A stretch of DNA of 42,790 nucleotides from Mayamaea pseudoterrestris (lineage: Eukaryota), in contig BROI01000017.1 of the NCBI GenBank assembly GCA_027923505.1, forward strand, positions 682,001 through 724,790, in the 5' to 3' direction. Below the pieces are notes generated by a model, which saw only the letters and a list, made by a program, of their open reading frames with translations, searched no databases and was not told where the DNA came from. The position numbers and the translations under genes were made by a program. Numbering within the stretch: the stretch's first letter is position 1; the number at the start of each line of letters is the position of its first letter. Positions 1 to 42,790 of the stretch are shown here, in pieces.

Positions 1-2
1 TT

Positions 3-1856
3 GGACGAGAGACTCCAGCGTCCGACATATATGAAGCCGAAGAGGACATTCTTCGATGGAGTGGTCGAGATGCTGTGGTAGACCAGAGTGAAAGCCAGAT
101 GCTTGATGGGCCCTTAGAGGAATTGGAAGATGAATCTGATGCAGAATCCCTTTTTTACGATGCTGAGCAGCCGAAATTGGGAGTTGACCTTCATCGGATG
201 CGGATTATTCCGTCGCGTTGCATGGAAATACTCTCGGCAATCGATGTTTTATGTCCGGCCTGGATTGAAATTGTATCCAGTCGTGGTAATTACACGCATG
301 CTTTTGCTGTGAATATAAATGGAGTGACCATGTTGCGTTCAGTTGAGGACTGTAATGAGTTAATCGGCGACAGTGCCGCGTCAACGCTTGTGGAGCGGAC
401 TTTTTCGCCCCGTCTATCGGCGGCTGAGCGGATGAGGAGAATGATTGGTTGGGCACTTGTCAATCCACAAGAAGTGGAAATCGCGGCGAGCAAAATTACT
501 CATTTCCGGCAACGGCGTCGTACGTTTTTGAACAACTTTTTAGGCGGGGCTGTCTCTTCATTGTCAGAGAAAGAGAAGTCGCACTTCAAACTATCTGGGA
601 ACGTCTTTAGGGCCTTGAGTGATCGACACTGGGTCCAGGAGTATGTCACGCTTACAACAAAACGTATTGCGTTTGTTCATCCCGGCAAGAAAAAGCCAAC
701 CTTCCATATAAACCTAGCCAGCGTCGTTGAAGTTGCCAGACTTGCAGTGGAAGATTGTCCGATGTTTAGCAATCAGTATTTTCTCGCTTTCCGGTCACTT
801 GGGCGATCGGTGTATTTAATGTTTGGGTCTGAGAAGCATCGAGAGCGATTCATTAGCGACTTTTTTAACTTAAAGGTTATGGAAGGCGGCACAGCCGGAC
901 TTGCAGGGTCCATTAATTCCGAAATGAGCACTGCGTCCCGGCTTGCTCTGATTGATAATCCTGCTGATGAGTTCATGCACAAGAGTAGCATGTGGAATTG
1001 TCAACGGCGACGAATTCTTAATTGCGGCATGTTTAACTTTCGACATTCCATGCCCTCATCTGATCCTATGGAGCAGGTAGAGGATGTGCTGAGGCAAGCA
1101 TTGGAGCCGCTCAGCAGCACCGTTGACGAGGTGGACCAGCGTCGACTATTTCTCGACGCTGCGGCAAAGCTGAAGCAAGCTGACGTTCGAGACCTTTCGG
1201 AGGAATCAAAGCGTGCATTTTTCTTGAACCTGTATCATTTGATGATTATGCATGCATACCTCATTCTCGGCCCTCCGGACTGGAGCCTGAAGTGGATATC
1301 ATACTTTAACAGCATTGCGTATGAGGTTTCTGACGATATTTTTTCGCTTGCCGAATTGGAGCACTGCATTCTTCGGAGTAAAATGAGTCAACCGTCCCAG
1401 TTCATATCGCGGCTGGTCATCCCTCGATCACACTACGATATTGCGCTCTCATCTGCAGATTTCCGTATCAACTTTGCACTGAATTGCGGCTCGCTTTCGA
1501 ATCCCTTGTACATATTTGTTTACGGCCTGGACACACTCGACGCTCAACTCGATGCCGCGAGTCGCTTATGCCTGGCGTCGGCCTCGGTGACGCGAAAGAG
1601 TGGTCGGAAGGTTGTCGTGGAGCTTCCTCGAATCTGTGAGTGGTATTTTGCTGATTTTGGTCAATCGGATGACGAATTGTTGGGGCTGCTGGAGTCCTAC
1701 TTGAGTGATGACTGCCGAGAAGCCTTGAGGAAGTGTCGCCTGTCAGAAACTGGATCGTACGATATGAATCTGATATCCATTCGCTACCAGAGCTACAATT
1801 ATGAATGCCGACCGCTCCAGCTATATGAAGCTTCGTCGCTTTTAAAGCAAACATAG
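3..1856 (+). CDS. DUF547 domain protein with an upstream PH/GRAM-like segment; 5'-truncated by the window edge
   Basis: The frame is open from base 3 to TAG at 1856. DUF547-type motifs are AFFLNLYHLMIMHAYL, FSLAELEHCILR and DFRINFALNCGSLSNP. WVQEYVTLTTKRIAF...INLASVVEV...VYLMFGSEKHRERF resembles a PH fold. Confidence 0.8.
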   Translation, partial: GRETPASDIYEAEEDILRWSGRDAVVDQSESQMLDGPLEELEDESDAESLFYDAEQPKLGVDLHRMRIIPSRCMEILSAIDVLCPAWIEIVSSRGNYTHAFAVNINGVTMLRSVEDCNELIGDSAASTLVERTFSPRLSAAERMRRMIGWALVNPQEVEIAASKITHFRQRRRTFLNNFLGGAVSSLSEKEKSHFKLSGNVFRALSDRHWVQEYVTLTTKRIAFVHPGKKKPTFHINLASVVEVARLAVEDCPMFSNQYFLAFRSLGRSVYLMFGSEKHRERFISDFFNLKVMEGGTAGLAGSINSEMSTASRLALIDNPADEFMHKSSMWNCQRRRILNCGMFNFRHSMPSSDPMEQVEDVLRQALEPLSSTVDEVDQRRLFLDAAAKLKQADVRDLSEESKRAFFLNLYHLMIMHAYLILGPPDWSLKWISYFNSIAYEVSDDIFSLAELEHCILRSKMSQPSQFISRLVIPRSHYDIALSSADFRINFALNCGSLSNPLYIFVYGLDTLDAQLDAASRLCLASASVTRKSGRKVVVELPRICEWYFADFGQSDDELLGLLESYLSDDCREALRKCRLSETGSYDMNLISIRYQSYNYECRPLQLYEASSLLKQT

Positions 1857-2041
1857 AACTACGCGAAAGTTCTTGTAGGTGCAGGTATATGTACTGTAAA
1901 GGTAGCTTTGCAAAGTGCGCGCGCAGCGAAGGACTCATTTGTCATCACATCGGTTTTGCTCACCTAGTCGTCGCCGCTGCCACAGAAATCGCAAGCAGTC
2001 GGACAACCAAAATCAGGCAGCCAACCGGTATAAGCGATACT

Positions 2042-2483
2042 ATGTCTTCATCATCGTTTTACCAAGACGACGCAGACGACGATTCGTCAGTACAGTGAGC
2101 ATCCAGGAACAGCATCAAGATCTCGTACAGAAAATATCGGAAAATGGACCATCACAAACACCAGCTTGTGGAGGAAACACTCGCACCGCTTGATCCAAAC
2201 CGAAGAGCGTATTGAAGTGTTGTTCGAGCACATTGTTGAAGAAGTGTTGCAGTAGGTAAAAAACTTAGAAAATGTAAGCATGCTGTGCGACTATGCCGGG
2301 CATGTCACGCATCACTGTACACTCTCATCATTCCATTCTTTTGCCCATATTGTCTTACAAACACTACCATGTCTGCAGATTGATGCTACAATTATGAAGA
2401 TGAAGAAGAAGCTACAGGAAGCAGCCAAGGAGGCAGCAGAAATTGAAACAGAATACAATTTACAGACAGACCTTGCACGATGA
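2042..2483 (+). pseudogene. Possible disrupted small coiled-coil gene (several frameshifts, one in-frame TAG, one intron)
   Basis: Protein-like segments fall in alternating frames: MSSSSFYQDDADDDSS / TVSIQEQHQDLVQKI / MDHHKHQLVEETLA / RLIQTEERIEVLFEHIVEEVLQ*VKNLEN. A GTAAGC...CTGCAG intron (2274-2378) follows, then IDATIMKMKKKLQEAAKEAAEIETEYNLQTDLAR*. Confidence 0.35.
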
Positions 2484-2513
2484 GCTTGTAACTACCGGTA
2501 CTTGTGCGCGGCG

Positions 2514-4082
2514 CTAAAGGAATAACCTCTTTTTGCTTTCACTTTGCTTTGCTCTATCTGTTGCATGCGGTGTTACGAAGAGCCGATTTGCTTGCCGCTC
2601 CATTAGCTCCAGTAGTTCGTCGTTACCTTCCTCCGCTTGTCCTTGCTGTCCGATGCGTTCACAGCCAGACACTCGCAGTAGTCGTTCCATGTCATGCTCG
2701 TCCAGAGTGAACATAAATACTTGTCGCAATTGTTTAGGGCGCTTGCTAGGCGCAACGTCATTCAATGATGGAGCAATCCGACATGCTACGACCGTGCCAG
2801 CTACCTTGTCGAGTTGTAAGGTCCAACGCAGCACAACAGATGCCATGGACACGGCATGCTTCCGAGCAATGTCTTGAATTGTATCCAGCATAATTGTGCG
2901 AAAAGTTGGCCATGCGTCGAGTGATAGGGCCTTCGTCATCTCATTCGTATCGTCATCGGCGTACGGATCACGGGCTTGATGCAAGTGACGGTTCAGTGAC
3001 TCGTCATGGCGCTCCTTCCACTTAAGAATAGTGGTCTTAAAGTGGGACCAATCCTGGATATTATTTGTAAGATTTGGTGGGAACAGCGACCGAGATTTAA
3101 TTCCGAAGTATCGGTCAGTCAACAATCCACCAGCCAATGGACTCGATAGTATGAGCGGCACCGTATCTTCTTTCGCAAGCGCCAGGTAGCCCAAGGGATC
3201 TAGTAAATTAGAAGAGATTTCATTGGACTCGACTGTGAACCTGTGGCTTTCAGCTTGCTTTAAAATGCTAATTGGAAAGTTGGCTGCGCCCACGGAACGC
3301 ACAAACCCATCGCGAACAAGATCCTGAAGGTAATCAAGCGCATCCAAATGATACAGAGAGCCTTCGTTGTACTGCAGCTGCAAACAATCAATTTCGTCTC
3401 CTCCGATACGATGAAGCGATTCGAGTACGGTGTTTCGCATGGAAATGGAGCTCATATGTATGGGTATCTCAAGCGGGAGGGTGATTCGGCAACGATCCAA
3501 TTGATATGCTGGAGTATCATGCCGAAACCTCTTGACTATATCAGCCTCAACCGATGCGTGCATATTGTTCGATCGAGACGGAAGCTTAAAGGAGGTGAGA
3601 CCGCTGTCGAGAAAGCCGTGCATATGAGAGACTAATTCTGAGGGTTCTACATCCTGATCTCCCCGACCGTCAAAGATGTTCAAGGCTACCGAAATTCGGC
3701 ATGATTCTTTCATATCAACTCCACTGTTGCCAGACGACAGTTTATAATATGCACCAGGTGGAAGCTGCCCTTCTTGGTCAAGGTCAAAATCACAGGGCAA
3801 ACTGGTCGTGTTTGACGACAAGTCATCTCGTTCCGACTCCGCGGAATACCAAAAGCTGGATCGTGAGGCATCCGTCCGAGCGGCAGATGGTCGATGACAG
3901 GCACCTAAAGCTTCAAATCCACTGTAGGTATCTAGCATGCATGAGCTCCGTCGCCTTTCGCGAGTAAATGAAAACACTTGACATGAACCGCTGTAAGAAA
4001 ATGCGTCCGCTGAGCCCGCGATGAAAGTGAAAGCAATGGAGCAATTTCTGACAAAACGGGCGACTCGCCGATGCTCTTGCAT
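2514..4082 (-). CDS. Aldo/keto reductase-fold protein, probably plastid-targeted, catalytic residues apparently degenerate
   Basis: AKR-fold motifs are VLESLHRIGGDEIDCLQLQ, LQDLVRDGFVRSVGAANF, SSPLAGGLLTDRY and IARKHAVSMASVVLRWTLQ. Start placed at MQEH (4082), followed by a hydrophobic signal ending ADA-F. The longer ORF start at 4334 runs through promoter-like sequence. Confidence 0.8.
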   Translation of the reverse strand: MQEHRRVARFVRNCSIAFTFIAGSADAFSYSGSCQVFSFTRERRRSSCMLDTYSGFEALGACHRPSAARTDASRSSFWYSAESERDDLSSNTTSLPCDFDLDQEGQLPPGAYYKLSSGNSGVDMKESCRISVALNIFDGRGDQDVEPSELVSHMHGFLDSGLTSFKLPSRSNNMHASVEADIVKRFRHDTPAYQLDRCRITLPLEIPIHMSSISMRNTVLESLHRIGGDEIDCLQLQYNEGSLYHLDALDYLQDLVRDGFVRSVGAANFPISILKQAESHRFTVESNEISSNLLDPLGYLALAKEDTVPLILSSPLAGGLLTDRYFGIKSRSLFPPNLTNNIQDWSHFKTTILKWKERHDESLNRHLHQARDPYADDDTNEMTKALSLDAWPTFRTIMLDTIQDIARKHAVSMASVVLRWTLQLDKVAGTVVACRIAPSLNDVAPSKRPKQLRQVFMFTLDEHDMERLLRVSGCERIGQQGQAEEGNDELLELMERQANRLFVTPHATDRAKQSESKKRLFL

Positions 4083-4199
4083 ATGCGATAAATGTCTGGA
4101 AGTTAAATAATAATGCGATACAAGAGATTGTCGCGATGTTTGGGGCGCCCTCATGTGGACGAATCGATTTATGTTTTCGACGCCTCGAGCTGGATTTGA

Positions 4200-4372
4200 A
4201 GCCGGTACGACGTCACTACGACAGACGCACACAGTACATACGTAGGTACCGGTACGCGGTACTACCGGGAGTGTATCCGTACGTATACTAACAACAGTAT
4301 GTATATCAACTACAATCGTTGTACCCATAAGCATTACATATAATCGGCAGCTAAAGTAAACGCGGGAGTACT
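4200..4372. promoter_or_regulatory. GTAC-dense upstream region containing CCGGTACGAC (candidate promoter element)
   Basis: About 8 GTAC tetramers lie within about 170 bp upstream of the AKR-fold gene. The same 10-mer occurs at 7414 and 26013. Confidence 0.35.
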
Positions 4373-4429
4373 AGCGCCGCAGAAGGCTGACATACGATGA
4401 ACTAAACTGAAATTGTGCGCACACGTTAG

Positions 4430-7339
4430 TCAGGCAGCATGCTTGACCATAAGTCTGTCGACTACTCCATTCGATTCCTTGGAAGCCATTAGATGCGAAA
4501 GAATGTCGAAAGACTGCCGCTTGACTTGGTCACTATCTACTGTCTCCAATTCGAGGCATCTTTCACCCGCGGCATGCATCGCGTCCGACAATAAATTAAT
4601 CAATGCAGTGCTTGCGTTGCTTCCATTCACAACAACATCGGGCCGTACGTAATGCGGAACCATTAGTTTTAGAAGGTCAATGTTAACCTGGAGCTGGCGA
4701 TATGCATGCCCTGTAATGATTGCGACTCGCACATTCTCCAATAAGGCTTTGAAAGCAACCTTGAGCACAAGGAACATGACATCAGATGGATGCCGTGCGA
4801 TTATTGTCGACGATGAAGGCAGAATATTTATACTTTCCTTGAACATTCGTTCCACATCAAGATGCAAACCTGTCTTGCGGACCATGGCAGCCGTCGGAAT
4901 AAGTGAAAAAATGAGTTCTGGTTGCACGACAGGAATGACACCCGCCCAATTGTTGACACCAAACAACTCAGAGCACTCATCACCAGTGTCACGTGCAAGC
5001 TGCAGTGATTGCAACACACAGTCCTGTGGCGGTTCTGTCGTCGTTTTAACGTCATGGTAACACAATGATTCAATCAACTTATCCGCAACCTGTGATCCAC
5101 GGTTTGAGGAATAAAGTACGAGTAAACGAGAAGCAGCAATCTGAAACCTTTGCACCGTCACCTCAAACTCTCCAGCTATGTCTCCACCATGTTCAAACAG
5201 TCCCTTGGACCTTTTCTTTTGGCAACTCGAGTGAAACGACATGGATTGCTCCAGCATATCCGAAAATGACCTCGTCGCCAAGCGACACGTTTCAGCAAGA
5301 GTCAAAATATAATCAGAGTCGACATATCCAACCTCAATATTATTTGAAGCAAGAATCTCTTTATGTGCCTTAACGAGCAGCGAGGTCACTGCGAGGGCTC
5401 TAGCGGCCTTAGAGTCTGCTTCCTCAAACGTTAAGGACTGCTGCAACTCAAGGTTGTCTGTGACGATTGCATACAAATAATCTACTCCAATCGTTTCCTT
5501 GGCTTTCGCATCAACAATTTGCATGGCATCGCATGATTCACCCCCAGCCAACATCTCGAAGGCATTTGCAAGCCACACAGAGAATCGATTAATGCTTGCG
5601 TGTACAGCTTGCTTCATCACTCCCAGATCGTTCGACTCCAAGTTCGCGCTTACGCCATCTGGTGCGAAAGTACTTCGGATCGCGTCATCCACCAACTGGA
5701 GACAATCCGACAATGCAACATTCGCAATCTGCACCATGTCATTCAGAGGAGGCTTTCCAGATGCGATGCAGTCTCTTCGTTCCTGTATCATCCGTTGAAC
5801 GAAGGGCACCAAGCACTTCTCAACAATGCTCAGTCTCAAGCGTATAAACTTTTGATCCACTCGACGCCGAACAAGGGTATCTGTCAACACCTGTGCCTGC
5901 GCAACAAGACTGGATGCGTAAGCAGTACTCATCCCGACATCGACGTGCGTCAAGCCTTGAGCAAGCTTTTGTACCTCGCCAACTAGAAGCGCTAATGCCA
6001 CGGAAACACCCAATTCGGGTTCTGCTTCGCCGTCGTCAGGTATGCTGTCATCAGTTGTGCTTTCATCCAACAAGGCGGCGCGCACTTGCATCAAAAAGGA
6101 AGCAAACGCTTCCGAGACAAAATTGACAATCTCATTGTTACCAGCCACGTACACACCAAAACCTTTCGCCCATAGCTTTGCCACGTCCAGAATATTGGCC
6201 AACACGTCTCTCGGAACAAGACTTGCGTGATCAACTTCTAATGAGCTTCGAGTGCTATTAGTTGTGGAAGCTCCAAGATGGATGTCCAGCACATGCGACT
6301 CCATTTCTTGTAAATTGTAGCGTCGTTCTTGAACTTCGATCATGTGCGTATCAAGTAGTCGATCCAGAAGGCGCATGCTGGCCGACAGATACATTTGTTG
6401 CAGCTCGATTGCATCTTCGTTGCTTTTGCGAAGCAGATAAAGCGTCCCCGAACATTCAAATATGTCCCGTACACTTCTTGGCGCTTCCGGCTCTTCCTCA
6501 CCCTCCTCAACGGCAGTTCGTCCACTCCAAGAGTTCAGCTTGCAGTTTAAATTGACTTTCAATTCTTCCAAAATTGAATTACATTCCGTCTCGATCGATT
6601 TTAAGCTTTCAAAGCCTTCTGAATGTCTTTTTAAAATTGAAGATGCCTGAAGAAATTGCCTGCAGGCACTTCGACATTCCCCATTGGCGATTTGATCGCG
6701 CAAAGTCTGAGGCAGCTTGAGCAGAGTATCCAGACGAGTCAGAAGTCGCTTAATGCGAATCTTTTCCGCAACTTGATCCCGTAAGGAGCCAAGAGACTCT
6801 TCAATAATTCTCGAATTGTCGTCGAGCGAAGACATGCCATTGGACAGACTAACTAAGCCTGGTTCGTTCGCCTTGACGTTGACCCCAATCGACCGAATAG
6901 CATCAGTCGCATCTATAAACCTGGTATAATTTTCGTAAACCAATGCCTGCATTTCCGTATCAAGAGTTCTGACGCTCAGGGAAAGTTGCTCCTCCGTGTC
7001 TAACAACGTATGCATCGAGGAATGCTTGACATGCTGCCTCGTATGCGCGTCGGCATCAAATGCCGGCGAGTCTAAATCGTCTGTAACGTCAAACCGATTT
7101 TTTAAAGGCCATCTCTCGTCTTCGTCGTCATTTAAGAATTCATCGTCATCCTCCACATCCATGCTGGCAGTAGGTAAAGCATCCGCCACTGCTTTGCGTC
7201 CATAGAAATTTTCCAACAGCTTCTTGCGCACCATCGCCTCCCGATCCAAAGTGTCGCTACCGGTACTCTTCTTAGCTCCTAGCGTAAGAAAATCGTCATC
7301 AGACGACGACGATACAGAAACGTCCGAATCATCAGACAT
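4430..7339 (-). CDS. VPS51: GARP/EARP complex subunit Vps51
   Basis: Single 969-aa ORF with RKKLLENFYG, DLDSPAFDADAH, VRTLDTEMQALVYENYTRFIDATDAIR and a C-terminal YRQLQVNIDLLK. Confidence 0.9.
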   Translation of the reverse strand: MSDDSDVSVSSSSDDDFLTLGAKKSTGSDTLDREAMVRKKLLENFYGRKAVADALPTASMDVEDDDEFLNDDEDERWPLKNRFDVTDDLDSPAFDADAHTRQHVKHSSMHTLLDTEEQLSLSVRTLDTEMQALVYENYTRFIDATDAIRSIGVNVKANEPGLVSLSNGMSSLDDNSRIIEESLGSLRDQVAEKIRIKRLLTRLDTLLKLPQTLRDQIANGECRSACRQFLQASSILKRHSEGFESLKSIETECNSILEELKVNLNCKLNSWSGRTAVEEGEEEPEAPRSVRDIFECSGTLYLLRKSNEDAIELQQMYLSASMRLLDRLLDTHMIEVQERRYNLQEMESHVLDIHLGASTTNSTRSSLEVDHASLVPRDVLANILDVAKLWAKGFGVYVAGNNEIVNFVSEAFASFLMQVRAALLDESTTDDSIPDDGEAEPELGVSVALALLVGEVQKLAQGLTHVDVGMSTAYASSLVAQAQVLTDTLVRRRVDQKFIRLRLSIVEKCLVPFVQRMIQERRDCIASGKPPLNDMVQIANVALSDCLQLVDDAIRSTFAPDGVSANLESNDLGVMKQAVHASINRFSVWLANAFEMLAGGESCDAMQIVDAKAKETIGVDYLYAIVTDNLELQQSLTFEEADSKAARALAVTSLLVKAHKEILASNNIEVGYVDSDYILTLAETCRLATRSFSDMLEQSMSFHSSCQKKRSKGLFEHGGDIAGEFEVTVQRFQIAASRLLVLYSSNRGSQVADKLIESLCYHDVKTTTEPPQDCVLQSLQLARDTGDECSELFGVNNWAGVIPVVQPELIFSLIPTAAMVRKTGLHLDVERMFKESINILPSSSTIIARHPSDVMFLVLKVAFKALLENVRVAIITGHAYRQLQVNIDLLKLMVPHYVRPDVVVNGSNASTALINLLSDAMHAAGERCLELETVDSDQVKRQSFDILSHLMASKESNGVVDRLMVKHAA

Positions 7340-7563
7340 AGTAGTGGCTGTATATCGACTTTATGCAAGCAGTAGGCAGCCGAGACAACACGCAAGGCCG
7401 TGTCCTAGTGGAACCGGTACGACAGGCAATTTTTTCCCGTACGTAACGTATCGGTAGTTGTTGTAGACAACAATCGTGTCTTGCACCGATCTTCCCAAGA
7501 ATCATATCAGGGAACCATAAATGTACTCCAGTAATTCAACATAAGTAATGCATGTAATTGTTT

Positions 7564-8746
7564 TTATTTTGGATAGTGATTTTCGTACCAAAAGTCGCCG
7601 ATTTGCTCGCGCGTGGTGATCCAAACATCACTGCCCAACGTTTTTGCAAAGTCGATGAATTCTTCCAGGCCGGCCACTCGTCCAGGCCTCGCCAATCGGC
7701 AATGTAAACCAACACTCATCATGGTGGGGTGCCCATCTTTGCCTTCCTTGACCGCATATGTCAATGAGTCCTTAAGGTACGAGCCAAATGCTTGACCATT
7801 GGCAAAGTTTGCTGGACTCGTAAATCGCATATCATTCTCGCTTAAAGTATAGGGTATGACCAAATGCGGCTTAGTTTCATATTCCGTGTTCCAGTATGGC
7901 AAATCGTCCGCATACGAGTCAGAATCGTACTTGAAGCCTCCTTCTTCGACGACCAGGCGGCGTGTATTCACGTTTGGCTGATGGAGTATTTATATGAATG
8001 TCGTTATCAATGGAAACAAACCGTAACGGTGCCAGAGTCAGAAAGATAATTTGATACCTTTGCCATTGCACAAAGAGAGACGACTTGAACTTGCGTACCT
8101 TCCCTTGATACATTCCAACAGGACGTTTCCCGAGCAAACGCTCGTGTACTTCAATTGTCTTGGCGATGTGGGCTCGCTCCGTCTCCTCGTCAACGTTTTG
8201 GTAGTCAATCCACCGGTATCCATGCGAAGCAGTTTCCCAGGTTTCCATTTCTTTTAAGGCTTGACAGACTTGTGGGTTGCGTTCCAGTGCCATGCCCACG
8301 GCAAAGACAGTGACAGGAATACACTTGTCGCGAAAGAGTCTTTGGAGGCGCCAGAATCCAGATCTAGCCCCATAATCGTAAAGGCTCTCCATGTTGGCGC
8401 TTCGTTGACCCTCTTTGGTGAAGGATGGAAGAGGTGCAGGGTGCAGGCGCACGTGATGAGTGAATTGGCACTCACGCAGTCACAACAAAACGACGCCTTT
8501 CCACACTGTCTTACCAAGCGGAACAGCTCCAACTATTTCACTCAGCAAGTGCTCCGACTGAGCGTCACCATGCAGGATACACGATTCACCTCCTTCCTCG
8601 TAGTTGATGACAAAGTTGAGAGCAACGACGGCTCCTCCAGGCCAGGTTCCCGGCATTCCCTTGCCTGCGTATCCAATGAGATCACGGCCTCCATACCTCG
8701 ATACACCTTGATGATTGTCCATGCAAATTGGCTGAAAACTAGCCAT
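7564..8746 (-). CDS. puuE: PuuE-type allantoinase (polysaccharide deacetylase fold); exons 8746-8515, 8412-8099, 7977-7564
   Basis: Spliced product contains RDLIGY..WPGGAVVALNFVINYEEGGE, ESLYDYGARSGFWR, SHGYRW, YDSDSYADDLPYW and MMSVGLHCRL.RPGR. GT-AG introns 8514-8413 and 8098-7978 keep the frame. The start could alternatively be 8722. Confidence 0.88.
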
Positions 8747-9102
8747 TGTGACTGGCGATGACAGGAGGAGCGCTGGCAACAAGGATTGGACTTTTGACGA
8801 CTTCCTTCATGGTGAGCGGAAGATTCGTGTCAAACAAAAGTATAACCCGGAGAAGCAAGCGTATTCATTATGACTATCGCTTTGAGAGTGAGATCTTTTC
8901 CGGGGCCGAAGTTCGTCCCGAAGCTGGATGACGCTCTCACGCAAGTGGTGTGACCTCCAGCTGCATTCGTCAATCGTTGAGGTTCACAGCAGCGAGCAAA
9001 CGGCCTTGACAGTGAACCAGATCAACAGTGTATAATCAAGAGGGAAGCAATCGAACATCGTTAGTGGTGCTTTAGACTAATACGCGAGAAATTAGCAACG
9101 AA

Positions 9103-10636
9103 ATGAACGAAACGGTCGCCTATACTCCTCTTCGGCCATTACGAGGGACAGAGACAGCTAAGAAGACGGTGTCAGTCATTCTGTTGCTCTTGTCCGCCTT
9201 TTTCGTTCATGTGGGGCACGCGCAGCAGGAAGTCACTGTGCGCGAAATTGATACAACCTATGCAAGCATGTATCCAGGCATCACGGCCGCTCAGGGCTTG
9301 CTCATTCCAGGGAATGGAGTGGAGATTAACTGCATGCAACCACCACAACCGCGATCCTATAATGTATCCTCGAAGCCGTCCAAAAGTTTGTGCAGCGTTC
9401 CCAATTGGCTGTATCTCATGGAAGAGTCCAAAAAAGAAAGCCTTCAAATCACTGATCCGCACCCGATATGTCTCGTCGTTAGTGGCAATGAAACTGATTG
9501 TCCACTCGAACAGCAAGTGAAAATGACACAGGAAATACAGGACAAGGTCAGCGATCGCGTCAAGTGCTTAGTTGTTTATGGGAACAATCCAGACATCTAC
9601 GAACTCCCCATTCAGAATTATGCGGTTGCCGTCATTTACGTACCGCCGCTTGCTGGCAAGGATATTTTGACGCGGATGAATCAGTTGGCTAATTCCTCCA
9701 ATACGAGTTCCTTCTTTTTTGATCCATTAGGCGACAATGTCGATTGGAGTTACGCCTTTCAGGTTCAGCCGTACGGCGGTCCAGGGCAGTATTATGATGG
9801 CAGGTCAAACAACTTTTTCTGGTTTCGCATCGTTTTGTTTACGCTGCTGATCATCTCGCCATGTTTGCGTGCTGGATATCTTTGGTACTCGGGCGGAGGA
9901 AGGGTGCATTTGCGGAGAAACGAAAGTGGACGCATTGTTGGGTTTCAAGTTGTTCCGTAAGTGTTATCACACAAGTCGTATGCATTATAGAGCGTGATAT
10001 CTCAACTGATGTGTTGGTGATTCAATTTACAGGCCCATGCCGCATTGGCTATCGTCGGGCGTCATCATAAGACCAACGGAGCCTGTGAGCACCATTTTGA
10101 CAGAAGAGCAATTTAATAGTCTTCCGACGACGACCTATCAACCGGCTGGTGGTCAAAAGTCGGATAATGACGATGACGACAGAGCCGATATTGACCTTGG
10201 TGCAACTGCAGTGGAGGAAAACCAGTTGACGACTTCTATGCCACAAACAAGGCTTGTGAATGATCTGGAGCAAGCTCCAGCCGTTGCGGTTGCTGCAAAT
10301 TCTTCTTCATTTGTGCCGGAACAAGCTGCTGCTGGCGCAAATGGATCATCGTCAAACTTTGTTCGGACTAATTGTACACTCTGCTCAATCTGCATTGACG
10401 ATTTTGAATTGAACGAAACACTTTTGATCTTGCCTCGATGTCAACATGCCTTTCACAGAAGTTGCATTCATCCGTGGCTGACAGAGCGCCAGGGATGTTG
10501 TCCCTTGTGCAAGACCAATGTGTTTGAGCAGCAGCAGGAGCGTGCGTCGGCGCGAGAGGACGAGGCAGCTACAGCTGCAAGAAGCGAGTTGCCAATGGAT
10601 TTGTCCGGGCGGTCGAACGATAGACGCGGTACTTGA
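9103..10636 (+). CDS. Membrane RING-H2 E3 ubiquitin ligase (signal/PA-like lumenal domain, TM, RING-H2; RNF13/RMR-like); exons 9103-9956, 10033-10636
   Basis: N-terminal hydrophobic signal, TM segment FWFRIVLFTLLIISPCL and RING-H2 CSICIDDF..LPRCQHAFHRSCIHPWLTERQGCCPLCK. Intron 9957-10032 (GTAAGT...TACAG) joins the ORFs in frame. Confidence 0.85.
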
Positions 10637-11803
10637 TTGCGTGTTACGAAAGAGTTTGATTGACTTTTACTAGAAATTGCGGTTAGGTGGTTTGTTTTAA
10701 ACGGACACGACGAATTGTTGTCTGGATGCGTGCGTCCCGCAGGTCGGTTATTCTCATACAACACATGTTACCGTAATAATTAATTTAGACATTAGCTGCA
10801 AACTGCAAGGTTAAAAGCGCAATGAACGGGGCAGTCGACGACTGTGATGTTTGAATGCTGCTGATGCAGAATGTGCATAGTCGCGAGTTTCACGACCGTT
10901 GCTGAAAAGGCATGGCGATGATCGGGCATATGTGAATGGCATGTAGCAGTTGGCAGAGACCATCATGCTCTTTATACATTACTTCGCTTTCGTGCACGTA
11001 TCGACTACTCACACAATTTGCATCCTTTACACCATACCGGTAGGCAGCCATGTGAGAGAAACATCATCGTCGTGTTCATTGAGAAAGCGCCCAGGCTTTC
11101 CAAAGACTTTGGCTATGTCGGTCGCATCTTCCAAAAGGTTCGTGCTTGACTAATTGTGCTGCGACTTTGCCTCAACGTTATTGGTTCAAGTGGTTGGTTG
11201 TTGGTTGTCTGGGGGGTTTGTGACAATGGCCATGGAGTTTGTCCGTACGTACGGCTTTGTTGCGTCAGGGAAATGGACTTTGCCTGCCATGAAGCGTTTT
11301 TGTAAAGCATGAGGCCAACAGAATCAATGCTTGGCATTCATCATCCTTCATCCTTCGCCTTCGTTTTTCTCCATCGTTTGGAAGCCAAAAATGAGTGAGA
11401 GATGTAATGCGGTCTGACTCGAGTCAGATCGGTCCCTTCCCCCTGCCGCAAGGTGAAAATTCCGGCGCGCAAAACACGTTTTCGGTACAAGGGCTACACA
11501 AATTTCTACGCGGACACGGCTTCTCGGGACTCGATAACGGTCAACGGATTACATCGGCATTGGACAAAGTACGACGCGCCGGTACTCCCGCAAGGAACGA
11601 CACGGCAGGTGCTACACACTAACTGGACATTATTGCATACTAGCTAACAAGCAGTCTTATAAGCATATAAAACACCATGTTAGGCAGCTCAAGTGGCATG
11701 CCATTTTATCGCGCCTACTTTCAAATGCATAAAGTATGGTTTAACTCCTCATCACCAGCTCGGCATCCCCTGAGGCTCCCAGTCTGTCTTTAGCAATGAC
11801 CAA

Positions 11804-12992
11804 GCAGCTTGCCATCAAGTGTGCCATCATATGATCCAAGTGGCAAGCCCAGTGACTCACCTAGAGCAGGACCCAGTCTCCTTCCCAGTGCAGCTGCAAG
11901 CTTGTCACATTCTGTAGCTCCCAGTTGGTCTCCCAGCACTCACCCCTGCAGCCTACCATCAAAGCACCTAGCCCAGAGTGCCACCTAGCGCAGGACCCAG
12001 TCTCCATCCTAGTGCAGCACCAATGTTTCCCCTCTGTGGCTTCCAGTTTGTCTTCCAACACTTGCCCCAGCAGCTTGCCAACAAGTGTGCCATTCAGTGA
12101 CCCAAGTACCAAGCCCAGAGCGTTATTTAGTGCAGGACCCAGGTAGTCTCCTTCCCAGTGCAGCACCTCCCCCTCTGTGGCTCTTTGTTTCCCAGCAGTC
12201 ACCCCAGCAGCTATCAAATGTGCCATTGATTGGATTCAAGCAATTTTTTTCAAACACTAAACCATGCAGCTTGCCATCAACTAGTTCAAGCACCAAGTCC
12301 AGTGATATGCCTTTTGCAGGACCCAGTCTCCTTCCCAATGCAGCACCAAGCTTGTCACCCTCTGTGGCTCCCCGTTTGTCTCCAGGCGCTCAACCCAGCA
12401 GCTTGCCATCAAGTGTGCCATCAAGTGTGCCATCATGTGATCCATCATGTGATCCAAGCGGCAAGCCCAGTGACTCACCTAGCGCAGAGCCCAGTCTCTT
12501 TTCCAGTGAAATACCAAGCTTGTCACCTTCTGTAGCTCCCAGTTGGTCTCTCAGCACCATACCGAGCGGCTTGCCATCAAGTGTGCCATCGAGTGGTCCA
12601 AACGCCAAGCCCAGAGTCTCACCTAGCGCAGGACCCAGTCTCCTTCCCAGTGCAGCTGCAAGCTAGTCACCCTCTGTGGCTCCCAGTTGCTCTCCCAGCA
12701 GCCATCCCAGCAGCTTGCCATCAAGTGTGCCGTCATGTGGTCCAAGCGGCAAGCCCAGTGACTCAACTAGAGCAGGACCCAGTCTCCTTCCCAGTGCAGC
12801 TGCAAGCTTGTCACCCTCTGTAGCTCCCAGTTGGTCTCCCAGCACCCAACCCAGCAGCTTGCCATCAAGTGTGCCATCATGTTGTGATCCAAGTGCCTAG
12901 CCCGGTGATTCACCTAATGCAGGACTCAGTCTCTTTCCCAGTGCAGCACCAACTTGTCACCCTCTGTAGCTCCCAGTTTATCCCCAAGCACT
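11804..12992 (+). repeat. Degenerate higher-order tandem repeat: about 144-bp unit built from 12-bp (PSxx-coding) subunits; decayed Pro/Ser-rich mucin-like coding repeat
   Basis: The anchor CTTGCCA(T/A)CAA recurs at 11808, 12074, 12270, 12402, 12570, 12714 and 12858. The last spacings are 132, 168, 144 and 144 bp, all multiples of 12. It translates as PSSLPSSVPS..PSLLPSAAPSLSPSVAPS with in-frame TAGs (12664, 12898) and frameshifts. Confidence 0.9.
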
Positions 12993-13499
12993 TAAAACTT
13001 TGTAGTCTTTTGGAGCAAGCAGTCAGCATTTGTAATCAATACACTTCTACATTGCAAATGAAGTACCAAGCTTGCCACACATATGGGTGCTTCATGTGCA
13101 TATGGAAAGTGCCACGCAGTCAGGTCAGACCCCGGTCCCTCGGTGCAATGCGAGTCTCGCCTCACGTGCGAGCGTGCCGCTCCAGCATTTCGGATAACCA
13201 TCAAAATCACCTTCTTCGGTATCTGACATTTGCAAGCAACACACATCGCTCATCGCAGACCGACGACAAGGTACGTGATGGAACGTCGACTGACAATTGA
13301 TCCTGACATTGAAGGACGCATTCTCGCTAGAGCAGAAGATGACAGCGAACAAATAATTGTCAAGTGATCGATTGATGCAGAGGCACAATCGCGTTTCGTG
13401 GCTGCTTCTTTGTTCACAGTCAGGTTTATCCGCGCCGAAGTTTACACATTGTTTCGTTCCTCATTTACTATATGTACCTCCCTTGGCAGAATCGCGATA

Positions 13500-14678
13500 A
13501 TGGGTGAAGCGACTGAACAGAAGCCTCATGAATCGACCATCGAAGTGGTGCCTCTCCCACCGATTGATGATGCGCTACGTTTTGCACCCGACAAGTCTCC
13601 TCATACTCCTTCTGAAAAGGAGAATTTTGCGGACGAGAAGGGCACGGACGAAGAAGCTACGCATATTGAAGATGAGTCGACTCCGCAAGCAGTAGCAGAT
13701 ATGGACCTCATCAAGAACTCTGAACCAATGACAGACCTTGAGAAAGCTTTATCCGCCGTTCTTGCTCGCAAGGAGCAACACATTGCCAAACTCCTTATGG
13801 AGGTCTTAAAATTGAAGTCCTTCGTCACCAAGCGAAAGCAAACCTACAAGCGTAAACGCAAGGATGAAGCAGCGCCCACGCGTGCTCTTTCGGCTTACAA
13901 CATTTTCATTAAGGAGCGCTTTGCCGAACTGGCCCAGAGCAATGAGGCTGCGCTCCGCAACGAAGATTCGGAAGCGACGCTCAAGCGCGTGCCTCCAGCA
14001 AACCTTGTCGCAGCCACTGGAAGCGAATGGAAAGAACTGAGTGCGGACGAAAAGCACAAGTACGAGGAGCGGTACGTGAAAATCCTTCATTTTGCAAGGG
14101 AAAGCAGTCAATTGCGATAGTGTTTGCTCATTTAACTCGTTTTATGCAGTGCCCAGGCGGATCGCCGACGCTACGACAAGCAAATGGCCGAGTATCAGCC
14201 GCCCGACAAGAATGCCACCCGCAAGCGTAATAAGACGGGATACAATATGTTCTTCTCAGCTCACGTACTCCGTCTCAAACAAACGGAATCTGGTGTTCCT
14301 TCCGAACGTGGATCGGTGGCTCGCCTTGTTGCCGATACTTGGAAGCGGCTTTCTCCCGAGGAAAAGCAATTTTACGAGCGCGAAGCCGACAAGCACAATG
14401 ATGCAAATCCAGTGGAGGAGGATGATGCACACGCGGATGACGATCGTCGATACGCCATTGACTTTTTTAACCTCATGAATGGTCCACACCATCCCGATGT
14501 GCAAATGGTGGCAGCCATGCCGCCCCACCTGCAGCATCAGGCGTACGATCCCCGCCACGTGTATCCTCATCCGACTTTTTACGGTCAGGCGAGCTACTAT
14601 GACTATAGTCAGCATCACCAGCGCCACACGCAACAGACTCGCGGAACTCCCTTTCGATACCCCGGATACGAGGGCTGA
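13500..14678 (+). CDS. Dual HMG-box protein; exons 13500-14071, 14150-14678
   Basis: Box 1 is APTRALSAYNIFIKERF...EWKELSADEKHKYEERAQADRRRY. Box 2 is RNKTGYNMFFS...VADTWKRLSPEEKQFYEREA. Intron 14072-14149 (GTACGT...TGCAG) restores the frame. Confidence 0.9.
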
Positions 14679-15088
14679 TTACATCGTGCTAGATGGGCGA
14701 TGCAACGAAGCCAATCTCATTCGATGAGCATCCGACTGAGGCGCGCATTGAAACGGAGCTGCTGTGGCGCTCCAAGAAGTGTAGCGTACGAGTACTCACA
14801 TGTCAAGATGGTTTACCACGTGCACTGAGAGACTGAGTAGATGTACTGTTAATTGCTCACTGCATTTTTAATGCTTACATGTACGCATCCGAATGTTTGA
14901 CATAACTGTCTACATACTTGTACATCAAGAAACGATTACGGTAGCTACTTTTACGCTAATGTCGCAACGGCTCACATTTTCCCAGAAGGACGAGCGCGCC
15001 ATATCACCATGATGTGGATCCGTCTGTTTTTCTCTCCGCAAACAATTCCATACATCCCAGTAGCCTATTCTTATTAACAAAAGCGACT

Positions 15089-18000
15089 ATGTCACCGAGA
15101 ATAGCAGCACCATCTAATGTCACAGCCACATGGATGCCACATACGACGCTTAGCCAGACGTCTCAGGTCTGCCTCATTATTCGATCAGCCCACGTCACGC
15201 TCGATCCTTTGGAACATCAAAGTCCTCAGGAATGGCAGATACGAGTTCAGGTATGCGCAATTGGCGGAGTTGAATTGATTTCTTGCGTTCCATCACGTAC
15301 GGCAGCTGCTCCAGTAGAAGCTCGAAAGGCTGGAGATGCAAGACACCCTTCAGTGATGAGCGCGACGCATGATTGCTGGTGGGATTACTTTATCCAGCTG
15401 CCGCTTCGCTGGCGAGATCTTCCTAGGGATGCTTACTTTTCCTTTAATGTAATTGGCGAAGGAGATGTTATGGTAAGCTATGAGTGGTGTTGACTGACTC
15501 GTTGCATTGAAATTCTCTGCTGGTTATATGCGTGAGCGGATGAGCGGTGTTCTTGTCGGACCATAAAGTATAGTTTGTATACTGACGTTTGATAAATTGC
15601 GAATCGCAAAACTATATCGCAGCTTTTCAGTGCCACACTATCGCTCTTTGATACATATGGCAAGCTTCGAACGAAACTGCAAAAAGTTGAATTAGAAAAC
15701 CCAGATATGGCTGATCACAACCAAAATAGCGGCGTCTCTTCAATTATGGAGCCTCGACACAAAAAGTATTTAGAAGATGGAGATCCTGTTTGGAAGGCTT
15801 CAACAGTTCTTGATCAGTTGCAGCGGTTTCAGCAAGCGCCGACCAAGTCCGACCGCAAGTTTGGAGATTTACCATCCGTTCCGTGGCTGGATACCCTCAC
15901 AAGGGAACGCTGCCAGGAGGAGTTGGCAGATATCAGCGCAATTTACGACGAGGTATGCATAAAGGGTGATGTCTATTGACTTGGTTTGCCATTGGTCATA
16001 ATCGTTGCTCATTCGTTTACAGGCGCACGCGTGGGTGGATAATTCAGGTCCAGTTCTTGTAGTTGAGCTACCCTGCTTTGAAATCCCAGTCATCTTCGAA
16101 GAAACATTTTATTCGACACCCTTGGATGGGGCATGTGGAGGAGTTACTCCTCTGGAACTTGCTGAGTATCGGCGGCAGACGAAGGAACAAGAAGCTGGAG
16201 GGGAAACAGTGGATTTTGATGCACTTGAGCTTGTCCAATTTGTGGACTATGAGAATGAGAACGACAACCCTGTGGAGGACAAATATAGAGTAAGTAAGAG
16301 CGTGTGCCTCTCGCTTGTGGTTGGTTCACCACTCATTTGTTGTTTGCAGGCGCTAGCGCACGATTTATTGCGAGGAATGGTTGACCCTGCTCTTAAACCT
16401 GATCGAAGTCAACGCGAGAGGCTGGAAGCGATCATTTCTTCACCCTCGTATCATCCCACGCGCGAGGAGAAAGACTTGCTGTGGAAGTTCAGATTTAGCC
16501 TCGTTGATAACAGGCGTGCACTTACCAAGTTTCTTCTTGCGGTTGACTGGACGGTAGATAGCGAGGTTGTTCAAGCCGCAGAACTCTTAGAACAGTGGAG
16601 AAAACGCAGCCCAATTCAGGTATCGGACGCACTGAAGCTTTTGGGGAAGCATGTGGCGTTCCAGACTAGTCTCGTCCGTTCGTACGCCATTGAAACACTA
16701 AGTGCAGCTCCAGATAGCGAACTGAGATTGTACCTCTTACAGCTTGTCCAAGCACTTCGATATGAAGCGACAGATTTGGCTGGGCCCATGGCGCATGAAT
16801 CATCGCTTGCAGCGTTTCTAATCAATCGCGCTGCTGGCAACATTGAGCTAGCAAATTATTTTTATTGGTAATTCGAAATTGTGCAAGTCAGTCGTTCTGC
16901 ATCGCCTCTCACAGTTTCAAACACTCGTATATATTGCAGGTATCTTAAAGTTGAGTTAGAAAATCAGACGCATGGGGCGAAATACAAGGAAATTTTTATT
17001 GCTCTTCGCCAGAAATTGACGCAAACGCCCTTTATGCCGTTTACGCTGCATGATGTCGGCTTTTCAGCCAGTCACAAAATTAAGAATATAGTAGGCTCTG
17101 TGTCGACGAAGATTGGCACATCTCTTCGTGGATCTGAAGGGTCACACGACAAGGAGAGTCATATTATTGCGAAGCGGACGATGTGGGTACGTTTCTAATG
17201 TAGACTAGCAATAAATTTTCGGCGCAGTATTGGCTCACTTGTTTACATCATGTACAGGATGTTTTGGTTGCACAGGACGATTTTATCACGGGCATATTGG
17301 CGCTGCAAGCTAAATGTCGACTCTCTCGAGGAAAGAAGGATGCCAAGGAGGATCAGCTGCGCACGATGCTTGCAACTGAAGGTGTTGACAAAGTGGACCA
17401 TCACGAAGGCGTTCCCTTGCCTTCTGCCCCCTATGTGTTTGTAGACTCGGTGGTTCCTCACACAGCGATAATATTTAAATCGGCACTCTACCCTGCTGTC
17501 CTTCAATTTCGAACCGTGGCGACCACGAAGAATGATTCGAGCATACAGTCTTTAACGAGTGTGATCGTCAAGACGGGGGATGATCTCCGACAAGACCAAC
17601 TTATCATCATGATGATCCAGCTCATGGATGGGCTTTTAAAGCGCTCAGCGCTCGAGTTATGTCTGACACCGTATTCTATCTTGGCCACTTCGCCGCATTC
17701 TGGCTTAGTCGAATTTATCGGGCATGCCCATCCCATTTCGCAGGTCCTCGCCAATAACAATGGCTCTATCCTGCAGTTTTTTCAAAACGAAGCTCCACAC
17801 AAGGATGCGAAGTATGGTATACGGCCAGAAGTTATGTCTCACTACGTCAGAAGCTGTGCAGGGTATTGTGTTATCACATATCTTCTGGGCGTTGGCGATC
17901 GTCACCTCGACAATATACTTTTGCGGACGAGCGGCCATTTCTTCCACATCGATTTTGGTTTTATTTTTGGACGTGATCCTAAACCGTTACCGCCTGCTTT

Positions 18001-18343
18001 CAGACTCACGCGCGAGATGGTGGAAGGCATGGGAGGAATGGATTCGACAGAATATCGTCAGTTTTGTTCATTGGCATGTCAAGCCTATAACGCGCTACGA
18101 AAGTCCGCTGGGCTCATATTGAACCTCCTGCACCTGATGACAGATGCGGGTATACAAGACCTTTCCAACAACCCGGCAGCTGATGCGGAAGGAGTGATTG
18201 CCAAGGTCGAGGAGCGTTTCCGTCTACACTTGACCGATGAACAAGCAGAAACATATTTCAAAGCTCTGATCAACGACTGTCTGGGAGCGATTGCTCCTCG
18301 CGTCATGGATGTATTTCATAACTTCTCGGTTGCTCGTAGATAG
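15089..18343 (+). CDS. VPS34: Class III phosphatidylinositol 3-kinase Vps34; exons 15089-15472, 15623-15952, 16023-16289, 16350-16867, 16940-17186, 17258-18343
   Basis: C2 region LPLRWRDLPRDA, helical domain EKDLLWKFRF/LYLLQLVQALRYE, and kinase domain KTGDDLRQDQL, SCAGYCVITYLLGVGDRHLDN, HIDFGFIFGRDPKP. All five GT-AG introns preserve the frame. Confidence 0.95.
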
Positions 18344-18398
18344 TTTATGACAAATGTAAGTTTTTAGCAGTATTTTCTAGCTGTAACTTGTATTGGCT

Positions 18399-19646
18399 TT
18401 AAAGTTGGTCGACATAGACAATTTGCAAGTCTCTATCCATATACCAAGCCTTCCATCGCTTCGCAAGCGGGTCAAAATATACGTTGGCTTCTCCAGAAAC
18501 CGACGCATGATTATATCGTATAGCAGCTTCCTTGGCGACAGCTTCCTCATTACAATATCTCATCTGCTCTCTTTGTAGCGTTTGCGCACCCTGAGGAATT
18601 AATAGATTGCCAGTTCCTAGAGTGAGGGATCTAGCAGCAAACGGGTCGACCCCTGTCATTGTCGTGTACGCCGTTGGGTGCAGGCCGAAACCAAAATGCT
18701 TCGCCTCTGCATCGGCCAATCTCACTGAATCTACAACAACGCAAAATGACTGAGCTAAACGTCGCGCTCCCATGGAATGCCTCACACCCATGAAAAAGTC
18801 CGTCGCATCTTTACCTGCGTGCACCATTACCGTCTCAGGAGAGCCTGGATGCGAGCTCAAAAAGAAGCTCAAGTCAAAGACATGCCCTCCCAAGCCGACA
18901 AGGCAGGAGTCGTATGTACTTTCGCCAGCAATCGCAAAATTCATCCAGCTCAACTGAAAGCGAGTATAAAACTCCTTGTCAAAATGAACTGGTAGATTAC
19001 AACCAGAACGCCTTGCAGCACGTTGTCCAACATCCCAATCGAGTAGAATCCATGCATAGTCACGGTACCATAGCGACTTCCAAATCGCCGATTCATTGGC
19101 CATGCTTTGACAAGTCTTGCTGGCACATTCGAAAGTCGTTATTTCTTGAGGAAGCAGATACGAAAGAACATTCACTTGCGTGTCGACATTGAGCAATCCA
19201 AAAAAGTTGCCTTCTGTTTGCTGTAATTTTGTCATCTTTTGTAATGGTCGTAACGCGCTTGACGTCGCTATCGGCAGTATGTTAGCAGTACCATCGTCAA
19301 GAATCTCGTCATATCTGACGCATTGCTTGTTCCAATGTTCCAAAACGTGCAACATGGCGGGCAATAGCGACGCTCCGGAGCAATACAAGCCAACGCTTTC
19401 CAAAAGTTCGTCCGTTTGAACATCGTCCCAATCATTCTCAGCGTCGTCATGCGCATTGGTTATTTCCATGTTTTTATGAACGTAATGCTCTGGTTCCGCG
19501 TAGCAATGGTTACATGACATTTCGCGTCGATAGACTGTCATGGCGCTGAGACAAAGCAAGACGAGGTGAATGCCGTAAACATGCACCAAATGGAGCAAGA
19601 CCTCTGAGGACGGATATGACTCCAATACATGATTCAAATATTCCAT
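18399..19646 (-). CDS. F-box plus cytochrome b5-like heme-binding domain protein with an N-terminal hydrophobic segment
   Basis: F-box-like LLNVDTQVNVLSYLLPQEITTFECASKTCQSMANESAIWKSLW. Cytochrome b5 motif CLVGLGGHVFDLSFFLSSHPGSPETVMVHAGKDATDFFMGVRHS. Confidence 0.8.
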   Translation of the reverse strand: MEYLNHVLESYPSSEVLLHLVHVYGIHLVLLCLSAMTVYRREMSCNHCYAEPEHYVHKNMEITNAHDDAENDWDDVQTDELLESVGLYCSGASLLPAMLHVLEHWNKQCVRYDEILDDGTANILPIATSSALRPLQKMTKLQQTEGNFFGLLNVDTQVNVLSYLLPQEITTFECASKTCQSMANESAIWKSLWYRDYAWILLDWDVGQRAARRSGCNLPVHFDKEFYTRFQLSWMNFAIAGESTYDSCLVGLGGHVFDLSFFLSSHPGSPETVMVHAGKDATDFFMGVRHSMGARRLAQSFCVVVDSVRLADAEAKHFGFGLHPTAYTTMTGVDPFAARSLTLGTGNLLIPQGAQTLQREQMRYCNEEAVAKEAAIRYNHASVSGEANVYFDPLAKRWKAWYMDRDLQIVYVDQL

Positions 19647-20139
19647 TGTCGTGTAGCGAAAAAGTCACGAGCTTGTACTTGTATGCTTGCTGATTAACAG
19701 TATGGTCAATTGATGCTAACCGGTAGGGCATAGGGCAGATGTTGTGCCGTCGGGTTGATGCAGCAGCGAGCGGTTGCAAGTCCCACCGTGATGAAAAGAA
19801 TGTGTCGCAGTATTGTGGAACATGTTCGGTTTCTCTCATTGACTCACGAGTACCGTTCGGACGGCTTCCTCACTGACTCCGTCCGATATTCGCACCACCA
19901 TTGCATTATACAGGCTTCATGCACATTCTTCCCTATCGGTACTTGTAGCTTCTTTCCTGCCTTACAATAGCACGTTATCGTTTCGCCTCGGAACATTATC
20001 GATGTAAGTCAATTTTTGTGGTGAACTTGTGTATTGTCGACTCGCAGAAGATTCAAATAACCTTCACTTTTTGCCACTCACTTTTGTCGTCGTCTGCCAT
20101 TGCTTCCAGCAGCCACATACTATTATAGAAACAAGCAAA

Positions 20140-20343
20140 ATGGCTGTCCCAAAGAGACGACAATCTCAATTATTGACAGTTCGAAAGCTCCCAGGTCTTT
20201 TGTCCAAGTGCTGTGATATTAATTTTATTTTCCAAAAGACGAGAGTCTTTTTTCTTTACGGCTTTGCACCGGCGGTAATTGCGGTGGGTTTGACGACGGA
20301 ACCACGCCCATCCTTGTGGGATCTGTTTAATATTTGGGAATAA
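20140..20343 (+). CDS. TOM7: Mitochondrial import receptor subunit Tom7-like
   Basis: 67-aa ORF with a basic N-terminus and Tom7-type KTRVFFLYGFAPAVIAVGL..EPRPSLWDL. Confidence 0.75.
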   Translation: MAVPKRRQSQLLTVRKLPGLLSKCCDINFIFQKTRVFFLYGFAPAVIAVGLTTEPRPSLWDLFNIWE

Positions 20344-20563
20344 GGGAAGGGATCCATACAATGCATGGTAGTGTGTTTGAGCACCTGCAAGTAGTGCAAC
20401 AATAAGGACGCACATTAAACTGCATTACTGTCGAACGCAATTACGGCGCCAATAGTGTTTGTTTCGTTGGGTCATTTAGTCGTATGTGTGCACTGCTACG
20501 GTAATCAATTAAAGTAACTACGTAGTATCAACAAGTTCCGAGCAATCGCATCCACTTACTTGA

Positions 20564-22183
20564 TTATGCACATCGCACAGAATTTCGGTGTATTTGCGAC
20601 AAGTATTTAAGCGACTCGTGCGCCGTTGCCCTTGCTTGAGGATCAATGACGAGCATGCGGCAAAGCAAGTGAAAGAACCATGCGTCGTTGGGGTCTCGGA
20701 CAATGCTCGACAATGTTTCGGCCTTGCGCACATACGAAGCGCTACTACTACGTAGCACGGTGTTTATACGAAGCATTCGCCCAGTACGCTCATCAAAAAC
20801 CTTTGGCACGATAGCTTCCTTGCTTGACGCGAAAGCGTCTTTGATTAACCGAGTCGGAAACGTGCCAATGACTTGATCCATCAGAGCCAAATGCTCGCAA
20901 CTATCATGCGTCGCAAACAAGAGCTCGCCTTTGTACAATTCCACAAGGAGACAGCCAGCACTCCAGACATCACTTGGCATGCTCCAACCCGTGCCGAGAA
21001 TAACTTCCGGCGCGCGATACTGTCGCGTATTAATGACGGAGCAGCGCTTGTCATCGTCGTAGCAGGCGCTTCCAAAGTCGATGAGTTTGATTAGCGTCGA
21101 CTCTGGAACACGCTGATTTTGGTAGATTGTCTCTCGATCATTTGTCAGTAAAATGTTTTCCAATTTGAGATCCGTGTGTATCATTTGAAAGCTGTGCAAA
21201 AATTCCAACGCTTGAAGAAGCTGAATGGCCACGTCTTGAACGACAATCATGGGAAACGGAGAGTAATCGTTGCGCTTCAAAAAGTCGTACAAGGACGGAC
21301 CAAGACTTTCAAATGCAAGGCAGTAGTGCCCATGAAAGGTAAACGAATCAAACAGCCGCACACAGTGCGTCAAACCTCGTCCGCCCCGTCGATTTACATC
21401 TTGTACAATCTTTGCCTCAATGAGCGCCGACTCGTAGTATCGTTTCACTGCGCGCACAACCTTGACCGCCACACAATTCCGACGCTTCAAATCCAAGCAG
21501 TCAAGCACTCTGCCAAAAGTGCCCATTCCAACCTCCTTTAGTACTTGATATTGCCTGCCAATCATACTGCCTGGATCACCCTTATAGTGCCCAGAGTCGT
21601 CGTTTCGACTGGACTCGGACGGAGATTCAATGGATCTTTTCCGGTGCTGTCGTGAGGATGTGTTTTTGGCATGCTTCAAATAAAGATCATCTTGATAGTC
21701 AACACTCACGATGCCACTCCGTCGATGAATTGCAGGTGCATGGGCAGGTGCCTCCAGTGGCGGCGAATTCGATTCTAGACGCTGTCGCTTCCTTCTGTGA
21801 TGATGGCGTCCTTTCCATTCGTCGTGACCATACTGTTGGTACCGTTCCAAAGCTAATTCGCGATGCGGTTTGTCAAACCTTTCTCTCTCTTTCGCTTGCA
21901 CGCAATGATAATCGTGTTGCTGTTGGTGGTGCCTGCACCTCCTGCTAAAGAATTCGGCTCGACGACTGCCATGTGGCGACGATCGGCTACGCTCTCTTTG
22001 CCGTCGTCGGTGATCATGATAGTCAGAGTATGCTCGTCTATGCGAAGACTCTGTGCTGTGGTGCTTTGGGTAGTCCTTATTGTATGCTGAACCGCCACCA
22101 GGCTGATGGTGTCGAAGACGATCAAAATTCTTTGTTGGAGATTCGTCTTCTCGTTGCCTTTGACGGTGTGATCGATCGTCCAT
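20564..22183 (-). CDS. CLK/LAMMER dual-specificity protein kinase
   Basis: Arg/Ser/His-rich N-terminus, DDSGHY, GMGTFGRV, VAVKVVR, HTDLKLENIL, IDFGSA, TRQYRAPEVILG and LAMMER-type EHLALM. Start placed at MDDRSH (22183). Confidence 0.92.
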   Translation of the reverse strand: MDDRSHRQRQREDESPTKNFDRLRHHQPGGGSAYNKDYPKHHSTESSHRRAYSDYHDHRRRQRERSRSSPHGSRRAEFFSRRCRHHQQQHDYHCVQAKERERFDKPHRELALERYQQYGHDEWKGRHHHRRKRQRLESNSPPLEAPAHAPAIHRRSGIVSVDYQDDLYLKHAKNTSSRQHRKRSIESPSESSRNDDSGHYKGDPGSMIGRQYQVLKEVGMGTFGRVLDCLDLKRRNCVAVKVVRAVKRYYESALIEAKIVQDVNRRGGRGLTHCVRLFDSFTFHGHYCLAFESLGPSLYDFLKRNDYSPFPMIVVQDVAIQLLQALEFLHSFQMIHTDLKLENILLTNDRETIYQNQRVPESTLIKLIDFGSACYDDDKRCSVINTRQYRAPEVILGTGWSMPSDVWSAGCLLVELYKGELLFATHDSCEHLALMDQVIGTFPTRLIKDAFASSKEAIVPKVFDERTGRMLRINTVLRSSSASYVRKAETLSSIVRDPNDAWFFHLLCRMLVIDPQARATAHESLKYLSQIHRNSVRCA

Positions 22184-22605
22184 TCCTAGTCTTACTTTGA
22201 TGAAGTCTAAAGTCAATTAAAAAAGCTCTTCGCTGCGCAGTGTCGCGGGAACACGAGCAGGTATTGTACTTTTGGCGGTTATGATGCGTTAATGCGAGAT
22301 CCGAGCATGGCGGAAATTGCCGCTTGAATTTGAAATGAATACATCTACAGTAGGGACTCCAAAGGAGTATATTAAAAAGAGTAGTGACTTATAGCCTTAA
22401 GTATATGCACCGAGGGAACAGGCGATCGATTGCCTCGTCGACGAGACTCACTTGAATCTCGCCGCACATCTTGAGCTTGCGATCCATTCTCAAGAGTTTA
22501 CCCTTTGTATTCAAGTTCCATCTACTTCCAACGGCTGATCCAGTTATAGCAATTTTTTCAACTTTTGCTGAGCATTCTTGGTGCATTGACATATTCGCAT
22601 CAATC

Positions 22606-24691
22606 ATGAGCAGTCCAAAAGCGACATCAGTTCCAGCTCCTTCAACGTCAGCAGCAGCAACCGGCAGTGCAGCCGCGAGTAATGCAAATGCGGGCAAGAA
22701 AGCGGTTCATGTCAAGGTACGTTGATTGATGTCGCCGTTTCATTGATTGCGAAAATTGATGTCGAAGGGGTTTCAGATGTTAAGAGTCATTGGCACAATA
22801 GGTCGGTCATACCAAGGCAAAAGGTCGCTCTTGGTCATCCGACGGTCATCGTGCGTTGGAGCGGCTGTTGTTTTCGCGAGGGATCCCAATCGAACGAACC
22901 AAGGGTCTTCACTCGTGCGTCAGAGCGGTACTCAAGCTGTCACCCGCAGAACAGCTGCGTGACACTGGTTAGCTACCGCATGTTGCAAGATTGGTATGGC
23001 ATGGAGCTCAATGCTCTTGCCCTCAATCAATGACAACACTTATATCTTACTCTTTAAGAGTCAAGACAGTGTTTCCTCTTATCAAACGTGAATAAAAGCT
23101 GCGATTCCCCATAAGCGGCGTCGTTTTAGAGTCCAGTCACTGCTTTTTGGCTTCGTGCGAGTGCTGAGCCTGCAACGTTTTGCCAAATACTTACACGCAT
23201 TGCATCCTTCACTCTTTAAACACCCTAAAAGTGGTCTGGACGCACAATCGCGTTGGTGAGAAGATGAATCTCTTTTGGAGTGTCGTGTTGTGATGCCAGA
23301 CTCATGCGTCGAGTCGCTCACTTTATTTGCATCTCCTTCTCGCAGGGTGAATCTCTTTTGGAGTGTCGTGTTGTGATGTCAGACTCGTGCGTCGAGTCGC
23401 TCACTTTATTTGCATCTCCTTCTCGCAGGGACTTTTCCTTCTGCTGAAGCCGACGAGAAGTGCGCCAAGGCCAAGCAGCTCACACGCAACTGGAGGAGCA
23501 CCATGCGTCCCAAGCCGACGCGTGAATGGGTCATGGCGGAGCTTGAACGACTTGGTGTACGTGTCGTCTCTGGTCGTTTGGGTCGCAAAGGAGGAGAAGA
23601 CGATGACGAGTCGGAATCAGAAGGGAGGAAGAAGGGGCCAACGAAAGGAGTTAATATTTCCGCTGCAAGCATGCCAATGGAACGCACTAGTAGCATTGGC
23701 TGGGGCGGAGCAGATGCGGATCTGAACAGCCTAATGATGGCGCGTCGCAACTCGTCGCTTGGTCTTTCCATCATGAACGACACTGGTCGAGGATCTCTTG
23801 CGTTGGGCCACGTCATGCTTGACACGGGTGATCCAACCATGCCGCCTCATCGTCCGCTAGTTGGTGGTGGCGCTGCTGCAGCATATGAAGCGGCGCGCCA
23901 TGACCATTTTACGCAAAAGGCGTCAGAGCAGCAACGACGTGGGTCGAGTCTCGGTCTTGGCAGTCTCGGAGGTGGTAACGGAGGCATTGGTAACGTGGGC
24001 TTGTCGGTCAGTGCCAATCAGTAAGTACCCTGATGTAAAATTTTTAGCTGTGGTCAATTGCTTCATTTTAACGATCACCTTCTTGTCACCCCATTGTGAC
24101 AGGCACTACGAAATGTTAAAGCTTCATCACATGAATCTGTTGAATGAAATTCAAGAGACAACTCTCATGATGAACCTCTATCAGCAACAACAGCTGCAGC
24201 AGCAGCACCAGCAGTTGCAGGCGCAAGCTAATGTCGAAATGGGCAACGACCCCACAGGCTTGGCATTGATGATGCAAAGTGGAGCCGCTGGATTAGATAT
24301 GTTTGCTGGACAGTTGAGCCAGCGCGGTTCGCTTGGCCTAGGGGCACCCATGGGATCCGGTTTTGGGAATGCACAGTTGCAGTTGATACAGCAACAGCAA
24401 ATGCAGCAAGCCCTATTGCAACAGCAGGCTGCTCGAGCAACTGAAAATCCTCCGGCTCCTGCGGCAGGGCCTTTGGCGAATGAATTGGAAGGTCGCATCG
24501 CACAGCTCAAGCAGGATATTGCAAAAAGTGACGACGACACCATGAGCGAAAAGAAGCGATCACCGGAAGACACCGCAGAGGAAGAAGAGGAGAGTCAGCA
24601 ACTACCGCCTACCAAGCGCGCCAAAAAGGTTGACACCGATCAGGCGGAGAAATTGAGTGGCGATAAGTCCAAAGGTAGTGCGGCTGTTTAA
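22606..24691 (+). CDS. Q-rich putative regulatory protein (438 aa); proposed exons 22606-22716, 23232-23255, 23346 (1 nt), 23429-24020, 24103-24691
   Basis: The spliced product reads KKAVHVK-WSGRTIAL-GTFPSAEADEKCAKAKQLTRNWRSTMRPKPTREWVMAELERLG, then QHYEMLKLHHMNLLNEIQETTLMMNLY and poly-Q tracts. Total length is 1317 nt, in frame only with the extra G. The last two exons are solid; the 5' exon structure is inferred. Confidence 0.7.
23265..23430 (+). repeat. 83-bp direct tandem duplication of an intron 3' end, including the pyrimidine tract, CAG acceptor and the following GG
   Basis: Copy 1 (23265-23347) and copy 2 (23348-23430) both run TGAATCTCTTTTGGAG...CTCCTTCTCGCAGGG. They differ at only two positions (GCCAGA/GTCAGA; CTCATG/CTCGTG). 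Confidence 0.97.
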
Positions 24692-24811
24692 GTGGAGTGA
24701 CGGAAAGAGGGAGAGACGGAGGGTTAGTTCTTGTTGCATGTAAGCGAAACTACGTTTCCACAAATTACTCAATAAATTTTATGTTATAAGAATTCATATT
24801 CGCATTTACAG

Positions 24812-25741
24812 TTAAAACTTTTGCGGTCGGCGACGTGCCGTATACTTAGTGTCTGGCCGCACATCCTTCCCCTTCTTCCGCTGCGTATCCTTCTTATGAA
24901 CGATCCATTCCTTGGTCTTGACACCCTTCTTCTTCCTTGGCGGCTCCTTCGTTCCACTCCTAGATCTCGACGTCGAAACTGCGACGTGAACATTTGGCAA
25001 CTCGGTTCGTCCCACCATAGTTTCTACTCCACGTTTCTTTTGCGCGTTGCCTCTATCAAAAGAAAGGACGAGGTAGTGCTTCTTCGCCTTGGCCGAGTTT
25101 GGATAGTCGACAACGATACCACCTGTAAAACCCACTTTGGTCGCCGTTTCACTAATCAAGACAGCTTGCTCGGCCGTTTCAGGATAAAATTGCAAAACAG
25201 CTCGACCGCCTCGCTTTAATACCGTGTAGAGACTAGAGAAAAAGCGCGTCAGGCGTCTACGAGGATTCTGTGCAGCCGAGTTGGAGTAGCACAGCCACTG
25301 CAGCGCCGAAATGGAAATACAAGCATCAAAAGTAGCTGGCCTAAACGGCAATCCAATGCCCATGTCATGATGTAGCAAGTCCCCAATGGATGGACCGACC
25401 ATTGCATCGTCAACTTCTTCGCTTTCAATGTCATCTCCTGACTCAACTTTGCCGCTTCCGTCTCCATGCATTCGTTCCTTGGCAACATTCAACATATCCC
25501 TTGATACATCAGCTCCAACCCATACATGCCCCTTTTCTTCAAGTACTTGTCCCGATAAGCCCGACCCGCAACCAATGTCCAAGACGAAAGCCGTCTGGTT
25601 CGGATCCAGTCGGAGCAGCTCAATCGCTCGCTCCGTAATCTCTCGCTGAATTCCAATCATACGCGAAGAAGAGTCATACTTGCGAGCTTCCTTCTCATTG
25701 TAAAATATAGCTGCATGTCCAGTCAATTCTGGCCGCGACAT
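24812..25741 (-). CDS. BUD23: 18S rRNA m7G methyltransferase Bud23/WBSCR22
   Basis: MSRPE...FYNEKEARKY.SSSRMIGIQ, LDIGCGSGLSG, FDACISISALQWLC, GFTGGIVVDYPNSAKAKKHYL and C-terminal RPDTKYTARRR. Confidence 0.95.
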   Translation of the reverse strand: MSRPELTGHAAIFYNEKEARKYDSSSRMIGIQREITERAIELLRLDPNQTAFVLDIGCGSGLSGQVLEEKGHVWVGADVSRDMLNVAKERMHGDGSGKVESGDDIESEEVDDAMVGPSIGDLLHHDMGIGLPFRPATFDACISISALQWLCYSNSAAQNPRRRLTRFFSSLYTVLKRGGRAVLQFYPETAEQAVLISETATKVGFTGGIVVDYPNSAKAKKHYLVLSFDRGNAQKKRGVETMVGRTELPNVHVAVSTSRSRSGTKEPPRKKKGVKTKEWIVHKKDTQRKKGKDVRPDTKYTARRRPQKF

Positions 25742-26094
25742 GGTAGGCACGGTAGTCACTTGGTTGTGTGTGCGACGACTGCAGATTGCACTGCCGATAA
25801 TAGTCGAACAAGCTGCTGTTCAGTCAAGCAGCAGGTGAGACAAAAATAAATGTAAACACTCTCTTCCTCTTGGTCTTGGAAAATGAGCTGCTAGTACTTG
25901 TAGTGCAAAGTGCAAGATGCAGCGAAGATTTGATCCAAACGCTTGATTCCATCGACGAGAGAAAGTGGAAAACGAATGGAAACGCCGTAATAACCGCTAC
26001 GACTGATTGAAACCGGTACGACGCTTGCGGCGCGGACGACGCTCGCGAAGATCGCAAAACAAGGGCAACCGTGTTGAACGAAGGGCTCAAAGCC

Positions 26095-29000
26095 ATGAGG
26101 AGAAACAATTGTTTTTTAATCATACTGATCGAATGCGCTGCAACAAACGTCTTTCGACTCGCTAGATCTGAAACGATTCCATCATGGCAATCAGTCGTTG
26201 CCGATACAAACACTGTCATTGGTTTTACTAATTGGACTCTGTCCAACGCGGACAACAATAAAACAGATACTTCCAACAGTTCGACGAATTCAACCTACTA
26301 CCATATATCTGCTCAGGTTCCAGGAGACCTCTTATCTGATTTAATGCGAGCTGAAATCATTGATGATCCTTATTTCAATCGAAACTTTTTGACCCAGCGC
26401 CATGTTTGGATGGGTGGGGGAACCTCATCTGCACAACATTTCAATGAGAGCAAGCGAACGCGAACATGGATATACTCGACGCAATTTACGCTGCCTAGCA
26501 GCTACAATGCAACTCTCCTTTTGGTCGCAGAAAGCATTAAAATGGGAGCTTGTGTCGAACTCAACGGCGTAAAGATTGGGACCGCAAGAAATCAGTTTCT
26601 TCGCTACGTTTGGGAACTCATTCCGCAGGCTTTGCTGCAAGGAGAGCTTCTCTCGGGCAGTGCTTTGCGTCGACACAAACTAAAAGTAGTATTTGATCCA
26701 AACATTTTGACTGATGGCCGATTCATGGCTTGTAGCGGAGGCTGGGATTGGGCCCCATACGTACGTCTCTGTCGGGCGTTGCATTTCGCATATGCACTGT
26801 GAAAACTTATTCTTGTCACATCTGACTACCCTTCTCATCAATATAATGACAGTCGCGCTCATACGACAGTCGTGGGTCGCGCATCATGTCGCTCGGCATC
26901 CCGCAAGCGATCTATGCTGTCGCCGCCCGCAAAGCGTTGCTGACGCACATTGTGCCCAAGATATATTATCAAGGCGAATTCCCAGACGCACCCATGTGGA
27001 GCGGACCGCAGGGAGACTTTGTCGTGTCGGTTCATGTTTTTGTGAAAATATTGGATCCAACTGCATTACATAGATACTCGATTGTCTTGACCTCTGACCT
27101 TTTAAACGAACCGATTGTAACGCCATTGAGTTTATTCGACGGGGAGAAGCTCATTATCAACATGACGGCTACCAAACATCAGGTCGACTTGTGGTGGCCA
27201 AATGGACTGGGCAATCAACACTTGTATAAGCTGGAGATTGCTTTAAATGATGGCTCATGCTATCATGAGGGCCATTGCCAATCGATGGGTCAACGGATCG
27301 GTTTTCGCACTATAGCTTTAGTGACGGCCAATGATACAGATCCATCCGTACTTGATACGATGATACAGCAATCTACGGAAGGTTCTGGGATTCATGGCAT
27401 GTACTTTCGTGTCAACGGAGCGATTATATGGGCCCGCGGAGCGAATGTTGTCCCCATGGATCAGCTTGAAGGACGATTTTCGGACGAAGGGCATGTCGAG
27501 CTAGTTCGCTCAGCCGCGAGTGCAAATATGAACATGTTACGCGTTTGGGGTGGCGGCCTAGTATTACCAAAGTCATTTTACAACGCTTGCGATGAGCATG
27601 GAATTCTCTTGTTCCATGACTTGATGTTTGTGGAAGAAGGGCATCATGGAGCGCTCAGAACGTCGACAGTTCATAAAGAGATCGGCCACACAGTCCGCAG
27701 CCTCGCTTCCCATCCCAGTATTGTGGTTTGGAATGGTTGCAATGAGTGCTCTGGTCGTTTGCAGGATATGGACGTGTACGAATCGTTTGTCATGACGACG
27801 GTTGCTGAGATAGATGACACTCGACCGATATGGGTGAGCAGTCCGTCGCCTCATGGCTGGGCGAGCGGCGTGAATATGCTAGACGGACGACCGAATGGCA
27901 AAAGCCTACGCGTGAGACATTGGAACAGATCCGAGACATGTCATGCGATTGAATCACATGGTCCATACCAGCGGGGCTACTCTGAGATATATTCAGGCGT
28001 TAATGGCAGACAATCGTCGAACTCGAACGAGTCTCTTGTGCCACCAATATTACTGTACAACGAAAGCAGCGGAGCTGGTCACTTGAGCACTTTTGTCTCT
28101 GAGTTTGGTGCAACAAGTTATCCCTCGTTCGAATCATTGTCCGCAACACTGCATAATTCCGCGTGGAGCGTCCATGGAGGCACGGTCGCCGACACTTGTG
28201 AACAGGTTATTGAGAACGAAAATGTATGCAACGGCACGAATGCAATGGCAGAGCGGTAAGTCCATGTACGAGGCAATGCCTATGGCAGTGACTTAATCTG
28301 ACTGAGCTCAACTGTACTACCGCTAGCAACTATCCTTGTGACAACAGAATTAAGCTATACTTTGGAAGTCAGACTTCTCTCGATGCTGCGGGTCCAGTGA
28401 AATTCCAGCGGCAATTGTATGAGTGCATGATAGCGCAGACATTGTGGATGAAAGGAAGACTGGAGATGGTGCGTGCAAGTAACTCGTTTGGGTCGCTCAT
28501 TTGGCAGCTGAACGAAAATTGGCCGACAGGAGGGTGGGGATGCGTTGAGTACGGTCCTAGGAATGGAGTTGGGGGCCAGATTGTGGGCGGAAGGTGGAAA
28601 CCACTCATGTTTTTGCTGCGCCGGTACGCCTTTCGTGACAGCATCGTCGCTTGTGGGCAGGATGGACTGTGCTTTGCTCGATGTGACTGTTTGAATTCCA
28701 CATTAATAAAAGTGAAGTTTGAAGCATGGAGGATAGGAGCGGAGCATCCAATCCGTACCTTCAATTATTCCCACAGTCATGCAGCTGGTCGATCGACGCA
28801 ATTCTTTTCACTCCCGACTGGCTTTGTCAAAAGTGATGCCGACGTAACACTTGTGGAACAGTTCTCAACAGAGCATGAGCCGATGGTAAATGTTGAAGCC
28901 TTTTTGCTGAAGGTGCCTCGAGATATGAACCGACTGATAATTCCAGTTTCTATTTCCGTCAGTCTACACACATCGGTACAGTCTGGATTTGTTCGCATAG

Positions 29001-29236
29001 ATCTAATCAGCGATACATTGGCACTATACATTGTTCTTTCGACCGCTGCGCAGGGTCGATTTAGTGACAACGCCTTTCATCTGCGACCAAATGTAGCGAT
29101 GACAGTGTACTTCGAGAAGCTATTCTCCGATGGATCGGTAGACTTTGCCCTGTTTTACAAAACACTGCACCTTGAGCATCTCGGAAGGAATCACGACATA
29201 AAATTCCATGTAACAGACAACACAGCAATTTTGTAG
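26095..29236 (+). CDS. Glycoside hydrolase family 2 beta-mannosidase-like protein; exons 26095-26760, 26853-28255, 28327-29236
   Basis: Signal peptide, then GWDWAP, LWWPNGLGNQHLY, RGANVVP, NMLRVWGGG, WNGCNE (acid/base position), VSEFG (nucleophile position) and WQLNENWP. Introns 26761-26852 and 28256-28326 keep the frame. Confidence 0.9.
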
Positions 29237-29270
29237 TAATCTGACTAAAGTCGCGATAATTATATACAAC

Positions 29271-30335
29271 TCATATTCCTTCATTAAATATCTTTGGAGC
29301 TAATTCCTTGGGATCCCGATACGTCCCAAATAGTCGATCGCACCACATGAACAAATGTCCATAATTGTACTTGAAGAGCTTGTGGTGCACATGGTGGTCC
29401 GCCGGCGTTCCAAAACCAAGTGCTCGAAATGCTCCATCCCAAACAAACGAATATTCCGAATGAATCAAGGTCAGCCAGCTGGCATACAAACTTCCAAACG
29501 CCATGTACGTCCAAACGTTGCATGTGCGCATGAGATTGGCCGTGATGAACAAAGGAATTATGATCATGCAAACAGTATCCGCGAGAGATCCGTTGAATGC
29601 ATCAAAAATTCTAGGGTTTGTGAATCGGTGATGCGGTTTGTGCGAAAGCTGGTAAAACTTTGGCGATGCAGCATGCTCGAGCCAATGCATGAGATACTGG
29701 ATGGCATCCTGAAGGACGAGACAGACGAATGTCTTGTCCCACTGAATCGTTCCCTCGAAACTATAGTATGAATGTGGCATGAAATGGAACATCCACGTGA
29801 CGGTCAAGTATCCAACCAGTAGAACAAAGCCTTCAGGTTGCGAAATGTGCGTTTGAAGTCCCTCCCAAAAATCGTAAGGCCGCGCGCCGGAGGTTTGAAT
29901 GGATTTTGGTTGCTGTCGCTTGCTGTTGCGGCCAAGTAGACCGAATTTGAACATATAGAAGAAAACCCATACAGAAATTTGACCGACAAGGACGGCCAAA
30001 ATTCCGAGAAAAAGCCCCAAAGGCTTGGGGGTTGATGAGGCTGAATCATAGGTGTGCCAAGCCGCTGGGAAAATTGAGTGATACGACATTGGGCTGTACG
30101 GCGACGACAGAAGCAGCGGGACTGCCACAACGCAGGGCCACACCAGTATGCTACTCCAAGCAGCTATTTCGTCAGTCGTGTTCGCATTCTTGGCGCTGCC
30201 TTCAGCATCTGCGGCAAAACCGGCTGTCATCGTTTTGGTCGTCGAAGGCGAAACATGCTGTTTTACTGTAAGGTCGACAATAGATGCAGCGGCTGTCCCA
30301 TCTACCTCCCTTTTCAAACGATCATGCGGTGCCAT
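29271..30335 (-). CDS. Sterol desaturase / fatty acid hydroxylase superfamily membrane enzyme
   Basis: Several TM segments with His boxes HWLEH, HKPHH and HHVHH, plus NYGHLFMWCDRLFGTY. Start placed at MAPHDR (30335). Confidence 0.88.
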   Translation of the reverse strand: MAPHDRLKREVDGTAAASIVDLTVKQHVSPSTTKTMTAGFAADAEGSAKNANTTDEIAAWSSILVWPCVVAVPLLLSSPYSPMSYHSIFPAAWHTYDSASSTPKPLGLFLGILAVLVGQISVWVFFYMFKFGLLGRNSKRQQPKSIQTSGARPYDFWEGLQTHISQPEGFVLLVGYLTVTWMFHFMPHSYYSFEGTIQWDKTFVCLVLQDAIQYLMHWLEHAASPKFYQLSHKPHHRFTNPRIFDAFNGSLADTVCMIIIPLFITANLMRTCNVWTYMAFGSLYASWLTLIHSEYSFVWDGAFRALGFGTPADHHVHHKLFKYNYGHLFMWCDRLFGTYRDPKELAPKIFNEGI

Positions 30336-30669
30336 GCTTGCTATCTCAGTATGCCTTTTTGCCAACCGTCGATCAAAAGACTTGAATATTCTTCTCACTT
30401 CCGAGCAAAGCGCAGGGCTAGCGTGTATGATCGTCCTCGAATGTCGTTCGTTTTTGTTTGTCGACGTTCGACAGCGCGCGTGTCGCACAGTCAGCCGCAG
30501 AGAAAGATGACGCGCAAGTGCGTTACTAACTGTAAGTGGGAGCCCAGGCTGCATGATAGCTTACTACGAGTAAGCTGCCTCTTCCTGCCGTGCCGTACCC
30601 CATGTTATATGATTACTAATATTAGAAATTAGATTTTCCAAATCAACACATTTTGGCCTTATGATTAAT

Positions 30670-31694
30670 TCAAGCCTTCTCCCCGCTCGTAGTTTTAGAC
30701 TGACGCTCAACTTCGTCCGCCGCCAATGCCTCTTGACTAGCCTTCAAGCCAGCGACCACCAGCCCAATATCAATTTTGTCGCCAACAACAACCACTGCAG
30801 CAACTGACTTGGCTTCCATTTTTGGCTCTGCTTCATATCCCGTCGTCCAGTCTCGGTCATCGTCCACCGACGCAGCAACTGGCACCTCGATCTCTTCAAT
30901 AGCAAAGCCAGCAAAGGACGGTTCACCTTCCACACCCTCCAAAACATATGCGGTGACGGGCAAGCTTTGCGGTGGCTCCATGCGTGGAGCTCGCTCCAAA
31001 AATGCCAACAAATCCGGTGCCAGCGTGGCCGAGTTGGTCACAATGCGGGCCGCAATCCGCGAGCCAGGCACGTGACCCTCGGGACAATACAAATGGTCCG
31101 ACAGCGAGAGTAAATCTCGAGTACGCTGCGAAACCTTGTCGAACTGATCAAACGGCAAGTCGTCAGATCCAGCCTCGAGCAATTTCACATCCGGGGAAAG
31201 GTCAACCTTTGTTTCGGCGAAATGGAATGGTCAGTGATGACTAAATTGCGGCAAGGTGTATAATGAGTAGATCAATTGTCAAAGATCCGTACCTTCAATG
31301 GATTCATCTTTGGCAGAGCAAGCCCGGCCACTTTCAAGTCCAGTGGCTTGGTGATGCGAAAGGCTGATCGGCGCAAAGGAGTGACGCCGTCGCCGTTTAA
31401 GCACCAGTTGAAAGCGTACACTTGTCCAGGATACTCATTGGGAAAGGCAGCAGCTGTTCCAACCCGTTTAATGCTATCAGGCAATTGGGAAGTAGTAGTC
31501 TTAACGGCTCGAGTCGCTACGAAATCATTGCAAACGTTAGCAAGGAATCTGGAATCCATTTGTTCCTGACAGCAACATCACCTCAACTTACAATGGGATC
31601 TTCCGGTAGCAGAGAACGTTTGCCATCTACTAGCAGTGTGCAAAATGTGTCGACCCACTGTCAATAGTGGTAAAGTCGCTCGTGAATTTGCCAT
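30670..31694 (-). CDS. PEP carboxykinase N-domain-like protein, probably mitochondrial and non-catalytic; exons 31694-31592, 31516-31293, 31206-30670
   Basis: Introns 31591-31517 (GTAAGT..GCTAAC..TAG) and 31292-31207 join three ORFs in frame. The N-terminus is Arg/Ser/Thr-rich and acid-free. FDQFDKVSQRTRDLLSLSDHLYCPEGHVPGSRIAARIVTNSATLA resembles the ATP-PEPCK N-domain. Confidence 0.65.
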
Positions 31695-31904
31695 GGCGGT
31701 TGGTCGTGCAAAGTGAAGAACAATTGAACAGGTGATGGAAAGTGAGATGGAAATGCGACGCACGACGAGAGATTCCATTCGCGTCGCACCACGACTCTGT
31801 GTCGTTTCGTTACTTGTGCTCGGCACTTCGACCACCAATCAAGCCATGCTCACAAATCTTCCATTTCATTTACAGTTTGACCAACACACACCGATAGTTG
31901 AACT

Positions 31905-33359
31905 ATGAAACCTTCCATGCACGGTCTCGAGGAGCACGAAAAGTCACGATTTGAAAGAAAGCAGGAAGGGAAGCGACTAAAGCGTGAAAAAATCGAAACG
32001 TCTGGCGGTAAGCGACCGAGAACGAACCCTCCGAATTCGACGTCGAGAAAGGGACCGACGAACAATTACCAAAAGCCATTACTTCAGCGACGACGAAAGC
32101 AGGATGAAAAAGTTCATCGATTTGGACGCGTCATGGATCAGACTCCCTGTCCGGGAAAGCCCAGAAAATCAACACTTTCTATTGCCGTTCCCGGATCGAT
32201 CGTTTCAAATGCACAAACAAGGGAGCTCAAGACGTATCTGGTGTCGCAAATTGCTCGCGCAGCAACCATTTATCATGTCGACGAGGTTGTGGTTTATGAT
32301 GACAAGCTATCTGTAGACAAGCAGAGCAGTTTCAGTCGACAATACCAACGGAATCGCGCGAGAGATCCTGCCGGTGTAGCCATGGTGAAGGACGTGCCAT
32401 CAGCTGACAACCAGGAGCGAACTAAAGTTTTGGCAACGCCTCCGTCGTCAAATGATCCTCATGTCTTCATGGCACGCGTTCTACAGTATTGCGAGTGTCC
32501 GCAGTATTTGCGCCGGAACTTCTTTCCCATGCATTCCGACTTGCAGTTCGCCGGCTTGCTTCCGCCTATCGACGCTCCACATCATGTGCGAGCCGAAGAT
32601 CGCACCAAGTATCGAGAGGGTGTTGTCTTGGATAAGTGCGCTCAAAATGGTAATTCTCTTGTGAATTGCGGTATTCGCAACCGTCCCGTTGAGTAAGTGT
32701 GCCTTGCCAGCTCATGGAGTTTGTGAACAATATCTCACACAATTTCTCATCGCGTCTTCAGAATAGATACTCGCCTTAAGCCTGGTATTCGCTGCACCGT
32801 TCAACTTGATCCTGCGTCATACAGCTCTACTGGCCCAATACGTGGAGCCGTGGTGTCGCCAGCGACTCCTCGTCTAGAGGATGGAACCTATTGGGGATAT
32901 TCTACTCGATTAGCTTCTTCCATTCAAAAGGTGCTTGATGAATGTCCGTTTTCAAGTGGATATGATTTGAAGATTGGAACCAGCGAACGTGGCACTCAGA
33001 CTCTGGAATGCAAAGCATATAGTATTCCTTCGTATGAGCACGCCATTATTGTATTTGGCGGTGTCGCTGGTATAGAAGAGTGCGTCGACGCTGATGAGTC
33101 TATTATGCTTCCTGGGTCCAAGAGCCACACAATGTTTGATCAGTGGGTCAACATTTGCCCATATCAAGGTAGTAGAACGATTCGAACTGAAGAAGCCGTC
33201 ATGATTACTTTGTCCAAGTTGGGTCCAATGCTATCATCCAGAGCCAGCAGCGACGCCTTCGAGACGCACCAGGAAAGGACAAACAGCTGTCGAAGCGTTG
33301 TCATGAAAATGAGCGACGATGAAGTATCGGACGAAAGCAGCTGCGACAATAGTTGCTAA
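31905..33359 (+). CDS. SPOUT1: SPOUT-family RNA methyltransferase (C9orf114/SPOUT1, DUF171); exons 31905-32692, 32762-33359
   Basis: TLSIAVPGSIVSNAQTRELKTYLVSQIARAATIYHVDEVVVY, LQYCECPQYLRR, GTYWGYSTR, IGTSERG and NICPYQGSRTIRTEEA. Confidence 0.92.
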
Positions 33360-33421
33360 ACGCATCAAAGGGCACATTTTAAAGCTGATTTGCTGTTTAA
33401 CTAACAACCTAATTTCCAATT

Positions 33422-34009
33422 TTATTCTAGTGCCATCTTTCCGTCTTGCCCAACAATGGCTCCCGATGTCGTGTCGTACGAGTTGTATAGCATACTGATC
33501 TTAAACTGATCCTCGCTTACGCGATGTACCGTTTGCCACTCCTCCAGCCGATAATTCCCAGCAGTGCCTAGATTGTCGGCAATCAGATGCATGGACTGAC
33601 AACCTTTGCAAGTCGTAATGACGACACCCTTCTTGTAGGCAATTCGTGATACAAGATGGCTATTGCGAGTCTCGCATTTGGAGCATGTGTATTGAAGACC
33701 AAATTTTGCACCAACAAAAGCTGAATCAGTAGCAACAACGGAACTTTCTACCATTGGTAGTAATCCAAACGCTGTGTCTCCAATTGGAGGGAGCATAGGA
33801 ATATTTCCAGACTTGGTCGCCTTTTCGGCGTCGTCACAAGATCGATTGCGACGCCTTGCATTGGCAATCACCAAGTTTCGTTGATGATGCCCCACGACTA
33901 CCTTTTTCACATGATTATCTGCCACAGATAAACTCGAAAAGCCTTTAGTTGGCCTAGCATAGCTGAGGATGCCGGCAAGAGCAAGAAAAGCGAATAGACG
34001 GACCTCCAT
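33422..34009 (-). CDS. DNL-type zinc finger protein (Hsp70 escort protein family), probably plastid-targeted
   Basis: YTCSKCETR...AYKKGVVITTCKGCQSMHLIADNLG. The N-terminus MEVRLFAFLALAGILSYARPTKG-F looks like a bipartite presequence. Confidence 0.88.
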   Translation of the reverse strand: MEVRLFAFLALAGILSYARPTKGFSSLSVADNHVKKVVVGHHQRNLVIANARRRNRSCDDAEKATKSGNIPMLPPIGDTAFGLLPMVESSVVATDSAFVGAKFGLQYTCSKCETRNSHLVSRIAYKKGVVITTCKGCQSMHLIADNLGTAGNYRLEEWQTVHRVSEDQFKISMLYNSYDTTSGAIVGQDGKMALE

Positions 34010-34380
34010 GGTGCTGTCGGAACACTGATCGTCTGCAGAACTTGCGAATGCGAGAGCCTTCGCGCGTTGAAGTTGCTGACGTGGTACGAACATAACGCGA
34101 GCCAATCACAACAATGCGAATTGCTATGTCGCATCACCACTACTTCATCTTTGTCGAACTGATTCATTTTGACCTCTCGCTCGACCCTCGACCATGGCAT
34201 AGTAGTTTGTAAACGGCAACAAAATTCAGTGGCTTATCCCAGTAGTTCAATAATATAAAGGCATATAGAGTCGTGGAAACTCCTTGAGCTTTGAAACACT
34301 CTGCAGACTGGATACTTACTTGCTCGTCATATTGCGACGCTGTGCAGCAATTCCAAAGTTACCACTGCAGCAAATAAATA

Positions 34381-36837
34381 ATGAACAATTCCACGACGGG
34401 CGGTGGCGACGAGCTTATGCGGCAGGATTCGACCGATGCAAGGCTTCCTCCTCGCGCTCGGACGCAAACAAGATCAGCGCTGCATAGTAGTAGCGCTTTG
34501 GGGCCGACCTCGTCGATCCTTTCGGCTTCCAGTCACCAGCAGCAACAATTGCTACATCAGTTTCACCAAAACATGCACATGGTGTCTTTGGAGTCACCGC
34601 TTCCTCCCATGGTACAGCGAGGTCTTGGCGATAGATCGAATGAGAAACGTAAAAATTCGGCTCTTGAAATTGAAGCTCTTGTTAAATCGTTACAGGAAGC
34701 CAACAATCTACACATGGTTCATTCCATTGTTGCTGTTTTGTCCAAGGACTTTTGTACGTCAATGAATTCCAACTATCGGAAAGGTGGACTCGTTGGACTG
34801 GCGGCTTGCAGCATTGGACTTATGCACAATACACGGGACTTTCTAAATGTATTGCTTCCGCCGATATTGCATTGCTTTGATGACCCTGAAGCAAGGGTGC
34901 GATACTACGCGTGCGAGTCCCTCTACAATGTCGCCAAGGTGTCGCGCAATGCCATTCTCCAGTCTTTCAACAAAATCTTTGAGGGACTGACAAAATTATA
35001 CGCCGACGTGGATGTTGACGTCAAGAACGGCGCGACATTGCTGGATCGACTATTGAAGGATATTGTCGCGGAATCAGTCGACTTCCAGATTGAACACTTC
35101 TTGCCAGTGTTACAAAACTACATTCGACGAACCAATCCTTTTATTCGACAGCTAATTGTGGGATGGATTACCTTGCTTGATTCGATCCCAGATATAAACA
35201 TGCTGGACTATTTGGCCGATTTTTTAGATGGCCTCTTCAATATGCTTAGTGACTCGAACTGCGAGATTCGTCAAGCAGCCGATAGCGCTTTGTCCGATTT
35301 TCTCGTCGAGTTGTCCAACAGTGCGGTGGTGACGTTTGATCCGATCATTTCTATACTCGTGCTTCAGTGCCAATCTAAGGAGCGTTTGAATCGCTTGACG
35401 GCAATCACTTGGATCGCGGAAGCGATTCGCCACAAGCAGGGTGGCGACAAATTGATGCCTTTTCACGCGGATATACTGGGTGCGATCATGTGGTGCATAT
35501 CTGACGGGGAAGTAGAGATTCGACAAATGGCAGACAAGACAAACAATGATTTTTCGAATCTAGTGAGAGATACAACGAGTCCTTTTGAGTTGGTACCTCT
35601 GCTCAATACGTTGACCAATGAGTTGCTGGAAAAAGAAGACGTGCCGACAAAAATGGCGGCTCTGCGTTGGATCAACATGCTCATGGAGAAGGGATCGACT
35701 GGAATGCGAGAATACACAGAGAGCTTACTGCCAGTCTTGCTGCGAACCTTATCAGATCCTAGTGATGCGGTTGTTCTTCTTAACCTGCAGGTGCTATCGC
35801 GCATTTCCCTAGCCAGTAATACGAGCAATATTAGAGGCATGCCCCAGTTGCCAAAGGAAACGGAGGAGGCGCAATTCCAATTAGTATTAAATGCTATCTT
35901 GAATTTGTTTGCCCAAGATCGCCAGCTGCTTGAGACGCGAGGATCGCTGATTATTCGCAAGCTCTGCGTTTTACTCAACGCCAAGAGTGTCTACATTCGC
36001 ATATCTGATACGCTGTCGTCGTTAGAAGTTAATGCTGACGTTGAGACGCTTCAGTTCATCAGCACCATGGTGCAGACGCTTAATTTAATCCTGCTCACTG
36101 CGTCTGAGTTGCACGATTTGCGGTCAAGTTTGGCGGGCAGCTTTGCTGAGAATATCAGTGACATTGCCCGAGAGGCGTCGATATCTGAAGGTGGCGATGT
36201 CTTTGCAACGATTTTTCACTGCTGGAGCCACAATCCGGTGGCAACATTTTCACTTTCGCTAATGGCTCGTGCGTATGACTTATCATTCGCCTTGGTCAAG
36301 CGTTTTTCGGAAATAGAAGATGTCAGTGTGGGCTTTCTCATGCAGATGGACAAATTAGTGCACCTTCTTGAATCGCCAATTTTCATCCACTTGCGACTGC
36401 AACTTTTGAACGTGGAAGCAGCATATCATGTGCCCCTACTAAAGAGTATATACGGCGTACTCATGTGCCTGCCGCAGGGTGATGCCTTTCGATTGCTGAA
36501 TGAACGATTAACGACGGTATGCAACCTGCGCAACAATCTGGGAATGCCCACACTGATTCATGCGACTGTCGTTCCAAAGAACCTTCCCTCCATTGTTAGC
36601 TTAAGAGGAATCGACATGGATCGTCTCTTGGCTCGCTTCGATAAAGTTACTTTTATGCACAAGAATGCTGCAGCATGTCTCGGAAAGGAACTTTCGTTGC
36701 CCAGTTCGAAATTACCGGAAGACGAGATCGTAGTAGGGGACCCTTGGCCGACAATTCATACTAGCCAAGGCTTATCAACAAGGGAATGTACAACCTCCTC
36801 TGGTTCATTCCCACCATCGAAAGCGGCCAGGTATTAA
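34381..36837 (+). CDS. VAC14: Vac14, scaffold of the PIKfyve/Fab1 complex
   Basis: RGLGDRSNEKRKNSALEIE, RKGGLVGLAA, RVRYYACESLYNVAK, LETRGSLIIRKLC, WSHNPVATFSL and QMDKLVHLLESPIFIHLRLQLL. Confidence 0.95.
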   Translation: MNNSTTGGGDELMRQDSTDARLPPRARTQTRSALHSSSALGPTSSILSASSHQQQQLLHQFHQNMHMVSLESPLPPMVQRGLGDRSNEKRKNSALEIEALVKSLQEANNLHMVHSIVAVLSKDFCTSMNSNYRKGGLVGLAACSIGLMHNTRDFLNVLLPPILHCFDDPEARVRYYACESLYNVAKVSRNAILQSFNKIFEGLTKLYADVDVDVKNGATLLDRLLKDIVAESVDFQIEHFLPVLQNYIRRTNPFIRQLIVGWITLLDSIPDINMLDYLADFLDGLFNMLSDSNCEIRQAADSALSDFLVELSNSAVVTFDPIISILVLQCQSKERLNRLTAITWIAEAIRHKQGGDKLMPFHADILGAIMWCISDGEVEIRQMADKTNNDFSNLVRDTTSPFELVPLLNTLTNELLEKEDVPTKMAALRWINMLMEKGSTGMREYTESLLPVLLRTLSDPSDAVVLLNLQVLSRISLASNTSNIRGMPQLPKETEEAQFQLVLNAILNLFAQDRQLLETRGSLIIRKLCVLLNAKSVYIRISDTLSSLEVNADVETLQFISTMVQTLNLILLTASELHDLRSSLAGSFAENISDIAREASISEGGDVFATIFHCWSHNPVATFSLSLMARAYDLSFALVKRFSEIEDVSVGFLMQMDKLVHLLESPIFIHLRLQLLNVEAAYHVPLLKSIYGVLMCLPQGDAFRLLNERLTTVCNLRNNLGMPTLIHATVVPKNLPSIVSLRGIDMDRLLARFDKVTFMHKNAAACLGKELSLPSSKLPEDEIVVGDPWPTIHTSQGLSTRECTTSSGSFPPSKAARY

Positions 36838-36863
36838 AAATGATATTTGAATTTATTACCTAA

Positions 36864-37784
36864 TTAACTGTAAGACTTTAGTTTTATGAAGGTATTCGTC
36901 CATTCGTCTTTGCTCAAAGCGGCAGCATCATTGCTGGCGATTGAGAACTCAACGTTAGAGCATGCATCGTTTGTTAGACACTGAAGAATCGCCTCGGCAC
37001 AAGCGTCTCTCTTGCAGTCGCCCAGCAGCGAGTCGCCTGGCGAAACGTCAACACCATTCTCCGCTCCACCTTCCGCCTGCAGAAGCCTAGCAAGATCGTA
37101 GTTGGTCCAAGGACCACCTACGAGTCTTCCCGGCCGAACTATGACGTAGTCAAAACCATTTCTTTTAGCCGATGCTTTGACCGCACCTTCTCCTGCTCGT
37201 TTCGCGTCAAGCACTCCAAACAGATTGAGAATTACAAATGGCATTTCTTTGGTGCGTTCAACGCCGACGGACGTAAGAAGGACAACCTTTTTTAATCCAT
37301 CAATGTTGTCGACCACTCTTGCAATTGTCGTGACAGCATCCTTATCAATGGCAGCAGGTACGTTACCTCCTTTCCACTTCATGGTCGGAAAGGCCGTAGT
37401 CCCAACAGAAATCACAACTGCCGATACGTTTTTCAAAGCGGCAGCCAGCTGATCTTGCAAATTATCACTCGTTAAGTCAACCCGGACAAAATCATCAATG
37501 CTGTCGTTCCTTAATAATTCTCGAGCCTTCTCTGGATCTCGTGCTGAAACTCGCACGTTAAGTGTAAGGCCTTGGTAATTGGCAAGTTTTTGGGAGACGA
37601 GCTGGCCAACACCAGAGGTGCCTCCAACGACGAGAATCGTGTCGCCGTTTCTAATTGAAGCTGCAAGTTGTAGCGACAACTTTTTTATTGGCTTTGCTTT
37701 CACAATTGGAAAGGCTAACGATGGGTATGCAAATAGTAGAGCAAGAACAACGAGTTTCGCTTTGATTAAAATGTTCCTATTCAT
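36864..37784 (-). CDS. NAD(P)-binding Rossmann-fold protein (atypical SDR, NmrA/Tic62-like), probably plastid-targeted
   Basis: ILVVGGTSGVGQLV, VGTTAFP, LNLFGVLDAKRAGE and YVIVRPGRLVGGP. Signal peptide ends SLA-FP. Start placed at MNRN (37784). Confidence 0.88.
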   Translation of the reverse strand: MNRNILIKAKLVVLALLFAYPSLAFPIVKAKPIKKLSLQLAASIRNGDTILVVGGTSGVGQLVSQKLANYQGLTLNVRVSARDPEKARELLRNDSIDDFVRVDLTSDNLQDQLAAALKNVSAVVISVGTTAFPTMKWKGGNVPAAIDKDAVTTIARVVDNIDGLKKVVLLTSVGVERTKEMPFVILNLFGVLDAKRAGEGAVKASAKRNGFDYVIVRPGRLVGGPWTNYDLARLLQAEGGAENGVDVSPGDSLLGDCKRDACAEAILQCLTNDACSNVEFSIASNDAAALSKDEWTNTFIKLKSYS

Positions 37785-38060
37785 TTTGATTGATTGTGGG
37801 TGGAACGAAAGTGGACACAATCGGATCGTGAAGTTGAAGTAAGTGACCGCCCCACACATCATGCCTGCAGTTCCGTCTCGTTAGCTACAGTACAAGTACC
37901 GCTTTCTCTTTCGGAAGCATCCAGCAGGCAGTGTAATCTTTACACGATGCATGTACAATAATCCTATAGCAATGAAGCATGTACGAAAAGAACTTTTTAG
38001 GTACAAACATTACCATGTACGAAATAATCCCTGCCAGCGAGCCCAACGAACACAGACTCT

Positions 38061-41000
38061 CTAGCCCACTCTTGTGGTGTTCTCCTTGCCATTCTTCTTG
38101 CCGCGACCAGCCTTTTCATTGCTCTCTGCTGGATGAGAATTGAAAGTAGTAAGGGCAGGACTGCGACCGTAGCCGGTTCCGAGGGTACGAGTGACGGTGG
38201 ATATGCCATCAACAAACTTTGTGCGAAAAATCACGTTTGCATTATTGAACATTCCTTCCTTTAGCGAAACAACGATAAATTGACTTTGGGAAAAATGAGT
38301 TTTGAGCATGAGACCAATGTTTTGAGTGTGGCTCAGATCCAAAGCGCTGTCGACTTCGTCAAGAATATACATTGGTGCAGGTTTGAAGAGCAGAAGCGAG
38401 AGAATGAGTGACAGAGCCAAGAGAGAGCGCTGCCCTCCACTGAGTTCGCTTAAAGTCTCTTTCCAAACGTCTCCAAATGCAACTTTCACTTCGAGACCTT
38501 CCCACGCTGCCATGCCATCTGGTGGCTCCAACTTGGCCCGCGTACCAGGCAACAACGTAGCGAAAATGGAGCCGAAATCGCGGTTTACTTTGACCCAAGT
38601 TCGCTCAACTTCCGCTTTTTTCTTGACATCGAGTTCTTGGATGACGGCTTGGATCTTCTTCTTGTCATTTTCCACAACCTTTCGCTTACGAAGAAGCTCC
38701 GTGTACTCGCTTTCCGCCTTCTCGATCATTCCCATGACCTTCTTGTTCACTTTTTTGGACTATAGGGGAACAAAAGAATAGTGAGGAATATGTGCTCAGC
38801 CAATAAGATTATCCACGACGATGTCGATCTTACGAGAGTTTCTTGTTCTTTCTTCCTTGAATGGAGATCCTTTGATACAGCCTCCAAGTTGGTTGCTGCA
38901 AAGTCATAATCGCCGCCAGAAATACCGAAAGCGTGCTTTTCGTTTAGTACCCACGAATATTTCGTTTCTAATCCGATAATCTTCTTCTCTGCTTCCTCGC
39001 GATCCTTTTGCATGCGAGAAAGTTGGATAGACAATTTCTTCTCCTCCAGCTTAAGGTTCTCCGTCTCCTTCATCATGGTAGCTCGCTCGTCCTTTAGGCC
39101 AGCTAGCTCCGCTTGTCCGTCGGCCCACTTGGCTTCCATACATACGAGTTTTGCTTTGACTTCGTCATAATCTGCGCGAACCTGTCCGAGTTTCATCTGC
39201 AGAGTCTCTTCCTTTTTGACAGCGGAAGAGAGAGCGACGTTGGCTGCCTCGAGGCATTCGCGCGCAACAATCACCTCTAAACGAAGCTCATCAAGCTCCA
39301 ACTTCAAGGTTTCGGCTTGCGACCCAATCTGTCAAGAATCAGTGAGATGCATGCCCTTAGTATGGACAAAATAGCTAGTTGACTTACCTCCCGCGCACGC
39401 TTTGACTTGTCGGCGGCTTCAGCTTTGGCAGCTTTAACGGCAATCTCCAGATCGCGCAAACGGTCTTCACGCTGCTGGGTGAGATTGGACTCCTGCGCTT
39501 TGAGATGCTCATAAAGATTCCATTTCTCGTCGCGCTTCTTCTGCATGCCGTCAAGCTCAATCCCTGCCGCTTGAAGTTCTGCTGTGATTGCGTCAAGTCG
39601 CTCGGTCAGCATGCCGTAACTCGTATTCGACAAGTGCTTCTGAGCTGAGTCTAGTTCCGCGAGAGCAAGGTTAAGCTTCGCACTGATCTTGTCAAATGTC
39701 GAAGCTGATGCAGCCATCGACGAGAACCGAGCGCAAACTGTGGCTAGGCGAGTTTTGATCTGCGATAGCTCCTTCGTTTTCGTCGCGACTTCAGCAATAT
39801 TGGAGAGTGAATGTCCCATGTTGCCAGCAGATCCCCCAGAGATGATACCGCCCGGTTCGTACACATCGCCTTCAAGAGTGACCGTTCGGGTCTTCGTGGC
39901 TGTGCAGATTTCATCGGCAGCTTTGCTATTATCTACGATAATCGTAGACCCAAATGCGTACTCCATTGCATTGCGCACCTCTTCGTCAAACTCAATGAGA
40001 TCTATGGCCGGCATGACCATCGCATTGTAATTCTTGCCAATGGCGATAGCACGGTCGAGAGTGGCGTGGCTTACGCTACTGAGCTGGATTTTGTCGAGAG
40101 GAATGAAAGTGACGCGTTGTCGCAGCTGACCACGCTCGATCAAGGCCTTGCTTGTTATGTGATCGTCGACTACCACTTGGAAAAGCTTTCCACCGGCGGC
40201 TACCTCCAGTGCCGTCGCATGGGCCGTATCTTTCATCTTGACTAGCTTGGCGACGACTCCCTTTACTTTGCTTCTATCAAAACCACGCACTGGGTCCGTG
40301 TACTGGAATGAGAGTCGCGCTCCAAGCAGAGCTTGCAAGGTTTCAATTCGCTCTATCATCTCAACAGCGGCTCCTTCAAGATCTGACTTCTCTTTGTCTA
40401 ATGCGTTGTACTCATCGAATGAAAAGTTTAGGCCGGCAGTCTCTTCCTGCAGCTGGGCTACTTTAGCAGCGGCCTTCTCTTTTTTGCTTGTGAGATCTGT
40501 GGATGATTTCTTTTGTTTATCCAAATCACTCGCCACCGACTTCATTTCCTTACTCAAATGTTTGATCTTCATTTCGGTTTGATCAATCTTGGCGGCAGCA
40601 CCCATTGAGTCGGCATGCGCCTGACTAATTTGCTCCGGCAACGTGCGGCCGTCATCCCCTTGCGAAGAGCTGATTCCGGCGCACATGTTTTGATAGTCGT
40701 TTGTCAGTTGTGCGCATCGGTCCTCGGCTTGTTGGGCATCAATAAGCATTTGCTCCGTGTTGGTGGTATCATTCGCGATGTCGTGTTCCTTGGAAGCAAC
40801 AGCAGTCAAACATTCGTCCAAGCTGAACTGCGCAGCCTTCACATCAATCTGAGCAGACGCGACATTTTCCTGAGCGCTCTCCCACGCCGACAGCTCCTTG
40901 ACGACATCCTTGGAGAGTGTATCTTCTTCCTTTTTGATTTGCTTTAGCTCCGCCGAAACGTCCGCGTTAGCAGCCCGCTCCTCAATTTCGTGGTCCTTGA

Positions 41001-41914
41001 CATGTAAAGCATCATGACTCTGCTTGACCCGATCTTGCACGATCTCCAACTGCTCTTCAAGCTCCGAGTACCCTTCCGCATCCAACGCAAGCAAGGCCTT
41101 GTGGTATTCGCCAGCAACAACGAGGCGCTCAAGGCGTTCAATATCAGCGTGGATCTTGCTCCATTTCAAATAGCTTTGTTTCTCACCACGCAGTTTCTCT
41201 AGCGTTGGAGTAATTTCCTCGCATAAGACGGAGTTGATTTGGTCGAGTTTGAGTTGCTTCTTGTCAATGGTCGTGAGCGCATTTACTCGCTTTGTCTCGT
41301 ACATGCGCGTTCCTGCCGCTTCTTCCACCATGCCGAGAATTTCATTAGGCTTCATGTTGAGAACCTTTGTGATGCGTCCTTGCATAATGAGGAAATGCGG
41401 ATTGTTGACGTTGAGTTGGACTGAATGGAATAGGTCCTGCACCTTTTTGGCAACGGCAGTGCGGCCATTGATGTAGTATTTGCTTTTGCCGCCTAGAAGT
41501 ACCTGCCTCGTGACAATAATTTCCTTGTATGCTTCGTAGCCGGCAGGACTGTTTGATTCGTCTTCATTGTCAAAGGTAATGGTGACAGTGGCCTTGTTGA
41601 CGCCAGCCTGTCCCTGCTTGTAGACTAGCTCGGTTAAATTTCCAGCTCGCACCTGACTTAGATTTGTGATTCCAAGAACAAAGCAGATAGAGTCAAGAAT
41701 ATTTGATTTTCCTGAGCCATTGAGACCAGTGATTGCGTTAAAGTGAGAGTCAAATCTGCGAAAATAGCATCAAGCTTTGGTGAGAAAATGGTTGAATGGT
41801 CTGCGTCGCTAGTGCATGATCATGGAAATCGCTCCAGGAGTTTACTCACCCGGTAATAACCGTTTCCTTGGCGTATGACTTGAAGCCATCGACAAGAATC
41901 TTCTTGATGTGCAT
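38061..41914 (-). CDS. SMC2: Condensin ATPase SMC2; exons 41914-41850, 41755-39388, 39328-38834, 38759-38061
   Basis: [15 protein letters not shown], Walker [37 protein letters not shown], hinge domain, signature LSGGQRSL and Walker [11 protein letters not shown]. Three GT-AG introns preserve the frame. Confidence 0.97.
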
Positions 41915-42790
41915 GGCAGCAGTAGAAGCTATGTACGGTTCAAAGCGTTGCAGAGGTGCTTGTTTCACTCGACTCGTCCCATGGTCGAATGGCAAAAGTC
42001 CGTTGATTGGATTCGATGGTGTCGTAGCGGTCGCGCCGGCCAGCTTAACCTAACGGCACCGGTAGGTTCTCCCACTCAGAGTTAAGGATTTGAAACATTG
42101 GCGAGATGCACTCGCGTCACCTTCACCATGAGATTGATGATGGAGACGAAGAGCACTCGCCCACTTCTTGACGGGACACTACTGACGTAATCTTTGCAGA
42201 GAACCTTTAGCAATAATTTTGAACAAGAGGATTGGCGGCATATCGTTTTAACATATTCGCAGGTCATTATCGCCGCGAGGCTAAGAGGAAAGGCTTGTTC
42301 GAGTCGAAACAATTAAGGTTCAGGCCACCTTTCATCCTTCGCGGCGATATCTGATATCCAGTATCTGTGAATACCAAGTTACTTCTACAGAAGCAAGCGA
42401 CGTTACTAACACGTCGGCAACGGTCCCCCTTAAAGCGGTAACAACTAAATCAAATCATTCCATTGCAAAGTACACCGAATCGCCCTCGTTCTACAGGCAG
42501 ACGATCATCTCCTACTTGATCATAAAAAAGAAAGCGAGCGCCCAAGACAGATGAAACTCTATTCCAACGGCCAACGAATATGCCCTATTGGTGGTTACCT
42601 CGATGCCGAGCGCAAGATTGCCTCTGTGGAGGCAAAAACTAAAGCTCCCAAGTGCTCGAGGACGATCCCAAGACCCCCAAGAGCCAGCTTGTCACCGCGA
42701 GACAAAGTGGACAGAACATTGAAGTTCCATTGGCAAGTAGAGAAGGCGAGCCGAGTTGGGGCTGAAAGCCTATGTCGAGAGACAACAAGG

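Follow-up and report, generated by a model that had tools for sequence, protein, structure and literature searches.

The DNA analysed here, referred to below as the window, is a stretch of 42,790 nt from the diatom Mayamaea pseudoterrestris. On its forward strand it carries a gene whose product is a conserved, diatom-specific protein of 438 aa. The exon–intron layout of this gene, together with a tandem repeat located in its first half, is given in the following lines (window coordinates; X1 to X4 are public sequencing runs, and slashes mark exon borders).

Exon 1, 22606..22716, + strand: from the ATG to ...GKKAVHVK, with an end in phase 0; GKKAVHVK is common to the orthologues
Intron 1, 22717..23231, + strand: 515 nt, GTACGT...AAAAG, phase 0; other diatoms have it at the same position
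Exon 2, 23232..23255, + strand: 24-nt micro-exon encoding WSGRTIAL, preceded by AG at 23230-31
Intron A, 23256..23345, + strand: 90 nt, GTGAGA...CGCAG; its joint is present in contigs of X3 and X4
Tandem repeat copy 1, 23265..23347, + strand: 83 nt; an 83-nt contig of X1 fits it with 0 differences
Proposed one-nucleotide exon, 23346..23346, + strand: G, where the sequence reads CAG/G/GTGAAT
Intron B, 23347..23428, + strand: 82 nt, GTGAAT...CGCAG
Tandem repeat copy 2, 23348..23430, + strand: 83 nt, differing from copy 1 at 2 positions
Exon 4, 23429..24020, + strand: starts GG ACT TTT, encodes (..G)TFPSAEADEK... and runs to ...SVSAN plus CA
Last intron, 24021..24102, + strand: 82 nt, GTAAGT...ACAG, phase 2
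Exon 5, 24103..24691, + strand: from (Q)HYEMLKLHHMNLL... to the stop codon TAA at 24689-24691

The public protein model of the gene starts at an internal Met and is without the invariant N-terminal 70 residues. Pfam searches with E values up to 1 returned no family for exon 4, exon 5 or a 215-aa ORF, and two frames of intron 1 yielded only sub-threshold noise in the same database. The best hit of a profile search against the PDB (E 0.0075) fell on a Gln-rich stretch. For the 71-aa N-terminal domain, AlphaFold2 predicted a beta-hairpin and two helices (mean pLDDT 86.9), and a Foldseek comparison of this model with the PDB gave 0 matches with E values of 0.001 or less. An AP2-like nature of this domain was considered and is unsupported, the AP2 domain and the P4-type integrase arm domain matching only at E ~5 in Foldseek.

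The central feature of the locus is that two introns with canonical GT...AG ends, A and B, are separated by exactly one genomic nucleotide, G23346. Each of them has its own GT, its own CTCAC with a pyrimidine tract and its own CAG; as read from the sequence, the CTCAC with its A at 23320, 25 nt 5' of the acceptor, is a likely branch site of intron A. Three splice models were compared for this arrangement, and only one of them keeps the frame open. Direct splicing of 23256-23428 is out of frame and runs into a stop ending at 23725 (codon 143), and use of the first acceptor only, with intron B retained, leads to a stop at 23447 (codon 78). Removal of both A and B with G23346 kept results in a CDS of 1317 nt encoding 438 aa, in which G23346 is base 1 of the Gly codon GGG in ...L-G-T-F.... 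The protein obtained in this way aligns with the orthologues along ...WAGKTIALGTFP..., and the extra nucleotide is needed for the conserved frame.

Ten orthologues, of which five are MMETSP transcript models and two come from EukProt, share the reading ...KKAVHVKWAGKTIALGTFP.... Since the orthologues read KKAVHVKWAGKTIALGTFP, the frame WSGRTIAL + G + TFPS... is the correct one and the direct GT-AG splice is one base short. Of the 151 columns that are invariant in the ten orthologues, 141 are retained in the protein that includes G23346. A different frame for the 24-nt exon (…VWTHNRV-G…), in which the direct splice of 173 nt would be in-frame, is ruled out by the reading WAGKTIALGTF in all orthologues. 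On these points our recomputation agrees with the initial annotation, which had described a WSGRTIAL exon ending in phase 0, a GT donor at 23347 one base past the first acceptor at 23345, a frameshift for both simpler splices and an intact ORF of 438 aa for the model with G23346.

The comparison with other diatoms indicated that the intron between L and G is specific to this lineage: it is lacking in 38/38 orthologous loci that bear the motif. Intron 1 is still unspliced in 18/38 of these loci, so that they represent the genomic structure; here, ag directly precedes the W codon (ag/TGG), with non-coding sequence upstream. The counterpart of exon 2 in the orthologues is WAGKTIAL. These loci are distant, the best of them being ~60-66% identical, and a single-intron state from before the duplication was not found among the 38.

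The new intron sits within a tandem direct repeat consisting of an 83-nt unit x 2. Tandem Repeats Finder places the repeat at 23265-23430, with a period of 83, 2.0 copies, 97% matches, 0 indels and a score of 318. In a base-by-base comparison, the copies are identical at 81/83 positions and differ at 23296 (C vs T) and 23304 (A vs G), a likeness far beyond chance. The duplicated unit comprises the 3' 81 nt of the intron and the first two Gs of the exon, and the GT of intron B straddles the duplication junction, with its G closing copy 1 and its T opening copy 2. With a unit of 83 nt, compared with 82 nt for intron B and 90 nt for intron A, splicing does not remove exactly one repeat unit. The de-duplicated sequence, spliced at GT-AG, reads TTG+GGACT and is one G short. 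As the gene is still one G short after removal of one copy, duplication alone cannot be the whole history. The 83-bp duplication described initially is hence confirmed, and the intron birth that had been suggested as its possible result is supported by the 38/38 orthologous loci without the intron, with the qualification that duplication alone does not account for the frame.

For the reading as an introner, a member of a transposon-derived intron family with many near-identical copies in unrelated genes, the comparison covered the 42.8-kb window, where no match >15 nt to the intron was found beyond the two repeat copies. Folding predictions revealed no convincing RNA secondary structure in intron A (z -1.95; 8/200 shuffles fold as well), intron B (z -1.40; 19/200) or the whole unit 23232-23460 (z -0.30; 70/200), and the 8-bp terminal stem in intron A can be put down to chance.

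The read evidence consists of contigs of 31-letter words from the public runs rather than raw reads; such contigs lose rare forms and give approximate depths. The terms DNA-like for X1 and X2 and RNA-like for X3 and X4 are based on contig behaviour alone, and both RNA-like runs come from one study. In X1 and X2, contig breaks are confined to the exact edges of the repeat (23294 and 23401), as expected from a two-copy tandem repeat with 31-letter words, and the contigs run unbroken through 23256. A 60-nt contig of X1 (23318-23377) crosses the junction of copy 1 and copy 2 at a depth of 32.5, compared with 41.8 and 36.6 in the flanks; X2 has no contig on 23295-23400 and is therefore uninformative on the repeat interior. 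The G runs at the donor (23255-57) and at the second acceptor (23428-30) are free of gaps and insertions in X1 and X2, and spliced joints were found in neither run. The depth of the junction contig and the unchanged G counts argue against haplotype concatenation and homopolymer error. At contig level, the presence of both copies and the G counts, which the initial annotation had proposed to check in genomic reads, are thereby corroborated. At position 22648, the window has a T where all four runs have a C, so that the window is not error-free.

X3 and X4 behave as RNA, with four spliced joints and an exon depth of ~26-28 vs 0.35-3.6 in intron 1, intron A and the last intron. RNA-like contigs of both runs contain the exon 1–exon 2 joint (22716/17 -> 23232, GT..AG, skipping 515), and exon 2 is found inside the contigs bearing the splice joints. 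RNA-like contigs cover exon 4 from 23428 to 24020 and continue from 24103 onward; the last-intron joint (24020 -> 24103, skipping 82, GT..AG) has a depth of 27.9 in X3 and 26.1 in X4.

Two further joints concern the region of the repeat. The mature joint, 23255 -> 23428, skips 172 (not 173) nt and produces TTG + GGG ACT; it is represented by one 58-nt contig per RNA-like run (depth 8.6 in X3 and 11.9 in X4) and by 0 contigs in the DNA-like runs X1 and X2. The aligner labels this joint GT..CA with 'both = 1', so that it can also be placed one position on as TG..AG. The second joint, 23254 -> 23345, skips 90 nt with GT..AG ends (cut +1) and is carried by one 140-nt contig each in X3 (depth 14) and X4 (depth 11.8), with 0 contigs in X1 and 0 in X2. 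These 140-nt contigs comprise the exon 1–exon 2 joint, exon 2, G23346 and all of intron B, and reach into exon 4; intron B, which is kept here, is missing from the 58-nt mature contigs. They correspond to the type of intermediate in which the upstream exon is already linked to an internal site, with the rest of the intron still following.

The skip-90 contigs show that the acceptor of intron A is in use. No contig of X1-X4 contains the direct 173-nt splice, and the form with B removed and A retained, which would give an inserted G at 23428-30, is not among the listed joints. In the RNA-like runs, contigs that retain intron A after intron 1 splicing were not seen, which identifies the intron A acceptor as the route actually taken. 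Taken with the mature joint, these contigs suggest that the donor of intron B is used as well, that A is removed before B and that the B-retained form is a productive intermediate. G23346 is presumably the retained base; the Gs at 23256, 23346 and 23428 give an identical mRNA, from which the extra G is not assignable by sequence. The B-retained form carries a premature stop and could be a dead-end by-product. The mature junction and the partly spliced form that had been predicted for RNA were both recovered at contig level in X3 and X4. Of the initial proposal of a single-base exon or recursive-like splicing, the two RNA products are therefore observed, and the choice of the retained G and the order of the steps belong to our interpretation. 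The proposed comparison of introns in orthologues pointed the same way, with no intron at this site in any of the 38 loci.

The same mature joint could also result from a one-step, non-canonical splice of a 172-nt intron with the ends GT..CA (23256-23427) or TG..AG (23257-23428), with the A-removed form as an unproductive product of a cryptic acceptor. Such a splice would agree with the aligner's description of the joint, which skips 172 as GT..CA with one letter fitting on either side, and the stop of the B-retained form at codon 78 is what would be expected of a dead-end product. Nevertheless, we regard it as improbable: non-canonical dinucleotides would be needed for a product that two canonical introns yield as well, and the expected companion, the canonical 173-nt GT-AG splice, is in no contig. 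In addition, the A-removed form reaches the abundance of the mature form (14 vs 8.6 in X3; 11.8 vs 11.9 in X4), and no contig retains A once intron 1 is spliced. To our knowledge, GT..CA and TG..AG ends are essentially unknown for the major spliceosome.

Another explanation would place the difference in the DNA, namely in a hidden allele or paralogue without intron A (…TTGG/GTGAAT…CAG/GG…) that contains one phase-1 intron, the assembled allele being null. Such an allele would yield an unspliced RNA with the same sequence as the A-removed contig and, after splicing, the same junction as in the mature form. The published strain of the species is described as diploid (PMC9724779), and several variant positions in intron 1 differ among the contigs of the runs, so that contigs do hide one allele at simple variants. 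However, the 90-nt skip is found in 0 contigs of X1 and 0 of X2, DNA contigs are unbroken from 23256 to 23294 where RNA contigs break at 23256, and the copy junction in X1 has a depth near full (32.5 vs 36.6-41.8) and not half. Retention of intron B, at ~12-14, is also four times that of introns 1 and A (~3.5), which is odd for a plain unspliced allele, and we consider this explanation very improbable. An assembly artefact, either by concatenation of two haplotypes, as the initial annotation had allowed for, or by loss of a homopolymer G in a Nanopore-based assembly, is largely refuted and would be a highly exceptional outcome. It is true that the published assembly was built from Nanopore reads with Illumina polishing, that the reported heterozygosity of 2.97% (PMC9724779) is similar to the copy divergence of 2.4%, and that the window disagrees with all four runs at 22648. 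But the copy junction is present in contigs derived from short reads, near full depth in X1, and runs of two studies show contig breaks at the edges of the repeat; gaps or insertions are absent at 23255-57 and 23428-30 in X1 and X2; and the RNA-like contigs presuppose the first acceptor and a G23346 that continues into copy 2. One of the DNA runs may be the polishing data of the window, which limits the independence of the DNA evidence.

Altogether, we consider it very likely that G23346 is a one-nucleotide exon that is spliced in two steps. According to this mechanism, the lineage-specific intron would lie within the Leu-Gly codons (TTG GGG). A tandem duplication of the 3' 81 nt of the intron and two exon Gs would have formed the junction ...CAGGG/TGAAT... 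(here the slash marks the copy border), with a new GT one base past the first acceptor, and complete GT-AG introns A (90 nt) and B (82 nt) would flank G23346 as the outcome. Intron A would be taken out first, joining the 24-nt exon and G23346 to ...TTG-G/GTGAAT... and leaving an intact 5' splice site at the exon end. Intron B would be taken out in the second step, by which the G is kept in the mRNA and the frame is restored (L-G-T-F). This second step may be slow or incomplete, with about half of the steady-state intron-1-spliced transcripts still holding B. Such a two-step route requires canonical splice sites only.

Because the frame is not restored by duplication alone, we infer a further change of 1 nt in G number, and the evolutionary path was probably a duplication combined with the loss of one G in a G run. 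A broader scenario can be put forward only tentatively, and we consider it possible rather than probable. It describes a young one-nucleotide exon whose birth can be reconstructed: duplication of the intron 3' end would have made the proximal acceptor and the junction-born donor the main route and thereby added one G, and the frame would have been repaired by G loss from the neighbouring G run and not by copy loss. The ordered two-step (recursive-like) splice would then be obligatory, and the slow second step, with about half of the transcripts keeping B and its premature stop, might work as a brake on the expression of a conserved nuclear protein of diatoms, or as a switch for it.

Exons of one nucleotide are the smallest that the spliceosome can define. 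The present case ties intron birth to the splicing of ultra-short exons, two questions that are usually treated apart, and both are testable in a small, culturable and sequenced diatom. Gene finders will miss frame-breaking intron pairs of this kind.

In recursive splicing, an exon that has been joined to an internal acceptor is again followed by a 5' splice site, and this site serves a second reaction. The ratchet points of Drosophila Ubx and other genes have the form AG/GT, with a zero-length exon inside very long introns. As in ratchet-point splicing, the intermediate in the diatom joins the upstream exon to the remainder of the intron. Unlike at ratchet points, one base is kept in AG/G/GT, the unit measures 173 nt in all, and the coding sequence is altered by the second step.

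Tandem genomic duplication has been put forward as a mode of intron gain in the Rogers model and taken up by Hellsten et al. 2011 (PMC3265369) and for a potato RdRp gene in 2016 (PMC4974935). In the classical model, duplication of an exonic AGGT is followed by splicing that removes exactly one repeat unit, so that the mRNA stays the same. The diatom locus shares with this model a second set of splice signals that stems from tandem duplication and yields a new intron at once. It differs in that intron sequence makes up nearly all of the unit (81 nt, plus 2 exon Gs) and the donor is formed at the junction itself; moreover, two introns with a 1-nt exon between them are the outcome, and a further 1-nt change is needed for the frame. 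Fungal stwintrons, for which intron position shifts of 1 nt have also been described (Fekete et al. 2017, PMC5587772), are likewise complex intervening sequences removed by two consecutive canonical reactions. In contrast to stwintrons, the diatom introns abut with one exon base between them and neither splits a signal of the other. A stwintron reading of the locus was rejected, since GT, CTCAC and CAG are uninterrupted in both introns and no split-signal reading has GT-AG ends.

The closest relatives of the present case are two nuclear one-nucleotide exons, Arabidopsis APC11 and Fusarium CYP621A, which are those described in the literature searched; in the accessible parts of the two papers, neither shows how such an exon arises. 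In Arabidopsis thaliana APC11, a single-nucleotide exon between GT-AG introns keeps the frame and had been missed by annotation (Guo & Liu 2015, PMC4674806). Its authors argue that removal of the introns has to be consecutive and invoke intron definition and a recursive-like order (PMC4674806). The diatom gene resembles APC11 in having one frame-keeping nucleotide between GT-AG introns. It differs from this plant gene, for whose flanking introns the accessible text of PMC4674806 holds no account of origin, in that its introns are 97% identical tandem copies; in addition, public RNA data contain a partly spliced form of its transcript, the diatom case being known from sequence data alone. In the Fusarium CYP621A P450 genes, public RNA reads support a one-nucleotide exon, AG/G/GT, that is part of a Gly codon in a conserved motif (Nelson & Syed 2026, PMC12940212). 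For this exon, which is conserved in 20-24 orthologues and hence old, which the authors style the second example and whose origin is given as unknown, they propose the loss of a base near a splice boundary, rescued by a cryptic intronic AGGGT (PMC12940212). The diatom gene shares with CYP621A the AG/G/GT motif and a G as exon within a Gly codon. Unlike in CYP621A, the exon is missing from 38/38 orthologous loci, and the AGGGT derives from a visible duplication junction. Within the literature searched, the diatom case would therefore be the third one-nucleotide exon and the first outside plants and fungi; it would also be without precedent in diatoms and the first whose origin is visible.

The gene at 22606-24691 very probably contains a real, expressed one-nucleotide exon lying between two tandem-duplicated introns. 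The micro-exon, both acceptors, the single G, the GTGAAT donor and the opening of the following exon could all be read from the sequence as the initial annotation had described them.

Sequence features around the one-nucleotide exon
23232-23255, + strand: micro-exon encoding WSGRTIAL; AG upstream at 23230-31, 3' end TTG followed by GTGAGA
23256-23345, + strand: intron A; GT at 23256, CAG ending at 23345
23346, + strand: single G; CAG upstream, GTGAAT from 23347
23347-23428, + strand: intron B; starts with GTGAAT, second CAG ending at 23428; next exon opens GG ACT TTT

Tandem Repeats Finder reported one array at 23265-23430 (period 83, 2.0 copies, 97% matches, 0 indels), and comparison of the copies confirmed the proposed 83-bp duplication with two mismatches (2/83; C/T at 23296 and A/G at 23304). 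The duplicated unit comprises 81 intron nucleotides and the first two Gs of the exon. Its ends are sharp and the bases flanking them differ, so that there is no microhomology; the donor GT of intron B straddles the junction, its G closing copy 1 and its T opening copy 2. No further copies of the intron were found in the 42,790-nt window. At its 5' end, intron A extends 8 purine-rich nucleotides beyond intron B. In the minimum-energy fold these are base-paired to the pyrimidine tract of intron A as an 8-bp terminal stem; the fold of intron A (23256-23345) is not significantly better than those of shuffled sequences (z -1.95).

As claimed initially, a one-step GT-AG splice from 23256 to 23428 leads to an out-of-frame stop ending at 23725, use of the first acceptor alone also runs out of frame (stop at 23447), and removal of both introns with retention of G23346 gives a CDS of 1317 nt encoding 438 aa. 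The translation of exon 4 had 140 protein matches (E up to 0.01), and every named source was a diatom. Twelve matches were taken for comparison and ten full-length orthologues were aligned, five of them MMETSP transcript models and two more from EukProt. All ten read ...GKKAVHVKWAGKTIALGTFP[SA]xEADEK..., with K29 to P47 invariant. In the window, exon 1 ends with GKKAVHVK in phase 0, followed by WSGRTIAL in the micro-exon and (G)TFPSAEADEK in the next exon. Since these exon frames match the orthologues, joining GT 23256 to AG 23428 leaves the Gly codon truly one base short; a micro-exon in another frame, which would make the direct splice harmless, is ruled out by the same homology. The model with both introns and the single G retains 141 of the 151 columns invariant in the ten orthologues, and the gene therefore looks functional from its sequence. 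A Fistulifera solaris model (P0043) also contains KWAGKTIALGTFP, with an unrelated N-terminus ahead of it. The public hypothetical protein of Mayamaea pseudoterrestris (P0003; 368 aa, 100% identity, window 23501-24691) begins at the internal Met of MRPKPTREW, downstream of the motif; the first 70 residues, the invariant WAGKTIALGTFP block among them, are missing from it, likely because gene finders are unable to pass a one-nucleotide exon.

The gene belongs to a diatom-wide family (orthologous metagenome loci L001-L046) in which about 70 N-terminal residues are almost invariant, and a second invariant block, NPNQHYEMLKLHHMNLLNEIQETTLMMNLYQQQQ, is followed by poly-Gln. The protein matched no Pfam family, and no solved structural relative was found by sequence. 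The invariant 71-aa N-terminal domain is confidently predicted as a beta-hairpin with two helices (mean pLDDT 86.9), the split Leu-Gly lying at the end of the second predicted strand. A fold search with this model gave no match at E up to 0.001, and a first impression of an AP2-like domain was not supported. Two neighbouring ORFs are intron-poor and on the - strand: a 335-aa ORF at 24812-25819, a putative S-adenosylmethionine-dependent methyltransferase of the Bud23/WBSCR22 type, and a long ORF upstream of the gene at about 20650-22190, a putative protein kinase.

A search of public sequencing runs yielded seven, four of which (X1-X4) were aligned to 22550-24750, all as Logan contigs and not as raw reads. 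X1 and X2, from two studies, are DNA-like, with even depth across exons, introns and flanks and no spliced joints in their contigs over this region. These contigs run unbroken past the donor at 23256, end at 23294 and resume at 23401, exactly where 31-letter words would lose uniqueness if the 83-nt unit is present twice. X2 has no contigs on the repeat interior. In X1, copy 1 is covered by an 83-nt contig, and a further contig of 60 nt (23318-23377) spans the junction between the copies at a depth of 32.5 (flanks 41.8 and 36.6). The reads therefore contain the duplication, and at roughly full, not half, depth. The G counts at the donor and the second acceptor also hold, with no insertion or deletion in X1/X2 contigs.

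Several minor differences were seen along the gene. At 22648, where the window has T, the contigs of X1-X4 all have C. The difference affects the first position of codon 15 (TCA Ser to CCA Pro), within the non-conserved N-terminus, and reflects either a leftover assembly or polishing error or the minor allele. Contig variants in intron 1 (A/G, A/T and GC/CG at 22842, 22935 and 22946-22947; an AAT insertion behind 23185) fit two haplotypes of a diploid, and also show that one of the alleles goes unseen in the contigs where variants are simple. A depth spike of 198.8 over the CAG repeat at 24182-24214 (11 copies, encoding poly-Gln) arises from short, loose-ended X2 contigs from elsewhere in the genome.

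X3 and X4, of the same study and organism code as X1, are RNA-like, with depths of ~26-28 in exons 4 and 5, ~3.5 in introns 1 and A and 0.35-0.38 in the last intron. Both share four joints that X1 and X2 lack.

Joints common to X3 and X4
(i) 22716/17 to 23232: skips 515, GT..AG
(ii) 23254 to 23345: intron A, skips 90, GT..AG (cut +1)
(iii) 23255 to 23428: skips 172, aligner label GT..CA, one letter fits either side
(iv) 24020 to 24103: skips 82, GT..AG

The decisive evidence is joint (iii). Aligners have no means of representing a one-nucleotide exon; the skip is 172 and not 173, and the mRNA therefore reads TTG and then GGG ACT, the mature junction that had been predicted. A partially spliced form, likewise anticipated, is present in both runs: the 140-nt contigs with joint (ii) read from the last part of exon 1 through the micro-exon into G23346, all of intron B and exon 4, and thus have introns 1 and A removed and intron B kept. 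In X3 and X4, respectively, this form had depths of 14 and 11.8, the mature form 8.6 and 11.9, and the contig of exon 1 and micro-exon 20 and 18.3. Among the X3/X4 contigs there was no 173-letter joint, no inserted G at 23428-30 as expected if B were removed while A stayed, and no contig with intron 1 spliced and reading on into intron A.

The simplest account of both RNA forms uses canonical splice sites only. Intron A would be removed first, from GT 23256 via a candidate CTCAC branch (A at 23320) to the CAG ending at 23345. This would abut the micro-exon to G23346, so that TTG-G is followed by GTGAAT as a normal 5' splice site, and intron B would leave next, using the same branch and acceptor elements because it is a copy of the same unit. 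A one-nucleotide exon cannot hold two spliceosomes simultaneously, and the steps must therefore be sequential, as likewise argued in PMC4674806. In the contigs there are signs that A leaves before B, and the abundance of RNA still carrying B suggests a slow or frequently failing second step. The structure, the mature junction and the form that lacks A but keeps B are observed directly, while the identity of the kept G as 23346, the order of the steps and the role of the B-retained RNA as a productive intermediate are inferred.

An identical mRNA would result from a one-step splice with GT..CA or TG..AG ends, but this is improbable, as it requires non-canonical dinucleotides, which to our knowledge are practically unknown as intron ends, and leaves the abundant use of intron A's acceptor unexplained. 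Somewhat less probable still is an unseen allele whose only intron here is in phase 1: it would imitate both RNA forms, but the DNA-like contigs lack such a joint, show no branching at 23256 and cover the copy junction at full depth. That full-depth junction in X1 also speaks against an assembly artefact such as concatenated haplotypes, raised in the initial annotation; contradicted by the DNA-like contigs and the RNA forms alike, it is very improbable. As a whole, the initial interpretation of a one-nucleotide exon between duplicated introns is supported.

Forty-six loci were recovered when the orthologue alignment was used to scan metagenome contigs. WAG[KR]TIAL occurs in 38/46, with GTF directly next in frame in 38/38; the remaining eight are partial and without the motif. 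Upstream, 20/38 loci are spliced or intron-less (KKAVHVK contiguous), and 18/38 have non-coding sequence and ag/TGG ahead of the W codon, and so represent genomic sequence in which intron 1 occupies the same phase-0 site. These 18 form 17 clusters at 95% nucleotide identity, ten being on contigs of 5 kb or more. No intron was found at the L^G site in the 38 motif-bearing loci, 18 of them genomic-type. As this site is intronless there, the L^G intron appears restricted to the Mayamaea lineage, to the extent that relatives of ~60-66% identity can tell, and the micro-exon would exist only because a new intron landed 24 nt past an old one. Unlike intron 1, which is at the same site in 18/18 genomic-type loci, the last intron (ahead of HYEMLK) is not universal: Q-H-YEMLK is contiguous with upstream coding sequence in 10/18, L013 has ag where the window has it, and YEMLKLHHM was not found in any forward frame in the remaining 7/18.

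The proposed intron birth by tandem duplication stands in part. The duplication is visible, but deleting one copy from the present sequence gives TTG+GGACT upon GT-AG splicing, which is still one G short; a second event, in which the G run at the donor or second acceptor probably became one G shorter, would therefore be needed. Most plausibly this loss followed the duplication: the two-step route, with its added G, would have become dominant and one G would have been lost afterwards. The opposite order, in which a base is lost first and the duplication comes as a rescue, is what PMC12940212 proposes for Fusarium, but it is less plausible here than duplication first.

One-nucleotide exons have been reported for Arabidopsis APC11 (PMC4674806) and for Fusarium CYP621A (PMC12940212), the latter presented by its authors as the second example and having the same AG/G/GT motif as Mayamaea. 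The literature searched yielded no nuclear example from diatoms or any other protists, further matches being organellar or passing mentions. The Mayamaea unit works like recursive splicing, but that is defined by a zero-length exon and a long intron, and the unit has neither. Intron gain by tandem duplication (PMC3265369, PMC4974935) is a related process, but the unit departs from the AGGT model. Nor is the pair a stwintron (PMC5587772), because no splice signal is interrupted. The one-nucleotide exon would be new for diatoms, and it is unusual in displaying its own origin.
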